Shown here: positions 1 through 57,311 of the stretch, piece after piece
Position numbering within the stretch: position 1 is the first letter of the stretch
How the letters are laid out: every line of letters starts with the position of its first letter
Assembly (NCBI RefSeq): GCF_003704095.1
Contig: NW_020846105.1
Span: 186,001-243,311 of the forward strand
Length of the DNA stretch: 57,311 bases
Reading direction: 5' to 3'
Origin: Pocillopora damicornis
Lineage: Eukaryota
Notes under the pieces: generated by a model
The model's database searches: none
Seen by the model: the letters and a program-made list of their open reading frames with translations, nothing else
What the model was told of the DNA's origin: nothing
Program-made: the position numbers and the translations under genes

Positions 1-46
1 AGCTAGAACAATGCTTAGTGTTGATATCTTGAGCGTGACACTTCCC

Positions 47-312
47 NNNNNNNNNNNNNNNNNNNNNNNNNNNNNNNNNNNNNNNNNNNNNNNNNNNNNN
101 NNNNNNNNNNNNNNNNNNNNNNNNNNNNNNNNNNNNNNNNNNNNNNNNNNNNNNNNNNNNNNNNNNNNNNNNNNNNNNNNNNNNNNNNNNNNNNNNNNNN
201 NNNNNNNNNNNNNNNNNNNNNNNNNNNNNNNNNNNNNNNNNNNNNNNNNNNNNNNNNNNNNNNNNNNNNNNNNNNNNNNNNNNNNNNNNNNNNNNNNNNN
301 NNNNNNNNNNNN
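47..312. other. Assembly gap (266 N)
   Basis: Run of N. The two poly-X ORFs in the track are artefacts of it. Confidence 0.99.
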
Positions 313-458
313 AGCTTTAACCAATATAAGCTAAGTGTTGACAATCCTTTGATGTTATCTTAATCTACTAATAACAGCAATGATTTCAGTATTAACACTT
401 GCCAGGAAGGAATTTATCTGATTATATGTATATTTTTCATTTTATGATATTTTTCCAG

Positions 459-3400
459 TTTTTCAATTTGGAACACAATGATGGGTACCTCACTATTAAG
501 TATACCTTGGGCAATTGATCAGGTTTGTGAATAAATAAAAATAAAGAGTTAGACTAAAATGATATTTATAGAAGATACATTACAAGATAAAGAACTCTCA
601 CTGGTGAAAGACTGAGGTACTGATTTGATTCACTCGGAGTGTTCCCATACTAATCCTGATTAAACAAAAAAAAGGACCAGTTTTATTATGTCTGTGTGTG
701 TCTCAGCACTAATACGATATGAACTACAATAAAGAACAGTAGCCAGTAAAAACACTAACTGTAAGTTAACAATGAATGTATCATATCATGTTTTCCAGGC
801 TGGTTTTGCTCTTGCCATTATTCTCTTGGTTGTCATGGCAGGTCTTTGCCTCTATAGCTGTTACTTGATAATAAGATGTGCAGAAGAAACGGGTTAGTGA
901 GGTTTTTGAATTCACATGATTATAATGTTATTCATTATTAATGATATACGAAATTAATATAACATGTTTATGCAAGTAACTTTATTAGTGACTGATTATA
1001 AATTTTCATGATGTAATTAATTAGGCCGTAATTCTGCCCTTCATGAAACATAGATCCTTGCCTGCCCTAGATAGGACCTGACTCCTAATTAGTTGGTTTG
1101 ATTTTCAATTTACCGTTCCTTTAGCAAAACAAGGTGACGTCCTAGAATTTTCTGATATCTGTAAGAAGTACCTTGGTAAGCCAGGAGAGTTCATTGCAAT
1201 CCTGTTTTCTGTGGCTGCTAATGCTGGAGGGGCCATAGTCTTTTGGGTTTTAATGAGCAGCTTCTTGTTCTATTCTGGAAAGTACATTCATGGTAACTAT
1301 CTTCTTTTGTATTAGCTTGATGCAAGGTTTTGGTCAGTACAGGTCTTCAGGAAATGGCAGAAAATTTAAAAATGGGTCACTGTAATTTGTTTTTACCACT
1401 AATTAAATGATTCATTCATTGGAAGGGAGTTGTATTCCCCATATGTTATACAGATTAAAAGTGAGTAGTGCTTAAATTTTTAACATTTCATCTTTATTTA
1501 ATTATTTATTATTTTTCAAGTTTTGTAGAATCTCTTTGCTAAAACAATGTACTAATTTGTATTCTTATCCTGTTTTAAAAATTATTTTATTTTTCCTTCC
1601 TGTGTTATTTCTATTATTATTACTGTTAGTATCATAATTATTAAACAGACTATTAATTTGTGTTATAGAGACTGTCCATCATGCTTATTCAGTTCCCACT
1701 TCCAGAAATATTACAAATGGAAGCTTCTCCCCAGGCCACTTAGAAGGTATTTTGGTGTGAATTAATCCAAGAGAACTATTTACTTTTCAATCTTATAAAT
1801 CTTAAATGTGTGGCTTGAATACAACTTTTTCTGCTCAATTACTCCTAATCAGATACCCATATTTTCTATTCCTTTCTCCTTCCATACTCCATCTTTTGAT
1901 TTACCATCTTAACGTTTTGATTTTCTATCTTTTGATGTTCCATCTTTTCAGGTTCAGTTCATCCTTTTCCCATTAATTTTTACCATCCTTTCCTTTTTGC
2001 AACAACACATTAAATTTCTGTCAGTTGGTAGGACAGTTTGTCTGACACTTATTCACTTTTTCAGTTATTCATTCATTCATTCATTCCACACTGTACTTGA
2101 TAATTTATTAATCCTTTTATCCAAGGTGTATTTAATTAATTTTCTTTTTATTAATTCGTCCATTTACAATATTTTTAAAGTAAATTGCTTTGATCTTTGA
2201 TTTCTTTGTTTCAACCTCTTCTTTGTGCACGTGATAAGGATAGAGTAAGAAAATTATAACTGAACAGCTGCCTGTATTTCGAACCACTTTACTTTTTTTA
2301 TGTTAATTGGTTATTTCTCTTTTGATCTTTTTACAGTTCTTTGCCCTGGTGGCCACAGTGCATCAGCAAGCTCTGCAAACAGATTAATAACAGCTGACAA
2401 AACAAGCTTCTTCAAATTCTGGCAGCTCCAACACACCGTACCCCTCTTTTTAATTGCCATCCTGTTTCCCTTGTGCAGTGTAAAGTCACCAACGTTCTTC
2501 ACTAAATTTAACTCTCTTGGTGAGCTCACTGTTATAGAGCTAAGGCAATTGTTTTTAATGTAAAGTGAGGGTATTCATGAACAGTCTCTGTCTCAATTCT
2601 TTACATGCAGGAACCTTATCAGTTGTGTATATTGTTGTCTTCATCATTACCAAAGCCAGTATATGGGGAATTCACATGGATTTTAAACATGACAGCATAC
2701 CAAGTAAGTTAAAAGGGAACCTCTAATGGATACTTAGATGTTACAGTTAGTCTTATTGACTGACTTATTGTGTGGATATTACCATAATTGTTAGATAGAA
2801 CTCAAGATGGGAGGGATAAATGCCATAAAAAAAGATATTTGCAAATTTAGGAAAAAATACATGGACTGCATGCCACTATAAAGTTACTAGGTAGTTCTGG
2901 ATATTATACAGTATAGGTGATATAGATCTATCTATATTTTTGTTGTAGTGTTCAAGGCTAGTTTTCCAGCTCTAACAGGAATACTTACTCTGGCCTACTT
3001 TATTCACAACTGCATTCTTTCAATAATGAGGAATCAGGAGAATCCTAAAAATAATGTAAGTGCTTCAAGTAAAAATATTAAAAGGTGTTGTTTATTGCTG
3101 CCCAAATATGAATCAGAGTGTTCTTGTTCCTGTAAAGAGTCATTATGCAATGTGTATGGATAATCCTGCGACCCTAGTTTATTAATTTAACCCTTCAACT
3201 CCCAGAATTGATTTATGTGTAACTTTTCCTTAGGATATATCCATACATTATCCAGCAAACAGTTAGGTAATGAGAATACTCAAACTTATCGAGTAAAAGT
3301 GTTATCTTGATCTGATACCAAATTCTCATAGCTAGTTTACAAAGAAATTTGCAGCAGCTGGAGGGGAGAATTGACAATCAGATCTTGGGAATTAAAGGGT

Positions 3401-5353
3401 TGAGTTGTTTACCCTACATTTCACCAGGAAGGGTTTCTTTTCACTTCCCTAGTCATCCATAGGTTAAGCCACAAAGCCTCAAACTTATCTTAGATAGGTT
3501 GTTAAAGAGGTTTCATTATTTCTTTTAGCACTCAAACTTGTAGAATAAGCATATATATGGCAGCTGGGATATGCTTGATAAAAATTAGCATTTTAATTTT
3601 ATTGGAAAAATTACCTCTTTTAATTATTCTTTTTTGTCAGGCACGTGACCTCAGCATAGCTTACTTCTTGGTAGCTTTAACATACATAGTTGTTGGTTTG
3701 CTGTTTTTTATTAGTTTTCCCAGAGAAAAGTCTTGCATTCAAGAGGTAAAGTGTATAGTTGGTTCTTCAATAAAATTAGGAGAGAGGTTTTTGAACATTG
3801 TAAATCAGTTAGTGCAGTGGACCTTACTGTTGGATGGACATGGAGTAACAAACCAGTCAAAGCTTAAGTGCAAGACAAAAAACATTACTTAACAGTAGTA
3901 TTATTCAATAAATAACTTCCTGATAGCATGAATTAGATGTTTATCCTAGAAAATGCAAAATTAAAGTTGGTGCAAAACCACATTTTCATATATTACCTTA
4001 GTTTTCTACACACTTCTTAATGTTTTTTTAATGTAATTAATTGCTCTTTTACTGATGATGTTTTCATTATCCTGTAGGTTCTTCTTGATAATCTTCCAGC
4101 TCCAGACATTATGACATTTATAGCAAGGCTTTTTCTCCTGTTTCAACTTACCACTGTGTTTCCATTGATTGTTTACATCATACGTGTGCAACTCATGTTA
4201 TACTTCTTTAACAAAATTTATCCAAGGTAAGTTGGTTTGAAGCTTTTCTTTTCATTGCCTTTTGGAATTTGTCAACTGGAAATTTTTTTAATTTTATAAG
4301 TGATGAATTTGTCAGATGTTATTTTTTGTGGGGGGCTAGTTAATTTGGTTTTAGATAATTTAAATTGGTCACTGTAAAGAGTTTCTACAGCTGACATTTT
4401 GAGCATTAGCCTTTTGTCAGAGAAAAAAAAAATTGAAAAAACCTTCATATTTCACTCAGACAAAGGGTTTATACTTGAAAAGTGACCAATCTATATCATC
4501 AACTCAGTTGATAAAAGCAAATTATCCTGTAATTTCCCCTGCCAATGCAGCATCGCAGTTTTTGTAGAATCTTACCCCCTTTACTGTTTTTAGGACAGAT
4601 TGGTGGCCAAGTTTGTTAAAGGTTCAAAAGTGTGATTGTAATATATGAAGACCTATAAATGTCTATTTTTTTACAAAAAAACTTGTGTTGTTGTTTTTCA
4701 CAGCTTCCTACATATATTTGTCTTGAACCTAGCCCTTATTGGAGCCTGTGTATTATTTGCTGTAGTTTATCCACATGTTGGCAACATAATCAGGTAACTA
4801 AAGGAAATCCTCAGGATTACAGTTGAAAATGTCAGAAACAGGCTTGGTCCGTTCTTGGTTACTTCTCTCAAAAAAAAAAATAGAAAAAATCAGACAAGGA
4901 CATTACCTGAAATGTATTGCCAATCTCCTTCTCACTTTAACTCTAGACCAGAAACAGTTTGTAATTAAAAAAAACATTGCGGCTCCCTTGGTCTTACTAC
5001 ATGACCACTGTGCACAGGTTGTCAAATTAACAACTTAATTTCACCTCAAATTTATTCCCCATTTTTTTGTCTCTTTTTGCTATGACGATTAAAACGGTCC
5101 CAATTTAATAGAGCTGTCCTAGGGAAAATGGATTCTTATTTCACAATAGCTCACGTGATGCACTCTTGTCTTTTGTCACAGATATGTGGGATCATTAAGT
5201 GGCCTGGCTTACAACTACTCACTGCCATGTATTGTGCACATGCTGATACAGAAACAGAAAGGACAGCTCTCTTGGCCCAGCACTGTGTTCCATTCTTGCA
5301 TTGTTGTTTTTGGAGTTCTGAATTTTTTGTCCCAGTTCTTTATTAATGGATGA
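459..5353 (+). CDS. SLC38A9: SLC38A9-like lysosomal amino acid transporter, copy A (5' exons missing)
   Basis: Eleven frame-consistent GT-AG exons: 459-522, 799-892, 1125-1292, 1669-1746, 2337-2519, 2611-2703, 2949-3055, 3641-3745, 4078-4226, 4704-4793, 5182-5353 (TGA). The translation has SLC38A9 signatures FSIWNTMMGTSLLSIPW, WVLMSSFLF, SPTFFTKFNSLG, LTLAYFIHNCI, ENPKNNARDL and LLFQLTTVFPL. Confidence 0.92.
3187..3403. mobile_element. ~210 bp MITE with piggyBac-like ends, in an SLC38A9-A intron
   Basis: TTAA|CCCTTCAACTCCCAGA ... TCTTGGGAATTAAAGGG|TTGA: imperfect terminal inverted repeats with CCC/GGG termini and TTAA-like flanks. Related copies occur at 9423, 10508, 12569 and 13232. Confidence 0.75.
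4362..4583. repeat. Decayed fold-back interspersed repeat
   Basis: Nested inverted arms: ATTGGTCAC (~4364) / GTGACCAAT (~4482), and GAGCATTAGCCTTTTGTCAGAG (4401-4422) / CTCAGACAAAGGGTTTATACTT (4455-4476). The right boundary is approximate. Confidence 0.5.
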
Positions 5354-7815
5354 GATTATTTTTGATAGTTCAATTCGATGTTCTAATCTTGTAATACGGT
5401 AGAATAAGATACTTGAGATATGTTTTCTATGCAGTTATGTGGCAAATTGTCTCGAGGATTTAATTAAGACCTCAATGTTAATGGTTCCTACAATCAAATG
5501 CGTTAAATGTTCAAAATTCGGTGGACTACTTTAATTACCTGGTGCAGGTCACTGTCATACTGTATGATTTCGATAAAGTTTTGAGAAATATGCGCATCGT
5601 CACTGGTTAACTCAGTTAAATTCTCTATTCTCTTATTTGATAACATGATGTACCTTTTTTTACCGTACTCATGTTTTTTATCCATAATAACTCAGCTTTC
5701 CACACTAACATATGCGTTGAATCGTTTTTATAAGAAAAATTTTATCAATTTTCAGATCATTGTTTAGTGGAATAAGGACTGGGAAAAAAAGATTTAAACA
5801 TAAGAAGTACAGTCACGAAGTATTTAATGCTGGCTCGACCTCCTTACTAGTCTCCTTCGCAGTCTGTCTTCGGTTTTCACGTAATGGGGAGCGTTGCGCG
5901 ACTACCCAAAGATGGGCTCCCTTGTGTTTGCACTTTTCCCCTGTTTTGGGACATTTCCTGGTTCGTATAACTAAACAATGCACTTAGATAGGAGACATCA
6001 AACAAAAACCTGATTGAAAATATATATTTTTTGAAAATTGTAATGTAATCAAAGTCAGTAAATGCCCTTCACGATAAGAAGAGGTGAAAGCACAATGACA
6101 TTTGAGTTGATAATTTTGCTCTGGTTTTATTATTTATTGATCTGTGCTTTTTTGGGGAATTAATTTATTCCGTTTCCGTAACGAATATTTTGGGAAACGT
6201 CTATTTTTAGGTGGTGTTTTTGCTGCGTCTGAAGACCCTCGATACGGGTTTGCACCTGATTAAAAGAATTTCTATGTTCCAAATAATTTTATCAATATGC
6301 AACGGGTATCTTTGTGGGGAGAGGTTTCAAATAATAAAATAAAACCGCAACTAAGTCACTGATCTGTAAATAGTTTCTTACTGCTTTGCACTTTAGTTAA
6401 ACCCCCCACGTAACTTGGCACCTAACAAATTTTGGTACACGTTGCAAGAAAATAATCTAGCCTTTGGAGAAACAGAGATGTACTCGAGAGAGGTTGGTTA
6501 AAGTGGTACACCAAAGGGGGGACCAACTGCCTCACAAAATAAGGACCCACTTAAGGGCTCCTTCATGATCTCGAGCCTTTATTTGTTAAGACAAAGTGAA
6601 GTGGCGCGGTAAGGATGGTAAAGGTGAAAGTTTATTAAGTGCTAGACTAAGAGAGCTAAGCGTGTCAGTTCATTCTTCTCGAAACGAGTAGCACAACATT
6701 TTCAGATGTCCTCTGTGAATCCATAGAGCTTTATGTATCACCCCTTTCTACAGAATATTATCAACTCGTATGTGTCTCCATCACAATGAAATCTGTTCGC
6801 GAGGTTGTCAAATATTGATGCAACGATGGATTTTCATCCCAAATCAGCCCGTGCTCCAGCCCTTTATGAAAAGCACCACTTTAATAACTCCTAAATAAAA
6901 TAAATTGTTGAAAGACATATTATCCGGAGCAAAACTCTGAAGGCATCTTTTCATTCTGGTCAATCGTTCCCATCACACATGCCGTAGGTTTGTCATGCCC
7001 CTTTACTTTCAACAGTCGGCACTGGGGTGTGGCTGTTTTTGCCTAAGGTTAATTAAAAATTAAATTGGGTAGTGAACTCGTGACCCCGAGGTCAGTTAGT
7101 TTAACTACTTTTAATACTTACCTGGGGGACCGTAAGAAAATTGATTGATTTGGTGCAACCTCTGACCTTTATTTGTTACCAGACAGCCTACAAACGGGCA
7201 CACACTTGTGAACAGTTTTATAAAGTGCATGTTGTGCACTTTACTCGTCTCAACTTGTCCTTTAGATGCTCCTGACACATGATGTAATTTGGTGTTAAAC
7301 AACGTAGCCTGACTGACTTATATCACTCACGGGAAAATGTTTCTTCTGTCAGAGAACAAAGTGTTTTGCTTGGGTTCTTAAATAGGATGAAATTTACGAT
7401 AACGGTCTTCGTAAAACGCTACTTCATTATTAATAATAAGTAATAATAGTAATAAGTAAAATTCAAGGAGCAACTCTCCAAAAATCGATCCTGTTCTTTG
7501 TTTGGTCGTATTCTGTTACAGTTCCGAGTTCCATCACATCACTGCGGGTAAACCACGTTCCCGCCTCTGGATCTTGTGTCTTCTATTAACTGCATGTTTT
7601 AAAAGAGACGTTTTAAAAAGCTCGTGACTCGGTGGTGACTGGTCAAGACGGGTATAACGCTTGTACGCTCCTGTGTTGATATTTACAATACCCCTCGAAC
7701 AAGACCCGATATAAGCCTTCATACAAAAAGCTGCCTTGTTCCTCCAAAAGGAAAAATATTTAAACAAAGCACAACTCAGCGTCAGTTTACCCGACTGAGA
7801 ATTTTGAATCATATC

Positions 7816-10800
7816 ATGGCTGATGAAAAAGGACCAAACTCTTTAAGTGAAGTGGGAGTGGCGATCATAGACGAAAAATCTCCTTTAATCTCGGTTCAAC
7901 TGGGCGATTCAAGCAATTCTGGAGACAAGTTAAATTTTCCAGCTAATTCAAGGTAGAGTCCTTGTCTTGAGGGGTGTGCAATTTCTATAACGTTGTCGGC
8001 TTTATGCAAATTTTCGCAGTTGACACTCTACTTTGTGCAGTGCCGAAAATTTCTTAGCTATTAAAACTAGCGGAGTGAATTTGAAAGCGATCTTCGCAGA
8101 AATGAAATAAACCAGCGGAATTACGCCATAATCGAATCTTGACGGTTAAATCCAACGGAAGTATGACTTTGCGGAAATAGGTAATGATAGCATTTCCAGA
8201 CAGTTTGAATTTGATGGGAGTGTAGGCATCTCTGTTTATACTTTGGTGCGCGGGAAAAAACTCACTTGGAGTATTTTAGTCCTTCGATGCACCTGCAGAG
8301 CATATGTGTGTAAGATCGTTTCCGCGGGAGATTAATCTAACACCAAAAATACAGAGCCCCCTAAACTGAGCTCATGGTACAAGTAAAAAGCCTTGTCAAA
8401 AATGATAATTTGTGGCCTTTTTGCACAAAGTAAATGGCAATTTAGGAAATACCATGGACTATTTGGGGTAGTTTACGTGTAGTACTCACTAAATGCAAAC
8501 CATAACATGGCACACCCAAGTTGTTTATCTCTCAGTTGTTCTACGAGGGACCACAATTTACCCAATTAATCTGGCTTCAAGTTGATTTTATGTTACTTTG
8601 AGAATGATAACTGGAGAGTAAGAGTAATTTATCAGAAATCATCATAAAATGAAAGGTCATTAATTCATGTTGGCGAAGCAGCCGACACGAACTGTTCACA
8701 TGCTGCAATGGATTTTGAAAGCTCAAGGTAGTGGATAGCTTGTAATTGAGGAGGTACGTTACCGTGATCTCAAAGTCTATTTAGCTTTATCAAATCCTTT
8801 TTTTTCTCACATGATAAGCACGCTCGATTTTCTTTTGATTTTACATTCAGTGGTACAATGGACTAGGTGCAAACTGGATTTTCAATACGGATTTTAAACA
8901 CTTGGTCCATGGAACGTAGACTTCTGAACCGGAGCAAGTTAGAGTAAAGCATTGTCTTCGTTTGAATTGGTTTTGTTTTTATTTTATTACTCTTTAGTAA
9001 AAGAAACCAAAATGGCATCACAACAGGAAATTATACTCAAACAAGGAAACCCTTCAATCTTAATTCTTTCAAGAAAGCAATTGTGTCTTCCTTGGAGTAT
9101 TGGGACTTGGCAGCCAAGTTCAATCGTTATAGATACATCTCTCGCTTATCTAATCACAATGTGGTAAGTAAATCATTATTTATGGAAATTTCACCATGCA
9201 TGCTTGTAAGGCTTCAAAACTAGTCTGTCTAGTGTATTATTTTAACTCCTTAGGTAAACTTTATAAGTTTGTGCTTTTCCCCTTTTATAGATAATTCCAA
9301 GTCACCTGCTTCCATCTCAGTCTGTTGTTACAAAAGAGAGGAATGAGAAACAAAGCAGCCTTGTCACAATGTAAGACTAATACCCCATTCACACCAGCAA
9401 AACATGTTTAGTTAAACTGGGTTTAACCCTTTAACTCTCACATGAGTGACCAAGACAGAATTTCTTCTTACAATATCAATACAATATAAAACAGACAAGT
9501 GATGGGAATAGAGGAAAATATACCAAATTCTTCAAAATAACATCACAAGAATTGTATGGCTGACAGTAAGGAGAATCACTTAGAGGATCTTGAGAGTGAA
9601 GGGTTACCTAAATGGAAATCAAAAGTAGGGAACTGAAAAAACTAAGTTTTCTCTAAGGTTTAAAGGGCCACTAACTTTTATTTTCATGTGCTAAATTTGA
9701 AGTTGACAAACATGGCCTTAAGCAGCTGCTATGAAGAAAATGATTTCAAACCTGTTAAACAAAACAGCTTTTGTGAATTTAAAGCATTGTTGTGAATGGG
9801 TTATGACTAAATACTTCACCTAGTCTATATAATGAACTACCTCTAACCTAACTAATAATGATAACTGCCTAATTGTCCTGTTGGAAACAATGTACCGGTA
9901 TGTATTTCTTCTACTAAAAGTTTTTTTGGTTTAAGCCCTGTTTCACTAAGGAAAACTGGTTTTGTGCCCCTTAGTCTCTATTTAACCATGCTTTAGAATT
10001 TCTAATGTTGCTTTTGAGGTGAGTGTGGTATTTTGAAACTGATAATTACAATGCTGAAATTTACATTTATCTGCACTCAATTTCTGCACTTCTCTGGCAG
10101 TACTCACCTTTGTATGATTTGAATTTCAATAAATGTATTTATTTCCCAGCTTTTCCATTTGGAACACGATGATGGGCACATCACTGTTGAGCATGCCATG
10201 GGCTATCAATCAGGTTTACAGCTATGTTGCGCCTCTATTCCTGGATAATTTACTACTAACAGTAACTTTACTATAATCATGAAATCATTGTTATCCAAAG
10301 TTAATTGTTTACTCTGTTTCAATGACCTGAAAGCTACTTAATATTTAAGCTGAATCTCTGTCTATTTTTTTCAGGCTGGATTTGTTCTGGGTACCATTCT
10401 TGTGATAGTAATGGCTGGAATTATTTTTTACACCTGCTACTTGATAATAAAGTGTTCACAAGAGAAAGGTATTGTGTAATTGTGCCTCTTATCCTATTAA
10501 ATATTGTGATCTGATTATTAATTTTCCCTTGTAGCTGATACACATTTCCTTGTAAATTAGTTGGGAGAATTTGGTGTGAGATTAATTCTACCTGATAATT
10601 TTGAGTATTCTCATAATGAGTTTGGTGGGTGATGTCTGGATATTATAGGGAGAAGTAATTTGTTGATCACTTGTGGGAGTTATAGGCATTGAAATGTGAC
10701 AGACTATGCATTTTGATATTCTGCTTTACTACTCTTTTAATTGTTAACAAAATTACATTAATTTCATTGACATTTAATGTTGTAAGGTTATAGCTGACAA

Positions 10801-13800
10801 AAGTCTATCCCAATTATTTTAATATAAAATAATGTATCTACTTTTGATAATGCCAAATTTGAAGTTCAACTCTAGTACTAAGGAACTTATCAATTAAATT
10901 ACCTCTTTTGTCTCTTTAGTGGAGCATGGAGATGTTGTGGAATTTTCTGCTTTATGTAGAGAGTATCTTGGTAAACCTGGAGAGCTCATTGCAGTATTGT
11001 TTTCAGTGGCACCTCTCGTCAGTGCAGTCATTGTATTTTGGGTTTTAATGAGCAACTTTCTCTTCAACTCTGGAAAATACATCCAAGGTAAGGTATTTTA
11101 TAAGTATGGTACATGACTTACGACTAAATTGAAATGTTAAACAAACCTGTTTATGAGTATAAAATTGACACCTTCTAACCGTAACAACTGTTTATTCAAA
11201 TAGTTTTTCTTTCCTCCCATTTAGAAAACATATTTTCAGTTGCACTAGTGATCAACTCTTCAACCACTTTGGAAGGTAGCAAAAAGTTTATGTCTATGTC
11301 CATAGAGTATTATTTTTTATGTGCTATTTGCCCAACAAATTTACTTGTGGCATGATTGTTCATGAGTTCATTTTAAATTTTTCTTCATTTTCATCTGCTT
11401 TATCCATCTACCTGTTAGAAACACTTTTGGTAAACACTTTAAATACTTTATATAAATACTTTGTTGAGCTCTCTGCTCATGTTATCCACACACTTTTTTT
11501 CAGTGCTTTGCCCAGGTGGCTACAGTGCAGGGGTAACTTCTTCAAATAGCTCAGTTATTCAGGATGAAAATTCATTTTGGCATGTTCAACACACCGTACC
11601 ATACTTGTTGATTGCTGTCTTCTTTCCACTGTGCAGTGTCAGGTCACCAACTTTTTTCACAAAGTTTAATTCTTTAGGTAAGGTAGTATTAAGTTTCTTT
11701 GATCAGTGTTGTTTAGTTTATCTTTTTCTATGTCCTCAATATTTTTTTTGTAATCTCTCTCTCTCTTTTTTCTCTTCAAGCTCAGTCAATTTATATAATA
11801 GGTAACAGACAGGGAATTTTATAATGTACTTACCACCTCTTGTGTCATAAAATCTGTAGTACAGTAATGACAAAGAGACTTTTGCCTTTGAAATAACAGT
11901 CACTGATGAAAGAAACAGGAGTAAACATGGGGATTAATTGCAATGGGTTACAACCTGTGGGCCCACAGTCCAAAACTAACTATTTATTCATGCAAAATGA
12001 TATTTATGTTGTTTATGTAGTCTCATGCCAACCACAGCTGGAAATCTCAAAAGTCACTTGTCAAGAACATTTCAAGAGGTTGGGTTGGTGCTGGAAAGAG
12101 AAATTTGAAAAAGAATTGGCACGAAAAGAATAGTATAGAGCCAACATGTCTCCATACAACTACAGGAGTAGCATTTACTTTTAAGCTTGACTTCAGTTGG
12201 CTTAAACATTTGGACTGCATCTGATAGAATGCAATTCTTAAATGGGCTGTTTCTAGTTACCTTTATACTTTTCTCTACACAGGAACCGTGTCAGCCATCT
12301 ACATTATCATCTTCACTATTATCAAAGCCAGCATATGGGGAGTCAACCTGGACTTTAAAAAAATACCAAGTAAGATCTTGAAGCTAGTGCTGATTAAAAA
12401 AAGTTTAACATCAGTAAAAGATACTGGTACTTGAGTTAGAGCAAGAAAATAAAAATCACTTAGTAAGATATAATTTAGGTTTACAAAATATTAGATAGAT
12501 GACCAATTAAGAAATGTTATTAAATAATAACATTACACAAATCTTAGTCCAAACTTAGAAGGATGGTCTCAATCCTTTACGTCCTAACATCACTTTGCAT
12601 ATTCTCCATACTGTTCCCAATACATTTCCTAGGGTGCAGACAAGGAGAATTTGTTAAATTATCAAGAGGTCCTTCTGTAGTTGATGATCTTTTTCTCTAT
12701 TGTCATGACTTTAATGTTTGATTCAGTGGTGTTACTGTAAGGAGAAATAAGATGGTAGTCACTCTTAGGGTGAAAGGGGTTAAGTAGAAAGAAGATTTCT
12801 GTGTAACATTTTTTTAAAACTGTAAAGCAGCAGTTTATTTGTTATTTTGTTAGCTTTATATTTTTTACCTTAATTTTGTTTGGGAGTATGTGTCCAAGAT
12901 TGGCAATAGTTCATGATAAAGAAGTAATGTCTATCATTATTTGTAGTTATATGGGATATTTTTATACTAACATGTCTCCCATTTCTTCTGTTGTAGTGTT
13001 CAAGGCTAGTTTTCCTGCCCTAACAGGTTTACTTACTCTGGCCTACTTAATTCACAACTGTATTCTATCAATAATGAGGAACCAGGAGAACCCTAAAAAT
13101 AACGTAAGTGATCCATATTTTTGAAGGTTACTCTCAAGTGTTTATTTATTTAGTTTTGCCCAATTATAATACAATAGTATTAATTAAATGCAATACAATA
13201 GTGTTAATGAAGTATTTTAAATTGAAGTTTCTGACTCCTAGGGGTAACTAGTTTCTAGTGCCTCCTCATAACATCACCCCTGAATCACACCTTAAAGTTA
13301 TGAGAGTAAATGAAATGATCACCTATTAAAGAAGCTCTTAAATTTTTAAACAAATTCTCCTTGTCAGTGCCCTTGGGAATGTATGGAGAACAGTATCAAG
13401 AACAATAACATACTGATGTAAGAGTTACTCTTTTCTCTTCTTTCATTTCAGGAACGAGACCTCAGTGTAGCTTTCTGTCTTGTAGCATTTACATATACAC
13501 TTGTTGGAGTGCTGTTCTTCATTTCTTTTCCTAGAGAAAAAGATTGTATTCAACAGGTAATATATCCTACCAAAAGTTGTGCATGACTGTATTTAGAGAT
13601 GTACAGATTTACTAAAATATATCCCTACAAGTTATGTGCCCTTGTAGTGGATGCACCCTAAACAATTCCTTTGCACTTTTGCAAATCTTTAGTGTCTGAT
13701 TTTTAGAGAGTATGCAGCTATCAAAGCAAAAGGTAACTGGGCAATTAGCCTGAGACTGAATGAAAGGACAATTTATTAAAATTGTTTTTAATTACCTCAA

Positions 13801-14525
13801 TCAATTTTTAGGTTCTTCTTGATAACTTTCCAGCTGCAGATGTTATGACATTTATAGCTAGGCTCTTTCTTCTGTTTCAACTTACCACCGTGTTTCCTCT
13901 GGCCATGTATGTCATACGTGTGCAGTTCATGTTCTATTTCTTCAAAAAAACCTATCCCAGGTGAGTTTGTTTCTAGATCTTCTGCCCTGCATGTGCTCAG
14001 GTAACAGGTTGCAAAATAGTTTTTGTAGTGTAGCAATATACTTTTTTTAGTATCCAGTGCAATTTTTCATACCTAAGCAATATTGCATGTGTTCTACTAA
14101 GGTAACTTCCTCTCTTTTAATTGAGCTGATATTCTTTTACACAGCTATCTACATGTGTTTATCCTAAACTTTGTACTGATTGGGACCTGTGTATTATTTG
14201 CTGTGGTCTACCCACATGTTGGTGACTTTATCAGGTAACTAATAATGGACAACCTAACTGTCATGTGAGCATGTGATATATGGTGTTTTAGAAATTTTCA
14301 TGGAGGACCTTTTCATTTTGTTTTATATTATTGTTATTTTATCCCATTTAAAGGTATGCGGGATCATTAAGTGGAGTGGCCTATGATTATGCACTACCCT
14401 GTATTGTGTACATAGTGATACAGAAGCAAAAAGGAAAGCTGTCTTGGCTGAGTGCTGGATTCCATTCTATTATTGTTTTGCTTGGGTTTGCTAACTTAAT
14501 GGCTCAGTTCTTCACTTCTGCTTGA
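7816..14525 (+). CDS. SLC38A9: SLC38A9-like lysosomal amino acid transporter, copy B (complete, 547 aa)
   Basis: Fourteen exons: 7816-7952, 8998-9163, 9291-9370, 10150-10213, 10375-10468, 10920-11087, 11225-11275, 11504-11677, 12283-12369, 12997-13103, 13452-13556, 13812-13960, 14145-14234, 14354-14525. They total 1644 nt, open from ATG to TGA. The N-tail has an EKSPLI dileucine-type motif plus RKPF, NRYRYISRL and IIPSHLLP. TM1 is WNTMMGTSLLSMPW. Intron positions match copy A. Confidence 0.92.
9423..9607. mobile_element. MITE with piggyBac-like ends
   Basis: TTAA|CCCTTTAACTCTCA ... TGAGAGTGAAGGG|TTAC, with internal similarity to the 3187 element (e.g. ACCAAATTCT). Confidence 0.7.
10508..10687 (-). 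mobile_element. Degenerate MITE of the 3187 family, reverse orientation
   Basis: GATCTGATTATTAATTTTCCC...GAGAATTTGGTG...GAGTATTCTCAT...GGGAGTTATAGG is the reverse complement of blocks in the 3187 element. Ends are eroded. Confidence 0.6.
12569..12783. mobile_element. MITE with piggyBac-like ends
   Basis: TCAATCCTTTACGTCCTAA ... TTAGGGTGAAAGGGGTTAA termini. The core GACAAGGAGAATTTGTT is shared, inverted, with the 13232 copy. Confidence 0.65.
13232..13427. mobile_element. MITE, inverted relative to the 12569 copy
   Basis: 13345-13402 is a close reverse complement of 12602-12658. Confidence 0.65.
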
Positions 14526-16722
14526 GACTTTACTGAGAAATTAAGTGGATAATGCATGAAAGTGGTGGCACTCTAGAGGTGGTAATAAGAAAACTTCATT
14601 TGCCTTGAGTCTAGGTTGTCTTCTTTGCCAAAGGTGTTTGAAGTGTTCACAAATGTTCCTAACTATAAATTTACAGGCAAGTTATGAATTGGTAAACTTT
14701 TTTGTTGCTACTAAGTGTTAATGACCAGCAACTCTGCATTGGTAGGTCACTATTACATAATGACACATAACAAACCTAAAAACCATTTCTAAATTTTTGC
14801 TACCATGAAGACATTTATACCATCACAAGTGAGGGTTTAAAATACTTTGCATCTCATAGAACAGTGTGATAGTTATTAAGAGCACTTTAGAAAAGATTAA
14901 GCATAAGGCAAATGTATTTGCTTGTAAATAAAAGATGCTTTTGACATATTTTCAGAGTCATATCTCTGGATAATATTTGTACTATGTTATCATCATGATG
15001 TTTCAATGACAACTTATTATCTTGGGTGTGTGTATATATTGTATGCAATTTACTTATATGTTTTTCCTGATTATGTTTGAATGACGTGGCCTTATTTCCC
15101 AAAGACAGGGTCCAAGTTGTTTGTAAGGCATCAAGCCAAAACCATTACTTCATTTTAATACTTGAGAAAAATCTTTGAATTATTAAGGCAATTAAGAAGT
15201 TTCAGTTTTCATGTAGTGGAATAGTTTGAGAGTTACAATAGTCTGGTGCCTGGGTGTTGAGGTTTAAAAGCATTTTGTGCTATTTTCAATATAATTGCCA
15301 AATAGCACTTTACTGGCTTAATGGGTATTAATAGCAGTTACATGTATTTGCTTGATGGCCAGTTTTGTGGATTCATTTGTTTTTAAAATGTGTATTTAAG
15401 ATTTTATTTCAAATAATGGTTGAGCCATGTACTGCTTCTGCCCTTACCAAGAATATGTTAAAAAATGTGTGGTTTGATTGTTTGTTTGATGGATGGGTAG
15501 AAAGTGATTGCTTGATTGCAGGCATAATCTGGAGAGACACATGCAATGCCCCTTTTTTTTAGGAAGGGACCACCATGTTTTGGGAAATGTATGGTTTTAG
15601 TTATTGAAAGTTATGTTTAAAAAATGGTCCCCTTCAGAGTATTGTGGTGTTCTTATGGCTCTTCAGTGTCAATGTTAGAAAGGCTGCCTCTGTTTCTGTG
15701 TGTGGGGTAAATGAGTAAAAGGCAGTATGAAACAAGGTAAAAACCAAAACCTTATATCCAAGATCTTTTGGGGTTAAGCTTTATTTTCAGCCCTTTTGTA
15801 AGTTAAATAATCAAGTATATTTATAAATAATTCAATATTTTTTAATCTCTTTAAAATTTCAGAAAGATCCCCCTTTACCTATTTATCTTGCAATGTTGAA
15901 GTAACGTCATTGATTTAATACCTCATTATTTAAATATATGGTTATGTTTGACTAAGAATGGGGTTTTTGGCTTTGTTGATCAAGAGAGGAACACCTTTCT
16001 AATATCAGTTTGGAAAAAATACGTCTTCAGGATACCTTAATTTTGAAATAATCCTGAGTAAACTTATTTCAATTTTAACTGAAAATTCTTGAAGGATTAA
16101 TTTCTTACATAAGTAGTTTTAATTGTTCACAAAGAAATGTACTTCAAATCCTAATCTGACATAAGTCAAGTAAATCAGCTTAATTTAATTGACTTAAATT
16201 GCAAAATGAATTGCTATATTATTTACATTCAAAAATAAGCATAGCCCTTAATGGAGTAATCAAACATAAAAAAAAACTCACCAATTTAAATGAAATAGAA
16301 AATACATTTACTTTAAGACCTGTTCCAATGAATAAATGAAAATATCCCTTGACTTAGACACTTTGTAAAATGTTCTGTGTTGTATTATTAACTCAAACAA
16401 AAAACTGATTGTTTCACCGGTAAAACTTAAAGTATTTGTTGTAATAATTTAATAAACAGTAATCATAAAAACATCTTGAGTAGAGCCTCAACTCAACTTA
16501 TGCAGGTACCTCACTCACTCTCATCAAAGTTAGCTGGAAAATACTTGTTGAGAACCTAATATTCTTTAATAAAGAATCAAGCTAATCTTGGAACTATAAG
16601 CATATATACTTGTTATAGCAACTCTCACAAATCATTCAGTTGAATGATGATAAAGTTAAAGAGTTAAAGTAAGTAAATAGATGAACATAATTGTACTTCA
16701 AAGTAAATCTTTTGCTTTTCAT

Positions 16723-19700
16723 TTATATATTATTGGGTGAGTCTCGTGGGAAATCTGTTAGCTCTTCATATTCGCCGTCATCGTATATGATGTCCTCTGG
16801 TCCAGCTTCCTCATACTGTTGATACTCGGCGATAAGATCGTTCATGTTGGAGTCAGCCTGCGAATTGAAAATCATATTAAAACCTGAGCTCAAATTTAGA
16901 CTTTATCACATCGGTGTGGTTCATACCCTTCCAAAACATCTAAATACCCAACCTGGAAGAAAGACAAGGGAGACTGTTGCCCTCTTTTTCGTTGTTTTTT
17001 TTCTTCAGTTTGGGTTATTGTAAGTGACTGCCAATGTTCTCACCGTGATATTTTTCCCCTGCCCTCCCCCGTTCCAATTATTAGAATTAACCTACTAGAA
17101 AACATTGGCTTTACTGACCATTTATTATAATGCTGAGGAAAGGAACGAGTAAAAGTTTGTGTTGGTTGTTCTAACAACCGATGCATGCCTGGAAAGCGAA
17201 GAAAAATTCCCCCCCAAAATGCCACCTTGTGAGGTTTACTCTGTACACAAATTCATATTTATCCAATGCTCAATTGAGAGCAAAATTTTTTTCAATAGTT
17301 TACATCTATGCGGCTCCTTTTCTATTTTTTGCTCCGTACATGTTTCATCCCACGTATACTTCCTTCCTGGTTGTTGTCGTAAGTATTTCTTTATCCGCGA
17401 ACATCAACATTAATAAATCTAACCAATCGGGGTGAAGCTCTTATACACCACGCAAATAACCAATGAGAGGGCGCAGCTTATCCACATGGCAGCGCGCGCC
17501 ATGGCGGGAATTTTGGTTTCTTTGTTTCGTAATCTGTTGCATAGCTTTGTTGCTCAAGCAAACTCATGTTATTCAGGAACGAGCACGTCAGCCTTTGAGC
17601 TTCGACACTGCCTTCCTTTACCTTTGCCTCATCTCATTGTTCTCGGCTTGTCAATTGCTAATTGTGCGTGCAATCGCTTGATCAGTCGTGTTTTGAGAAG
17701 AAAGTTTAATAAGGAACTGGAATTCAGGAACGAAGTCGGGAAGCGATGGCCATGCTCAAAAGTGTTATGAATGGAGAAAGGTCAGTTTGTCTATTATTCA
17801 GGATGTCGTTATTCTTTAAAAACTAAATTTTACTTTGTAACGAGAGTCAGAAATTCGGAACGCCTTTTATTGTGTTGGTCTGATGTAAACCTTTGTCTAA
17901 CTCGGCTGAATTGAATTTTAGCTAGTGCGAATTTTCACGCATTTTTGTCGATGTCACAAAAATGTATTCGTTTGTATTCTTTTCTGAGCTGACAATTCGC
18001 CAACGGGCCATGGCGATTTTTCTTTCAAAGCTTTCGTACTTAATTTGCTCGGAAACAAACAAAATTTCTTTCACAAAGCGTTGTCAAATACTTCAAAATG
18101 AAAAAATACTTCGTGGTTGGTAGTGCGCGGCGTTTGGTTTCGGCCAAGAGACTCATCAGAAACTTCGAAAATGTCAAAAAAAACTCGTTGAGCATCGCGC
18201 TCAAAGTCACGTTCGCGAATTCATGATGTTAACAGTCAAGCCCTACATCGCAGAAGGATTCCCAACTTCACGTTCACGAGGTAAAAGTTGTACAGTAAGA
18301 AATTGTCAAATACTTCTCGAAAAAAAACTTCGTGGCATAATTTAGAGTCTGTTCTAACGCGTTCCAGTGAACGCTCGTTTCCTGTTGGTGTTGTATTCAC
18401 ATGCGCACGGCTGATAGGATTTACTCTAATCCAGTTTAAAGTAGCCTTCACAATAAATTTATCAAGACTTTGAATGAAGCACCATTAATGAAAGACCATG
18501 AAATCAAGTTTGATATTTTAACGTGACTAAAACAGTGCCTGAGGTCAGTTTGTTAGCTTTAGCAACAGCCTGGCAACCAGTTAACCAATTAGTCTTCCAT
18601 GAAAGTTATATTTTACAATTAAAAACTTAAGAATTTGAGCGGTTCTTTGCTTAAAAGCCAGTTCAGTTTGTTTCTTTTCCTGATATTCTTGCTGCTTGAA
18701 TTTAAAACCAATTTATATTTCCATCTTGGATGTAAAAACGGCAATGTGAAAACAACTTTTTAGGTTATTGTGCCAAGAGGTCCTAGGTTTCGGAAAATTG
18801 CCATCTTACTTAATTGCGGTACTACTAACATTCTGCAGAAAGATAACTGGCCGCGTTGTGATCAGGTCATGGTGGGAGTTGACTTTAAAACCACTGAAAG
18901 TAATATTCCACTAGTTAGTTCTAAGCTCAAAAAACGGAATATGCTCGAAAAAGTGGCTGGTTTTCAAAGAAAATAACAAGGCAAAGATAAAAAATCACCT
19001 CGGTGAACTCCATGATATCCATGCCTTCCGTCGTGTACCAGTGGAGGAAAGCTCTCCTTCTGAACATGGCAGAAAACTGGTCAGTAAATCTTTTGAATGC
19101 TTCCTGTATGGCGGTACTGTTATAAAGAAAGGTGGCGGAGGTTTTTTGTCCTTTGGGCGGTACATTACACACAGCTGTTTTCATGTTATTCGGAATCCAA
19201 TCGACAAATGAAGTCGAATATGCGTTTTGCATTGCGGAGATGGTTTCCTCTACGTCCCTCATAGCGAGCTGGCCTCTGAACATAGCTGCAGCGGTAAGGT
19301 ACCTTCCCTGGCGCGGATCACAGGCTACCATCATGTTTTGAGGTCCGAACATGTTACTAGTAAGTTCCGAGATGCCGTATGATCTGTAGCTTTGAGAGTA
19401 TCGGCTGATGAGTGGTGCGTGGGCGGGAATGAAGAAATGAAGTCTTGGAAACGGAACCATATTTACTGCGAGTTTTCTAAGGTCTGCGTTTAGCTGTGGA
19501 GAGCACGTTGTCCGTAAGTACCCAAAGTTTGATTTAGTTATTTTAATTTGACAATTGCGTGGAAAAAATTGTTTACAGTCATAGCTTTACAAATGGCCAC
19601 CCTCTCCCCCTCCCCCACCCTTAAGGGCTGATATTTTTGGCCCCTGTGCAAGGTGCGCATAAAAACTAATATTTTAAAATGACACATCGACCACGCTTAG

Positions 19701-22700
19701 TTGATCACCGAATTATTCGCGTAGAGAAAATGAAATATCTGCAATATCGAAAGCGGACACTGAGATAACTGAAGAACTCATTTTCCCGTCTGGTTTCGTT
19801 TTGTTTACATTTATTATATTGTTTTCTATTTCTACTTGATATGTTTTGACTTTCGAACTAAGTTGTAAGAAACAATGGGTACTTTTTTGGAAAAAAGAAT
19901 ATTCTGTGTTTCAAAATGAACGTGTTATCATTTATTGTTACAGATTTAATTTAGCTTATTGATCATTACCTGACCAGGAAAGCGCAGCGAGGTCGTGACT
20001 CCTGCCATGGTCGTGGCCACTAGTTTGTTTAGTTCACTGTAAGTAGGCGTCTTCAGTTTTAAAACATTCGAACAGATATGGTACAAAGCCTCGTTATCAA
20101 TACAAATCGCTGCATCTGCAATGTCCACAAGATGATGAAAGCTTAGCGTAGCATTATATGGCTCAGTGACTGTCTCAGACACTCTTGGCGAGGGCAGCAC
20201 ACAAAAACTACTCAGTAGTCTATCCGGATATTCTTCGCGAATTTTTGACATTAAAAGCGATCCGAGGCCAGAGCCTGTCCCTCCTCCTAAAGAATGAGCC
20301 ACTTGAAAACCTTGCACACAATCACAAAATTCCGCCAGTTTTCGTATGCAGTCCATCCCTGCTTCTAGAAGTTCAGACCCTTCCGTATAAAATCCTTTGG
20401 CCCAATTGTTCGCCGCACTACTCTGACCTGTAATCGGAATTAAATATATGGATTACATACAAGATGAGTTGAGGTCGAGATATTATTGTAAAACAACAAT
20501 TGTTATAGCAGGATTGGCTATTAACACATGATTGAATATTTTCTCTAAATTATATTTTTGCGAACGTCATTTGGATTACTCTCCTAATTCGAACCAATAA
20601 TAATTTACAATAAAATTGCTAGTTCTCAAAGATAGTTTCCTTTCGCTTCTGTTTTCTTCAACTCACCACAAATGCAGTTGTCAGGGCTAAAGAGTCTTCC
20701 GTACTTTGAAGTGCGGAGTGAATCGATTGAGCCTGGTTCCAAATCCAGGCATGCTGCTCGTGGAATGTACCTGCCATCTGCATAAAAGAGAGAAAAATAA
20801 ATTCCTATCACCTGAGGGTAAAAACCCGAAACATTCAATCAGCGAACAACAGGCGAAATACTGAGTATGCAATAAATGATATAAGTTATCGTCAAAGACT
20901 TGACTTGACCAATAATTTGGCGCGGGAGCAAACAGCGAGAATTAAATCAAAACATTTAATAAGAACAAGATCTTTTATTCTGTAGTCTAGCAACTGCATG
21001 CCTGTATTAAGTCGTTTAAAGTAAAACCCTTTTTCTCAAAGATCTTTTCTAGCTGAAGGAAACCATGTGTAGGGATGATAGCTCTCTCTTTGTGGGGTGA
21101 GATGTACCCAGTGCTTACGCACCACTTACCCACTGTTTCGTTAAAATAAACGTTAAGTCTATCCAGTTGATTTGGAGTTTTTCCTGTGTAGTGCCCATCT
21201 GGCGAAATCCCGTGTTCATCAGAAATAAGTTCCCAAAACTGCATTAAGTCGAGAACAAGAGAAAGAAAGAAATAAATCGCATGCAGACAGATAGATAACA
21301 ATATGTTTGAGCTTGCTTCGTCCTTGAACGTCACATCTGTTTCAGCTTTTGTTTTGCAATGTGGTTGTCGTAGGATATGTATATTGTGGGTCACTGATTC
21401 GAGAAATATACCATCTTCATTTCTGTTATTTGCTACCGTGCCTGTTTCTTGTTGACTGCGGATAATTTGCGTTTGTTATTAATAAAGCAAGAAATAATAT
21501 AAAAACGATGACACCGTCCCATGAGTTAGAAATGCTGGTGGAAAGTTTTTGAAACGTTTTGTTCAAGAAATATGTAAGAAAAGGCGAAACTTGAGACAAG
21601 TTTTTCTGTTAATGTTGTCATTTGGAGCAAAAACGACCCTTAACAGGTGAATCGACAACAGCCTACAGTACTGCAGGTGGCCTAGTCTTACATCGTGACC
21701 AAGTAAAAGAATTTATTCCTTCCGGCGAGGTGAAATCTGTGAAAGCTGCGATTTCTTCTGAACCATAGTTATCACACTGGTTAATCAGTTAGTTCCTATT
21801 GATAAGAGTTATTTAGTTAGTTAGTTTTTTTTTCTTTTTTGCAGTTGTAGTTTTAATAGATCTTTTCTCCAAAATAGAACAAAAGCGAGGGCTTTAACAT
21901 TAGCTGGTAAATTAGAGACCTGCTTTTCATTAGGCAGGTGGTCTACAGAATTTTTTCTTGTTACTGCAGCTTAAAGTCTCTTTGCGTCCAACTTCAATAA
22001 AAATTGAACGTTTAGGAAGCAAAATATTTCCTCTTATTTACATGTGCATCTCTTGAGACAATTTCTTCTATTTGCTGATCAGTTTAAATTTATTGAACAG
22101 TTTAAATTTACCGAATAGTTCAAAATTGTTTTAGGCTCCGTGAACCCTTCTGCGACGGTAATTTGCGTTTAATTGATAAACTATAATTTCAATGAACCAC
22201 GCTGACTTTAAACTTGTTATATTGAAACAATGAAGGAAATCCATACTGTTGTTTGAAAAGATGGGCTTTTAAGTCGGCAGATTTTACGACTAGTGTTTCG
22301 TCAAATGTCAAAACATTTTCCTGTATAAATTAATAAATAGCCGTTTTCTGGAGCTACTGGCATCCAATATGAAATCTGTTTTATTGTCAAACGGACCGTG
22401 CACTTTAAAAAAGTCTTACTGAGTGGAAAAACTTGCAAACTGTACGTGTAACTGGAGGAATACCTCACATATAGTTTACAGATAATATTGGTATTTTGTG
22501 GAGATAACACTATATAGCATAAAATGAAAGAGATTCGTGATCTTTTTCCTCTAAATTTAGATGGTATTTTGAATTACTACCCATGTTTTTTGTTCACGGT
22601 GTTCAGCGGAAGATCTTGAATTTGTTAGCATCTAAGAAATTATCTGTAATAGTTTCAAAATTATTTTGCGAGGCAAAAGTGAGAGGGTTTTATCCTGGAT

Positions 22701-22907
22701 TCGACACTTAAGGATTTTTTTTGGGAGCTTCGTTCAACAACATCCACAAAAATGAGAACGCTTCATGCATTCCAACCCTGAAACCTTTAGATACCACAAC
22801 CTTTCGTCTGCTTAATGGATACAAGCTTTGACAAATACATGTTTAAATACCTTAGAACTTATCTGATTCCCACACTGTCCAACTTGAATGTGCACTATGT
22901 CTCTCAT
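16723..22907 (-). CDS. TUBB: Divergent beta-tubulin (454 aa, 6 exons)
   Basis: Exons 22907-22851, 21238-21130, 20777-20667, 20427-19970, 19493-18999 and 16857-16723 total 1365 nt and are open. Motifs: [69 protein letters not shown]. The first three exons (57/109/111 nt) match the vertebrate beta-tubulin exon sizes. Confidence 0.95.
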
Positions 22908-24073
22908 GATAGGTGCTTACTATTGCTGGATTGATCACCTTGCTTCTGTCAATTGTAAAACAAGGGTTTTTACTGCAAATATTGTCCCACACGGAAGTAA
23001 ATTTAGTTTGAAACAGCTCGTTGGCGTTGGTTCCTTCCGAGAGACATGTCTCATTAAATATTATTACTTAAGTTAGAGATATCTTCACCTTTTTACTGCC
23101 ACTTGACTCTGATTTTATATGGACAACTGAACACCTACATATCTCTATCTCAACCAATAGATAAACGACTCAGTAGTAAGGTTACGTTGCATTTACACAT
23201 TTAAACGGGATTTATTGGTCTCTAACTTGAATTCAAAAGGAGCTGTAACCTGGACTGGTAAAATTTTCATATCAAAAACTCTAAAGTTAGGAACATTTTC
23301 AGATTCTGTAAAGAGGAAAAGGTCTTACCTTGCAAACTTGTTCTTGAATGATGAACGCCACGGACCATGGTAAAGGCAATTAAGTATATTGTACAGGATC
23401 AGTTAACAGTAAGAGAAACTGAAACGGCCATTAGGACATATTTGAAATGAGCTACATTCTATCGATTGTTCGTTTGGATGAATAATTTATGACGGCCATG
23501 ATTGCTCTCTATTTGGGGGTGGTCCATTCATGGTGTCTTTCCAAGCGAAAGTAACAAATTGTCAGGCTAAAGGCTTCTTCAGGAGCTGTCGTCTTCCTAT
23601 TGGTCAAAAGTCAGATAACATGGGTCTAACAAAGGACTTTGTGGCCGCTCACACAAGTCGGTTTAAAATGAAACATTCAAAGACTCTTCACCCGCAGAGA
23701 AAAATCGTGAATGATTTGAGTCTATTCATAGCTACTGGGTTAATAAACTGTGTAGGTATAATTTCCACGGACATCAGCCTCGCGCAATGGAGATACTGAG
23801 TCCATGGTCAATCCAAAACAATTGGACAGTGTTTAATTCAACGAGTGCTTTCTTTATTGTTGTTTCCGGTGTCAAATTTGTTTCTGCCTTTGGGAATTGC
23901 AACGTTATCCAAATTCGGAGACTACTGTTTTTTTTTTCTTATTGAGATTTCCTTTGAGCGTACTGGTCAAACAGGGAGTGGGACGGGGCATACGCTCAAT
24001 CCTTGTGGTCTTCGATTGCAAATTAATGGATGTTAATTGTCTTGGTCCGACGAAAGCTCTACGATCAGATTAG

Positions 24074-24110
24074 CCGTCTCCGTACACCTGGTCGAGGTGT
24101 ACGGAGATGG
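24074..24110. repeat. 16-bp stem / 5-nt loop inverted repeat
   Basis: CCGTCTCCGTACACCT-ggtcg-AGGTGTACGGAGATGG, with one G:T pair. Confidence 0.85.
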
Positions 24111-27100
24111 TCACACCCTTGTTATTTTGTAACTTTAACAGAAAATTTAAGTTTTGATGTCTTACACTGTTACTATAGCACTTAACTTTGACCATCGAGA
24201 AAACGTAAATGCGGCCGATAGAGTGAAACGGAGAGCAGGTGGTGTCTTAAACACAAACTTCTTAAGTTTAAAAGTTATTCTTGCGCTATATTACAGAGAG
24301 TAACTTATTTAATCGATGCTTAGCCCGTTTCATTTCGCTGCGCTTGCATGTGTGTTAATCGATCCAAACTTCAAAGCACAGAGATTACGATGAGTAGAAC
24401 GGATGCTGGAATCAATCAGCATCGCGCTGCACGTAACTGTGACAGAAACTGAGTTGAAACGGAAATAAAATATAGAGTCTGACATGATTCATTGGCGGCA
24501 TCTCGTGAAACAGGCTCATTTAACGGTTCAATGCAAAGACATCCAGGGAGAGAATTAAAACAGGATCCAAAACAACTCGGCTGTGTGCTTAGAGCAGGTG
24601 GTAGTGTCAATAGTTTCTGGTGAAAAAAAACCAAGGCCCTGGGAACCACTGTAAGTTTTTGGCGGGCCGAAATCAGTCCAGTATTAAGTATGTTGATGTC
24701 GAAAAAAGAAAACACGGGTATTTAATTTTCTCTTAAGATTGACTGCCTGCTTAGGTCAAAGGTGTTCTTTACGTTCAAACCACATCTGTGTTCCTCTTTC
24801 TGCATTAAAAACCCTATGTTACATTGCCAGGTCTGATTATAATAATAACTTTCTATATAAAGGAGGTCGCCTTGCCCATAGGTAGTTTTACAGGCTAGTC
24901 ATATTTTGAGCAGTTCTCAAGTAAAGAAGCTTGACAAATTGATATTTCATATGTGAAATACATTTCCTACAATATGATCCGAGATTATCTTGGATAACAA
25001 GTCTTGTTCTTGAATGTGTTTGTTCTTGAACAGCGGAAAAGAAAATAGAAGTCAATACAGAGATCTGACACTAAGAAACTGTTCTAGTCGCACATTGGCT
25101 CTAAGATCAAATTCAAAATATCAAGATGACTGTAGAAACTTTAAAACTGTGACAAATTTTTGTTTTGTTTCTCTTTGACATTGATTCGCTAGTGTTCTCG
25201 TAGCTTTTAAGCACGTGATTGTATGTGAAAAACTTTGTAAGAAACTGAGAACACTCAAAGTAGTGTTACATTATAATTTGCAGTAGGTTCTTGAGACGCA
25301 GCACTAAATTTAAATGATAGATTGCACGTCCTTGATTGCTAAAAAACCCGTTTTGGTTTTTCTTTTGATTGTGATAATTCTTTTCACTTCTGTTTTACAG
25401 AATGCAGCTGCTATCGAATTTTTTTTTTCAGAAAAGTTAACATTGCTTGTTTAATTTCCTTTACGATGCCAAACTAAGCTTATACGACGAGAGAAAAAAA
25501 GTGACAAGTTGTTTATTTTTACCTAGCTAGGTTATACACTAAAGTCAGACTTACCATAAGGATCTATACAAACCTGCGGTTCTAAACATAGATGGTTCGA
25601 ATTAATTTTGTAGCACAACGAACATTGTGAAGTGCCGTCACAGGACTTCTGAAATATTTGAAAACGACGTACTCAATTCGGGTTCAGAGAACAAAAGGTA
25701 AATACTGCCATTTTGTAACATAACCATTCATGCATGGGAGAGTGGTAAAAAAACGGACGATGATGCATACGAGTATACATTCCTTTCTACTTTTTAGATA
25801 AAATAATATGCTTTTGAGCTTTATCAAAAATGTGTCCTCTTGATCAGGGTTTGAAGGTAGGCAGTTCAAGGACTGTACTGTTGTAGTTTGCTTTCTGTCT
25901 ATGAACATTCGCTCAAAATTACAGACTAAGCTGGATTATGTCGGCAAAAATTGGTTAACGTTAATCCGCTGACAAATACGAACAAAGAAATGGATAAAAA
26001 GTCGGTAATTTTCCACTAGGTGACCAAAAATATTATAACGTGACATTCCTCACAACGGAGCTACCTTACATTTATTTTCGAGAGTGCTTTTAAAGCTACG
26101 TGATGCAAACAATAATTGTAATAGGACAGATGTTGGTTTGATGTACCTTTAGCTGTCAGTTTGTTATCGACTTGTCCAAATGTTTTGAAAATGATTGAGT
26201 CATCTAGCCACAAATGTTTTCTTTGAAAATTAGCATGCAATTGTATTGCTTTGAGAAAAACCTTGAGCTGTGCTGAAGTAATTTCATCATGGATGTACAA
26301 ATTCTACTAAACCTTACCAGCTAGCGTTTCAAACTTATCCTAAAAAATGAATGAGAAATAAGTTAAAGCTTTCATTGCCAAAATCTAAACTGAAACTAAA
26401 AAAGAGTCTATCACGTATATTTGACTACTGCACACTGTTGACTTGAGCTTATTATGCAAACAGTATGCTTTAATTTTGAATGAGGCCCCCATCGTTTCCG
26501 GGGATTGCTCCAAGGATGACGTTGAAATCCTTAAGATATAAGGGCTCTCAATCCTTCATTTTCTCCAAGGGTTCCTTTTTGAGAAGAAAACGCTATTAAT
26601 TTATTGAAGTGGACAGCTACACATCGTCAGAATAATCTTTTATTCTCACGAAAAAACATTGTTTACCTTCAAAAAGCTAGTGGTTTGATATAAGGGAAAC
26701 GCTTTACGTGCATGACAACATTAAGGCCACACGTTTTTTGGTTAAGCAATGATAGGTTGTATAATTCGACTTTTTTTAAGAAAAACATTTTTTTTCTATT
26801 AATTTTTGATTGGTTTGTAAATAAATTTTAATACTTTGATGGCCTATTTTTCTGGTTTCACTGGCAAAATAACAGAATTAAAATCTGTGAAGCTTCTCCT
26901 TGGTCAATATAATTTGTCGGTTTTTGATTGGTTTCATGGATTTTAATTTGCAAATCAGTTAGTCACCGGATATTTAGCAGATTTGATTTATTACTTTGGA
27001 TCCTACGGGAAAGATGCCATTTGTAAGAAGAATCTTCCTTTATCAAGTTCAACGAAATACAATACGAAAATTGTTGTAAGTACATCAAATTTCTTCCGAC

Positions 27101-27486
27101 ATGATCATTTAATATGAGGAGTTGATATTTCTATTGTTAACCGCTCACGTCTGAAACATCATTGCGTGGGTCCAACGTCAATTCAGGTTCTCAGTATACG
27201 GCCGGAAGCACGTTCTTTAAATCAAGACCTACATTTTCTTCACATAACCTGATGAATGAAGGTTTTGTACTGGGTTAACCTCCCGAGCAACAATCTTACG
27301 ATAATTCAAATGTTAGTTCTAGAATATTTTCTGAAAATAGACAAACTTCCTTTCCTTAGTTACGACCTCGCATACCTTCTTTTATTTTTTTATATTAATA
27401 ACAGTAGAAGTTTATTTCTAAGGAACTAGATGAGTAGGATCCGTGTTAATTATTGTGCTTTTCTTTCTTTGCAGAAAACGGTGCAC

Positions 27487-28614
27487 ATGGTTTTCAGTGG
27501 AGATTTAAGTCAAAGGTTCTTTTTTGCGGCCGTTGCAATCATCTCTTTCACTGGAAATGTCTTCTTTATTGTGATTATTATACGCAATAGGAAACTACTG
27601 AGAAAAGCTTATCACAAGATAATACTGAGCTTGGCCATCACCGATATGATGATAGGTTAGTCTATGTTGCAATTTTGAACATTGAGGTTACTGTCTTACA
27701 AAACTTATGAAATTTACCATGAACTATCCCAAAAATAAGCATTTGAAATTATTGAGGTGATGATAATTTTTCTCTTCTTTCTAGGTCTTTGTCTTGTCTT
27801 AACACCAGTGTATATTATTGGTCAAAAACCAGCTCTAACAAGCAAGAATGTTGGCTCTGCGATGTTTTGCTACATCATAGGAAATCAATATCTTGTATTT
27901 ACGCTGGGAATCGTTTCCTTGTATACCGTTACGTTACTTGCAGTGGAGCGCTGGTGTGCTGTATTTCGTCCCTTTGAACATCGAACAACTTTTAGAATTC
28001 ACAAAGTGCGACAGTATCTGATCGTTATTTGGATTGCTTCCTTTGCTACAAATAGCACTCACATCTTAGAGACCAAGTATTTTCTTAACAATGTCAACAC
28101 AACTGAACGTTGTGTGTTCCAAGGGATAGCCAGCAGAGAGGCGAGAGTTGTCATAGGAGTTGTAGAGATTTTCTTAAAATTTCTGATACCATTTTTAATT
28201 CTCGTGGTGTCTTTCACTCACCTTTATCGTTTCATGAAGGATTCACTTGTTGTTGCAACGACTCATCCAAGCAATTACATTGCCCTTACACGTGTCACAC
28301 ATATGGCTGCCGCAACATCGTTGGTGATGGTGTTGTGTTGGTTTCCCAACCAACTTGTTTATTTACTATTCAAGCTCGATGTTGTGCAGCTGAATACCCC
28401 ATTTCATAAAGCAACAGTTATTGTTTGCATGTTCAACTCTTGTTTGAACCCTTGTATATTTCTGCTAAGTAACAAACTATACAGAAAAAAGGCAAAAGAA
28501 CTACTCCCTAAGTGCAGAGGATCAGTAAAGGACTTCGACTTAACTTCGACAGAATCAAAGAAGGTGGTTCAGTCTGTTGTACCCGTAAAGTTTCTAGAGG
28601 GAAATATCCTCTAA
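27487..28614 (+). CDS. Class A (rhodopsin-like) orphan GPCR 1, ~332 aa, peptide-receptor-like
   Basis: Exons 27487-27655 and 27785-28614 (phase 1). Motifs: GN (TM1), LAITD (TM2), ERW (TM3), CWFP (TM6), NSCLNP (TM7). An acceptor at 27474 suggests an upstream exon, so the start is uncertain. Confidence 0.88.
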
Positions 28615-30648
28615 GAGGAGAAAATGGAGATATTTGATCCTTTTTAATTGTATAGTAATGACCTGGGTTAAAAAAAAGTCGACCTTTCCATACGTATTTA
28701 TTTTTACTCATTTATACTATAGTGCAAATATCTGCAGACTGATAAGACGCCTTACGTCTCGGTGTTGAAACATCTGTATAGAGGGGCTATAAATCAAGAG
28801 ACAATCATGTGTAGCGTTGTTTACCAGAGTCTCGGTATGAACTATTATACACTGATAGCGGATGCGTATCCTCCATTTACGGATTGTGATAGATACTATC
28901 AAACTAAATGTAAACATGTTATAAGGTTTAACTAGCAGTATATTATATAAAATTTCAGCCAGTTTGCTCTAAAACAATGTCATCTAAATAGAGTCTTATT
29001 GTAGGCAAGTAGACTGTCATTTTTGTATTTAGCTGTCGTTGGAGATTTACCCTTTACGAAAAATACGAACAGTAGCTTGTTAGATCATAAGAATCTAAAT
29101 CTGTATATTTGTTACTGTTCATACGAAATCACAAACATTTTTCTCAGGGACAACAGTTGATAATAAAAAATATTTATGTGTGTTAAACTAGCAAATTATT
29201 GTACCAGAATAATTACATCAATAAAACGAAGCTTCTCATTATTATGTTTACTTCGTATCTTTAAGAATGGCTAGTATACCTAATTGGTTTCTCATCACAC
29301 AAGCAAACCCATCACCCCAAGAAAGGTGAAGAATTGAAATGTGAAACTCAGACTTATTCGTGAAGGGTGCCACCCGGGTTAAGGGCCTTATTTATTAAAG
29401 GGTTGGTATTGTTTGCAAGGAGCCTGGAGCTCTACCTGGGTAACATGTTATTTCACATACAGAATAGTTAATTTTGGTAAAGTGGTTAAGTTGCATGCCT
29501 ATACAGGGCAATACAAATTTATGCCTAACGGTTATGATTGTTGGTGATGTTGGAACGTGCTTCAGTCATAGCTACGATTTATATTTCATTCGAAGAAATC
29601 TTTTGTGTACTGTAGAGGTCAATGATATTAGAAATCGACAGTCGAGTGACAGCAGAGACTCTCATTTTCGATCCAATTATCCCCTGAAGATCTGAGAAGA
29701 AAATTAATCAGTTGATATCTGGTAATTTATCCAAAAATATAAAAAAGCAGAGTTTAATTTTGTATCGGGACAAATAATCGAATTTTAATTATGTTGTTGT
29801 TCTCTTTGTAGTCTCTGATAATATCCCCTTTGGCTGGAGATAAAAGACATGTGCTTTGGCGATCCGTGGAAAAGGCTGAAACCGGCTGAAAAGGTAAGAC
29901 GAAAATCCTGCCTCACGTTTAATGGAGTTGACGTCTCAGATTTTGTAGTCGATGTCAGTCAAAATGAGTTAAAATTATTGGTTTTTGAAGTCAGAACTTC
30001 ACATTAAAAAATCCTTGATGTCGACTTCTTAGGTAGAGAAAACTGATGCGCCAACCAGTAAGGATGGGCATCACAATTATCATGTTTGTGAATTTTTTTT
30101 TCTCTAAACACACAGAGGGAGGAGAAACGCACTTTGTGTGATTTCTATCTTTCTTATTATGATTCGATTGGTAAGGCTGCAAGACTCGCGACCAAGATGT
30201 TTCGAAGCTGTTTTCTAGAATATTATTAAAAATATATAAATAAAGAGAAAACGAGAGGTTTTTTTTTGTTACTCGCTTTGATGGCAGTGCTCCGATATGT
30301 ATGTCATTTCTTTCATCAAATTAAATAATAAAAAAAAAATCAAAGCTTCGAAGAGAAAGAATTACCAACTTTTCAGAAAAACATCATAAATTTTGCAGGC
30401 AGAGATAGGTTCCGGATAATTGCCTTTAATAGGACTGACATGGTAAACCCTAAGCAAATTGGCTGGCGACATCAATTATCATTACACGTCATTCGGAAAC
30501 ATAACACCGGACGATACACCCTGACTGCTGCTATTGCCGAAGTATAACATTTGCATTGGAGCAAGCCAAGTCTAAGGAAATATAATTCACTAGCCATAAA
30601 AGCAACATATATTGCGAATTTATCCGTACACTAGTCTAATTGGCGAAA

Positions 30649-32662
30649 ATGAAGGCAGGCATAAGAGTTTTGTTTGGTATCATAGGATCTCTCGCCATCA
30701 TTAACAACAGCCTTCTGCTGGTGGTAATTTTTCGAAACAGAGCCCTGCTGAAGACTCCATACAACAGGCTAGTTTTAAGCTTGGCCATTACTGACTTAAT
30801 AACAGGTAAATCACCATTCTCTTTAAATGAAAAACGAGAGAATATTCGCTTGATAAAAAATTATTGTTTCCAAATGAATTACTGACGATAATCAAGAAGT
30901 GCTAAACGAAAAATCCTTTTTTTAATTTGAAATCGTCGCGTGGAATAACACGCACTTTTTATATTTTACTTCTCCCCTAGACACTTGTGTGCCTTTCATA
31001 TCTTAGCCCCTAGAGAATGATAGCTTTCTCTTTTTCATATGTTTGGTCGCACGGAGCCCTTCATCGTAATTAATTAAATAGTGTTCTATCTTAACGCAAG
31101 AAAATCGATGGCTTCCGAATGGTAACCATGTCAAAGGTGGCATTTGCGTATTTGGTGCCAGATGTGTAACTTTTCTCAGTTTTAATTCTAAAACAATTTT
31201 AGCCTGTAATTCTAGAGAATAGAATTATGATTTTCAGGAATAAGTTGGTGAAATCTTTCTACTGATTGACAGATGTCAATCTCTGCTAAAATTGCTTTTA
31301 ATTTTAGAATTGCTTATTGGAAGTTGTTTGTTTTTTAAGTCACCTCTACAAGAACTTCCCTCAGAAACTGCAATTTAAAACGAAAAAGTTTTTTTTTCTG
31401 TTGAGGGGAAAGTTACAGTAGAAAAAAGCTCAGTGAGTTTTCATTACCGTGAATACGATAGGCATCATACACCAGCAGCTCAGTGCAGTGTATCATTGAG
31501 TTCCCCTACGCATACTCTATGCGAAGACATGTTTAGCCTTAATCTAAACATTTCAAGCTAAGTAAACTTCCATTCAAAGTAGGGTTTTTACTTATGATAA
31601 TCACACATCTGTCTAGTTTTGACGGTTGGGCTCTAATACTCTTCCCAATATTCAATGATTTTCTTTCAACATCAAGTCACCTGCCTTTTTGTCAACAACC
31701 GCAACTGTAAATTTCTTTGATATATATGGTAATTAAGGAACAGAAATGTAAATCTTGGAATAGAGCATCTTTGTAAATAGAGATATGACGTATATGTCTA
31801 TTTCTATTTTAAAGGAATTGGTATTTTTGTTACACCTTCGTACATTATTGGGCCCGATTCGATCAAAGTTTCATCAGGAGGTTTTGGCCAGTTTTTCTGC
31901 AGAGTGATATATTCTCAGTACCTCGTGTTTACCCTGGGCATAGTATCAGTCTACACAGTTGCATGTATGGCTATGGACCGATGGCTTGCTGTAGTTCGCC
32001 CAACCAAGTACAAAACAATTTTAACGAAGTCGCGAGTAAACATTTGTGTGTTATGCGTATGGATACTCTCTGTGCTTTTGAACGCTCCGCACTTGATGGA
32101 AATTACAGCTACAAGCGGTTCAGACAGGAAAGAGCAGTGTTTATGGATTGTTCTTACCGGAGGTACTACTAGAAGAGTTGTGGCTTTTTTAGAATTTGTG
32201 GGAAAGTTTTTCCTTCCCCTTCTTGTCGCAGCCGTTACTTTAGTAAGTATCTACAACCATGTCAAGTCGTCACCGGCTCTGTTTCAAACAAATAGGGGCA
32301 AGGCTGGTTTAAGGTTACTACGGATGTGTTTGTTAACAGCGGTCATTCTTGGAGTGAGTTGGTTTCCCAACCAGTTGTATTATCTGTTGTTCAAATATGA
32401 CATAACTCGGATGGACACGCCCTTGCACCATTTTACTGTCTTTATGTGTATGTTCAACTCGTGTGTCAACCCTCTGATCTATTGCCTTAGCAACAAGATG
32501 TACCGTAGATACTTTACGCTTCTTTTGTGTCCGTGGCACAGGGCAAGGGTCACGGAGATGGAAATGACTGCGTGTGATTCTGTCAGCAGAGCTAATGAAA
32601 TAAGACCAACCCAAACAATTGGACCGAGTGAAGCAAGCGTAACAAACATGGCAATTGCTTAA
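30649..32662 (+). CDS. Class A orphan GPCR 2, ~334 aa
   Basis: Exons 30649-30805 and 31815-32662 (phase 1). Motifs: LAITD, DRW, RLLRMC, SWFP, NSCVNPLIY. Very short N-terminus. Confidence 0.88.
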
Positions 32663-33273
32663 TGATATTCCGAAACGCATCATAAGCAGCTGTTGCAGAA
32701 ATAATTGATGAAACAAACCAGCTTTTTATCTGTCTTCTTTGCCATGTATATAACTTTCTGGCTTATCCTTGAGTAAGTTAACAAGGAAAGTTGGTGTATC
32801 AGTCATAAAAGAAAAACGCCATATTATATTTTGAAAGTGAGCTGGTTCAAAGTCCCTGCAGGGGCTATGATCTTCTCTTCTTGTGCGAGACACTCTGCTC
32901 TGACAGTGCTATATATGAGAGGGGGGATTTCTTAGAGACACATTTCCCTATCTACTGATAAAATAATTTTGCGCAGTCTTTGAATGATGCCATTTCCAAT
33001 AACTTTTCCATTTCTTCTAATTTTTGTAACAGGGTGTAACGGTATTATTCGGTTTGTCGGCGTGGTTTTTCTATGTTACAGGTGGTTTCAGATGGTGGAT
33101 TATTCTGAAATATTACTTTGATAAAACGAAAAACAAGCTAAAATTTAAGTAAACCGGCAATGGATAACTCCACCGACAAAAAGTTTTATTCAATTTACAC
33201 AAATACAGTCAACTTTAAGCCATATATAACTTGTGGTGATGTCCCGTTAGTATCAGTTAGACCAGTATTGACG

Positions 33274-34701
33274 CTATGACGGCAGGGGCTGTCCTGTCCG
33301 TTCAAACTCCTTTTTGAGTTCGTCCCATTGTTCAGCTGTCATCATGATGTCGCCTTCAAATGCATCAACCCCGTTTTCTGTGAGCAATTACAATTTCTTT
33401 ATTAATCCACTGGTAAAAATTTCCAAAACGCTAAAACAGATCTTAGATTAGTCATGGCACTAATAAGGCCTAACACAGGTTGAATTCAGTTAATTATCCA
33501 TCTAGCAATTAAAATTTCATTTTTACTAAACTATGAGCCTGACGCGATTTCCAGTCCGGATATCGATTTCGTTGCGCTGTTCTCTTTTTAAACTTGTGAG
33601 CTATAGTGAACTCTTAGCAACCATCATGTTTCATAAAGAACTCGTATACTTCTCGTCTACTCAATCAATTCTTTTGGAAAGTAGAGATATTGGAATATTA
33701 TTTCCTTCTCCCGTATTCATTCTACGTTAACCTGGAGCATCGAGAGACGGCTATTTTACAAATCACACATTTATCAAGAAGTTTGAGTATTGGATTAGAA
33801 CTGTAGACCTGTTACGATAACCTTACTTTGATTCACGTCGATTTCACTTCTGTCATCGTCAACTTGCGGATCCCCTTCTGTAAAAAGATGTCCCTTTTCG
33901 TTCAGCCCATCTCATAACCCAATAAGATTTTTACATGAGATAAGTAACAAAAAACTTTTCTATCAGCAGATCACGAGAAAATGTTAAAATTGTTGTAAAG
34001 CTCAAAGGTAGAAGCGATCCATTCTCAGTCGTTAAAATTCATGACAAAGAGACTCAGTGATTACTGATAGGAAAATTTCACACACCAAGATTTATCCTCA
34101 CATCTAGGGTGCATATTGTAAGGAATTACTTCTTTAAGGCCTTCAGCTAGTGCGATGGCTGAACTGATTTAAGTTCTTAGAGACCTGGTAGAATTAACTT
34201 GACGCTTAAAAAATTTTGTGGATTTGAAAACAGGCGCAAAGGAAATACTTAATTTTTTCTCTTCGTGAATGATTTTCCTGCGTATATTAAACCGGTTTGC
34301 CGGCAAAAATGTATATTTATAGAAAAGAAATCTTCTTTTTTTTTTTTTTTAATAAAGAACCAAACGTTCGGGGAACATCATTCCTGAATCAACATACACA
34401 CATGCAAAAAGGCAAATGGATTATGATTCGATTTACCTTCATATATTCCAATTAGTCCTGATGCATTTTAAATACAATACGGGTAAAAATCCTAAACTTG
34501 GTGTATTTTCGAACCCATTTACCTTCCCTAACCAAACAAACATTATTTTACCCGTATTTTACCGCGTGTATTCATTGTGCAATTAGCCTATGAAAATAAG
34601 TCATGATTTTACTCTGTACCTTCCTCGGGAAGAGTTTCTTCGGTAGCAGTGACCACTGAAGGAGACAAGATTAGAATTAACAAGATAGAAACAACTTTCA
34701 T
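33274..34701 (-). CDS. Small secreted protein: signal peptide plus astacin-type propeptide (FEGDI) only, ~85 aa
   Basis: Exons 34701-34620, 34457-34437 (21-nt microexon, least certain; the frame holds without it), 33877-33827 and 33377-33274, all with phase-1 GT-AG introns. Protein: MKVVSILLILILSPSVVTA-TEETLPEEGLIGIYEEGDPQVDDDRSEIDVNQKNGVDAFEGDIMMTAEQWDELKKEFERTGQPLPS*. AATAAA on - at 33190-33185. Confidence 0.72.
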
Positions 34702-35369
34702 GTTACTTGAAGGGCTTGTTTCTTAAAAAAATCACAAATCTGAAATTTTTCTGTTGGAAAATGGACAGACTGAGCCTTGAATCAATTCAGCTGTATTTGC
34801 CCGCTGGCGAATTGTTGAGGAATTAGCCAATCAGATTTAGTGAATTATAAACGATACAAACAATGAAGATTTCAATGAATGTCGAATTGCATGCTAACTT
34901 TACAATACAATGTATCATGGCTACATATTTTGCACATAACATAACCAGTTCGGATATACTGATATCCTCTGGTCTCCACAAATATATGAGAGAATCTGTG
35001 TCCAGAAAGTCATGTCTCTATTTCAGATATTCAGATATTTGATTACAGCTAACTGAATACCTCTTTGCTTTTAGTCTAAGCTCTTTTCCATGCCATCTGT
35101 GTTTGTGTTTTTTCAAGAAACAAAGAGCAATCAATGTCTCAAAAGATTCCTCAAAAGAAGCATAAGTGAAGTTAAATATACCCTGCCCATTAAGGAGGCG
35201 GCATTTTTTTAAATGAAAATTTACTTAATGTCGTCTTCCACCAAATTAACTTTTTGGCTGAATCAGATGACGCGGTTTTGTTGGATTGGTCGGCGAATAG
35301 TTTTATTAAACCTCGCACCTTCGATACCCGCATTTGAAGTCGATACCTGCCTCTCAAGTTACGCTCAAG
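34702..35369. promoter_or_regulatory. Putative bidirectional promoter between the two secreted-protein genes
   Basis: 668 bp between divergent ATGs. CCAAT at 34827-34831 (AGCCAATCAG) and inverted ATTGG at 35285-35289, each about 80-130 bp from one ATG. Confidence 0.45.
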
Positions 35370-37060
35370 ATGAAGTGGTTATTTTTGCTCGCGTTCACTC
35401 TTCTGACCGTCGGCGTTCTAAGCGCTCCAGCAAACGACGAAGAAGATGGTAAGTTCTCTTTCATTCACAAGTTAATATCTAGCATGCAAGAAAATTCCTT
35501 TTTGAGATTTTCCCAAGTTTCTGCATTGCAACCCTCACTGCTACCCTCTTTTTTTTTTTGATATCTGTTACCAATAACAGATGCACTCACAAGACTTAAG
35601 ATGATTTTTGTTACTGTTGTGCTATCAGAACTTTGTAACGAAGGAGAGTTTTATTATCTTATTGATCTGATCCAATAGATTCTGAAATATTCACAGATTT
35701 TCAGATTTCCACACCGGATAGTCAATTAAGATTTAATGTGACAAATTTTGAAAAGATGCGAAGAGGTGATCTGCTATTGATGAAGGAAACTTTCCTCCTT
35801 GCTTTGCCATTAATTTCGAAAGAATTTGTCTTTCGTCCAGTTTGATATCCAGTTTCGTCGAGGTTGAGAATGAAGGTCCGATCAACACCAAAGAGAGCGA
35901 CTCGAAAATGTTATTGTTTAAGTAGTTGATGAGGTGTATAAACAGGTGACATCTGGGACAATACTAGGATTTACTATTGTGAGGTATGTGAAAACATACA
36001 ACCCTAATGGATACTCGAGCAGGAAAATGGGTTTAATTCAGAATGATAACCCACCTTTCATCCTAATTAAACTCATTATTCGGTTAAATTGAAATTACAA
36101 ATTGCTAGATTAAACGTTTCTATCAAGACCGAAACTCAAATGTAGCTTTTGTTTAAATGAAAATTAATTGCAATCGCAGAGTTATTGACGGAGTTGGAGA
36201 TAAAAGATAATGCTGAAGACGAACCTGAGACTGGGACGGGTCAGTGATCATTATTATTTGATAACAGTGATAATTTTTATAGAACTGGTATGATTTGTCA
36301 CTAAAAGTAATCTTGACCCAGTTGTTCGAAGAAGGAATTGCACATAGATTTAAGTGTTAGGGTATCGAAAAGTCTTGTTTAAGGTTAACCAAAGAGGGGT
36401 GTTGCTAATGTTTTCAAAAATTCGGCCTTGACTTCAGAGTATTAGAGTGTGATATAACTCGTGCTAAATTGCATTTCGGAGAAAACCTTTAGTTAACGCA
36501 TGATAATCTTTCTGATGTAGTTATACTCTATGTATGCCCAAAATTAACTTACATTTTTACGTGTGATTTTCCAAAAAGAAGAGGAACGCTTTGTTCGGGA
36601 AGTGGAGGACGAAGAGGAAGAAGAAGAACTGGAAGAAACAGTAATGAAAGACACCGTCGAAAACGATGAGACTGATGGTATAAATTCTTTATTTACCAAG
36701 AAGAGCGTTATAATAAAATATTTTTCGTCGTGGTTTTAAAACACGGTACCTGATATTTAGCGCTGCCAAGCTTTATTGTATTGATTTTTATCAATGTTGA
36801 TGATGATTAATCTTAAAGGTCAAATTTATGCATGAATACACACAACAGTGTTCAAAGTTTATCCTTAAATCTAGTATATTTTCTCTTTTTCATGTAACTT
36901 CTTTTTTGCGTCTTTTTGATGCTCAGTACTTTCTAACATTTTGAATCAACTGTTTATTTGCATTTTGTCTTTTGTTTTCCTAGAAGTCAGCGAAAAGAAG
37001 ACCTCAGTCGAAACCGAACAACCCTTTGAAGACAGCGAAGTAGATGATACCATTGAATAA
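35370..37060 (+). CDS. Small secreted, highly acidic protein (104 aa)
   Basis: Exons 35370-35448, 36180-36239, 36579-36677 and 36984-37060, all with phase-1 GT-AG introns, 315 nt open. Protein: MKWLFLLAFTLLTVGVLS-APANDEEDELLTELEIKDNAEDEPETGTEEERFVREVEDEEEEEELEETVMKDTVENDETDEVSEKKTSVETEQPFEDSEVDDTIE*. AATAAA overlaps the stop. Confidence 0.78.
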
Positions 37061-37180
37061 AACGGTTCTAAAAAACTGTTCGAAAGAGGGAATTCTTTAC
37101 AGATTGTTGTTAACTATGGGAGTATTTATTAAACTTAAGGATACACGGGGAAATCTCTTCTCTGTTATTATATATTATTG

Positions 37181-37183
<3 letters not shown>

Positions 37184-37224
<41 letters not shown>
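37184..37224. repeat. (TTA)n microsatellite
   Basis: About 13 perfect TTA units. Confidence 0.95.
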
Positions 37225-37569
37225 GTATGATGTTATTAATGTTTTTGTAGCATAACACTCATGCGGCAAACATCTACTCTGACACACTTTCCTGGGTTTT
37301 TTGTGATCAGATAGGCACAAACAACCCTACGATATCACTATTTTTTTTAAAGAGTGGTAACGCGCATTCGTTATGATCTCTCAGCCCTAGCCCCAAACAA
37401 AAAATTTATTGCTATTTTTTCTCATGCAAGGTTTATTTTTCGTCTCCTTATTCCCGGTTTGATATCTTTGGTTTCTCTAGTTCACAAGCGAACCTTTCTG
37501 TTGCCGGCAGCAGCTCCTAGTTGGCTTTCCTTAGACCTTATTTAAGGTATTCCACTTCGGTAACCAACG

Positions 37570-38444
37570 TCAAATGCGAATTTCAGAAGCACTCCGTGAA
37601 TTGTAGTCATCAAAGCGAGACGTTCTTGCCCCTGGAAAGCTTTGCTGGGTATATCCTGATGCCGTGTTACTGTTGCGCATCGTATGAGCTCGCTTATCAT
37701 CCGAAATGACATCTGCGGCATCATATCCCGATCGCCACGGACAAAGAAAGTTTATGAAGTGTTTTCTGTAAGATGGGTTAATTGCGCAGTAAATGAAGGG
37801 GTTGAGGGTGGAATTTCCCATGCACATAACTACCGTTACTTGATGTGCAGCGGTATCCATTTGGGTAATGTCAAACTTGAACAACAAGTAATACACTTGG
37901 TTAGGAAACCAACATATTGCCAAAACCACTGCAGTAATTGCACACATGCGCAGTAGACGTACACCAGCTTTACCTCTATTTGTTTGAAACAGAGCTGGCG
38001 AATCCCGAACTTTGACCCACAGACTCAGGAACGACAAACATGTGATAACAAGTGGCACGAAAAACTTTCCCAAGAACTCAATTAATGCAACTCCTCTTCT
38101 GACGTCTCCCGTCGTCAGCGAAACCCATTCACAGTGATTTTCGGGCCCCAGTTTCATTTCGAAAAGGTGAGGGGCGTTAAACAGAAACGATATGAACCAT
38201 ACAGTTGCCACCATTATATAGATTCTGTAACTTTTAAAACCTGCTCTGTACCGAGCAGGCTTTGCCACTGCAAACCATCTCTCGAGAGATAAACACGTGA
38301 TTGTATAGACTGAAACAATGCCGAGGGTAAACACGAGGTAGTATGATACGACTATTCGGCAGAACAGCTCACCAGCGAGGCCACTTGGGATTGGAAAGTT
38401 GTTGATCCCTATGATGTAAGATGGCGTCAAAATCAGGCCTACTC
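37570..38444 (-). CDS. Class A orphan GPCR 3, exon 2 only (first coding exon not seen, probably in the gap)
   Basis: Acceptor TTCCACAG|GA GTA GGC at 38445/38444. Motifs: ERW, RLLRMC, CWFP, NSTLNPFIY. The assembly gap starts 8 nt upstream. Confidence 0.85.
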
Positions 38445-38452
38445 CTGTGGAA

Positions 38453-38552
38453 NNNNNNNNNNNNNNNNNNNNNNNNNNNNNNNNNNNNNNNNNNNNNNNN
38501 NNNNNNNNNNNNNNNNNNNNNNNNNNNNNNNNNNNNNNNNNNNNNNNNNNNN
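38453..38552. other. Assembly gap (100 N, probably unsized)
   Basis: Exactly 100 N. Confidence 0.99.
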
Positions 38553-40580
38553 ATGTGAAGTGCCTTTAAAAATATCTCTGTTCAATTGCTCGTCGTAGCA
38601 ACCTCTCTGGTCGTTGTGTTAACTTAATTCAATAAGAAAACTACAGAATTGAGCCCTTTGGCCAGAGAACCAGATTAAATTAAATGAAGCTAACACTGTA
38701 AGAACGGAATGTCAACGTTGTTAGGAGAACTATGATTTATGTGCGATTATGCCACATTACATACATAATGATGGAATAATCCGGTTTTTCTATTCTGTGC
38801 CAGCAAAGTAACTTAACTTGAGCGACCAAAACCATATTAGTTTGGCTTATCAACTTTTGTGACTCACCAACGCTTAGTAAGTAACATCATGGCTGTGAAA
38901 AAAAGGAACAAGGGGAGCGGATATCAAATTACTCAGCAATTTATGAAGGACATGTATCCTCAGCATAATAGCTTAAGTTAAAATGATATTAATTGGGAGG
39001 TTTGAAGGTTTTTTCCTGTCCTTCAGATATTTTCTATGAGAAATGGTAATTATAATCTTATACAAGGCAACGTAAACATTTGTCTGCTTGCTGCGACAAA
39101 AAAAATGCTACGGGAATTAACCAAAAATATTATCTTAAAGGATATTAAAATGATTGATAGACCAGCATTCACCTAGCATTCTTCAGTTTAAGCAGCTTTT
39201 CGTTTTCCAATATCGTATTTGCTACATGCCTAATATTACGTCATGCTATATTGTATATGACTTGAAACAGCCAAATTTGTTTTCAGTATCCATACTCCTA
39301 AGGATAAACATGAGAGGTACATAATATGGTACAGTAATCTAATTGTGTTTCTCTCTTAGTAATGAGAGCATTTTTGGTGTAAAAGCAATATTATTATGAT
39401 ATATATTCTTACTGACTTCGGGTGGATGGCACTTTCATGCTTTTATTCCAGCTCTAACTGACTTTAAACCCCTAACAAATTCAACCGATCTAAAGTCAGA
39501 TGATAGTAGAGCAGATTTTTATTGCTTTTTGCCTTTTCCTTTTTTTTTAGTCACTAAACATCTTGATCGCATGCTGAAAGCGTAACGAATGTGTTACACC
39601 TTCACAGAGATCGTTTCAATTAGCAATGAATGGAAAAAACCGTCACTAGCAATCGTTTTCTTAGCAGCTCTTTGAATTCTATCTTGTATCTGTTGTAGAA
39701 TTGAAGCAGCCAACCATGGACTTACCATGAGATAAGCACGGCGAGAACTGTGCTGAGAAAGCCAGCAAGTCGTTACTAGAAATCTTCAATGGCACTCATA
39801 GATGTGACCATTCGTTTTTTTGTTTTTTGTTTTTTTTTTGCTGAAGAACTCTTCAGTCCTATAGCAATGTGACAAAAAGACATCCATCCCAGGAAGGAGG
39901 CCTCTAAACAATACACAGTGATAATTTATATTAATTGTGCGGCCCAATCGTTGACGTTAACACTCAAGTAAGCATATAGAAATTCTAATTCATATCGTAT
40001 ACACATTAGTTTTAGTTGTGAAAAGTCCATGTGAAGTGCTTGATTCGAGCAGTCATATCAATATTTTAAAATTATTACTTTCTTTTATTGTTAGCCAGAA
40101 CTACCATACACAAAAGCAGGAAAATAAAACTACAACATTAATGTCACTTATTGAGCTTGATCGCAAGACTACATCTGCTTTGTCCACTGTATGTTTTATC
40201 GCTGATTAGTTTGCTTATGCAATTTTTCATTTACCTGCCAAGACTGTTAACATATCGTTCACAGTCAAGCTGAAGACGAGGTGATTATACGATGAGTGCA
40301 GGAATTGACGATGTCGGAGTATAAACGATTATTGTTGGTGTATCACAAAATGTTTAAGTCAATCGCTTTAAAAATTTCAGCTAAATTAAGTGAAATAAGT
40401 TACAGTAATGCCAACATCTTTAGAACTCCTAGAATGGGCAACCGCAGTCCAAAACTAGTCAGACATACTTGACTGTCAAATTAGCGGGTCTATTCTGTTT
40501 AAGACTCCTGAGTAACTTTTATGAATGTACTTTGCCACAGTATTACCATGAATTTATTATGGCAAACACTTTGGCAAATA

Positions 40581-42070
40581 TTATCTAGAGTCTTGCAGCT
40601 GCAGTTCACATCCGTAGTTAACATAATGAAACCCCAACAAAACTCCACCGTCAAAAACCTCCGCTTGATTATTTCTGTCCCCCTCCTGCGACTGCAATCC
40701 TTGATCGTGAGTTAAAGTAAAACTGCGTTTTCTTTTCCACAGGAAACAATTAAAAAGGGGACACAATATAGACTTAAAGCCTCTTCTATATTGTTGATTG
40801 GTATAGCAATAGACTATTGGATTGATTGATGAATTGAACATGGCTAAGACTATTGTAAAGTGGTGAAAAGGTGTCTCAAGCTTTACGAATTCAAACGTTG
40901 ATAAAGCGAAGTAAAGCTGGTTTGGAAACCAACAGAGAGTTAACAATAACGCTACTATGATGCACATGCGTAGAAGCTTGAATCGAGTACGACTGACGCG
41001 TTTGTTGTGTCTTCCTGGAAAACTCCTTGACGACAGAGATATATGTAAATACGTAACCCACGTTACTGTGGTTGGGATGAAAAATGTCACAATAGTGTAT
41101 GTGATTGCTAAGAACTTTTGGGGATAGTCAGTGCTAACCCAAATGCACCTGAGTTTGTCTTTGTCGAGGGTCATTCCAAATGGGAGAAAAACATGTGATA
41201 GCAGACAAATGAACCATATGATACCAAGGTAGATAAGGACTCGTCGTTTCTTAAATGCTAACTTGTATTTTATAGGTTTGACCACAGAGTACCACCTCTC
41301 CAAGGCAAGGCTTGTAACTGAGAAAACAGAAATCTTGCCTAGGAGGAAGACAAAATACTGAGAACCAATGATCTTACAGAAGATCACACCCAACTTGCCA
41401 GGTGGAGCCTGGTACGAGTCGAGGGCGATGAGGTAATTGGGTGTTACCGCAAGAAATATTCCTATAAATACCAAATAGAAGAAAGTGCTGTTACAGCTAT
41501 AAATTGAACGTTCTTTCACACTGACCCGTAGACACCGTAAAGGATAACATTTCAAACTAATAGATACATATGGATTCTAAACATTGATACACTAGAATGA
41601 ACTTAGCGGAGAAATACATTCATACACATGAAAAACAGAGTGATTTTTTTTTTCACACAAGGCAGGCGCTTTGAACGATTTACCTTTATTTCGGTTTTTA
41701 TGACAAGCCTTCCTTCCGGGCTCAAAGAAAGAGATGCAGTTGCGTGGTAACTTGACTCAAAGATTTGTAGGTGTTTACAAGTATATACATAATCTGTCTT
41801 TTAAGACAATTTGTGTCCTTTTAATATAACCTCAAGGGTAGAGTGTAAATTACCTGTCAGCCAGTCAGTAATAGCCAGGCTGAATATAAGCAGGTTGTAA
41901 GCTGACCTGAGCATCTTACCATTTCTCATTATTACCACACATAGAAGAGCGTTGCTCGCAAACGCCGTCAGTGCAATTATGCCGAAGGCTATCCGCAAAA
42001 GGAAAGAATAAGCCAAAGGCGAGGATGTAGAGTTGTTGGTAGAATTATCGGATCTGTTGCTGTAGATCAT
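40581..42070 (-). CDS. Class A orphan GPCR 4, ~365 aa
   Basis: Exons 42070-41854 and 41461-40581 (phase 1). N-glycosylation sequons in the N-terminus. Motifs: LAITD, ERW, KLLRMC, CWFP, NSSINPIVY. Confidence 0.9.
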
Positions 42071-45000
42071 CTAAAAAATAGTAAGACACTTGTAGGTCAA
42101 TATCTTCAGAATCATGGCCTCTCTATTGCTGATGTTATATAGTTAAAACACCATAGATTTTTTTATATGAAAAGTGTTCTCTTGACAAAAAACTCAACTG
42201 AAGGATTTATGTTATTTCTAACATCTGAAGTGATCTTTAAACAATGTTTTGAAACTTTAAGATACAACGCTTATAAAGATCCTACTAAACGATAACAATG
42301 TATCAGTAAGTCTTGCTTGAGAAACCGAACAGAGAGTTAATCATGATAACCATCTCCTTATCAACTGCAACTCATTCAGAGTAATTAAAAAGTTCCTTTT
42401 TTTTTACTTTCTGTGGATCTCATCCTCATACTGACATGATGATGGTGTGCCGGGTCGTAATCACTTTTTCCATTTTTACAATCCCTCCGTTGTACAAATG
42501 GAAGTTTAGTATCTCTCGCGGACTGAAACTTCCCTTGGCTACTTTCTATTTGAGTTAAAACTTAATATGAAGCTTTTTTCAGCGATCGTGAAATACACCT
42601 GTTTCTTAATTAGGTTCATCGTTTTTAGAAAAACTACAATAGCTGTTTTCAGGCATATCCTCAATTCAATCGAGGAATTCGTCACGGGTTTTTTGGGATT
42701 TTCTCCTGATTATCGAAATTTCTTATTGACGGAACCATTGTCTTGCGCTCATGAAAGAAAGCTACTTAACTTGAAAAAGACATCTTGCAGCAGGTAATTA
42801 GATACAAGCTAATCCATTCTCACCTATACGTCTCTTCTTCGGTATTTTGCCGTACCAAGAGAGCTGTTGTTTTTGTAAGGTTTTTGTAAGTCAGTTTTTG
42901 GTTTTATGGTTGGCTGTTTGGGTTTTTCGCGAAATACCATTTAAGTGTTTAAACCACAGAAATTTCCAAAGTTTTCCATTTTTCATGACTCGATGATATC
43001 CAAACGCTCATCCAAAACTATTATTTCCATGGAAATCAATTTATGTTACCTAATATATTTTCACTCTTAGAGAGTGTTTGCCTTTCGCTTGTTTACAAGA
43101 GTTGAGGCCACAGATTACAAGTCAAATAGATAAGCGATTTTTTACATGATATCTCACTATTTTCATGGATATCTTGATCGTTCTAATAATGTGAATGATT
43201 GCTTCTGAGGAGGAGAGAGATAAGTATCAAAAACAGGCACAGACATACCCCTGATCAAATGATAATGCATTTGACTAGCTTACCGTAAGAAATGTTTAGC
43301 TGCAAGTCATCGCTGTTAACACCATTGATTTCTTTCAAGTGAATTGGCCACTTGTTATGTGCATCTACGATTTACAAGCAGCGATTTTCATCTTCTCAAG
43401 TGCTTTACATTACTAATTTGTTTAGGATCCCCCCTTTCAAGATCCCCGAGCATCGGATATGCAGAACAAACTCTTTTACCGGACAATTTGCGTTTTCCTA
43501 AGTAATATATTGTGCTCTGTTTACACAATCTTTTTAAAAGGAGGAAGCTGGCGCTCATTCTTCACCTTGTTATGCTAATTGTGCGGCAAGAATCGTAATA
43601 AAGCATTCGGTAGAAGCGAAACTGGAAACGTTTTTTTCAGTTTTGATCCGGTTACTCTGGCCGAAACCTAATCGAGGATCATTCTGAGATTTCGTTGACA
43701 AAATGGAACTTAGAGGGTGATCAAGTTGGTGTGTTTCAAAAACAGTTGCCCGCCTGCTATCCTGATTGACCAACAGTTAAGCCAGTATATATTTTCGTCT
43801 CGATTGTTTCTTATTTTTTTGCACTCTTACCTGCCTAAGGTTTTTCTTCTACATGATTCTTTGAACAAAATAATAGTTTAAAATTTGGAATCCCGTCAGA
43901 GGCGTATGTTCCAAAACAGAGAGACTCTAGCCAACTGAACGAACGAAAGCTTTGTTTAGCGATGTGTTTTATTTTGACATGGACCATTATCAATTTATTT
44001 TAATTTGGTTATTCAATTCGCAACATCTTAAGTCATGAAGGACAATGATAAATCATACTGTTGGCAAAGTAAGGAGCCTGTTATTACAATACAATCAGTT
44101 ACACCCACGATAGCTTGTCGCCTCAAAATTGCTGAATCATTTGGTTTTTCTTAATCACTAAAACTCTTTTCAAAATTATCCACTTAGTTGAAATGCTAAT
44201 TATCACTGTATAATCTGAGCATAGGTTGCCCTACAGATGATAAGCCTTGGAAGCGTGGCATCATGCATGCCAAAAACAGCTGGTCTGATTCAGGAGAACT
44301 TATGGCTTCTTTTCTTAATCAAATTCCCTAGCTTTTTTACAATAAATTGTCATCTGCCGACGGTTCGCGCATACCCAGTAACTCAATGAGTGAATCTGAC
44401 ATCACTCTGTATTCAGGTTGTAAGACAATTTTAAAACTCTTCCCATTTTGATACATTTTTTTTAAATAGAGAATGATATTGATGAATGATACTTCTGGTC
44501 TACATAAATCAATACGAAATATGTAAACAAATACATAGAATAGAAGGCTTTCATTCTAAGATCAGATAGTTTCTTCTTGGTGAGATGTTGCGAGGATTCC
44601 CTATGATAGAGTGAAAAATAAGTAGAGTTTAACCTTGGACTACTGTTTTGATTCGTCTAAGATGACCATACGAAAGTCGACAATCGCGGTATTTGGTCAA
44701 AAATTGAAAAGCTTCATATTTTGCTTGGACACTCAGGAGCTTGCAAACGTGATCTAGGAGGTTTCCTCTTTTTTTTTCGCCCAAATCAACTTCTTTGTTC
44801 TAAAAAATTCACGAAAACTGAAACGAGTGTTAATAACCCTGCGTGGCGGAAATCAGTCCCCAGACCAGAGGCACTGAGATTAAGTTTGCATGAAAAGCGC
44901 GAAAAAAGGCAAACTCATGTAGCAATTAGATAATTAAGTTATGGTTTAGGTTTAAACCAGCACCGTTTCATCTCATTTTGAGCACACAGCAAAGTTTTAC

Positions 45001-45434
45001 AAATTAGTAATATTTCCGTAAAATCCAAATATCGCATATTTTTAGCAAATTTCAGTATAACTTAGAATCGGTCCAGGTAAAGCTCGTGATAAATGGAAAT
45101 AGAGTGGCATTTTTTTGGGGGGGGGAGGGGGGTAGGGGGAGGATGTAAAGACTTCAACAAACTTGTTCATATGATGATATATATTGTTTTACCACCGAAA
45201 AGAACTGACATTACAAATACTGATTGCAGTAAATTATATCTGAAAATTATTCACAAGCTTTTTTTTTTAAGAGTTTTTTTTCTTTCGTCGCTGCAGGTGA
45301 GTATTGTCATTTTGCAGGTTTTGTGTTTCTTTGTCTAGCCGGCCTAACTTGTAACTGAAACCGTTGAAATTAATTTCAAGGACAGATGTAACATTAGCAT
45401 TATACCCGTGGTTCGAATCATATCACACGTAGTA

Positions 45435-46733
45435 TTACTTACTGTTATCTTGGTGACATAAAGCTAAGAATGTCATTATTGCTCGTCTGTATTTTCTGTT
45501 GGACACAACGTAAATCCAAGGGTTCACAAAAGAATTTGCCAGAGCAAGCGCTACTGTAAACTCACGAAATGGAGTGCCGAAGTTTAGAATAGGAAATCCG
45601 TACTGGTTTATCAAATAGCAAACTTCTGTTGGAAACCAACATACCGTCAACATTAGAGACATAATTGCACACATCCTAAGCAACCGACGTTTGTTTATTT
45701 TTCCTCGATTCTCTTTGAGAGCGTTAGACTTCTTTATTTCAACAAATATATGAAGAAAGGCAGCCCATGTGATGAAAGTTGGAAGGAAGAACGTGAGAGA
45801 CACGTAAATTATTACCACAGCAGTCTCCTGACTCTTTGCGAGAGGTAAAGGAATGAAAAAACATGAATGTTGGAAGTATTTTACGTAGAACAGCTTATAA
45901 CTCTGAAGGCAAGCGCAGCTGAACCAGATACATCTAATGTATTTGATGAGTTTCCGGTGAGAAAAGGTCTTTTGATAGTGCAATGGTTTTAATAAAACGA
46001 ACCATCTCTCGACAGCCAGACACGTGATAGTAAGCACCGATCCTTTTCCGAAGGTGAAAATGAAGAATTTAGAAAATATCATTCGACAAAATATCTCACC
46101 AGCTATGCCGCCTGGTACTGAATACAAAGACATGCCTATGACGTAGTTAGGTGTGACTATTATAAATAGACCTGAAACATCAACAAGAAATAATTATAGT
46201 AAATGTTCCGCCTTCCTCATACAGAGAGTAAGAACTATAAGGAGGAAATAGAGGAATAAAAACTTGATTAATGAAAGAGTTTCCCTTCAGAGTCCAAAAT
46301 CATCGTACTGTGATTGCGTTGTAACTAAATCTTCCTAAAAATAAATTATGGAAATTTCAAGAAATAGAATTCTTAATACGTTTACAGTTTCTTACACATT
46401 TACCATTACCACTACAACAATGTTGAGTCTGGAATGGTCATTATTTATAGAATTACTGACTCTAACAACACAACACATGCTAGTTTTCTTACCCGTGAGC
46501 ATGTCAGCGATTGCTAGGCTGGTTATCAATATATCATAACAGGTTTTTAGCGTCTTCTTTTTCCGATTCATTGCGACAAAAAACACCAAGTTACTGGTGA
46601 AGGCGAGAACCCCAATTATTCCATAAGAAACCTTCGCAATCATTCTATTATCGAAAATTTCGCCATTTTCGTTGAAAATGGAGTCAATCTCGGTTTCGTT
46701 AGTAACTCCAGAACTCAAAGTCTCGTTGAACAT
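45435..46733 (-). CDS. Class A orphan GPCR 5, ~325 aa
   Basis: Exons 46733-46493 and 46171-45435 (phase 1). Motifs: LAIAD, ERW, RLLRMC, CWFP, NSFVNPWIY. Confidence 0.9.
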
Positions 46734-48199
46734 TCTTAGTTTTCGTTTACGCAATAAACGAATTCTTTGAATTTTCTTTTGCTATTTGATGATTTAAGGA
46801 AATAATATAATGAAGGTCAAGCGTGGCTACGTAAATCCGGTAATTTTATGGTCGCGCGTCGTGAATTTACATTTTTTGAAGCACAACATGACAAAGATTA
46901 AAGTACGAAGGTTGGTTCAGACGCTTCTTATGCAGAAGATAAGTGAAAACCACACACCAATACGAGAATATTATTATTCACTATAAGATTTAAGAGGCTG
47001 GTGACACACTTAATGCAGGCTTTAATTATATCAATGTATCTGGTATTGTACATATCGGAGATTACATCGACAGGGAGCTAAAACATTACTTAAAAAGAGG
47101 AAATTTCCTCATGTACTTTTCTCAAGGAATTATTTTGTTATTCTCCGCGAACATTCTGCGATGATGTCATTCTTTTGCCTAATATAGCATTTATTTGACA
47201 ACAAGTTATTTTCTAAGAAATATATTTACCTTCAGAAAAAGTTATTTGTGATGAAAAGGTTCTTTTTTTTTGTGGACACGTCAACTTTTATATCGTAACA
47301 ATATCTCCATTGAGAGATGTTGACTTCATAGAGAAGTCACGTTTTTGCTGGGGGGAAGAGACACATATTTGAATATCACCTGCGTTTAATTTAGTCATCG
47401 AGATCTTTTAACTCGTGGGAGTAGCAGATGTCGAGCAAGGGAAATGGGTGATTTTGATCTAAAAGCCAGAAGAAACAGAGATTACAAAATTTCGAAGTGG
47501 ACTAGATGTCGATAACAGAAAATAAACAACACTTACATGATCTAAATCCAAGAAAATTATTTACATGTAACTCAAAAATGCGCGCCAACGTAGTTAGAGA
47601 GTTGTAAACAGACTTTCAATTTAGTTCTCTCTTGACAATAGATTCTGCGATATGCATGTACTCAACTTCCTTCACAACTGACTCATGTATACGATTAACT
47701 ATCTGACGAAGGTTATAATCGAAAATTGCTGTCATAGATGTTCCGGTAATCAACCGTTTTACAGTGCATATTAAAGAATTTCCAAAGTTAAGGCCTTTTA
47801 AAAATCTTCACAGTAGCTTTCCTCACGTTCCACTTTTTTTTGTTTCTTTGCCCTAAAACGTCGTCGTCGTGATTGGTGCATGTTAAAATAGTTTAGGTTA
47901 TTTGCCATACGTCAAAGACCAACAATAAAATCATGATATAGGTGGATTGTTTTTTTGTTGCTGTTTGTTTTTAATGGGAATTTCCCTGCACTTACATCGT
48001 CAGAGTTCCACAATCATCCTCTTGCATAGTTATAGATACCAGTATTGAAATGGTCCAATAATCGAACAACTATGATCTAATGTTTAAGGTTCGCAAAGGC
48101 TTTTCTCTATTATTCTCTTGTCGAAATATTTACTTGCAACTACCTTCCAGAGTTATTAGGCAGAAGCTCTCCGAATGACTGCTGTATGTGTGAAAGCGT

Positions 48200-50212
48200 T
48201 TATATGGTGTTGTTGACCTGCAGGATGACCGAACCATGTGGTGTAAATTCTGACGAATTAGCATCGGAACAGGCTATGTTGCTGAAAGACGTCATGGCTG
48301 ACAAACTGGACTCTTGCTGCATCTTACGAAGCCTGATAACACAAGGGCCGGCAGGTAAATTACCGTTTGAACTTGATTGCTCAAGATCAACTGAAAGAGA
48401 GTATCGTGATCTGTTTTTTCGAACCCAACCAAAGTACATACCGAGGTTGGTGATTTCCATGGTTACTTTAAAACAACATAGAAGTCGGATGAACTCTTTT
48501 CTGTATTCTCTGTTACTGAGGCAATAAATCCATGGATTTAAGCAGGAGTTAGACATGGCTAAAATATTGGTAAATAAGTAGAATTCAAAGGGAAGTTTCA
48601 AAATTTCAAACTTGTATAGAATGAAAAATGTTTCTGCCGGAAGCCAACATAATGTTAAAAAGAAGGCTGCTAGTGCACACATGCGCAGTAACCGCTTGGT
48701 GGCCTTGTTGTGAGAATTCAAATGGCGGCGAATGTTGGGTTGGCGCATGTGCGACCAAATGTCTCCAAAGGTTATCCAAGTGACTATGCTCGGTATGTAG
48801 AACGTGATGATCACGTGAAGAAGAATTAGGATCCGTTCCGTCCTTTCTCCGTAGAATGGAGTAACGAATGTGCAAACGCCATCTTCCGTTGTGGTGATAA
48901 AGAGTTCATTGATCTGAGTTATAGCGGCAGAGGCCCAGATTAAAGTTATGTACAGGTACAAACGTCGCTTGCTGAATGCTGTTTTGTAGCGTATGGGCTT
49001 CACTATGGAGTACCAACGATCTATAGCCAGGCACATAATCGTGGAAGTTGAAGCTTTACCAAAGATAAACAGAATGTAGGTTGAACCAATCAAACGGCAG
49101 TAAATCTCTCCTCCGAGTCCAGTTGGGTAGGGAAAGTTTTTCCTGTCGATCAGGTAGTCTGGTGTAACAACAAGGAAGATCCCTGTTTGAAAAATCAAAA
49201 TATCACTGTCTCCATTATTATATTAATTTTATATCTGCGCCACAAACTTAAAGAATTACTTTTTGAGGATCAAGGTGATTGTGGTTTTAGTCTGTCCTAC
49301 TCTTTGTCCTTTTTTTATTTAACCAATGGAAGATTTGGTGATCTGTAGCTCTAGCGAAAAATTTTATTTGAGTTTTCGATGCTTACAAGGGATAGGCGCA
49401 GGTCCAACTGAGAAGTGCGGCATGTGTTTCGTCCAAACAAAGAAGAGCAGATGTAACTTCTCAGACTTTAAATTTGATGGAGTTTGTAGTCTGCTTAATA
49501 ACATTTTGGATTTTGATTAAATGAAGTATCTACTTAGACGCTACTTGCTGATCCATGTTACCTATCACCCTTCATTAAACGATGAAGCGAAAGTACAATC
49601 TCCAACTTTAAAAAGCCAAAGCATAATCTAAATCGGTGACTTTCCACACTGGGTGCAGTGCAAGTTGTTCAGCTGGAAAGATGTCTAGCTGAACAAATAT
49701 CTGGTTTACAAGGCTGATATAAATGTCAAAGACCCAGATACATCGAAAACAAAACAGAAAAAGATGTTTGAATGGCAATTTTTTAATGGAATATTGGAAT
49801 ATTTCTCCTCTCGAAAGGAAAACAAAGGTAACAAGAATTCTATTGGAAATAGATCGGTTACTATTTTTGTAACGAAAGTCGAACAATTGGCACATCATGT
49901 CACATTTACTATTGTTGTATGACACTGTGAAACAGACGCATAAATCGTACTCGCACTACTGGTCTATTAAAACATACCTGTGAGCATATCAGTTAGGGCC
50001 AGGTTGCAAATAAGAATATTGTACGGCTTTTTCAACATTGAGCGCTTCATAAAAATGACCAGACAAAGAATCAAGTTGCCAAAAAACGAAAGGCTAGCGA
50101 TTAATCCAAACGATGTTTTCATTATAACACTGTGGTCTCTAGCTCCAACGGAAACGTTGCTATGGACAGTTTGGTTACTTGCACCATCAAGTGTAGCAGA
50201 TACGTTGTTCAT
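48200..50212 (-). CDS. Class A orphan GPCR 6, ~405 aa (proximal first exon V1 plus exon 2)
   Basis: Exons 50212-49978 (donor CAG|GTATGT) and 49182-48200 (acceptor TTCAAACAG|GG). Motifs: GN, LALTD, DRW, RLLRMC, CWLP, NSCLNPWIY. Confidence 0.9.
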
Positions 50213-50318
50213 TATTCTCAATTCCGTCAAGCAGAAAAAAATTCAATTTATCTCAAGGAAGCTTCGTAATAAACGTCGTTTTAGAGTCGGTAGACAAATA
50301 TGTCTTCAATACCTCTTG

Positions 50319-50324
50319 TTTATA
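50319..50324 (-). promoter_or_regulatory. Possible TATA box of GPCR 6 exon V1
   Basis: TATAAA on - about 110 nt upstream of the ATG. The AT-rich background makes a chance match plausible. Confidence 0.25.
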
Positions 50325-51805
50325 AAGCTGCTAACTGCTTTGTATGCCTTACGTTGATTTGCTGAAAGAAATTCCCTTTGCATATGTCAAAATGAAATCT
50401 GTACAGAGGGTTGATATGCAACGGAAGTTGGTCTAAACCATTTCACTTACGGCCATGATCAAATATTAATAGCACTATTCACATTAAGATCACTGCGGTG
50501 AGATAAAACTTTTTTGTATATGTCTAACAATGGAAATGCGACAGTGACAGGGACCGCATGGGATAAAGTAATTTGTTATCGCTTTCACCCATGTTATCCT
50601 TTTATTTAATGAATCTGAGGAGAAGTTTTCTCAACTTTTTGTGCTTTAACTCTTCTAATTAAAGGAAAGATAAGATTTTTTTTCACCAACTGATAAAACG
50701 TCGTAATTCTCGAGTGACTCTGTCGCAAAACTTCATTGCAAAAAATTATACTGCATCAAGCACTAACGAGCCAGTTCGTGAGTAATCGATCAGATATTCA
50801 ATAATCATCCAGTGTCAAAAGAATTGTGCGAAAGAAGCACAAATCAATTTCCGTTGATTGCTCAGTTTTTTGGACCGTGATTTACGGTACAAACTTCCTA
50901 AGAGTGTTGAGTGATCATTTGAGCTACTTCATGTTCACCTGTTATTGTTTGTATGTCTAAAGATCTCAATATGGCAGATATATTTTTAACTCACTGATTT
51001 TTTGATCATGGAGTCATCCTTATTTGACACTGAACTTCATACGGTGACGTTGATATCGTTCCAAATAAATCTGTCACCCTTATTGTAAAAAGCTCTTTCG
51101 TTGTGACAGCTTCTTGACGTTTCTGTACGCTTATATTATGCACTGAAGTCAACGAGATACAATTTTTTCTTATTAAAAGTTGAATCTTCCAGTCCTACTC
51201 TTTTTGTAATGGGGAGAAGTTGAAGTTTACGAATCTATTCTGCCGATAAGCGTAGCAGTTAGCTCTCATCATACTTCACAAACACGACAGGAAATTTTGA
51301 TCCTGGCTTAAGATGATAAAAATGAAATATTTACTTCATCTAACTTAAGAGATAAAAAACGAGTTGAGCTGAGTTATGAGGCGTAGTACATAGCAGGTTT
51401 ATTGTCCTTAGTTACAAGAATCAAAGCCACTACTCCTGACGATCTTAGTGTCTGATTCTCTATGAAATGATGGGTAATGAATCCTCAACCCACGCTCTCA
51501 TTTTGTAGCGATGAAGATTTCGTTCTAAGTGGTGGAGAATTAATATGAAATCTATTTTTCTAGGATGGTACTTTTCAAATAATAAAAAATCCAAATTTCA
51601 GATAATATTTGAATAGTAGGTTTTGTTTAATAAAAAGTGACCTAGGATATTAACCGAGAAATGGAAGGCGAACAAATTGCAGTTTGTATGGTGGTGGTTT
51701 TTACACAGTATAACGTTAATCATCAGTTTTACTATGTGTTTTTTTAATACCTCGATTAATTCGAATGTGAATTAATATATCATGTTTATAGTAAATGTAA
51801 CAAAC

Positions 51806-52046
51806 CTGTGAACACATCTGTGACTGCAAGATTCAAAACAAGAATATTGTAAGTCCTTCGTAACAACTGGCGACGCCGGTAGATGGCCACACATAGAAAC
51901 ACATTTCCCAGAAAAGAGAAAAATGCGATATTTCCGAAGAGAACTCGAAATATTTCAACTTTGCCTTGGAATTGGTTCGTTGGGGGCAGGAAACTTTCGT
52001 TACCCCTCGAGAAATTTGTTTTTGAGGTTAAGTTAACCCGAATCAT
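51806..52046 (-). CDS. Stand-alone GPCR first exon V2 (N-terminus, TM1, ICL1, half of TM2)
   Basis: 241 nt = 80 codons + 1. MIRVNLTS...FLGNVFLCV...TYNILVLNLAVTDVFTG. Donor CAG|GTTTGT, the same donor sequence as the SLC38A9-A exon ending at 522. No dedicated exon 2. Confidence 0.8.
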
Positions 52047-52528
52047 TGTCGTGGTGGCTGCATGTAGAGCAAGGAAAAGACAATAAAAATTGCTGAATTG
52101 CGCGTATTGATTTTCTCCAATGAAATAAGGTCGACATCACTACTACAAATTTTGAATACCTTAGATTGACGTTTGCTTGACCGTATAAAACCAGCCACCA
52201 TTTCTTGGGATTTGCTCTCAAATGTAAACAAATTACAACAAGCTATGAATCTTTATAACATGCAAGAAAACACGTTTGTTCTCGTTGTTTGCATGGAGAA
52301 GAAATCACCTTGCTAACATCGACTATGAAATAAAACGGTTGCTTATGATGTAATAATTGTATGATAATTTTCCCGGTTGTATGTAAAGAATAATAATTGT
52401 ATCTTCCGAGCACATAAGGTGGTGTCAGCAAAACACTAAAGACTTCGTTGAATCTGAATTATTTATCACACGTTATTGGACATCAAGGAAGTCGCATTCG
52501 ATGCGTTAAACGAGTAGGTCCGACTGTT

Positions 52529-52614
52529 TCAGTCAATCAGTCACTCAGCTAGTCAGTCAACAAGCTATGCAGTCAGCCTGACGCCAGTGTGCCAGTTGAC
52601 AAGTCAGTCAGTCA
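52529..52614. repeat. Degenerate (CAGT)n tract
   Basis: Interrupted CAGTCAATCAGTCA...AGTCAGTCAGTCAG. Confidence 0.6.
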
Positions 52615-54251
52615 GGAAATCGATCAAGACATAAGCCAATGATTCAGTCAATAAGTCGGTGGGAGTTTGTTTTCCCCATAGATTAAGACGGAAGGAAAGG
52701 GGCTATGTAATAGAAATTTTTTTTTTTTAATTTCACACTTGTGTAAATATACAGACAGATTTGTCAAGTTGTCTTTTTTTAACTCAGAAATGGAGTTTAA
52801 ATTTGAAAATATCGTAGCCGAAAATTTCATTTTTTTTTTCTAACTTGTGCGACATTCAACACTTTCATGAAAGTTTCATTAAATTGACAACAAAGGTGAA
52901 AGTAAATATGTAAAGAGGAGCCGGGTGCATTACATGAGCGTAAACAGGGGAGAAAAATAATCTATGGCCTTTCATTTTGACATTTGACAGTGCGAGATCA
53001 CCATATACAGCTGAGCTTTGCTCACACTGATTCTTTAAACTCGAACTGAAAGCTATTTTCCATAGAACGTAATTTCTGGATATTTATCATGAGCTACCCC
53101 TGATATCCCGAGCTGTTCGTTCGATCATTTCGCTTTGACTTTTCAAAGTTCTTTGACACGTTTCCGTTGATGTTTGAATTGCGACAAACAGTCGTCACTA
53201 CAAACGACAACTCGTCACTGTATTCATGATAGCAGTGTTAAAAATACGTAATATTTCGTCGATGAAAGAAGCCTTTGAGGTCTGTAGATTATTGAGAAGA
53301 TGACAAAAACAGTTTATAAGGGAAAAAGTGCCATGATCTGAATTCATAATTCTTAACTTTTTATATTTCTTTTCATAAAGTATAAACATTGAGGCTCTCA
53401 GTTTAAGTGTTCCTGTGTGATCCTTCACGATGACATTACCTTTTAATACTTTTTCGTCTCGAATTCAAGCAAGGTAACGGCCAGAGAGCCATAAATATTT
53501 AACTGTCGTTTAGTGTTTAGAATTATTCCAATTAGAAAGTGGTTTATTGCAATTGGCCACAAATACAAGATGACTTTCTTTCTATGCAAATTTCTGGTCT
53601 CTTTTTCGTAAAATAGAGTTAGAATGGTGATCATCTTTTTTTCTTAGGACCTTTGCGAATGGAACTCTCTACCTTCAGAGGTTGTTAATTCTATGTCATC
53701 ACTAATTTTTTTGGACCAATTTAGCGAATTATTACTACTTATTACGTAGAGATGGCGATATAAGACTCGCTGTTATTTTTCTTCCACCTTTACCGTCCTT
53801 AATCAAATGTTGATGTAAGTCTTCCAAATTGATTTTAAATGTACCATATAAATATAAGGCAGTTTTTCTTGCAGAGACAGCGTTTCAGTGTTATGTATTA
53901 TAAGTAATGCTCTGTATTTCTTTTCAAATGGTTTTGTTAGTGCTCTTGGTCTTTCTCTAATCAAAGGAATGGTCTGCACTTCGCTTATTTTCTTGATGCA
54001 AAAAAGAGTTAAACGAAAACACTCACACATAAGCAGTCAAAAATTTTTAACGAGTAGGCCTTCAAATTCCGTGATTTGCCTGATGTTCACACTACTTTGA
54101 ATGAGTATGCGCACCTACTGCATCAGAAATATATACTACATTGGAAACATACCTTTCATCTCTACAAAAAAATACGAAAAATACACTAAACGCCCTTAAA
54201 AAATCATAACGACTTCAAGCAGACTGTACTGAGAGGCTCGATTTGTCTAAC

Positions 54252-54501
54252 CTGTTAACATATCTGTAACGGCAAGGTTTAACACCAGCATATTGTAAGT
54301 CTTTCGAAGCAATGTTCGGCGTTTGCAAATTGTCACACAAAGGAGAATGTTGCCGAGGAAAGCCCCAAATGCAATGCTACCAAAAATAATCTTGTAAACA
54401 TTATTGACATTGTAGTCAACCTTGTCGTGATGCTGACGTGACGCAAGAATAAAACTTTCGTTAAAGGATGAGTTTGTGCCCAAATTCGTTGTTGCGTTCA
54501 T
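54252..54501 (-). CDS. Stand-alone GPCR first exon V3
   Basis: 250 nt = 83 codons + 1. MNATTNLG...FLGNILLCV...TYNMLVLNLAVTDMLTG. Donor CAG|GTTAGA. No dedicated exon 2. Confidence 0.82.
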
Positions 54502-55981
54502 CCTCTGAACGATGTGTTTCACAATGACTTCAGCGGACCATAGCGCGGTAACCGTTTTATTTGTTTCTGAAACACCTGTCCAAACAGTTCTCTACGCTAG
54601 TTATCAATCGATCTTTCTAGCTTTTTATTCCTGGTTGATTTCTTTCCTTTTAATTGATTTCAATAAATTTCTCCCTTTTTTAACAAAGTTAAATATATTT
54701 TACCGACGTTCTTTCATCAATTTTCTCGGAACCATATTTGTGCTCTTTAAATTTGACCCAGGTGTGTACACAGTAAAAATACAATTACTTTTAGAATCGG
54801 AGCTTTTCCTTCCCATTAGAGTATAAAGTTTCTTATCATTTTTTTCAATTCTTTTAAAATGATGAAACATTAGGACAGTGGGTTTTACCGGAATAACCTC
54901 TTATAGCTGGTAATCTTGCAGGAAGTTCAGTCAAATTGACAGTTTGACTCCACTCCAATGCTCAATTTGAACTTAAGTGGTTCATGTAGTTCCTTGAAAA
55001 TCAGCTTCTGTCTGCTAAAATAATATGTTTAAGCTAAGACAATACAATATAATATTTCTTTACCATCGAAAAGACAGATGTGAAACGTTAACCAGACTGA
55101 TTAAAACTGTGCTGTTTAATATAGTTGGATTTCTCCTCTTTTCTCTGTTCTTAAATTTGAATATACAACTATTATTACATTTCGAGGAAATGATGAAATG
55201 TGCAATAATGCTTTTAGCCAATCAGAGCGTACAGAGTGGCTGATCAGTTTTATACATATCTAATAATGAGAAGCTTGGTGTCTCTATGTGTAAGGTCAAA
55301 GATAACAGTCGTTAAAATTAAACAAACCCGATTCCCTAAAATGAAAAAGGAAATATCTATAACATTTTTCATCAATGCAACCAATTTTGTCAAACCTTAA
55401 CAAACTGATGTATGAAAAACGTTAGAAAGTTTGCGACATACAACAATTAGCTTTTACGTTTTGACACTCTGGGCTTTCTACAGACTACATTTTTCGGAAT
55501 TATTTAATATTGAAATAATCGTCACTGTTTAGAATATCTGCTAATTTTTTTAAACCTGCTTGTAAACCAAGGTAAAAGGCTGACCGTTGCTCTTCAAAGC
55601 TTTCCTGTATGCGCAGTTTTACTCACTGTTGACCACGCCTAAACTAATTTCGGCCGAGATTGAATTAAAGGCACGTTGTCATAAACTAGTCTACTATTTC
55701 GGTTATTAAAAAGTACGGCAATGCATTTTGGTTTTAGCATTTCGTCCTCCAGATTCATCATTGACTTGAGATTTATTTTCAGATTGTTTTGAGGTATGGA
55801 ATTGTTTGAATTGCATTTTTCAAAGGCGAAGAAAGCAGAGCCGCATTCAATATAGCTAAATTCACGAATGTTTAATTGTACATGTACATTTGTGTGTAGA
55901 TGTTTACATGGGCACAAAATGAGTGAAAACCTTCACACAGTTCTGTAACTATTCTGGTGATGAAAGCTTTCCCATACTTAC

Positions 55982-56231
55982 CTGTCAGCATATCTGTAAT
56001 GGCAAGGTTCAGCAATAGAAGGTTGTACGTCTTCGAGAGCAGTGATCGCTTTTTGCACATGACGACGCAGAGGAAAAGGTTACCAAGAAAGGATACTCCA
56101 GCGATTCCACCAAATATGAATTTATAAACATCACTGACAATGTAATCGACCTTATCGTGATGAAGTCGACTTGGGATAATTGAACTAATATTAGCGTTTG
56201 AATTTGAATTCCAAGAGGCTGATATGTTCAT
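55982..56231 (-). CDS. Stand-alone GPCR first exon V4
   Basis: 250 nt = 83 codons + 1. MNISASWN...FLGNLFLCV...TYNLLLLNLAITDMLTG. Perfect donor CAG|GTAAGT. No dedicated exon 2. Confidence 0.83.
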
Positions 56232-57311
56232 CTTTCAAAAGATGTTTAACATCTCCTCATAATCCTGTCCAAAATTAATTCATGGGAAGGAAGCGTCCTA
56301 TAATGATGTCTTACGGATCAAATATCGAAGAGTGTTGATTGAAAAGTGACAAAAAACATTTAATTCTTGTTATGCACCTGCCTAGCTGTTTGTTGCACAA
56401 TAATATTTCAAATTTTACCCCATGTGATTATTTACCATTGTTGTTGAATGGTCGGGTAACCAAAGACATCATAAACTTGAATGATACATAATTCCTTTAG
56501 ATTTTTTTCTTCGTCTCCGTACAGAAAAACATTTCTTATTTCTGAGGACATAGTCCACCTGGAGGGTTTAAAGAACGTGTATCTTTTCGAGAAAAAAGTC
56601 AGAATGATATATATTGCGTAAGATTCGTATTTTTGGTTCTCGACTGAGATGTTTTTTTTTTTTAATCCCCGGGGAAGTTCCATGGAAAAGCCCAAAAGGA
56701 AGCAACAGAGAACTGCCACGTGATCCATGTAAAAAATAGAGCAAATTTTCTTTCTAAGGTAAGCAATGAGGTGAGATACATCTGTTCCCTTTACTCTCAG
56801 TCACTTAATGAGGACTGTTTACCTGTGTCCTACTGATTATATAATTCTTTTTTAATCAATAGAAAGTCTCTTTTGATGTAAGAAATGTCCCTTACAGTGA
56901 ATTAATCATACTACGCGAAAGAGTAAAGGACAGGGATTATGTAGGCCACATGAGACGAAACAAACATTGTGCGTTGAGTTTTAATTTACTTTGTGCAAAA
57001 ATGTATTGAACACCTAAGTTAAAGATCATGATTGAGTTTATTTTCGAATTACGTCGCTAAAGTTAAAAACGTGAATAAGACCTTGCTCTTCCAAGTCACA
57101 TAAATTTGGCATCCAATCGGCAACACATTTAACATGAGCACTGAGAATTTCCTTGTTTAAAATGTTACTTAGGTGGTGGTCGAGAAAATTCTTGTTTGTA
57201 CTGCTCTAAATTCAGAATCGTTAGACGCTTAATTCATGATGGATGTCTCTAAAATTGAATCATTATTCTTGGGCACTTCACACAGGAAAGTGCATACAAG
57301 ACCATTATACA

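What the first reader, a model, noticed from the sequence alone, without database searches (positions are those of the whole stretch)
33274..34701. Stand-alone astacin propeptide gene (FEGDI aspartate switch) with no protease domain: candidate secreted astacin inhibitor
Seen: a 3-4 exon gene absent from the ORF track. It encodes a signal peptide, an acidic linker and ...IDVNQKNGVDAFEGDIMMTAEQW..., then stops 20-odd residues later, with an AATAAA about 85 nt downstream. I see no HEXXHXXGXXH catalytic exon in the window. Known: F-x-G-D-I is the conserved astacin (M12A) prodomain motif whose Asp binds the catalytic zinc to keep the zymogen latent. Free propeptide-like inhibitors exist for other protease classes (CTLA-2 and crammer for papain-like cysteine proteases). 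Inference: a trans-acting, propeptide-derived inhibitor or chaperone of astacin/tolloid/meprin-type proteases. It could instead be a truncated relic.
Basis: partly seen in the sequence, partly recalled or inferred. Interest (0 to 1): 0.75.

Follow-up and report, generated by a model that had tools for sequence, protein, structure and literature searches.

The report
Stand-alone astacin propeptide-like coral gene
Stony corals carry a small, expressed, secreted protein that looks like the "safety-catch" peptide of astacin proteases without any protease attached, so it may be a natural free-standing inhibitor of these enzymes, though that has not been tested.

Summary
A 3-exon minus-strand gene (ATG 34701, stop 33276-33274, AATAAA 33190-33185) encodes 78 aa. 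These are a signal peptide, an acidic disordered linker, FEGDI, a short helix, then stop. RNA contigs show both introns spliced in 3 of 4 runs (2 of 3 studies) and ends near 33169/33144. A minor acceptor at 33910 gives an 89-aa form. No astacin catalytic exon is in the window, and none on this contig among the 150 of 154 genome matches listed.

It is not a recent relic. A search without length limit found 9 real relatives, all 41-89 aa. Named ones come from Porites, Pocillopora and Oculina, covering both scleractinian suborders. Of 38 stored proteins with the module, 37 keep FEGDI. Of the 37 that have the C-terminal landmark, 33 stop 0-2 residues after it.

Descent from an astacin prosegment is likely but not proven. 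The best astacin paralogue matches 10 of 20 residues and the intron phase agrees. However, flanks alone give P 0.13 for this protein, and FEGDI also occurs in unrelated proteins.

Trans-inhibition is inferred only. A 2026 paper shows that a synthetic meprin beta propeptide inhibits its enzyme. The literature searches listed in the report found no paper describing such a natural gene.

The parts
34702..34892 (-). 5' untranslated region (minimum extent)
   Evidence: RNA contig X1 record 6 covers 34620-34892 and carries the exon 1/exon 2 joint. X2 record 14 reaches 35266 but may be unspliced or DNA.
34620..34701 (-). Exon 1, coding: ATG at 34701, 27 codons plus 1 base (phase 1)
   Evidence: The joint 33877/34620 is seen in X1, X2 and X9.
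34645..34701 (-). Signal peptide, residues 1-19, with likely cleavage after V-T-A
   Evidence: Read by inspection. AlphaFold gives a helix at residues 2-12. Full-length relatives have the same kind of N-terminus. No dedicated signal-peptide predictor was available.
33878..34619 (-). Intron 1 (742 nt, GT..AG, phase 1)
   Evidence: Joint 33877/34620 in 3 of 4 runs.
33878..33910 (-). Alternative 5' extension of exon 2: 11 in-frame codons, giving an 89-aa isoform. It corresponds to the (D/K)EGIPLTE segment of other corals.
   Evidence: Joint 33910/34620 in X9 only, depth 5.9 against 20.2. Translation. The Pocillopora meandrina model P0029 uses this form.
33827..33877 (-). Exon 2: acidic linker (..GDPQVDDDRSEIDVNQ), phase 1 at both ends
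33378..33826 (-). Intron 2 (449 nt, GT..AG, phase 1)
   Evidence: Joint 33377/33827 in X1, X2 and X9. It is retained in X8 record 19 and in low-depth contigs of the other runs.
33277..33377 (-). Exon 3, coding part: (K)NGVDAFEGDIMMTAEQWDELKKEFERTGQPLPS
   Evidence: This peptide is unique in the genome.
33346..33360 (-). FEGDI codons. D54 is the candidate zinc-binding aspartate.
   Evidence: C2740:219346-219360. The motif is invariant in alignment A1.
33295..33336 (-). Predicted amphipathic helix, residues 59-72, conserved across the family
   Evidence: AlphaFold on A1 gives helix 59-72, with block pLDDT of 88 for residues 61-70. Invariant Q61, K66 and T72 lie in it.
33274..33276 (-). Stop codon TAG, at a position conserved within 0-2 residues across the family
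33144..33273 (-). 3' untranslated region with AATAAA at 33190-33185
   Evidence: Contig ends at 33169 (X8) and 33144 (X9). Sequence. In X1 and X2 the unstranded contig runs on into the convergent GPCR gene.

Best explanation
This is a real, ancient, single-copy coral gene for a small secreted acidic protein of 78 aa, with a minor 89-aa isoform. The protein consists only of a signal peptide and a disordered segment of the astacin-prosegment type, followed by a short conserved helix. It most likely arose from the 5' exons (signal peptide plus prosegment) of an astacin gene and has been kept on its own since before the two scleractinian suborders split. The proposed mechanism is that the free peptide lies in the active-site cleft of one or more secreted astacins. 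The aspartate of the invariant FEGDI would replace the zinc-bound water, as in the zymogen's aspartate switch, so the peptide would inhibit the enzyme in trans. The helix and the acidic N-terminal part would provide affinity and selectivity. What is shown: gene structure, splicing, polyadenylation signal, absence of a catalytic domain, and conservation of the motif and of the stop. What is inferred: descent from an astacin, binding, and inhibition.
For: Expression and gene structure:
- Both introns are spliced in 3 of 4 RNA runs, from 2 of 3 studies.
- The identical 78-aa ORF is on record from transcript contigs as P0028.
- No catalytic exon is present.
- A convergent GPCR gene begins directly downstream.

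Conservation:
- All 9 real hits in a search of 1.84 billion representatives without length limit are 41-89 aa and match up to their C-terminus.
- Named members come from Porites lobata, P. evermanni and P. harrisoni (89 aa), Pocillopora meandrina and Oculina patagonica (two genes). These span the suborders Refertina and Vacatina.
- FEGDI, T58, Q61, K66, T72, Q74 and P77 are invariant in 16 sequences.
- 37 of 38 module-bearing proteins keep FEGDI, and 33 of the 37 with the landmark end 0-2 residues after it.

Likeness to astacin prosegments:
- The review PMC9848320 (passages read) says astacin prosegments are 34-486 residues long, essentially unstructured, and share only FXGDI, whose Asp binds the zinc.
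- This protein is predicted disordered from residue 13 to 58.
- The comparison set of this genome's own prosegment exons is validated, because it hits proastacin 3lq0 at E 7.5e-5 and pro-meprin beta 4gwm.
- hhalign of the family against that set gives P 9e-6, and 0 of 300 column shuffles reach the score.
- BLASTP of P0028 against the prosegment exon of an astacin at C2193 gives 10/20 identities, E 1e-5. The divergent member P0025 gives 12/19, E 4e-7.
- The downstream flank alone gives P 0.03 for P0028, 0.004-0.02 for six other members tested, and below 1e-5 for P0025. All 12 non-astacin FEGDI contexts score lower.
- The RNA-proven phase-1 intron lies 23 nt before the G codon. In the nearest paralogues a phase-1 acceptor is predicted 29 nt before it.

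Precedent for the mechanism:
- A synthetic meprin beta propeptide containing FEGDI, in which D52 binds the zinc, inhibits meprin beta in trans. IC50 is 1.35 uM, or 0.68 uM after C-terminal trimming (PMC13680589; abstract and passages read).
Against: - No database-wide search links the family to astacins. phmmer and the family profile against PDB sequences find no astacin zymogen at E up to 10. The best FEGDI hit there is an unrelated protein, 2ox7. Pfam finds nothing.
- The hhalign result is partly circular, because both alignments were picked for the motif.
- With the motif removed, the window's own protein is not significant overall: total flank P is 0.22 with 12 astacin exons and 0.13 with 19. 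Its upstream flank scores negatively.
- FEGDI is not diagnostic in this genome. There are 107 coding 15-mers against 51 for the reversed control. Of the 100 examined, 9 are astacin prosegments, 12 lie in other long open frames (for example SH3-like and MAM-like), and 79 lie in short frames.
- One Oculina paralogue has FEDDI.
- The major Pocillopora isoform skips a segment that other corals conserve.
- No binding, co-fold or inhibition test could be run, and the target astacin is unknown.
Confidence: 0.45

Rival explanations
1. The protein derives from an astacin prosegment but is not an inhibitor. It might act as a competing or decoy substrate, as a folding or secretion helper for astacins, or as a ligand for another partner through its conserved helix.
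For: The most conserved part besides FEGDI is the helix and the TGQP.P tail. Only the start of this helix has a counterpart in astacin prosegments. The meprin beta paper could not tell inhibition from substrate competition in the case of ovastacin (Discussion passage).
Against: In a non-inhibitory role, invariance of the complete zinc-switch motif FEGDI (37 of 38) would be unexplained. Prosegments run backwards through the cleft, which prevents their cleavage (PMC9848320).
Confidence: 0.25
2. The family has no descent from astacins. It would be a scleractinian secreted acidic peptide in which FEGDI is a chance or convergent linear motif, with a function such as calcium or mineral handling or signalling.
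For: FEGDI occurs in unrelated proteins. The flank test for the window's protein is not significant overall. No database-wide hit to astacins was found. The mature peptide is very acidic, with 19 D/E against 5 K/R of 59 residues (my count). All named members are stony corals.
Against: The family's invariant T58 and Q61 fall on the positions conserved after FEGDI in this genome's astacin prosegments. BLASTP to the C2193 astacin exon gives E 1e-5 and 4e-7. Intron phase and position agree. The motif sits about 35 residues behind the signal peptide in a disordered stretch, as it does in zymogens.
Confidence: 0.2
3. It is a recently truncated astacin pseudogene or transcriptional noise.
For: The in-frame letters just past the stop read RQYW, at the distance from the Asp where astacins have their mature N-terminal (Y/L)W. 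This is a weak, possibly chance, resemblance. Variant density is similar in coding and non-coding parts: 1 variant in 234 coding nt against 10 in about 1320 non-coding nt shown. That comparison is uninformative.
Against: The stop position and the motif are conserved across both scleractinian suborders. The transcript is spliced and carries an AATAAA signal just upstream of the contig ends. No full-length astacin with this prosegment exists among 1.84 billion representatives at E up to 1e-3.
Confidence: 0.05

Closest known systems
Astacin-family (MEROPS M12A) prosegments with the aspartate switch, such as those of crayfish proastacin and pro-meprin beta
   Same: A signal peptide is followed by a short, acidic, unstructured peptide carrying FXGDI, here exactly FEGDI as in proastacin and meprin beta. 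The residues after the motif follow the pattern x-[LM]-T-x-x-Q seen in this genome's astacins. A phase-1 intron lies just upstream of the motif.
   Different: No catalytic domain follows. The reading frame stops about where the mature enzyme would begin. It has its own conserved helix and TGQP.P tail, and it is a separate, conserved gene.
Synthetic meprin beta propeptide used as a trans-inhibitor (PMC13680589, 2026)
   Same: It is a free peptide with an acidic N-terminal part and FEGDI, and it inhibits the mature enzyme at about 1 uM. By eye, 4 of the 10 residues before FEGDI are identical to the Pocillopora protein and 3 more are conservative (letters; no tool was run on this).
   Different: It is a laboratory peptide cut from a zymogen, not a natural gene. 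It has no C-terminal helix, and in that study trimming the C-terminus improved inhibition.
Stand-alone propeptide-like inhibitors of other protease classes: CTLA-2, crammer and BCPI for papain-like enzymes, and propeptide-like inhibitors of subtilases (recalled, not checked here)
   Same: The evolutionary logic is the same: a prodomain encoded without its protease that acts on the protease in trans.
   Different: These belong to different protease clans, have folded prodomains and use different inhibitory chemistry. Pfam detects no sequence relation.
Endogenous astacin inhibitors fetuin-B and sizzled
   Same: They are secreted proteins that inhibit astacin-family enzymes (fetuin-B: passages; sizzled: abstract listing of PMC9437010).
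   Different: They are large folded proteins of unrelated families, not prosegment mimics.

Membership tests
Astacin prosegment (PRO region of M12A zymogens) | FXGDI motif with the zinc-binding aspartate | tested here: met
   FEGDI lies at residues 51-55. It is invariant in A1 and kept in 37 of 38 module-bearing proteins. The motif definition comes from PMC9848320.
Astacin prosegment (PRO region of M12A zymogens) | Lies directly behind a secretion signal and is essentially unstructured | tested here: met
   The N-terminus has a hydrophobic h-region and V-T-A (by inspection; no signal-peptide predictor). AlphaFold shows no secondary structure between residues 13 and 58, with pLDDT below 70 up to residue 50. 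The Atlas model of the Porites member has pLDDT 0.31.
Astacin prosegment (PRO region of M12A zymogens) | Followed in the same polypeptide by the catalytic domain (HEXXHXXGXXH, Met-turn) | tested here: not met
   The stop comes 23 residues after the motif and the transcript ends near 33150. There is no catalytic exon in the window, and none on the contig among the 150 of 154 matches listed. It therefore resembles a prosegment but is not part of a zymogen.
Astacin prosegment (PRO region of M12A zymogens) | Sequence similarity to bona fide prosegments beyond the motif | tested here: inconclusive
   BLASTP to the C2193 astacin exon gives 10/20 identities, E 1e-5, as the best of 19 exons looked at. 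Flanks only give total P 0.13 and downstream P 0.03 for P0028, and P 6.5e-4 for P0025. PDB searches find no astacin.
Astacin prosegment (PRO region of M12A zymogens) | The aspartate coordinates the catalytic zinc, with the chain running opposite to a substrate | not testable with these tools
   Only single-chain prediction is on hand, and I did not build a fusion.
Pfam Astacin (PF01400) peptidase | Match to the catalytic-domain model | tested here: not met
   Exons 1 and 3 have no PF01400 match. PF01400 matches elsewhere in the genome, none of those listed on this contig.
Stand-alone propeptide-like protease inhibitors (functional class) | A separate gene encoding only a prodomain-like protein, conserved as such | tested here: met
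Stand-alone propeptide-like protease inhibitors (functional class) | Inhibits the cognate protease in trans | not testable with these tools
   This needs a biochemical assay. The only precedent is the synthetic meprin beta propeptide.

The most novel reading that the evidence does not exclude
Stony corals encode a natural, free-standing astacin prosegment: a secreted peptide of about 60-70 residues that switches mature astacins off in trans through the FEGDI aspartate. It would have been kept for as long as the two scleractinian suborders have been apart. As far as the searches here reach, it would be the first gene-encoded propeptide-only inhibitor known for a metzincin protease, and a natural template for selective peptide inhibitors of meprin- and tolloid-type enzymes.
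Probability: 0.4. Interest if true: 0.8.

Novelty: new variant of a known kind. Interest (0 to 1): 0.62.

Why it matters
Astacins are greatly expanded in this coral, with 154 PF01400 exon matches. From general knowledge, cnidarian astacins act in venom, digestion, patterning and matrix processing. Known endogenous astacin inhibitors are few and are large proteins such as fetuin-B and sizzled. A conserved, gene-encoded prosegment mimic would add a new and very small regulator class for this protease family.

It would also show that the prodomain-only inhibitor route, known for cysteine and serine proteases, was taken for a zinc protease too. It would give nature's own version of the peptide inhibitors now being engineered from the meprin beta propeptide (PMC13680589). 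The hypothesis is directly testable with a synthetic peptide of about 60 residues and a D-to-A control.

In practical terms, the gene is small enough to be missed by annotation. In the protein collections searched, only the Porites and Oculina models and a partial Pocillopora meandrina model carry names.

Tried and rejected
Searches and tests that gave nothing or had problems:
- PDB sequence searches with exon 3 and with the family profile gave only chance hits and no astacin.
- Pfam on exons 1 and 3 gave nothing.
- The ESM Atlas search on P0017 gave no usable feature hit, and the structural neighbours of a pLDDT 0.31 model are meaningless.
- Searches of this genome with exon 3 and with the locus DNA found only the locus itself, so there is no close paralogue.
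- The first hhalign shuffle control was spoiled by gappy columns: sd 15.1, maximum 131.6, and I did not count how many shuffles reached the real score. I repeated it on the 60 well-occupied columns: 0 of 300 shuffles reached the real score, maximum 16.4 against 31.8. The hhalign result remains partly circular.
- The first flank-only scoring used plain pseudocounts and 12 exons and gave P 0.31. With BLOSUM pseudocounts it gave P 0.22, and with 19 exons P 0.13.
- I hoped the genome-wide count of FEGDI-coding sites would show the motif to be astacin-specific. It did not.
- The possible relic of the mature N-terminus past the stop (RQYW) is too short to weigh.
- Three hits (P0001, P0011, P0012) are repeat proteins that matched by chance. 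Two cluster members (P0016, P0023) are unrelated bacterial proteins. I dropped all five.
- The bacterial promoter/terminator scan is irrelevant to a eukaryotic gene.
- Rfam on 32500-36500 gave one match far below its threshold.
- I could not attach a taxon to most family members, because they come from unnamed Logan, ENA or JGI records.
- I could not compute dN/dS because no orthologous DNA was available.
- Literature searches: FEGDI gave 6 papers, 1 relevant. astacin + aspartate switch + propeptide gave 3. astacin + propeptide-like gave 1, irrelevant by title and abstract. astacin + prodomain + stand-alone + inhibitor gave 0. The accession numbers of the Porites and Oculina proteins gave 0. 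astacin + coral + propeptide + inhibitor gave 17, of which 12 were listed and 1 was read in passages.
Coral secretome, skeleton-proteome or single-cell tables, and Supplementary Table S1 of PMC9848320, could mention this protein and I could not see them.
Full report
WHAT IS THERE. The window is C2740:186001-243311 of a 234-Mb stony-coral genome. Earlier notes of this scan call it a robust coral. Over exons 2-3 its protein is identical to a Pocillopora meandrina model. From recall only, the assembly size fits Pocillopora damicornis.

On the minus strand lies a 3-exon gene:
- Exon 1 is 34701-34620: ATG, then a signal-peptide-like MKVVSILLILILSPSVVTA, then TEETLPEE.
- Exon 2 is 33877-33827, an acidic linker.
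- Exon 3 runs from 33377 to the stop at 33276-33274 and carries NGVDAFEGDIMMTAEQWDELKKEFERTGQPLPS.

Both introns are GT..AG and phase 1, and the frame has 78 codons. AATAAA lies at 33190-33185, 84 nt after the stop.

RNA EVIDENCE. One read-laying run covered 30000-35900 with four RNA runs from three studies, all as Logan contigs.
- Joint 33377/33827 is present in X1, X2 and X9, and so is joint 33877/34620.
- X8 has only an unspliced contig, 33169-33853.
- A minor joint 33910/34620 occurs in X9 alone. It adds 11 in-frame codons (GLNEKGHLFTE...). These correspond to the (D/K)EGIPLTE segment that other corals keep, and to the exon used in the P. meandrina model P0029.
- Contigs end at 33169 (X8) and 33144 (X9), just past the AATAAA.
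- Exon 3 is continuous across the stop in all contigs that cover it.

In X1 and X2 one contig runs from 33377 down to 31811. This is not a longer 3' exon of the gene. A convergent plus-strand rhodopsin-type GPCR gene ends there. Its main exon is 31815-32662 (7tm_1, E 8e-31), and a plus-strand GT..AG joint 30803/31813 is seen in X9. The contigs are unstranded, so they merge the two transcripts.

Contigs cannot give expression levels. The same 78-aa ORF is independently on record as P0028, called on four transcript contigs.

NO PROTEASE DOMAIN.
- No HExxHxxGxxH occurs in any frame of the window.
- Twenty catalytic-exon peptides from this genome's astacins found nothing in the window: best tblastn E 0.054 over 19 residues, best hmmsearch E 0.91.
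- PF01400 matches 154 places in the genome. None of the 150 listed is on contig C2740. Only 150 of 251 first-look candidates were scored, so that list is a lower bound.
- Exon 3 and the locus DNA are single-copy in the genome.

A CONSERVED FAMILY, NOT A RELIC. I left out the joined step and searched exon by exon. Exon 3 (33 aa) was searched against 1.84 billion representative proteins with no length limit. This gave 12 hits at E up to 1e-3. Three are repeat proteins that matched by chance. The other nine are 41-89 aa and match up to their own C-terminus.

Further searches used the Porites protein as query and then a 16-sequence profile. Both see only proteins of about 0.55-1.75 times the query length. 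They added full-length members of 78-94 aa with signal peptides (P0013, P0033, P0035, P0036).

Named members are:
- Porites lobata, P. evermanni (named 'Secreted protein') and P. harrisoni, all 89 aa.
- Pocillopora meandrina (a partial model).
- Two Oculina patagonica genes on one contig.

Porites belongs to the suborder Refertina. Pocillopora and Oculina belong to Vacatina. From recall, this is the deep 'complex/robust' split of stony corals, hundreds of millions of years old. Most other members come from unnamed Logan, ENA or JGI records, so I cannot say whether the family exists outside Scleractinia.

In the 16-sequence alignment F51, E52, G53, D54, I55, T58, Q61, K66, T72, Q74 and P77 are invariant. 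The signal peptide and linker vary.

Among the 53 proteins stored at that point, 38 carry the module, in 22 distinct module-plus-tail strings:
- 37 have FEGDI and one Oculina paralogue has FEDDI.
- 37 have the C-terminal ..Q..P landmark. Of these, 33 end 0-2 residues after it and 4 run on for 8, 8, 15 or 24 residues.
- None reaches a catalytic domain.

Some of these records are ORFs called on genomic contigs. Their N-termini are intron read-through, and their stop is simply the genomic one.

IS IT AN ASTACIN PROSEGMENT? The review by Gomis-Ruth and Stocker (PMC9848320; passages read) states three things. Astacin prosegments range from 34 to 486 residues. They share only the motif FXGDI. They are essentially unstructured peptides that run backwards through the cleft, with the motif's aspartate on the zinc.

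By that definition the coral protein qualifies in everything except being attached to a protease:
- It has a signal peptide.
- AlphaFold on the family alignment gives a disordered stretch. There is a helix at 2-12, nothing from 13 to 58, and a helix at 59-72, with mean pLDDT 64. The Atlas model of P0017 has pLDDT 0.31.
- It has the exact FEGDI, as in crayfish proastacin (printed) and meprin beta.

I tried to go beyond the motif. I collected prosegment exons from this genome's own astacins. In 12 of 20 loci I found an [FYLIV][EQF]GD[IM] exon that continues in the same exon into the mature N-terminus W-x-x-G-V-I-P-Y. Their profile hits proastacin 3lq0 (E 7.5e-5), 6ht9, pro-meprin beta 4gwm (E 0.019) and BMP1, so the set is genuine.

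hhalign of the family against this set gives probability 83% and P 9e-6 over about 20 columns. On occupancy-trimmed columns the real score is 31.8, and 0 of 300 column shuffles reach it. An earlier untrimmed control was spoiled by outliers. Both alignments were chosen for the motif, however, so this result is partly circular.

With the five motif residues left out, a position-specific score built from 19 astacin exons gives the following:
- The window's protein P0028: total P 0.13, downstream flank P 0.03.
- Six other members tested: downstream P 0.004-0.02.
- The most divergent members: total P 6.5e-4 (P0025) and 3.9e-4 (P0053).
- Twelve non-astacin FEGDI contexts of this genome all score lower on the downstream flank. 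Eleven of the twelve score lower in total.
- Real astacins, left out one at a time, score from -6.6 to 21.7 (median 3.3). P0028, at -6.0, sits at their lower edge.

The closest single astacin is in the C2193 tandem cluster. BLASTP of P0028 against its prosegment exon gives 10 of 20 identities (FEGDI, T, EQ, KK) and E 1e-5 for one comparison, but it was picked as the best of 19. P0025 gives 12 of 19 and E 4e-7.

The family's invariant T58 and Q61 are thus exactly the positions that these astacins conserve after the motif.

Gene structure agrees as well. The RNA-proven acceptor lies 23 nt before the G codon in phase 1. Phase 1 is the best predicted acceptor in 7 of the 9 paralogues of the first set that had a candidate. 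In the three nearest paralogues it lies 29 nt before the G codon. These acceptors are predictions, not RNA-verified.

Evidence against:
- No database-wide search connects the family with astacins.
- The best FEGDI hit of the family profile in the PDB is an unrelated protein.
- FEGDI-coding 15-mers occur 107 times in the genome, against 51 for the reversed control.
- Of the 100 I looked at, 9 are astacin prosegment exons (6 by pattern, 3 by eye). Twelve sit in other long open frames, and 79, including this gene's short exon, sit in short frames.

I put descent from an astacin prosegment at roughly three in four.

HOW IT MOST LIKELY WORKS. This part is inferred and not shown. After signal-peptide removal, a very acidic peptide of 59 residues (or 70 in the long isoform) is secreted. 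It would occupy the cleft of a mature astacin as the prosegment does in the zymogen, with Asp54 taking the place of the zinc-bound water. The conserved amphipathic helix (residues 59-72) and the acidic N-terminal part would supply extra contacts and selectivity.

The direct precedent is a 2026 study (PMC13680589; abstract and passages read):
- The synthetic 39-residue meprin beta propeptide, with FEGDI and D52 on the zinc, inhibits mature meprin beta with IC50 1.35 uM, or 0.68 uM after removal of four C-terminal residues.
- It does not inhibit meprin alpha or the ADAMs, and it partly affects ovastacin.

By eye, 4 of the 10 residues before FEGDI in that peptide are identical to the Pocillopora protein and 3 are conservative. 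My own binomial arithmetic gives roughly 0.003 for that. No tool was used, and the comparison was noticed after the fact.

RIVALS.
- The peptide is astacin-derived but acts otherwise, for example as a decoy substrate, a helper of folding or secretion, or a ligand through its helix.
- It is an unrelated acidic secreted coral peptide with a chance or convergent motif.
- It is a relic or noise. This is largely excluded by the conservation of motif and stop and by splicing.

NOVELTY. The literature searches listed under Tried and rejected found no description of a natural prosegment-only astacin-like gene, and none of the named proteins appears in the searched papers. The library does not hold most subscription papers, and supplements were closed. 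Stand-alone propeptide-like inhibitors are known for other protease classes (recalled). I therefore file this as a new variant of a known kind.

LIMITS.
- Only single-chain structure prediction was available, so no complex could be modelled.
- The RNA data are unstranded contigs, so they give neither expression levels nor exact transcript ends.
- The signal peptide was judged by inspection.

Noticed in passing
window 29849-32662 (+): A convergent rhodopsin-type GPCR gene ends tail-to-tail against the small gene. Its TM1 exon is 30640-30805 and its main exon is 31815-32662 (7tm_1, E 8e-31). RNA contigs of X1 and X2 join the main exon to a different upstream exon. By eye, the letters of that exon translate to a stretch of the ORF at 29849-30007.
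   Followed up: partly
window 27757-28614 (+) and 37570-38430 (-): Two further long GPCR-like open frames carry the same ..RW..V.. and NP..Y-type motifs. The small secreted-protein gene is therefore embedded in a GPCR gene cluster.
   Followed up: no
window 35370-35448 (+): A plus-strand exon lies head-to-head with the small gene, about 670 nt from its ATG. It has an ATG, a signal-peptide-like MKWLFLLAFTLLTVGVLSA followed by acidic residues, and a GT donor at 35449. Short RNA contigs of very high depth (839-949) in X2 and X8 match it. They continue into letters whose by-eye translation I did not find in the window. It may be a highly expressed neighbour gene or a paralogue's shared exon.
   Followed up: partly
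G000 C2193:465000-480000: A tandem cluster of astacin genes (several PF01400 exon matches on both strands). Their prosegment exons (FEGDILLTK(E/K)(Q/E)MEAVK..) are the ones most similar to the small protein's FEGDI-helix region.
   Followed up: partly
G000 genome-wide; loci L024-L123: FEGDI-coding 15-mers occur 107 times against 51 for the reversed control. Besides astacin prosegments, the motif sits in unrelated open frames that look SH3-like (L049) and MAM-like (L087).
   Followed up: partly
Oculina patagonica proteins P0035 and P0037 (one contig): Oculina has two family genes, two gene numbers apart. One (78 aa) has FEDDI instead of FEGDI, and its annotated N-terminus lacks a signal peptide. 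It may be a diverging or mis-modelled paralogue.
   Followed up: no
window 34323-34363 and about 37170-37250: There is an A-run in intron 1, where reads are cut, and a trinucleotide run that reads as poly-Y or poly-N in two frames.
   Followed up: no

Follow-up and report, generated by a model that had tools for sequence, protein, structure and literature searches.

Four paralogous coding first exons in tandem upstream of a single constant exon at a class A GPCR locus of the coral Pocillopora damicornis

Introduction

The question raised by this locus is whether four paralogous exons, lying in tandem in front of a single exon that encodes most of a seven-transmembrane receptor, are live alternative first exons of one gene, internal exons behind a common leader, relics of partial duplications or what is left of a collapsed assembly. 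The diversity of GPCR repertoires is generally attributed almost wholly to whole-gene duplication, and no published account of such a layout for a cnidarian or a class A GPCR was found in the literature. The window, that is, the whole stretch of DNA analysed here, comprises 57,311 nt of contig NW_020846105.1. The layout had been predicted from its letters alone, and our analysis followed up this original prediction.

Results

Layout of the array

The array consists of four paralogous minus-strand exons (e1a to e1d), each with an ATG, glycosylation sequons, TM1, ICL1 and the start of TM2, and of the constant exon e2 (Table 1). All four e1 exons have a length of 3n+1, start with the ATG, stay open throughout and end in phase 1 at ...ACAG/GT (the slash marks the exon boundary), while e2 follows the acceptor ...tttcaaacag/GG at 49182 and is then open to its stop, the Gly codon being split between e1 and e2 as G/GG. 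The exon coordinates, ATGs, sequons, motifs and phase-1 donors of the original prediction were correct to the base. A matching acceptor for the e1 donors is offered by e2 only, so the first exon that heads a transcript would join e2 and the first exons downstream of it would leave as intron.

Comparison of the e1 exons with each other gave pairwise tblastn E-values of 1e-13 to 2e-31. A repeat search of the region showed that its only four-copy direct repeat is the 3' 67 nt of the e1 exons and detected no flanking similarity around them. The prediction of a single TM2-TM7 exon, with spacers free of N and of e2 remnants, also held: tblastn of e2 (E<=10, word size 2) revealed no remnant in 49183-57311, its sole match in this stretch being on the opposite strand and at chance level, and the stretch contains no N, the gaps of the window being located at 47-312 and 38453-38552 only. 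The contig terminates at the window end, and the array upstream of e1d is visible only that far.

Table 1. Features of the array locus and its relatives
Feature	Position	Strand	Description
Constant exon e2	48200..49182	-	Rest of TM2 through TM7 and C-tail; 326 aa + stop; ORF read from sequence
Proximal first exon e1a	49978..50212	-	235 nt; 78 codons + 1 nt; 3 sequons; donor ACAG/GT
Variable first exon e1b	51806..52046	-	241 nt; 80 codons + 1 nt; without own e2
Variable first exon e1c	54252..54501	-	250 nt; 83 codons + 1 nt; without own e2
Variable first exon e1d, most distal	55982..56231	-	250 nt; 83 codons + 1 nt; without own e2
e1a/e2 intron	49183..49977	-	GT..AG ends; no e2-like remnant, no N
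Introns for e1b, e1c, e1d transcripts	49183 up to 51805, 54251 or 55981	-	GT..AG boundaries
Conserved non-coding patch	51033..51160		blastn vs L013 74% over 135 nt; about 0.8-0.9 kb upstream of e1a ATG; candidate regulatory element
Two conserved non-coding patches	52340-52438, 52854-52946		blastn vs L013 76%, 82%; 0.3-0.9 kb upstream of e1b ATG; candidate promoter or enhancer
Conserved non-coding patch	55205..55341		blastn vs L013 68% over 142 nt; 0.7-0.8 kb upstream of e1c ATG; candidate regulatory element
Antisense spliced RNA	49778..56949	+	Pieces 49778-49827 and 56678-56949; X9 contig 21
Two-exon relatives outside window			Contigs C1045, C2707, C138, C2308, C572

Receptor class and content of the modules

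The two kinds of exon were analysed separately. Exon e2 matched positions 53-260 of the Pfam profile PF00001 (7tm_1) with 112.3 bits against a cut-off of 30.5, and each e1 matched positions 1-32 with 18-23 bits, which alone is below the cut-off; the exon pieces are thus complementary. Translation of the exons showed the class A motifs GN in TM1 and LA(L/V/I)TD in TM2 for all e1 and, for e2, AIDRWY as the D/ERY-type motif of TM3, LCWLP as the CWxP of TM6 and NPWIY as the NPxxY of TM7. By profile and by signature motifs, the product of the locus is a rhodopsin-class (class A) GPCR.

Each e1 codes for a whole N-terminal module, in which a glycosylated ectodomain tail is followed by TM1, by ICL1 and by the first half of TM2 with its conserved Asp. 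The output of the gene would then be up to four receptors with a shared TM2-TM7 body and different N-termini, TM1 and ICL1, and these isoforms may differ in expression site, ligand access, trafficking, dimerisation or coupling. Peptide binding by class A receptors can involve the N-terminus and TM1, so the earlier description of e2 as "one ligand-binding core" is an approximation.

Ordinary relatives of the array gene

The window also holds five two-exon paralogues of the same family (27.5-46.7 kb), of which four each possess a full first exon and the fifth only a partial one, adjoining an N gap. Gene birth and death mark the evolution of the surrounding cluster. Elsewhere in the genome, all seven family members detected at E<=1e-3 had one first exon per e2, and no hidden e2 copy above 43% identity was found. 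The ordinary paralogues resemble the array locus in family and in the phase-1 intron within TM2 but have one first exon for each e2, supernumerary first exons occurring at the array locus only. The array was clearly derived by duplication from this ordinary two-exon gene type.

RNA junctions

The RNA evidence consisted of assembled contigs, at low depth, from four runs (X1, X5, X9 and X10, the last only guessed to be RNA), and the 5' ends of RNAs are not visible in such contigs. Exon e2 was covered in all four runs, and a 1801-nt contig of X5 over this exon implies a 3' UTR to about 47689. An exact e1b-e2 junction was present in X10 contig 11, which joins 171 nt of e1b to 25 nt of e2 (the shorter side is only these 25 nt) with zero mismatches and skips 2623 nt at the joint 49181/51805, with GT..AG on the minus strand. 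The e1d-e2 junction was found in X1 and X9, two runs from two studies made with poly-A and oligo-dT libraries; it rests on loose contig ends matched back to the window, these contigs leaving e2 into 25-30 letters that match only from 55986 onward, the 3' end of e1d. The junctions to 49182 predicted from 51806 and from 55982 were thus recovered, whereas the one predicted from 54252 was unseen at contig level in the four runs, e1c being represented by one exon-limited X9 contig (54255-54462). No e1a-e2 junction was seen in these contigs either, and e1a had no coverage in X5, X9 and X10 although e2 was covered, which is the only hint that bears on exclusive exon choice.

Conservation in other corals

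The original prediction proposed that conservation in relatives and contiguity of the assembly be checked, and both checks came out in its favour. The independently assembled Tara metagenome scaffold L006 has the order e1d-e1c-e1b-e1a-e2, as in the window, with an e1d protein that is 100% identical, and the partial contigs L007 (e1c, e1b, e1a, e2) and L008 (e1b, e1a, e2) agree with it. Contig L013, from another coral genus, contains no N and carries four intact first exons and one e2 (85% identical to that of the window), followed by the same neighbouring gene; to judge by its name, it comes from a long-read assembly. The e1a-e1d orthologues of L013 correspond one-to-one to those of the window, each with start, frame and donor intact. 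Three intact first exons and one e2 were found in L010, and two intact ones with one e2 in L009. In the gap-free L013, and in L006, L009 and L010, e2 is lacking between the first exons.

Each of the six further coral species covered has an e1a orthologue (L003/L010, L004/L009, L011, L012, L013 and the N-terminus of Oculina P0003). The decay of first-exon relics in L011 (frameshifted, with its donor lost) and L012 (a 1-nt frameshift) indicates that the extra isoforms are dispensable in some lineages. In the annotation of Oculina patagonica, e1c/d-type and e1a-type exons belong to separate gene models, and 4 of 311 residues differ between the e2 parts of the two, so that assembly has two e2 copies, either as a real duplication or as a haplotig. 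A Nematostella relative of uncertain orthology (P0044) has one first exon and an e2 divided by an extra intron, and the array is not evident there.

A first-exon tree grouped the non-a exons of four genera in one clade (aLRT 98.9, UFBoot 89), so the split between a and non-a exons is older than these genera; the tree was built on a smaller set of exons, and branching within the non-a clade is weakly resolved. It replaced an earlier tree that included distant paralogues of the window, which was unresolved and gave long-branch warnings.

Selection on the exons

Comparison of the window with L013, at a dS of 0.45-0.95, gave dN/dS values of 0.33 for e1a, 0.20 for e1b, 0.40 for e1c, 0.16 for e1d and 0.17 for e2. 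The expectation of values below 1 was borne out both for e1b-e1d pooled (0.23; bootstrap 0.16-0.34; Fisher p 5e-16) and between the paralogues e1c and e1d (0.15). The orphan exons e1b-e1d are under purifying selection, of a strength similar to that on e1a and e2. At the DNA level, alignment between genera is essentially limited to the exons, the spacers having diverged beyond alignment except for short patches conserved in L013. In the comparison with the near-identical Tara relative, the changes (1 synonymous to 3 non-synonymous in e1b and likewise in e1c) are too few for constraint to be demonstrable.

Conserved patches upstream of the first exons

The patches shared with L013 lie upstream of e1a, e1b and e1c (Table 1). 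Their position and conservation would suit regulatory elements, and the patch upstream of e1c includes a CCAAT-box-like ATTGG. A shared upstream element like the protocadherin CSE was not found at the coral locus, no such motif common to the conserved patches rising above shuffled controls.

Discussion

The RNA junctions, the conservation across genera and the dN/dS values with exon-limited alignment support the reading of e1a-e1d as variable first exons. With the junctions, the intact orthologues and the dN/dS below 1, the prediction that these are live alternative first exons and not dead fragments was upheld, and we consider it quite probable that this is one stony-coral class A GPCR gene with four paralogous coding first exons in tandem and a single constant exon. 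That each e1 is chosen by its own promoter, as in protocadherin and UGT1A, appears to us, on balance, the better guess from this analysis, its support being the conserved patches upstream of e1a, e1b and e1c. An unlikely alternative is a single promoter with a non-coding leader upstream of the array, maybe beyond the contig end, so that the ATG exons would be mutually exclusive internal exons of the Dscam type, alternative second exons with acceptors of their own whose double inclusion is removed as frame-breaking. Acceptor use could be accommodated, since an AG lies 0-11 nt upstream of every e1 ATG and that of e1b belongs to a good polypyrimidine-CAG 11 nt upstream; in addition, the sequence just before the e1b and e1c ATGs is little conserved in L013, and the conserved patches 0.3-0.9 kb upstream could be leader exons. 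However, in AT-rich DNA chance alone should place an AG so near the ATG in about half of all cases, the one preceding the e1d ATG is not conserved in L013, the four low-coverage runs reported no joint that enters an e1 from its 5' side, and the RNA piece upstream of e1d is part of an antisense transcript from the plus strand and not of a leader.

The e1b-e1d exons could also have been left behind when a two-exon gene was partially duplicated in tandem, in which case their joining to e2 would be tolerated, functionless noise. The birth-and-death evolution of the cluster, the decayed relics in L011 and L012 and the excess of non-synonymous changes relative to Tara, too small in number to judge, would fit such an origin, yet the exons of the other genus are intact in start, frame and donor in four of four cases at the dS and dN/dS (0.16-0.40) given above, they are still alignable where the spacers are not, and junction contigs came from three runs; this explanation, already disfavoured, is very improbable. 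The array itself is not an assembly artefact, because close relatives, assembled independently, show the exons in this order too. That each first exon had its own near-identical e2, the copies having been merged away, might be suggested by the Oculina models, whose two e2 copies are 98.7% identical, and by the fragmented assembly from which the window is taken (4393 contigs), but the window spacers are gap-free, the e1d-e1c, e1c-e1b and e1b-e1a-e2 intervals have no e2 in independent contigs (L006, L008 and X1 contig 7), gap-free contigs from three other corals agree and no extra e2 occurs elsewhere in the genome, which leaves such a collapse with next to no probability.

As a single gene with variable first exons, the array locus is a variant of a known architecture, that of protocadherin, UGT1A and insect Gr39a/Gr28b. 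Like the coral locus, the protocadherin, UGT1A and GCNT2 clusters have tandem paralogous coding first exons that possess a donor but lack a constant part and are spliced to shared downstream exons, and their variable exons are gained and lost between lineages (PMC1885805, PMC3325998). Own promoters for each variable exon are documented in those clusters (PMC1885805, PMC3325998), whereas those of the coral are presumptive. The coral locus has no homology to them and has only four variable exons, which are small (about 80 codons); a coral e1 supplies one helix of seven, whereas the variable exon of protocadherin or UGT1A encodes the whole ectodomain or the substrate-binding domain.

Closer in product are Drosophila Gr39a, Gr28b and Gr23a, seven-transmembrane receptors with alternative 5' exons, which are large, and common 3' exons (PMC2204066). 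At Gr39a, exons have been duplicated, pseudogenised or lost from species to species while selection overall was purifying (PMC2204066), which is also the pattern across corals. Unlike the coral receptor, insect Grs do not belong to the rhodopsin class of GPCRs. Most of an insect Gr is encoded by the variable exon, and the constant exons supply the last helix or helices only; these proportions are reversed in the coral, in which TM1 is variable and TM2-TM7 constant. Among vertebrate GPCRs, the promoter-linked alternative first exons of CRHR2 (alpha, beta and gamma) and OPRM1 (exon 1 versus exon 11) change the N-terminus on the same body but, unlike coral e1, are neither tandem paralogues nor equivalent TM1/ICL1/TM2 modules.

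The coral array varies nothing but the N-terminus, TM1 and ICL1 on one receptor body and has been kept under selection across genera, which makes it a natural experiment on the role of TM1 and the N-tail in ligand access, trafficking, the TM1/H8 dimer interface or ICL1 coupling. It would extend the strategy of variable first exons, used by vertebrate protocadherins, UGT1A and insect taste receptors, to a cnidarian rhodopsin-class receptor. A doubtful though conceivable extension is that a non-bilaterian uses protocadherin-style promoter choice on a neuropeptide-type GPCR, that cell-specific N-terminus/TM1/ICL1 modules alter ligand selectivity, dimer partners or coupling, and that the antisense transcript, whose intron spans the array, perhaps has an influence on which exon is chosen; stony corals would in that case share, as a conserved trait, the diversification of a class A receptor by variable first exons.

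The intron of this antisense RNA (49828-56677), with canonical GT-AG on the plus strand, encloses the whole e1 array; the RNA was seen in one run at low depth and has no long ORF. Its joint in X9 (56678/49827) was at first taken as a non-canonical minus-strand joint, an assignment that was rejected since the joint is canonical when read on the plus strand.

Gene prediction overlooks exons of this kind or joins them wrongly, so coral GPCR counts and expression tables may under-report isoforms. A search with residues 1-83 of P0002 matched only P0002 itself and thus no other annotated protein with a c/d-type N-terminus, and one named gene model, from Oculina, strings two first exons together.

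Organisation of the receptor locus

The four paralogous first exons of the class A GPCR gene (e1a, the proximal one, to e1d, the most distal) and the constant exon e2, which encodes TM2-TM7 and the C-terminal tail, were located as listed in the table below. The coordinates originally predicted for the four first exons were exact, and each of these exons starts with an ATG, is open, measures 3n+1 nt and ends in ACAG/GT, the split glycine codon being completed by the start of e2. The DRW, CWLP and NPWIY motifs are all within the e2 reading frame. The Pfam 7tm_1 profile was matched at positions 1-32 in each first exon and at positions 53-260 in e2 (112 bits); since these matches are complementary, e1 and e2 are parts of one rhodopsin-class receptor.

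Comparison of the first exons with one another gave E values of 1e-13 to 2e-31 and protein identities of 36-69%. Their alignment showed that the glycosylated N-terminus, TM1 and the basic ICL1 differ among the four, while the start of TM2 with its Asp is nearly constant. A repeat search of the region found a four-copy DNA repeat solely in the 3' 67 nt of the e1 exons, and no repeated DNA beyond the coding parts of the array. The spacers hold no N letters and tblastn with e2 (E<=10) detected no e2 remnant in them.

Features of the locus, with dN/dS between the window and the L013 contig of another coral
Feature	Position	Strand	Description	dN/dS
e1a	50212-49978	-	first exon, ATG, open, ACAG/GT end	0.33
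e1b	52046-51806	-	first exon, ATG, open, ACAG/GT end	0.20
e1c	54501-54252	-	first exon, ATG, open, ACAG/GT end	0.40
e1d	56231-55982	-	first exon, ATG, open, ACAG/GT end	0.16
e2	49182-48200	-	constant exon, behind ...tttcaaacag, 326 open codons then stop	0.17
HHDKVDY motif	~54430-54410 (e1c), ~56160-56140 (e1d)	-		
antisense spliced RNA	49778-49827 + 56678-56949	+	X9 contig, canonical GT-AG intron 49828-56677	

The window, which is stony-coral DNA, makes up the final 57 kb of a 243-kb contig and stops at the contig end. The closest proteins are encoded on Tara Pacific metagenome scaffolds (98%), and the closest from a named species is that of Oculina patagonica (79%). A search of the genome (a 234-Mb assembly of 4393 contigs) found no second copy of the locus e2 above 43% identity. 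Five further two-exon paralogues are present in the window, all with the same phase-1 intron, and four of them have their own complete first exon. The seven family members elsewhere in the genome each pair one first exon with one e2, so that supernumerary first exons were found solely at the e1a-e1d/e2 locus among the family loci examined in this genome. The fifth window paralogue has an e2 at 38436-37708 (minus strand), abutted by an N gap (38453-38552), and a partial upstream first exon of 26 residues (40322-40245); this gene is either incomplete in the assembly or a pseudogene.

RNA evidence for junctions between the first exons and e2

Positions 49000-54999 of the window, a stretch that does not include e1d, were compared with assembled contigs of four sequencing runs, one per study (X1, X5, X9 and X10; contig depth 3-14). 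Two of the three junctions expected from the original prediction were recovered. The 51806 to 49182 junction is present in an X10 contig of 196 nt, made up of e1b (171 nt) and e2 (25 nt, the shorter side of the joint) without mismatch; 2623 nt are skipped at the joint (49181/51805, cut +1), which has GT..AG on the minus strand and is the predicted junction. The RNA status of X10 is a guess, and a precisely intron-less contig is RNA-like. For the 55982 to 49182 junction, contigs of X1 (a poly-A metatranscriptome) and X9 (oligo-dT) each pass through the start of e2 into loose letters (25 and 30, respectively) whose single match in the window, from 55986 onward, identifies them as the 3' end of e1d. 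The third junction (54252 to 49182) was not seen among the contigs of the four runs, the X9 contig on e1c (54255-54462) being confined to the exon and ending 3 nt short of the donor.

An e1a-e2 junction was likewise not seen in the contigs of the four runs, and coverage of e1a was zero in X5, X9 and X10 although e2 was covered in them. This silence of the proximal and best conserved first exon in three of four runs, with e2 covered and distal exons used, hints at stage- or tissue-specific use of e1a. X1 also covers the spacers, which reflects either unspliced RNA or DNA.

Contigs of X1, X5 and X10 extend from e2 into the intron (49183-49489, minus strand) and end at ~49447-49489, close to an AG at 49492-49491; X5 covers no first exon at all. 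Possible sources of this coverage are RNA that has not been spliced, an internal start, an alternative acceptor upstream and the antisense RNA of the table. At 52529-52560, 31-nt contigs with 3 mismatches and a depth of 75-380 were found in all four runs; this signal is a short piece of an abundant unrelated RNA or a repeat, not expression of the locus.

Conservation of the array in other corals

Conservation of the array in related species had been proposed as a check, and the same order was found there. The Tara metagenome scaffold L006, an independent assembly, carries e1d, e1c, e1b, e1a, e2 and the next gene in this order, with which a partial Tara scaffold (L007: e1c, e1b, e1a, e2) and a partial Logan contig (L008: e1b, e1a, e2) agree. 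The single 100-N gap of L006 is within the e1c-e1b spacer; the window has no gap there, and a 3.7-kb X1 contig spans this interval. L013, a 116-kb contig of another coral that is free of N and whose name suggests a long-read assembly, has an e2 85% identical to that of the window. It holds four first exons in the window order, each window exon having its best match in the corresponding one. All four keep the Met, sequons, GN, LAxTD and ACA/GGT donor, and they are followed by a single e2 and by the gene that also neighbours the array in the window. In more distant corals (e2 68-72% identical to the window e2), two or three intact first exons precede one e2 (L010 and L009). These layouts argue strongly against an assembly artefact.

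Contigs of two other corals, L011 and L012, each have one decayed relic of a non-a first exon upstream of one intact first exon, e1a, and e2. The L011 relic (6828-6947) is frameshifted and no longer has a donor; that of L012 (853-1044) has a 1-nt frameshift and is separated from the intact exons by a LINE (RVT/endonuclease ORFs, 3237-5791). These relics show exon death beside retention.

In Oculina patagonica, the one named species with an annotation of the locus, two adjacent gene models carry a c/d-type exon (P0002) and an a-type exon (P0003). Between the e2 parts of P0002 and P0003, 4 of 311 residues are different, and the Oculina assembly thus holds two e2 copies, the second being either a real duplication or a haplotig. 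P0002 also has a second, partial first exon strung in frame by read-through, and this model is probably mis-joined. The locus of the sea-anemone relative P0044 from Nematostella vectensis (L014) has one first exon and an e2 equivalent split by an extra intron (L014 11547-11741 / 13443-14117), with a head-to-head paralogue 4 kb upstream.

Selection on the first exons and age of the array

The dN/dS ratios (NG86) are given in the table. A ratio below 1 had been expected for functional extra exons, and that of e1b, e1c and e1d pooled was 0.23 (bootstrap 95% 0.16-0.34); these orphan exons have fewer non-synonymous than synonymous changes per site (Fisher p 5e-16). Comparisons of paralogues and of deeper orthologues, in which dS is saturated, agree (e.g. 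0.15 for c versus d). DNA alignment between genera is confined to exons; the exception is the comparison of the window with L013, in which a few short non-coding patches can be aligned as well, at distances of 0.3-0.9 kb upstream of e1a, e1b and e1c.

A small tree grouped the non-a first exons of four genera in one clade (aLRT 98.9, UFBoot 89; branching inside the clade is weak), which places the proximal/distal split before these genera. The HHDKVDY motif just before TM1 is kept in the c/d-type exons of four genera (the window species, L003, L013 and Oculina), with the variants YHDKVDY and NHDKGDS, while the remaining N-terminal tail is free to vary.

Choice of first exon and comparison with known architectures

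The layout of four first exons and one e2 is confirmed, and the interpretation of live variable first exons spliced to a constant exon is supported in its core by the RNA, the orthologues and dN/dS. The architecture is that of the protocadherin, UGT1A and GCNT2 clusters of multiple variable first exons (PMC1885805, PMC3325998). Among seven-helix receptors, the closest parallel is with the gustatory loci of insects (Gr39a, Gr28b and Gr23a); the variable exons of Gr39a, too, have been duplicated, turned into pseudogenes and lost, under purifying selection (PMC2204066). The coral locus differs in that a small part is variable (one helix, a tail and a loop), the receptor body being constant, and in that it is a class A GPCR of a cnidarian. 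Full-text searches of the literature on such first exons in GPCRs or cnidarians returned no published account of a locus of this kind, and the searched-for term was absent from a large Nematostella GPCR study among the results. We rate the coral locus as a new form of the known variable-first-exon architecture.

We consider it likely that this is one gene with four alternative first exons joined to the single e2. The 5'-most donor, on the first exon heading the transcript, would pair with the sole compatible acceptor, at e2, and the downstream first exons would leave with the intron. Up to four receptors would result, with a common second half of TM2 to TM7 and tail and with different glycosylated N-termini, TM1 and basic ICL1. 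From general knowledge of GPCRs, candidate effects of these modules are on expression domain, peptide access (N-terminus/TM1), surface delivery, TM1 dimerisation and ICL1 coupling. Given alternative first exons, one promoter per e1 is a modestly probable arrangement by analogy with protocadherin and UGT1A genes; the main rival for the mechanism of choice, a less probable one, is a common leader exon with mutually exclusive inclusion of the e1s, which the AG close upstream of every e1 ATG would allow.

The intron of the antisense spliced RNA encloses the whole first-exon array. This RNA, detected in one run at a depth of ~4.7, has no long ORF and could be a regulatory lncRNA, by analogy with protocadherin promoter choice, for which antisense RNAs are reportedly known.
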